Positions 1 through 14,286 of a stretch of 14,286 nt of DNA are shown piece by piece. How positions within the stretch are numbered: position 1 is the first letter of the stretch; the number at the start of each line of letters is the position of its first letter. The notes beneath the pieces were generated by a model that worked only from the letters and a program-made list of their open reading frames with translations, was not told the origin of the DNA and searched no databases. Source of the DNA: an uncultured Fibrobacterales bacterium. Lineage in GTDB: Bacteria > Fibrobacterota > Fibrobacteria > Fibrobacterales > CAWVXU01. The stretch is from contig CAWVXU010000067.1 in NCBI GenBank assembly GCA_963934255.1, positions 1-14,286 on the forward strand, written 5' to 3'. Both the position numbers and the translations under genes were made by a program.

Positions 1-288
1 ATCTTCTTTTCGAATGACAAAAAGCTCATCACCACCAGATGGAATAATGGTATCTCTCAATGTAAATGAGTAAAGATCTTCTCGAGAATCAGTTATAAAA
101 TAATCAGATAAGTTAATATCAATCGGGCCGGTGTTATAGAGTTCAGTTTAATCAGAATATTTTTCAGATTCGTCTAAAAAGTTAGGCGATGGATTTGGAG
201 TCGTCGGCTCGGCCAATTTGATTTTAGGATCACAAATATCATAGAGAAAAAAGAAACAAAGAAAATTTGGTGGATAAAAATTGTTTAT
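1..288 (-). pseudogene. Lamin-tail-domain (LTD) gene interrupted by an in-frame TAA; truncated by the window edge
   Basis: Reading through the TAA at 150-148 in the frame of ORF 148..408 gives KIKLAEPTTPNPSPNFLDESEKYSD*TELYNTGPIDINLSDYFITDSREDLYSFTLRDTIIPSGGDELFVIRKED, open to base 1. This matches the bacterial LTD pattern (INE...N...DE.G.YSDWIELYN.....IDLSGY.LTD......TIIP.GG). There is no in-frame ATG after the upstream gene. The 5' end is placed at ATA 288, which is a guess. Confidence 0.75.
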
Positions 289-304
289 GACGGAATCACT
301 TAAC

Positions 305-790
305 CTACTTAGGCATAGTGTCAGGAGAATTGTCGGTATCTTTTGATGGGTCAATATTTTTGGTAGTTGGAGAGATTTTAATAAGTGAAAGAATAAATAA
401 GGCGACAAAGAGAAATGCTGTACACATAATAGCTTCTATATATAAATCAAGCCCGATAGCCATACCTACACCAAGAAGCATAAACATCTTAGCAGCATCC
501 ATGGGGTTTTTGACAGGTGCTCTAAATCTTACAAAGGATCCAATCCCAAAAATCCCAAAGGCACGAGCAGTGCTATCACCAATGACATTAATTAAAAGTG
601 CCCCAGCCACACAAAGAAGTATTTGCGCCTTTGCTATTTTAAGCGGGTTTTCTTTTGAGAATGTTTTTTTCCAATCCGTAGGATGAAGAGCAATGATCAA
701 GCCAACAACGAACGCCAAAGTTAGCTGAAATAACATAATCTTAGGTTCAATATTAATTTCTGATGATATATCTGAAAAAAGTTCATTCAT
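305..790 (-). CDS. DUF4956-family (MgtC/SapB-like) membrane protein
   Basis: 161 aa with about 4-5 hydrophobic helices. Motif AFGIFGIGSFVRFRAPVKNPMDAAKMFMLLGVGMAIG matches the DUF4956 'VRFR.PVK.P.D' signature. 8-nt ATGAATGA overlap with the upstream gene. Confidence 0.85.
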   Translation of the reverse strand: MNELFSDISSEINIEPKIMLFQLTLAFVVGLIIALHPTDWKKTFSKENPLKIAKAQILLCVAGALLINVIGDSTARAFGIFGIGSFVRFRAPVKNPMDAAKMFMLLGVGMAIGLDLYIEAIMCTAFLFVALFILSLIKISPTTKNIDPSKDTDNSPDTMPK

Positions 791-2489
791 TGGTGTTTTC
801 CAATCTATTGCGTTTGTCTTCTTGATTTAAAATAGTTTTAAAGAGAAGAAGTTGTTGAGATTTTGTTTGTATGGCTTTTTGAAACCAAGGATTAGCGGAC
901 AATGGTTTTTCAAAAAATGATAACCCTTGGGATTCATAAACGAGCTGAGGTGAAATATCCCAATATTTATTTCTAATAGACTCAGCTTTTGGATGAATTG
1001 AATGTTTGATGGAATCTAGGAGTTCAACCCAAGCTTTGGCCCCAAGTTGACGTTGATTCCAAGAAGCATCGTCTTCAATGTATTTTAAGGTTTTCAAAAC
1101 TAGTTTGGGCGCGCGTTTTATGTTTTCATCACGCCATTGAAGAGCAAGCGGATGGTCTGTGTTTGATAAGCCTTTGAGAGAACTCAAGGTCGCCCATATG
1201 TGTTCATCGTATAGGGTTTCACGTATTTCCCAGGACCTTGGCGTATTGATAAAGCTAAGACTTTGCAAAACATCATTTTTATACTTGTTACGAATTTTAG
1301 AGGCTTTAAAAGCAAAGCTTCTGATCTCCCATGCTTGAGATGAGTCAAGACCTGCGAGTGATTGAAGCACATCACTTGGGTAGGAATTGAAATAATTGTG
1401 TCGTAATTGATAGACCCAATCTTCTTCGCATCCTTTGAGAAGTTGGAAAAATTCACTCGGATTGACATCAAAGTATTTTTGAATCAACTCTTTTTCCCAT
1501 GTAATAAACTCAAACCCAGCTAAAGCTTTAATTCCTGCAATTTGGATTTGCACATCCTTTGATTGAAGCGCTCTTGAAACCAAAGGGGCCTTTAATGCTT
1601 CAGAATTGCTCCCATTTAGGGAGTAGAGCGAGGCCAAGAAATTTTCATCAATGAGTATTGTTCTTAAATCATTCCAATCACCATGATGGAGCCCTGACAA
1701 CAAATACCCTTGGAGCATTGAATGCGATTGGTGATAAGATTTAAGGTAAACACTTCTAAGGTCATGAAGATTGGTAAAAGTTTGATCAGTTAAGAGTGAA
1801 TTTTGAACCATACATTTTTGATTCATGATAGGGTGATTTATGCTAATAGAATATTGATCAATTAATCGAGTGAGTATAGCTTGAAAAGCATAGTCAGTAT
1901 TGTGACCATTATTGTCTATATATGACCAACGGGGATTGTTGTGAGATAAGCGCTTGTAACCCTCGCGCATCAGCTTACGGAATGTCAGGCCCCAGAGTCC
2001 TTTTCTTGAGTTCATTTTATTACTGGGTTCAATAAGTTTTCCGAGTTTTTTCCGAGTTTGGGAAACGTCAAGACTAACATCACAAAAAAATACAGTCTCG
2101 GGTTCATTACCTTCCCAAAGCTCATTAACTAACTGCTCTACGAGAGGACTTTGTATGCCACGGATATCCTTGGCCATAACTAAAGGAGAGTACATTGATC
2201 GATCTGCGATGACAAATGTATTTTCATCAACTTCAAGGCTTCGAACTTTTTCATCAAAGACTTGTTTTTCTCTAGCCAAATACAATAAAAACTCAGTCCA
2301 AGTAGACATTGAAAGATTAGCAGGGTCTTTGGCTAAATTGCGAATGGTATTAGCAACTGGGCTGAGTAATTCTTTGCCTTGGCGTAAGTTAACGACGCGA
2401 TATCCCGATTCTTTAAGGGCAATTGACACCATCGAGGAAAGCGTCGTTTTTCCTGAACCATCAATTCCTTCAAAACAAATAAATGGCAT
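783..2489 (-). CDS. Thymidylate-kinase-fold protein fused to a C-terminal alpha-helical repeat region
   Basis: 568 aa. N-terminal FICFEGIDGSGKTT P-loop, TEFLLYLARE helix, and ADRSMYS (DR motif) of dTMP kinases. The roughly 350 extra C-terminal residues contain repeats of the form L.SL.G.....AW.IR. TAATG overlap with the porin gene. Confidence 0.85.
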   Translation of the reverse strand: MPFICFEGIDGSGKTTLSSMVSIALKESGYRVVNLRQGKELLSPVANTIRNLAKDPANLSMSTWTEFLLYLAREKQVFDEKVRSLEVDENTFVIADRSMYSPLVMAKDIRGIQSPLVEQLVNELWEGNEPETVFFCDVSLDVSQTRKKLGKLIEPSNKMNSRKGLWGLTFRKLMREGYKRLSHNNPRWSYIDNNGHNTDYAFQAILTRLIDQYSISINHPIMNQKCMVQNSLLTDQTFTNLHDLRSVYLKSYHQSHSMLQGYLLSGLHHGDWNDLRTILIDENFLASLYSLNGSNSEALKAPLVSRALQSKDVQIQIAGIKALAGFEFITWEKELIQKYFDVNPSEFFQLLKGCEEDWVYQLRHNYFNSYPSDVLQSLAGLDSSQAWEIRSFAFKASKIRNKYKNDVLQSLSFINTPRSWEIRETLYDEHIWATLSSLKGLSNTDHPLALQWRDENIKRAPKLVLKTLKYIEDDASWNQRQLGAKAWVELLDSIKHSIHPKAESIRNKYWDISPQLVYESQGLSFFEKPLSANPWFQKAIQTKSQQLLLFKTILNQEDKRNRLENTNE

Positions 2490-3613
2490 TAAATTTTTCC
2501 TTTGGTTGAGATTAAATATAAAAGTTGAAGGCCAACTTCATCCCAATCTAATCTTTCCTTAAACTCATTATATTTCATAAGATTATTTAAACTCAATGAT
2601 ACTTTTGGAGTTTTGTTATGGTTTAAAAATTTGAGCCATACTCCATTACGGATGTAATTAACATTACCCGTTTGCTTTTCAATTCTTTCGTATTGAGTCA
2701 GTGGTGCGACAACATAATCATCGTTGATTTTAAACGTATACTCGAGAAGTGTCCGGTTTGAAGAGATGCTTTGTTCATCAACAGAGCCAAGTGTCTTAAT
2801 GTAAAGAGCAACCTCAGGGTCAAATTTAATATACTCAAACTCAATACGCCAATGAGAAGGGGTGAAGCTCGCCCATAGGCTCAAGTTATTAGAACGATAG
2901 TATTCGTCTTCAAATAATTTGATTGCATCTGAAAGCCAGGAAGCGCCTAAGGAAGCATATGAAAATTCTTGAATAAACTCAATATTGGTCATTTGGATGA
3001 TTTCTAGCCCGGGTAATTTAACAATGTTTGGTGAATTGAAAAAGCTGAGACTTAGTTTCTGATCCCAGGGTGTTTTACTTTGAAATTGAAGCCCGTTGTG
3101 CCGCGAACTTGAAATATTATCCTTAATGATACTTGTTGATTTGGATCGTTCATGCACAGCTATATCATTTGAACTTCTTTGGAAATCTAACCCAAATGGA
3201 ACTTTAAGCCGACCGGATTTAAGCTCAATATATTTATTGGCTTTCATATAAATGAAGGCATTTAAAAGTTTTGGTTTGACGAAGTCATAACCGAAGTCAA
3301 GTCCAAAAGGTTGAGATTTCTTGGGTTTAATTTTGATTGCAACTTTAGCACTCGCCATTTCTTGAGTAAAGGAGCCTTCATCAGAAATGCCAATTAGTGA
3401 ACCACCTGGGTCAAGATAGATATGAGGCTTTAATCTAACAATTAGATTAAATTTATTTTTAAATGAAGCTTTTGATTTGGATAATAAGACACTCGAATCC
3501 TGTTCAGTCAAAGTTTGTCCATAAGATGTCCCCAACAGAAGTATTATTATAAGGACTATATAAGGAGAAGTGCGAGAATTGAATTGTAGTGAATAAACGA
3601 ATAACAACTTCAT
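2489..3613 (-). CDS. Outer-membrane porin, OprO/OprP (phosphate-selective) like
   Basis: 374 aa with a signal-peptide-like N-terminus (YIVLIIILLLGTSYG/Q). Segment YDFVKPKLLNAFIYMKANKYIELKSGRLKVPFGLDFQRSSNDIAVHERS fits the Porin_O_P 'L.DAY...G.FK.PFGLE...SS.....ERS' pattern. Amphipathic beta strands. ATGA overlap at 3610-3613. Confidence 0.75.
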   Translation of the reverse strand: MKLLFVYSLQFNSRTSPYIVLIIILLLGTSYGQTLTEQDSSVLLSKSKASFKNKFNLIVRLKPHIYLDPGGSLIGISDEGSFTQEMASAKVAIKIKPKKSQPFGLDFGYDFVKPKLLNAFIYMKANKYIELKSGRLKVPFGLDFQRSSNDIAVHERSKSTSIIKDNISSSRHNGLQFQSKTPWDQKLSLSFFNSPNIVKLPGLEIIQMTNIEFIQEFSYASLGASWLSDAIKLFEDEYYRSNNLSLWASFTPSHWRIEFEYIKFDPEVALYIKTLGSVDEQSISSNRTLLEYTFKINDDYVVAPLTQYERIEKQTGNVNYIRNGVWLKFLNHNKTPKVSLSLNNLMKYNEFKERLDWDEVGLQLLYLISTKGKI

Positions 3614-5694
3614 GAATTCACCCTTTTGGTTGCAAGTAACTCATAGCAACAGCGATAAAGGATATTACCAATTTGTTCATGTAAACTAAATGATTGCAAA
3701 AAGAAAGATGCCGCTTGTGAATCAATTTCACCAGTACCAACGGCTTTCAAAGCCTTCCTATGGGCGCGTCGTTCTGTTCTATTAATTTCAATTTCGAAAA
3801 ATTGGGCTTCACTCAAATCTTGGCTTTCTGGATTTTCAATAATATCACTGAGAATGAGAAAGTTTTTAATTAAATACTTTCTCATTCGAAGCTTACGAGT
3901 AACATCGCGTTCGAAATCATCCCCAGGAATCTGAGAAATCTCTAGTTCACTTTTAAATAGATAGATAAATAACTTATACAATTTTTGATATTCAAAAATA
4001 AAGCTCATCCAGATATCTAGTTCTTTGTTGACTTTTTTATCAGGCGAATGACCTTTGTATTGGAGGAGAAGAGATTGTATCTTCATCCTTGCCTCTTTAA
4101 GTTCGCGACGAAGCCTGTAGAAATATTTGTGGTTAGTGTGCTGAGGGTTACCGATCAGTTCAAAACACTCCATTGTTTTCTGATTAAGAATACCAATAAC
4201 ATGTTTTACTTTTTGAAGCTCTTCTTGTTCTTTTTCACCAAAATGGGTTTCATCACAAAATTCAACGCCATAGACGCTGGTTAATGGTTTGTTTAATTGT
4301 CCGATTTTTGAGTTGCGAATATAGAGCCATAAACGATTTGAAATTAACCACCCAAATAATAGTACATAGAGTAAATACAATAAGTAAGCCGAAGAGATAT
4401 GGAGTGCCATTTGAGGGAAAATAATTTTTGAATCGTTATCAACAAGGTCAACAGAATGAGGAATAAGTATTTCGATATAATTAACATATGGCTTAGAAAA
4501 TAAACCCCAAATAACCCATAGACTGACATGAATTACCAATTGTAAAATGGCAGTTTGTCTTGAGTCTAAGCTTTTGGTTCTTGTATGCCAATAAAGTGCA
4601 ATACTAGACCCAATAGGCATTCCACAGACGATGGCGAAGCTGTTGTAGAAATCCAGAGCCGTGGAAGTTTGCGCTAGAGTGATGATAATGATTAAAACGA
4701 TACTTGAGCTACCAAGTAGAATCGTCAAAACAGCACCAATTAACCCCATAACGTAATATTGAGCAAAGCCTAATGAATCGAGTGAACTTACGATTGTGTT
4801 CGACTCAGGATGAAAGGCCAGGGGAGCAAAGCCATTTTTGATCAAGTGAGCCCCGTAGAGTAACATCCCAAATCCTAAAAACGCATTAATTGTTGGATGA
4901 AACTCTCTACGTCCTTTAAAAAATGCTCGAAGAAGCATCCCTATAAGTACAATAAAAAGCGAGTTTTGAACTATATTGAAATGAAGTAAGAAGCCGATGA
5001 GGCTCCCGCCTATATGCGAGCCTAGTGAAAATAAAACGGCATGACTCAGCTGAATCGCTTCTACTTCTATGAGTCCAATGACAAAATAGGCAAAACTAGA
5101 GGGTGATTGTAATATGAATGTAAAGAATGCACTAGCTCCAATAATCCTAAAATCAGTTCGGCTAAAAAATTGAATCATCCGTTTGAGTTTGACGGAGCCT
5201 ATGGATTTGAAACCAGATTTAAGAAGCGCTAGTCCGATGATGAAAATTGCAACTCCACCAAAACCGAAATGAAAAATTTTCCTCCAATTGAGTTTTTTAA
5301 TTTCCAGACTTTTTCCATTTGAACATGTTTTATTTTTACAGACTTTAATATCATATTGCCTGGTAGATAATTTAGCTGGTAAAATAAATTGAACCTGTTG
5401 GTTAGTCCATGATGATATTTTTAGAGACGATTCAATTTCAGGATTTTCTTGATCTTGACTTAATATAACTCGACCGATTAAACTATCAAATCGTTCCCCC
5501 TGAATTGTGATTGTATCGCCAGCGAAAGCAGTTTTAGGATGTATTTTTTTAATTTTAGGATTAGTTTTGACCGCATCTTTGAGTGGGACCTGTAGTGTGG
5601 AATCACTTTGTGCAAAGCTATTTTGGGTACACAGGGCTAACGTAAATAGTGTTATAATAAAAATATGATGAAATGTTTCTAGAACTCTTTTCAT
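3610..5694 (-). CDS. Na/Pi-cotransporter family (NptA/YjbB/SLC34-like) protein with N-terminal signal peptide plus IPT/TIG domain and C-terminal PhoU-like domain
   Basis: 694 aa. GGVAIFIIGLALLKSGF...LQSPSS...LGSHIG and a second repeat FLGFGMLLYGAHLIKNGFAPL...LGSSS give the two Na_Pi_cotrans repeats. C-terminal EIEINRTERRAHRK...HEQIGN is PhoU-like. N-terminal PKIKKIHPKTAFAGDTITIQGERF...ISSWTNQQVQFILP is IPT/TIG. Confidence 0.85.
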   Translation of the reverse strand: MKRVLETFHHIFIITLFTLALCTQNSFAQSDSTLQVPLKDAVKTNPKIKKIHPKTAFAGDTITIQGERFDSLIGRVILSQDQENPEIESSLKISSWTNQQVQFILPAKLSTRQYDIKVCKNKTCSNGKSLEIKKLNWRKIFHFGFGGVAIFIIGLALLKSGFKSIGSVKLKRMIQFFSRTDFRIIGASAFFTFILQSPSSFAYFVIGLIEVEAIQLSHAVLFSLGSHIGGSLIGFLLHFNIVQNSLFIVLIGMLLRAFFKGRREFHPTINAFLGFGMLLYGAHLIKNGFAPLAFHPESNTIVSSLDSLGFAQYYVMGLIGAVLTILLGSSSIVLIIIITLAQTSTALDFYNSFAIVCGMPIGSSIALYWHTRTKSLDSRQTAILQLVIHVSLWVIWGLFSKPYVNYIEILIPHSVDLVDNDSKIIFPQMALHISSAYLLYLLYVLLFGWLISNRLWLYIRNSKIGQLNKPLTSVYGVEFCDETHFGEKEQEELQKVKHVIGILNQKTMECFELIGNPQHTNHKYFYRLRRELKEARMKIQSLLLQYKGHSPDKKVNKELDIWMSFIFEYQKLYKLFIYLFKSELEISQIPGDDFERDVTRKLRMRKYLIKNFLILSDIIENPESQDLSEAQFFEIEINRTERRAHRKALKAVGTGEIDSQAASFFLQSFSLHEQIGNILYRCCYELLATKRVNS

Positions 5695-6506
5695 GAGTTT
5701 ACCTCCACATCTTTATTTGTACCAGTCACTTTTTTCATACATTCGGTAAATTTTGAATATTGCTGTGGCTGACTATCACCGATGAGTTCATTCAGCCACT
5801 TGGGCCATTCTTTAAGAGATTTAACTTCAAGGATAACTTTTGTTTCGTCATAGATGCTGTCGGGCAAGTGATCCTTGCGCCATGAAAAGTCTCCTTCAAA
5901 TTCAGTCTGATTCATTTTATGGAAGCTCATCTCTTGATCTAATGAAATCCTTAGCCCCATCTCTTCATTTTCATAAGCATTTCTAGCATAATGAACAACA
6001 GCTACTGGCCTTATCTCATCATAGGCAAATTGTTTAATGACGGTTGAGAATGGTTTATCTTCAAATTCTGGGTTGACTTTTTTAAGTTCGTTTAAAAAAT
6101 GTTCATTTGACATATGTTCTTTTTTGGCCGTTTGTAAAAGTACACGTGGAATCATCAATCTTTTTTTTGAAGTAATATTTTGGTTCTTAGCTTTGATTTC
6201 CAAGAAGATATCCTGTTTATGTTCATATAGCTCATCGAGATTCAGTGCGTGCTCTATTAGTTCATGGTTGTAATAATAATATTCGCGCGCTCGAATCTTT
6301 GTGTTCTGTGTGGGGTCTTTTATACTTTGATTAAATAAACTGAGGTTATTCGTATCAAAATAAACGGTAGAGACCAGAGTCAAAACTTTGCCTTTGATAA
6401 AACTATGAGCATTGATATACTTCTTTAATTTTTTTTTGAATTGACGCGCTTCATCACCATCAAGTAGAAACTTGCGTTCTTTCCGGGATAAGGTCATTTG
6501 ATTCAT
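5691..6506 (-). CDS. VTC-domain protein (polyphosphate polymerase domain, CYTH/TTM fold)
   Basis: 271 aa with the VTC motifs in order: RKERKFLL, STVYFDT, KIRAREY, FLEIK, KKR, YARNAY, RISLD, ILEVK, YSKF. ATGA overlap with the downstream gene. Confidence 0.9.
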   Translation of the reverse strand: MNQMTLSRKERKFLLDGDEARQFKKKLKKYINAHSFIKGKVLTLVSTVYFDTNNLSLFNQSIKDPTQNTKIRAREYYYYNHELIEHALNLDELYEHKQDIFLEIKAKNQNITSKKRLMIPRVLLQTAKKEHMSNEHFLNELKKVNPEFEDKPFSTVIKQFAYDEIRPVAVVHYARNAYENEEMGLRISLDQEMSFHKMNQTEFEGDFSWRKDHLPDSIYDETKVILEVKSLKEWPKWLNELIGDSQPQQYSKFTECMKKVTGTNKDVEVNS

Positions 6507-6577
6507 ATCTAAAACTGCTTTTTATCTTAAAATAGATTGAAAAAGGGCTTTCAAGCTATGAGTTGCACTCTGATTAG

Positions 6578-6606
6578 ATTATATGATTAAAAAACCAATC
6601 ACTCTA
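6578..6606 (-). promoter_or_regulatory. Possible sigma70-type promoter for the VTC operon
   Basis: Perfect TATAAT on the minus strand at 6583-6578 in the 114-bp gap. The hexamer 17 nt upstream (TAGAGT) is only a weak -35. Confidence 0.3.
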
Positions 6607-6620
6607 GTCATTTTGAATAT

Positions 6621-7427
6621 CTAGACCGGTTTTTTGAGAATCACGAGATGATAGTGCCAAGTCAGTGGTAAAACAGGTGTTTCTTGAAGAGAAGATTGCT
6701 CTTGGTAGGCATTTTCATACTGTTTTTGCCAATTTTTGAAAATTGAAGGAGTGAGTGAAAATACTGAGGCATCGTCACGAGCCCCCATAGCCTTAATATG
6801 TTTCAATATCTCACGAAAGTTTTTAAAAGATTCAGAGGTTTTTTTTGACTCAAGAGTGATGATTTCAAACCCAACTTCATGCGCCAGTTTGTGAATGGAC
6901 TCTGCAGAGTAAAACTGTACTTGAGTTTTATCTAATGGCTGATACCCAAGTGCTTTGCTTGCACTCTGATAGAATTCAAAAAAATGTTCTTCACCGAATG
7001 CACTAAAGGCCATAATTGATTTTGGATCTAATCTATCATATGATTTCTGTAAAAATCCTTTAAAATCATTTAACCATTGGACAGTGGCATTTGAAATATA
7101 GGCACTAGCACAGGTAGGGAGGTTATGCTTTTCAATGTTGGCTTCAATAAAATTTGTACGCGCCTGAGTTCCCATTTGATTGACATTCATTTGACATTGA
7201 AAAAGCATTGATAGTGAGAAGTCTACGAAGTCAAGCTCCAAGCAATCAACGTCTTGAGCTAAAAGACAACTTAAGTGACCTGTACCCACGCCATATTCCA
7301 TGACTCGGCCCGGTATAAATTGACCTTTGAATACATCATAGAGCTCAAGAGCCATTTGCTTTTGCACTGAACTATGACGATGATAGCTTGCGCCAGCGTC
7401 ACTAAAATTTTTTTGAACAAAACTCAT
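6621..7427 (-). CDS. bioC: Malonyl-ACP O-methyltransferase BioC
   Basis: VQKNFSDAGASYHRHSSVQKQMA N-terminus, MEYGVGTG SAM motif, SNATVQW, ILKHIKAMGA, PLTWH; located in a biotin cluster. Start moved from TTG 7457 to ATG 7427, which removes the overlap with the upstream gene. Confidence 0.88.
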   Translation of the reverse strand: MSFVQKNFSDAGASYHRHSSVQKQMALELYDVFKGQFIPGRVMEYGVGTGHLSCLLAQDVDCLELDFVDFSLSMLFQCQMNVNQMGTQARTNFIEANIEKHNLPTCASAYISNATVQWLNDFKGFLQKSYDRLDPKSIMAFSAFGEEHFFEFYQSASKALGYQPLDKTQVQFYSAESIHKLAHEVGFEIITLESKKTSESFKNFREILKHIKAMGARDDASVFSLTPSIFKNWQKQYENAYQEQSSLQETPVLPLTWHYHLVILKKPV

Positions 7428-7441
7428 GCTTGCCTTAGGTT

Positions 7442-8098
7442 CTATTGGTTTAACCAATCCTCGTAAATTGGATCAAGTAAATAGTGTTCTGCATTATGAT
7501 CCAAGTTGTCGAGAACTGTTAATTTAGTAAACTGTGCTTCTTTGTTCAGAGCCGGAAGGATTTGCGGATTTAAAATTTCATCTTGAAGTCCAATAACTGT
7601 AGTACAGTCAAGCTCGCCTAATTCAGCAATTTCATTCATAGGGCTTGACTTCATGAGTTGTTCTAAGCCTGTATCTAGAACATCGATGGACACATCTTTA
7701 AGGCTGTCCATATAAGAATCTAGTTGCCCACCTCTGATGCCGACATTGCCAAGAAAAGAGATGAGAACAGGTTCTTTTTTGAGCTTAAGTGCTTTTTGCA
7801 TTTTAGACAAAACTCGCTGTTTGACGCCAAGTTTTTCATGACAAAAATCCAATGCAGGTGCGATAAATAAAACTTTTGAATTAATGAAACATTTCGCGAG
7901 CTTTTTGGCACCCAGACTCCAAGCCACAATGTGAGATGGTTTGTAGTCATCGATAATAATTTGAAGTTCTTTGTGGTTGATTGTTTGAGTAAATGACACC
8001 CAATGATGATCCATATCTGGATTCATGGCTTGAATATGCTCTTTAAATTCATTTGAAAAATGACAAGCCCAACCGGGTATCCATAAACAATTATTCAT
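7442..8098 (-). CDS. Alpha/beta hydrolase, probable pimeloyl-ACP methyl ester esterase (BioH-like)
   Basis: 218 aa. IPGW oxyanion loop, AWSLG nucleophile elbow, GLQDEIL acid, and LDH catalytic His. Sits between bioF and bioC. The exact subfamily (BioH/BioG/other) is not resolved. Confidence 0.8.
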   Translation of the reverse strand: MNNCLWIPGWACHFSNEFKEHIQAMNPDMDHHWVSFTQTINHKELQIIIDDYKPSHIVAWSLGAKKLAKCFINSKVLFIAPALDFCHEKLGVKQRVLSKMQKALKLKKEPVLISFLGNVGIRGGQLDSYMDSLKDVSIDVLDTGLEQLMKSSPMNEIAELGELDCTTVIGLQDEILNPQILPALNKEAQFTKLTVLDNLDHNAEHYLLDPIYEDWLNQ

Positions 8099-10094
8099 TT
8101 TCTAAAATTTCCTTAATAGCACTCACTAGGCTTTGTAGTTCAGCTTGAGTATGATTGGCATGTATATTAATTCGAAGGCGTGCAGTGTTTTTAGGAACAC
8201 TAGGGTGTCTTACTGCTTGGACCCAAAACCCTGCATCTTGGAGTTTCTGGCTCCACATCACTGCCCGTAGATTTGACCCAAGGACAACAGGAATAATTTG
8301 TGTTTGTGAGTTGAGGGTATCTAATCCAAGCCCTTTGATTTGATCTCGAAACCAAGAAGCTTTCTCTAAAAGTAAAGCTCGATCTTGATCCATTGATTGA
8401 ACCATATTCATAGAATTAAGAATCAAATTGGCGACCAATGGCGGGGTGGCTGTGGAGAAAATAAAACTCCGAGCCCTTTGTGTCAGATACGAGATGGTAG
8501 TTTTGTCACCACTGACAATAGCACCAGAACAGGCGAAAGCTTTACCCAAAGTACTCATGACAAGGTGGACTCTTTTTTCAAGACCAAGGTGATGCACCAT
8601 GCCTTTACCTTGATTACCCCAGATACCATCTGAATGAGCTTCATCAACTATCATAAAGGCATTAAAGCTTTCTGCAAGTTCAGTGATTTGTTCTAAGGGA
8701 GCGATGTCGCCGTCCATGGAAAAAACTGATTCACTCATGATGACTTGTTCTCCCGGGTATTGGGTCAAAAGTTGTTTCAAATGGGTGATATCATTGTGGC
8801 GATAACGGTGAAGCTTGGCCCCTGAGAGCTGGATCCCATCATAAATACTTGCGTGGTTAAGTTTATCAGAAAACACATGGGTATCTTTATTTGTTAAAGC
8901 TTGAATGACGCCTAAATTAGCGCTATATCCAGAATTAAAAAACAAAGCCGCCTCAGAGTTTTTCCATTGAGCCCATTTAGTTTCAAGTTCGTGGAATACT
9001 TGTGAATCCCCCCCTAATAGTCTTGAACCCAAAGCACCTTGCAGTCGAGGCTTGATATCTTTAAATCCATCAAGGGTGGGGAAGCCTAGTAGTGGTTTTG
9101 GTTTGTGCACTGCAGTTTCATTGACGAAGTTTGGGTGATTTGACACACCTAAATAATCGTTGGAAGTGAAGTCAATTTTTTGACAGTTAATTTCATAGGG
9201 CGTGAGTGATCTTGTCAGGCCCATTTTATCAATTTCAACTAGTTCAGAGTCAAGTCGCTGAGTAAGGAGATTTGATTTATTGGTTTGAATTGAGTCGTTG
9301 TGAGACATACTTGTTAAAGGCTTTATTTGCTCAATCGAATTGACTGTTTGAATAAGGTTTTTAAAATCGGGATGTTTATTTAACCATGAATCCCAACTAC
9401 GAGTAGTCCACTGACCCCAATCTTCCCAGGCAGGAAGCTGAATAATTGATTTTAATGAAGAGTTCGCTAATTCTAGGATAGTGTCTTTGTTGTTTTGAAT
9501 GAGTTCATTTTGACTAAGACAATTAGAGTGATGAGTAAAGGCAATTAGTTCAGATGGAATTACATTAGGACAACTCGCCAAATTTTGTAAACTAAGTAAA
9601 GTGTGATTGAGGGTGCCAAGTAGAGGCGAACAAGCCATAGTGATAGGCCATTCAAAGTGTTGTGCCAAATCTAACATATCAAATTTGGGTTTCATTGATA
9701 GTGGTACTTTGAGTCCACCAGCACCTTCAATAACAATGAGATCAAATTCTTGTGAATTTATGCGGTGCCAAGTAGCCTCCAGGTCACGCAGTTCGAAATT
9801 TCTATTCTCAAGCTCAAAGGCTCGGTGTGGAGAGCAGGGTTCCTTTAAAAAGATACCCGTTTCGATTTTCAGATTATTACTTAAATGGAAATCACTTGAA
9901 CCTACTAAGTGTTTTAAAAGCTGAGAATCACCTTCAGGAAAATTGAGTCCATTCCAATCGACTGAACCACACTGTATTGGCTTCCAATAACATACCTTGA
10001 GCCCTAAGTGTAAGGCCGCTTGAACCATAAATGCCGAGTAAAATGTTTTACCGACGTCGGTCCCTGTTCCGCTTATAAAAATTGCTTGACTCAT
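8091..10094 (-). CDS. bioD-bioF: Fused dethiobiotin synthetase / 8-amino-7-oxononanoate synthase (BioD-BioF)
   Basis: 667 aa single ORF. BioD half: FISGTGTDVGKT, WKPIQCG, SPH, IEGAGG, LGTLNHT. BioF half: DFTSNDYLG, GSRLLGG, FNSGYSAN, DKLNHAS, ESVFSMDGD, DEAH, STLGKAF (PLP lysine), ARLRI. Confidence 0.93.
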   Translation of the reverse strand: MSQAIFISGTGTDVGKTFYSAFMVQAALHLGLKVCYWKPIQCGSVDWNGLNFPEGDSQLLKHLVGSSDFHLSNNLKIETGIFLKEPCSPHRAFELENRNFELRDLEATWHRINSQEFDLIVIEGAGGLKVPLSMKPKFDMLDLAQHFEWPITMACSPLLGTLNHTLLSLQNLASCPNVIPSELIAFTHHSNCLSQNELIQNNKDTILELANSSLKSIIQLPAWEDWGQWTTRSWDSWLNKHPDFKNLIQTVNSIEQIKPLTSMSHNDSIQTNKSNLLTQRLDSELVEIDKMGLTRSLTPYEINCQKIDFTSNDYLGVSNHPNFVNETAVHKPKPLLGFPTLDGFKDIKPRLQGALGSRLLGGDSQVFHELETKWAQWKNSEAALFFNSGYSANLGVIQALTNKDTHVFSDKLNHASIYDGIQLSGAKLHRYRHNDITHLKQLLTQYPGEQVIMSESVFSMDGDIAPLEQITELAESFNAFMIVDEAHSDGIWGNQGKGMVHHLGLEKRVHLVMSTLGKAFACSGAIVSGDKTTISYLTQRARSFIFSTATPPLVANLILNSMNMVQSMDQDRALLLEKASWFRDQIKGLGLDTLNSQTQIIPVVLGSNLRAVMWSQKLQDAGFWVQAVRHPSVPKNTARLRINIHANHTQAELQSLVSAIKEILENE

Positions 10095-11917
10095 TGATTA
10101 TTTCGAGAAGACGAGTGAGAAGAAGAATAAGAAGAGTGTGAAGAAATGGCTAAGAGATACCATGCCGCATGAGGAATCCATTGCTCACCCCAACGCCATT
10201 TTTGATCGCCTTGATTCTTGGCTTCAATAGGAGCAAAATCAATTCCCAACTCATTAGTGAAGCCACCCGTGATGCCATTACAAATTCCACCAACACACGG
10301 TGGATAGGCTTTCTCATACTGCGGATTGTTTCGGCCATGTCCGTGAAGCATACACATATTATAGGGGTTAATACCTAAAATCCAATCAATTTGCATTCGA
10401 GCGAAATAGTTGAGATTGACTTTAAGTTCTTGAATACTCAGAGTATTTTGGTGGTCATATTTATTTTCATCAAAGTGTGCATCAAGAAAATTAAGCGCTA
10501 GCCAGCATGAAGAAGACAGTGAGCTGAGTCGAGCATTTTCACCCTGCCACCAATAGCCGGATTCATTTTCATGGGGAACAAAGAAGCTAGAGCGTGGTTC
10601 CTTGGCCAAATCTTTAACATATTGTCTAGCCAAACCAAATGGATTAAAAACTTCGCTAGAAATCGATAATTCAAAAGCTAAGGCCTTGATAATACATTCC
10701 ATAGCAGCCTGTTGTGTGGACTGAGTTAAAAATGGATAAGCTTCAATAAGTGTAATGACTGGTAGACCTGCATCTGCAGCGTGAAAAAAAGGCCTAGGTT
10801 CCGTATCTTGTTCATTGGATCTAAACCAGCCAACAAATTGATCATCTTGACTTTGTCGTTCGATAAGTTTTTTAGCCCAAGTATTGATGTCAGTTTGGTA
10901 ATCAAGACCTGCGCGAGTTAATTCGACCGACGCTATCAGCCCGCAATATTGATCAATAATATTCTCTCGCCCATCATCTAGATATGAGTTATTATTGATT
11001 TTTAAATGGTCGTAGGCAATTTGAGCCTGGGATAAATAATACTCACTAGTGAAATCGCCTTGAATGCCAAGACTTTGTGACATGACTGAGGCTTTGGCCA
11101 GAGCTGCAATACTCATTCCTGCGCCTTGTCTCAAACCAGCTTGCCATTTGTCGCTCTTAATTCCATCTTGAGTTGAATAAGTGCAAGCTTCTCTTTGCTC
11201 GAGATCCTTAGACCATTTGTCAAATACAGTCATTACCATGGCTCCACTTTGAGTCACCATACGAGCGAGGAAGTCTGCCCCATGAAGTGCTTCGTATGCC
11301 ATGCGTTCTTGAAGCTTGATATGAGCCAGATCATTTTGATGAGAAAACAATTCTCTACTCTTCATCAAGTTCCAAACAACCAGAGGAGTTTGTTGAGGAT
11401 TCATAAAATTAGCATAAGACAAGTGAGACAGATATTTGGAAACATCACCTGATGCATCGTACCAGCCCCCACTGAGGTCGAGTGGATCTATTGATTTAAG
11501 ATGCAGCTGAGTTTGATCACTTGAGTCTTTATAGAATGAACAATTTTTGTCTTTGACATTGTACTGATCTGAGCACCTCTGTACTTTAAAATAATTGAGA
11601 ACATCTGAAAGTGTTTCTTCAATGAGTAGGTTTTCTTTAATTTGAAAAATATCAGAATCAATTGAAGTATCATCAACGAGGACTCGAATAAATGCAGGCC
11701 CCTCAGTACAGGCTTCACTGAGGTCAAACTCATAAAAAAACCCTTTATCCCAATGAGGAATTCGACCGGCGCTACAGGCTGTGCCAGAGGCGAGAAGCTG
11801 TCCTGTTTCTGCATGGAAAGCTTGAAAATCAGGAGTTAGCTCTAACTCGGCTGAATTGAGCAGGGCTTTTTTTGGGGCATTTAATTCATACCCGATATGG
11901 TTGACGAGAATCTTCAT
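10091..11917 (-). CDS. Glycoside hydrolase family 9 with N-terminal Ig-like domain, no signal peptide (resembles the exo-acting Vibrio VC0615 / exo-beta-glucosaminidase-type GH9)
   Basis: VNHIGY N-terminus; GGWYDASGDVSKYLSHLSYANFMNPQQTP; YWWQGENARL; WILGINPY; GGICNGIT; WRWGEQWIPH. Start set to ATG 11917 (MKILVNHIGY) rather than TTG 11929. Confidence 0.9.
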   Translation of the reverse strand: MKILVNHIGYELNAPKKALLNSAELELTPDFQAFHAETGQLLASGTACSAGRIPHWDKGFFYEFDLSEACTEGPAFIRVLVDDTSIDSDIFQIKENLLIEETLSDVLNYFKVQRCSDQYNVKDKNCSFYKDSSDQTQLHLKSIDPLDLSGGWYDASGDVSKYLSHLSYANFMNPQQTPLVVWNLMKSRELFSHQNDLAHIKLQERMAYEALHGADFLARMVTQSGAMVMTVFDKWSKDLEQREACTYSTQDGIKSDKWQAGLRQGAGMSIAALAKASVMSQSLGIQGDFTSEYYLSQAQIAYDHLKINNNSYLDDGRENIIDQYCGLIASVELTRAGLDYQTDINTWAKKLIERQSQDDQFVGWFRSNEQDTEPRPFFHAADAGLPVITLIEAYPFLTQSTQQAAMECIIKALAFELSISSEVFNPFGLARQYVKDLAKEPRSSFFVPHENESGYWWQGENARLSSLSSSCWLALNFLDAHFDENKYDHQNTLSIQELKVNLNYFARMQIDWILGINPYNMCMLHGHGRNNPQYEKAYPPCVGGICNGITGGFTNELGIDFAPIEAKNQGDQKWRWGEQWIPHAAWYLLAISSHSSYSSSHSSSRNNQ

Positions 11918-12018
11918 ATTAGTACCCAAATGTCGTTTTTTAGGGATGAGAGAATTGTTTCTTTTACTAAAAATAGGTAAGTTATGTCTAAAAATAATTA
12001 TTCAATGTGGAGAAACAA

Positions 12019-12747
12019 ATGAAAAGTACAAATCCTGTTTGGAAAGACGAATTATTTCGTCCTTCAGGTGAGACATCTTCTGGCACTATGACCATTAATG
12101 GAGCTATTCAAAAAACAAGTTTACTTTTGATGATTGTTATTTTAACAGGTGCTTTTTCTTGGTGGCAGTTTGCGGAAGGAAGTTCAGTACCTTATCTTTG
12201 GATTGGTCTTGGTGGTGGATTAGTATTTGGTCTATGGACTAGTTTCTCTCCGACAAAAGCTCCCATGACTGCGCCTCTATATGCTGGTTTTCAGGGATTA
12301 TTCCTTGGCTATATCTCAGCTATCTATGGGCAGCAATATGCTGGAATTCCAGAGCAAGCCTTCTTTTTGACTATGCTTACTCTTGGCTTGATGCTTCTGC
12401 TTTATTATACTCGGATTATTCGCGTGACTGAGAAATTTAGAAGTATCATAACAATGGCTGTTGGTGGGATCGCCTTGACCTATCTATTTGCATTTATAGG
12501 TGGTATGTTCGGGATGGACACATCATTCTTATACGGCAATGGGATGATGAGTATTGGTATTAGTATCTTCGTTATTGTGATTGCATCACTCAGTTTGTTA
12601 ATGGACTTTGATAATATTGAGCGCGGCGCTCAAAGTCAAGCTCCTAAGTATATGGAGTGGTACTGTGCATTTGGGCTGATCGTGACACTCATTTGGCTAT
12701 ATCTTGAATTTTTGAGACTTCTATCCAAATTGCAATCTCGTGATTAA
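12019..12747 (+). CDS. Bax inhibitor-1/YccA family membrane protein
   Basis: MKSTNPV start, MTINGAIQKT, APLYAGFQGLFLG, and LLMDFDNIERG...APKYMEWYCAFGLIVTLIWLYLEFLRLL; about 7 TM helices. GGAG at 12009-12012 precedes ATG 12019. Confidence 0.92.
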   Translation: MKSTNPVWKDELFRPSGETSSGTMTINGAIQKTSLLLMIVILTGAFSWWQFAEGSSVPYLWIGLGGGLVFGLWTSFSPTKAPMTAPLYAGFQGLFLGYISAIYGQQYAGIPEQAFFLTMLTLGLMLLLYYTRIIRVTEKFRSIITMAVGGIALTYLFAFIGGMFGMDTSFLYGNGMMSIGISIFVIVIASLSLLMDFDNIERGAQSQAPKYMEWYCAFGLIVTLIWLYLEFLRLLSKLQSRD

Positions 12748-12774
12748 TAAATAGAATTCTCAGTTTCAAAATTT

Positions 12775-12809
12775 AAAGCTTTTATTTCTAATGAAGTAGG
12801 AGCTTTTTT
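12775..12809 (+). terminator. Intrinsic terminator after the YccA-family gene
   Basis: AAAGCTTTTATTTC-TAAT-GAAGTAGGAGCTTT forms a 14-bp stem with three G-U pairs (which pair only in the + strand transcript) and ends in a T6 run. It lies between convergent genes. Confidence 0.7.
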
Positions 12810-12818
12810 ATGTCTTGA

Positions 12819-13664
12819 CTATTGATTTGCCTGAGGCCTGGTCAATTCAAGTACAAATCCACTGATGAAATAATCCTCTGCCTTGAGTTCGCTTTGAATC
12901 AAATCGGAATGAATTTTGATCGGCGGATAGTGGCCTAGATGAGAGAATTTTGCATCCAAAGGGTATTTGGCAACGACTTCTTTGTAATAAGGCAGTAAAA
13001 ATCGATTCATGAAGCATTTGGGATCATTGTACTTGGCCCACTTCGCCTTTGAGTACTTGAGGTGCTTGAGTAGGTTATTCATGAGTATTGGGCGTGTGAA
13101 TTTAAACTTATCAAACACATGGTAGGTGTGATCTGAAAGGTCCACCAAGTTCCAAGAGTAGCCTATATTGGGTAATAAGAGCTGTGATTGGTATTGATAG
13201 AACTCATCTAAGCTTGAAACATGCTCTAATACAAGGTGTGAAAATGAGTAATGATACTGGTTTTGGAATTGTTCTATGATTTCTTTAGCACTTCGGACAA
13301 TCTGGATATGAGGTTCGACTTCATTGAGTGGAAGTCCTTGGTATCGAGCAAAATATTCTGCGTGTTGAGACCTAAGTATTTGCTTAAAATCTTCATCTAT
13401 AGCCCAAGCAGGCTCAATTAAAAGAACATCTTGAGCTCCCTTATTGAGAAAGAAAAATGAAGTGAAAAATTGTTTTCCACAGCCAAATTCAACGACTTTT
13501 TTTTGCTTAAAAGCACCTTGAATCACTTCAGAATACTTGTTGAAAATCTTTTCGTAGGTATCGAGTGTCATCCACTGCTTTTCACGCCCTAGATTTTTTT
13601 TAAGACTAGAATAAAAGGTAGAATTAAGGTTTTTACGAAATAATTTCCAAATGTTATCAAGCAT
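12819..13664 (-). CDS. Class I SAM-dependent methyltransferase, substrate unknown
   Basis: 281 aa. VVEFGCG motif I, FSHLVLEHV, VDLSDH, MNR. Confidence 0.8.
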   Translation of the reverse strand: MLDNIWKLFRKNLNSTFYSSLKKNLGREKQWMTLDTYEKIFNKYSEVIQGAFKQKKVVEFGCGKQFFTSFFFLNKGAQDVLLIEPAWAIDEDFKQILRSQHAEYFARYQGLPLNEVEPHIQIVRSAKEIIEQFQNQYHYSFSHLVLEHVSSLDEFYQYQSQLLLPNIGYSWNLVDLSDHTYHVFDKFKFTRPILMNNLLKHLKYSKAKWAKYNDPKCFMNRFLLPYYKEVVAKYPLDAKFSHLGHYPPIKIHSDLIQSELKAEDYFISGFVLELTRPQANQ

Positions 13665-13698
13665 AATGGGCCTTTCAAAGGAGAATATAGATTTTTAC

Positions 13699-13727
13699 TT
13701 GGACATAGAGAGACTTGATACTAAATT
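13699..13727 (+). promoter_or_regulatory. Putative sigma70-type promoter of the tRNA
   Basis: TTGGAC-N17-TAAATT ending 9 nt before the tRNA 5' end. Confidence 0.4.
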
Positions 13728-13736
13728 TGACACACC

Positions 13737-13810
13737 GGACGTTTAGCTCAGCTGGTTAGAGCATCACCTCGACAAGGTGGGGGTCACTGGTTCGAATCCA
13801 GTAACGTCTA
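13737..13810 (+). tRNA. tRNA-Val(GAC), CCA not encoded
   Basis: Cloverleaf: acceptor GGACGTT/AACGTCT, D arm GCTC/GAGC, anticodon arm TCACC-TCGACAA-GGTGG (GAC at 13771-13773), T arm ACTGG-TTCGAAT-CCAGT, discriminator A. Confidence 0.96.
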
Positions 13811-13813
13811 TAT

Positions 13814-13846
13814 AAAGCCTGTATCTTTGAGATACAGGCTTTTTTT
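13814..13846 (+). terminator. Intrinsic terminator after tRNA-Val
   Basis: Perfect inverted repeat AAAGCCTGTATCT-TTG-AGATACAGGCTTT running into a T tract. Confidence 0.9.
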
Positions 13847-13869
13847 GCTTGGTTTACAGATCAAGAAAT

Positions 13870-14034
13870 TAAGCGTCTAAATATCTCAAATTAACAAAAG
13901 GTTATCAGGTGGGATATTTAAGCCTTCAGGAGTTGGATGAGTGGATTTTATCAAAAGCGCATAATGGCGCCGCAAAGAAAAAACTAGAAGAAGAGATCAA
14001 GCGATTATATATGAAGTATATGAAGGTGGAGTAA
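13870..14034 (+). pseudogene. Remnant of an excisionase-like (HTH_17/MerR-type) DNA-binding gene
   Basis: Frame reads *ASKYLKLTKGYQVGYLSLQELDEWILSKAHNGAAKKKLEEEIKRLYMKYMKVE*. Both ends of the xis HTH pattern (EAA.YL.LSK.Y ... ELDEW) are present, the middle appears missing, and there is no ATG ahead of the HTH. Confidence 0.5.
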
Positions 14035-14038
14035 AATT

Positions 14039-14279
14039 ATGTCAGAAGTAAAAGATTGTCCGTTTTGTGGAGAAGAAATTAAAGCCGTAGCAATTAAATC
14101 AAAACCAAGATTTTAATGGAGTAATCAAAGTCAAGCGCATTGGTGGAAATTATGAATTAATTGGTTTTTTCATGATATTAGCAGTAGCAGGATTAGGAGT
14201 ATTTTTACTTTCAAGCACAATATTTTTTGTGATATTGGGTTTAGGTTTGATGACTTTTTTATATGATAGATTCTACTAA
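14039..14279 (+). pseudogene. Frameshifted zinc-ribbon plus two-TM small membrane protein
   Basis: GGAG then ATG 14039: MSEVKDCPFCGEEIKAVAIKSKPRF* (stop 14116) lacks the second CxxC. The +1 frame from about 14100 continues QNQDFNGVIKVKRIGGNYELIGFFMILAVAGLGVFLLSSTIFFVILGLGLMTFLYDRFY* (stop 14279). Confidence 0.65.
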
Positions 14280-14286
14280 TATGGAG

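Follow-up and report, generated by a model that had tools for sequence, protein, structure and literature searches.

A run of five overlapping genes and a broken sixth, all on one strand, combines a VTC-family enzyme that has an intact Vtc4-type active site with a DUF4956/MgtC-like inner-membrane protein, an OprO/P-like barrel, a TMK-fold kinase bearing a helical repeat and an NptA-like membrane protein. From the sequence and from the make-up of related loci, we give about an even chance to the reading that this module makes polyphosphate (polyP) and passes it via the DUF4956 protein to the periplasm and then via the porin to the cell surface.

A five-gene run with a Vtc4-type enzyme

The window, which is the whole stretch analysed (14,286 nucleotides), comes from a marine bacterium and is the entire contig C67, so the stretch beyond the LTD gene, which is cut by the contig end, lies out of view. 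An initial annotation had described five genes chained by start/stop overlaps and an LTD remnant after them, and the ORF coordinates (Table 1) and all four junctions read as claimed, with ATGA overlaps between the VTC and NptA-like genes (5691-5694) and between the NptA-like and porin genes (3610-3613), TAATG at the porin/TMK-repeat junction with base 2489 common to both, and ATGAATGA at 783-790 joining the TMK-repeat and DUF4956-like genes. A Pfam scan of the window proteins matched VTC, Na_Pi_cotrans, TIG, Porin_O_P, Thymidylate_kin and LTD, while pel genes and CotH were absent from the window, the contig ending downstream. Bio genes lie upstream of the run. A marine contig, which may stem from the source sample, covers 1-6168 unbroken with 37 differences and no gap, and a JGI contig is 99.9% identical across 108-6688. 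Sigma-70 promoter and terminator scans were both at chance level (22 versus 25.2 and 3 versus 4.4, respectively).

Table 1. Genes of the module in the window
Product	Position	Strand	Length	Remark
VTC-family enzyme	5691-6506	-	271 aa	
NptA/SLC34-like membrane protein with IPT/TIG	3610-5694	-	694 aa	
OprO/P-like outer-membrane barrel	2489-3613	-	374 aa	
TMK-fold kinase + helical repeat	783-2489	-	568 aa	
DUF4956/MgtC-like inner-membrane protein	305-790	-	161 aa	
Broken LTD gene	1-300, upstream limit approximate	-		Stop at 148-150

The VTC protein has no hydrophobic segment, matches PF09359 (VTC; Pfam E 9e-30) and is predicted to be a cytoplasmic polyP polymerase. As a single sequence it retrieved nothing relevant from the PDB and the family profile was needed instead, which matches Vtc4 at 1e-30. 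Its model (pLDDT 92.6) aligns with Vtc4 3g3q at Z 20.5 (rmsd 3.4, 247 aligned) and with the yeast Vtc4/Vtc2 chains at Z 19.2-20.5, versus Z 13.8 (rmsd 3.3, 186 aligned) for the best hydrolase, ygiF. In the profile alignment 9/9 Vtc4 catalytic residues are kept (K12=K200, R72=R264, R74=R266, K105=K281, Y173=Y359, R175=R361, E227=E426, S251=S457 and K252=K458), so that the Vtc4-type active site is intact, in support of the initial annotation. Mutation of any of these nine residues is reported to lower polyP in Vtc4, and K458 is reported to set active Vtc4 apart from inactive Vtc2/3; S251 and K252 are invariant in 66/66 rows of our alignment (A6). The basic exit residues of Vtc4 (R196, K294, R373 and K428) correspond to R8, K114, R186 and K229, and TTM hydrolases are described as having an acidic patch at positions that are basic in the Vtc4 exit. 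With AtTTM3 numbering mapped by inference, without superposition, R8, K114/R116 and K229 are basic as in Vtc4. E10 falls on the second Glu of the TTM ExExK motif, where Vtc4 has Thr (T198); as 65/66 A6 rows retain it, the enzyme may have a second-metal hydrolase site.

The tunnel fold and the nine catalytic residues are thus shared with the yeast VTC complex (Vtc4/Vtc3/Vtc1; PDB 3g3q, 8i6v, 7ytj, 9umg), as is the placing of a soluble polymerase beside a small membrane protein. However, the window enzyme has neither an SPX domain nor a fused membrane domain and keeps Glu at the T198 position, its membrane partner is MgtC-like instead of Vtc1/PF02656, and the porin and TMK-repeat partners are extra; SPX and PF02656 channel subunits had no Pfam match in the window proteins scanned. 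None of 7997 longer candidates joined VTC to DUF in one protein, which is weak evidence, and a literature search found no biochemistry for any bacterial member of the module.

Partner proteins

The DUF4956-like protein matches DUF4956 (E 4e-5) and MgtC (E 3e-6), both under the Pfam cut-off, scores 24 bits against PF16316 (cut-off 30.6) and has no C-terminal soluble (ACT-like) domain; hhalign gives a probability of 98.5 to a DUF4956 protein above the cut-off, and near homologues pass it. R88 and K94 are invariant and R90 is near-invariant. No match to the Vtc1 channel family (Pfam) and no PDB relative were found, and this MgtC-like character without a Vtc1-family match stands against export. 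The porin matches Porin_O_P (PF07396) at 24.4 bits against a cut-off of 20.9 (E 2e-5) over a single 78-aa stretch, has a signal-like hydrophobic stretch at 18-36 by hydropathy, and itself has no direction. The LTD match (Pfam E 9e-5) covers bases 1-147 and is ended by an in-frame TGA where intact LTDs have Trp, with the frame disturbed upstream. This stop is present in contigs of 3/4 runs, the fourth yielding a diverged contig with a Trp codon at the site and two one-base gaps, and in another genome (G043) an intact LTD protein of 207 aa follows the DUF gene; this genome's copy of the module has lost its LTD partner.

The TMK-repeat protein comprises a kinase (1-215; Thymidylate_kin, PF02223, E 2e-16) and an all-helical repeat (about 240-568), with 640 homologues across the full-length range among 8000 scored, and is a paralogue of the genome's tmk, the canonical gene lying at C29:24006-24620. 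Its model has a pLDDT of 92.5 and Z 22.4 to TMK. The TMK fold, P-loop and DR motif are shared with thymidylate kinase, the two motifs being invariant in 47/47 rows, but the dTMP-specific motifs are missing, with R-Q-G for the EP motif and M105-A106 at the Tyr-Gln region of AYQG, which we take to have a dTMP-specific role. The TIGR00041 score is likewise below its cut-off (74.1 against 83.25 bits), and an invariant RKG lid, basic in sequence, has been gained. Archaeal PPK3 also has no EP motif (bioRxiv 10.1101/2024.08.28.610084; PDB 2plr/5h70), but identification of the domain as PPK3 was rejected, as it scores 46 bits to the PPK3 structure versus 119 to bacterial TMK and Z 20.1 versus 22.4, and the window holds no second TMK-like gene as a paired subunit; unlike either TMK or PPK3, the window protein consists of one chain that ends in a helical repeat tail of 330 aa. 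For this tail, Atlas leads are HEAT-like and all below 0.9, and Z-scores of 12-13 to PC-repeat solenoids, taken from the whole-protein model, are within helical-repeat noise. Two apparent repeat-DUF4956 fusions (P0272 and P0273) were set aside as probable frameshift artefacts, having no kinase and junctions that look out of frame.

The NptA-like protein (Na_Pi_cotrans E 5e-25, TIG E 2e-6; Pfam) has an N-terminal hydrophobic leader and an IPT/TIG domain at 46-129. It shares the two-repeat core of SLC34/NptA Na-Pi symporters but differs in having the extra IPT domain and in both QSSS motifs, altered to QSPS at 196 and GSSS at 328; the Asn/Thr positions behind each motif are altered too. Roles for QSSS motifs in phosphate binding are described in a preprint (bioRxiv 10.64898/2026.05.25.727688). 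The intact pair occurs in 0/7 operon NptA copies, whereas the NptA of the same genome's Pho cluster has both motifs, and an NptA-like gene is found in only 3/70 TMK-repeat loci. The initial annotation had treated NptA as a core component and a normal Na/Pi importer, neither of which is supported; it appears instead to be an optional subunit of doubtful transport function. In a quick VTC tree the NptA-linked rows fall into three groups, on an open fork, which is compatible with one origin or with several.

Conservation, efflux-type relatives and regulation

Module linkage is kept in distant bacteria across phyla, in agreement with the expected co-conservation. Among 70 loci with a TMK-repeat gene, VTC is present in 65, a DUF4956-like gene in 56 (none nearby in 14) and a homologous barrel in 53 (none nearby in 17), while plain-TMK control loci have VTC or DUF in 0/57; this control is uninformative on porins, since the single-sequence search missed true porins too. 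The loci with no DUF or no porin nearby count against the export reading. In order-level relatives VTC is paired with a DUF4956-like gene in 27/27 loci from 27 genomes, without a TMK-repeat gene. CotH-type (25/70) and DUF3108-like (38/70) partners alternate, occurring together in one locus, and exported kinase-fold partners (CotH/U520 and PPDK) are found in 27/70 loci, with both in one. Acid phosphatase (23/70) and PhoU-like (3/70) genes are further neighbours. In this genome there is no exported kinase in the window, and only a CotH fragment elsewhere.

In one related family (f3), the gene order is DUF4956 > adaptor > duct > VTC > LTD protein in 23/23 loci; between DUF4956 and VTC, the porin is replaced by an adaptor of HlyD type and a duct resembling TolC. 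HlyD_3 was matched in 10/10 adaptors and OEP in 8/10 ducts of the members scanned; the adaptor and duct matches are weak (EmrA E 0.008; duct without a PDB match), and no ABC, RND or MFS gene lies inside this gene run. HlyD/TolC-type ducts are exit routes, and these loci therefore point to export, although f3 has no TMK-repeat gene and is a different variant. The envelope-spanning layout first proposed is thus realised in relatives with an efflux-type duct.

PPK1 and PPK2 were not detected in this genome (92% complete), nor PPK1 in G043. The 'PPK1-independent' label accordingly fits this genome but fails as a statement that the module is a PPK1 substitute, since PPK1 is present in 7/12 other module carriers; the module does not replace PPK1. 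Likewise, VTC is single-copy in 39/40 relatives and PPK1 is found in 11/40, so VTC is kept whether PPK1 is present or not. Upstream of myxobacterial copies a Pho-like tandem box occurs in 15/33 and 4/15 regions (21 and 8 sites, where 0.1 and 0.3 were expected), an enrichment that is post hoc, the pattern having been chosen after viewing the hits of an E. coli-type Pho consensus, and drawn from kin that are not independent; the box also lies upstream of 2/4 myxobacterial pstS genes. The E. coli-type consensus itself gave little signal. Phosphate starvation likewise induces the VTC genes of yeast, so a Pho box leaves direction unfixed. The Pho-type box of this genome is absent from the window (best 6.0 versus 17-19 in the pst cluster), and direct import of Pi into polyP, as had been suggested, gained no specific support.

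Proposed function and alternatives

Under the export reading, the VTC enzyme would polymerise phosphate from ATP and thread the lengthening polymer into a DUF4956 oligomer, a putative channel since the DUF4956 protein is constantly paired with VTC and carries invariant basic residues, and polyP would reach the periplasm and then the cell surface through the porin, the outward direction being suggested by the HlyD/TolC-type replacement. The TMK-repeat protein would act on a changed acceptor and either recycle nucleotides or play a regulatory role, and the polymer might serve exported CotH, PPDK-like, DUF3108-like or LTD proteins as a donor of phosphoryl groups or as a polyanion at the surface. 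Against this reading, the authors of the S. intermedius work suggest a polyP that remains cytoplasmic.

Traffic could instead run inward, the porin admitting external polyP/PPi, DUF4956 passing it on, and the VTC enzyme (reversed or as a hydrolase) recovering phosphate and energy with the TMK-like kinase. Retention of E10, the acid phosphatase, PhoU-like and NptA-like neighbours, the myxobacterial Pho-like boxes and the existence of TMK-fold polyP-dependent kinases such as PPK3 (bioRxiv 10.1101/2024.08.28.610084) are consistent with such scavenging, but the f3 ducts, the Vtc4-like basic tunnel, the window's want of its own genome's Pho-type box and the ambiguity of Pho control make it rather unlikely, at roughly one chance in five. 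Less probable again is a cytoplasmic polyP store, built by VTC from Pi supplied by the porin and NptA with DUF4956 as an MgtC-like regulator or anchor and no channel; MgtC is reported to regulate ATP synthase and PhoR, and PPK1 and PPK2 are missing here and PPK1 in G043, but NptA is rare with eroded motifs, PPK1 accompanies most other carriers, and the adaptor, duct and exported kinase partners would go unexplained. Marginally behind it stands export of another phosphoryl donor, in which the two cytoplasmic enzymes would make a short polyphosphate or unusual nucleotide to fuel exported CotH/PPDK-like kinases. The altered TMK domain, with its retained P-loop and DR, and the exported kinase-fold partners fit this, whereas order-level relatives have the VTC and DUF4956 genes without the TMK-repeat gene, and the window has no such kinase in view.

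Extending the polyP export reading, we tentatively propose, at somewhat worse than even odds, a bacterial polyP secretion system running from a Vtc4-type polymerase through an MgtC-family channel to an interchangeable porin or adaptor plus TolC, in which pump-free, polymerisation-driven export would fuel phosphorylation and surface chemistry beyond the cytoplasm; in it the TMK-repeat protein would be a new subunit that recycles nucleotides, and the NptA paralogue would have been repurposed as a subunit that does not transport. The VTC/DUF4956/CotH core is already published, without an assigned function: cotH, poly-phosphate polymerase and DUF4956 are described as accessory genes of Gram-positive pel loci (PMC7112168; bioRxiv 10.1101/2024.04.20.589940). 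Those loci have the same VTC and DUF4956/MgtC-like pair as the window, which differs in its Gram-negative envelope parts and in having no pel genes and no CotH in view. The available text of the latter preprint reports the trio as not found outside pel loci; we find it outside them in L002, L009, L014, L022 and L186. In the reviews consulted, the polyP enzymes listed for bacteria are PPK1 and PPK2, and VTC4 is assigned to eukaryotes. If the export reading is true, a functional Vtc4 of bacteria, linked to export, would account for polyP in the envelope and provide exported CotH-type kinases with a phosphoryl donor, would give a function to MgtC/DUF4956 proteins, and would offer a candidate for the ancestor of the VTC machine of eukaryotes.

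Conservation and neighbourhood of the module

The module is real, conserved and uncharacterised. ORF read-out, junction check and domain scan bore out the initial annotation on all five ORFs, on the four overlaps between them and on the domain labels, and a gap of 114 bases separates the module from the bio genes upstream. The window makes up the whole of contig C67 in a genome that is 2.67 Mb and 92% complete, and window-matching DNA was found in marine metagenomes, in 19 runs among the matches listed, six of them with at least half of the words, from three studies. A Fib_succ_major gene in an order-level relative suggests Fibrobacterota as the phylum.

Using a repeat-domain profile we detected the TMK-repeat gene in 91/301 genomes of Archangium gephyra's phylum (one carrier, the unpublished G437, enters this count only), 14/301 of the Planctomycetota phylum and 2/251 of the window's own. 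We read 84 loci, comprising a first set of 23, that of G043 from the window's phylum, all 13 new planctomycete loci and 47 hand-picked from 111 myxobacterial places, and removal of four duplicates, one locus cut before the repeat and nine with short flanks left 70. The gene-neighbourhood survey suggested by the initial annotation bore out co-occurrence, with VTC in 65 of the 70 as against none of 57 plain-TMK control loci, where no DUF4956 or NptA match was found either. Other partners were a DUF4956-like protein (56), porin (53), a DUF3108-like protein (38), CotH or the CotH-linked U520 family (25), acid phosphatase (23) and, more rarely, NptA (3), LTD (3), PhoU-like (3) and PPDK-like (2) proteins, in counts that include many close kin, a quick tree showing ~7 groups. 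Two profile matches per genome occurred in 20 of the 91 carriers (e.g. G488, G424 and G394; one is a split gene), and in G488 and G424, where both copies were read, one was of CotH type and one of DUF3108 type. A VTC-anchored metagenome scan gave five loci, one from the window's organism and one stopping just past VTC; the other three had VTC followed by NptA, two of them with DUF4956, porin, TMK-repeat and DUF3108-like genes in that order upstream.

Features of the window and of other loci (L, loci read; G000:C6, a contig of the window's genome)
Feature	Location	Strand	Remark
Biotin cluster: bioC, bioH-like hydrolase, bioD-bioF fusion (667 aa)	6621-10094	-	directly upstream of module, same strand
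GH9 with CelD_N domain	10091-11929	-	upstream of bio genes
Bax-inhibitor-1-like membrane protein	12007-12747	+	window
Methyltransferase-like ORF	12819-13664	-	weak CmoB match only
Pho cluster: pstB, phoU, pstS, pstC, pstA, canonical nptA, porin-like gene, two-component pair	G000:C6:31813-42000		named by sequence inspection and PF12849; scan covered part of the genes
Family f3 loci	L185, L188, L189, L191-L197, L199-L211		L188: second OEP gene past LTD
Three to five tandem CotH genes, then U520-family gene	L110, L111, L112		planctomycete
PPDK N-terminal (ATP-grasp) proteins adjoining module	L015:4429-6309, L020:37-1731, L148:4508-6559, L167:1-1074		L167: lipoprotein-like start
arsD, arsA, Acr3-like gene	L006:11861-15013		after VTC, NptA, TMK-repeat
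TMK-repeat gene directly behind ABC transporter	L018:7929-11854		no VTC upstream; contig stops after TMK-repeat

Proteins of the module

The VTC protein is soluble by hydropathy and has yeast VTC chains nearest to its structure model; a profile of its family matches Vtc4 (E 1e-30) more strongly than Vtc2/3 (1e-12 to 1e-13). The available part of one preprint identifies nine Vtc4 residues that matter by mutation (bioRxiv 10.1101/2023.01.27.525886), all of which were found by alignment. The accessible text of Martinez et al. (PMC4641920) describes an acidic patch in TTM hydrolases where Vtc4 is basic, and little importance in the hydrolase for the equivalent of Vtc4 K458. K252 was invariant (92/92 and 66/66 alignment rows) and a majority of patch positions are basic, with E10 kept; because of that invariance and the mostly basic patch, E10 notwithstanding, polymerase would be more likely than hydrolase activity.

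The DUF4956-like protein has three clear hydrophobic segments by hydropathy and the family's invariant G-x-G-x-F-x-R-F motif with R88, R90 and K94; its C-terminal domain is absent in the window and in G043, and a structure search gave no solved relative. The TMK-repeat protein is a paralogue, a normal tmk lying elsewhere in the genome, and its kinase domain retains R50/E66/R73 and the motifs of the ATP side. The EP and Tyr-Gln motifs are missing from this domain, and its lid, R162-K163-G164, is invariant. PPK3 is a precedent for a polyP-handling TMK fold in the accessible part of its description (bioRxiv 10.1101/2024.08.28.610084); as an identity for the TMK-repeat protein it was rejected, the kinase domain being nearer TMK.

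According to a study of SLC34 (bioRxiv 10.64898/2026.05.25.727688), Pi is bound through a pair of QSSS motifs together with Thr/Asn residues close by. Both motifs are QSSS in the pst-cluster NptA of the window's genome, and in the seven operon copies the first reads QSPS, QSST, QLTT, QSTS, QSST, QSAT and QSAT, and the second, with the copies in the same order, GSSS, QSSG, QGPG, QGPA, QGPG, QGHG and QGHG. As the window's operon copy is a single change from QSSS at each motif, residual transport is possible, and its leader makes it plausible that the IPT domain lies outside.

In the sampled population, LTD is genuinely a pseudogene. Its in-frame stop is common to contigs of sequencing runs X1, X2 and X5, and the X8 contig has a Trp codon there plus two one-base gaps. 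At window positions 83-85 the X2 and X6 contigs diverge from the window and their loose ends are alike; there is thus strain variation within the broken gene. G043 has the order porin, TMK-repeat, DUF4956, intact LTD, VTC, NptA.

Direction of transport and phosphate regulation

Of 40 relatives, 39 carry a single VTC gene and 11 carry PPK1; the VTC locus was read in 27 of the 39. All 23 loci of family f3 run DUF4956, HlyD-type adaptor, OEP-type (TolC-like) duct, VTC, LTD protein; the two of f4 run VTC, DUF4956, DUF2490, CotH, and the two of f2 VTC, DUF4956. Adaptor-TolC ducts are exit routes, and in f3 DUF4956 sits in place of a pump. This arrangement suggests export and is the best argument for it, though it is drawn from a single family, whose variant lacks the TMK-repeat gene. 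The Pho-type boxes of myxobacteria would weigh on the other side: many copies there have an upstream tandem GTNAC box with an 11-base period, which also precedes 2/4 myxobacterial pstS genes. The Pho/pst cluster of the window's genome has its own tandem boxes, TAACA-N6-TAACA, scoring 17-19 on a matrix built from these same boxes, versus 6.0 for the region upstream of the module, and the window's copy therefore does not look phosphate-regulated.

Relation to known systems

A CotH/VTC/DUF4956 trio lies beside Gram-positive pel loci, without assigned function in the available text of the reports (PMC7112168; bioRxiv 10.1101/2024.04.20.589940), and the 'VTC' of PMC6514570 is, from the part accessible, an unrelated domain. 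Our literature search, which covered few subscription papers, found no work on the versions with a TMK-repeat gene, a porin or an adaptor and duct. The module falls outside the definition of the yeast VTC complex by SPX and Vtc1-type subunits, but working like the yeast machine is its most likely mode of action, at about even odds. What the window newly provides is a carrier without detectable PPK1/PPK2, a module copy without a Pho-type box, an NptA paralogue whose phosphate motifs are eroded, and an LTD gene in decay.
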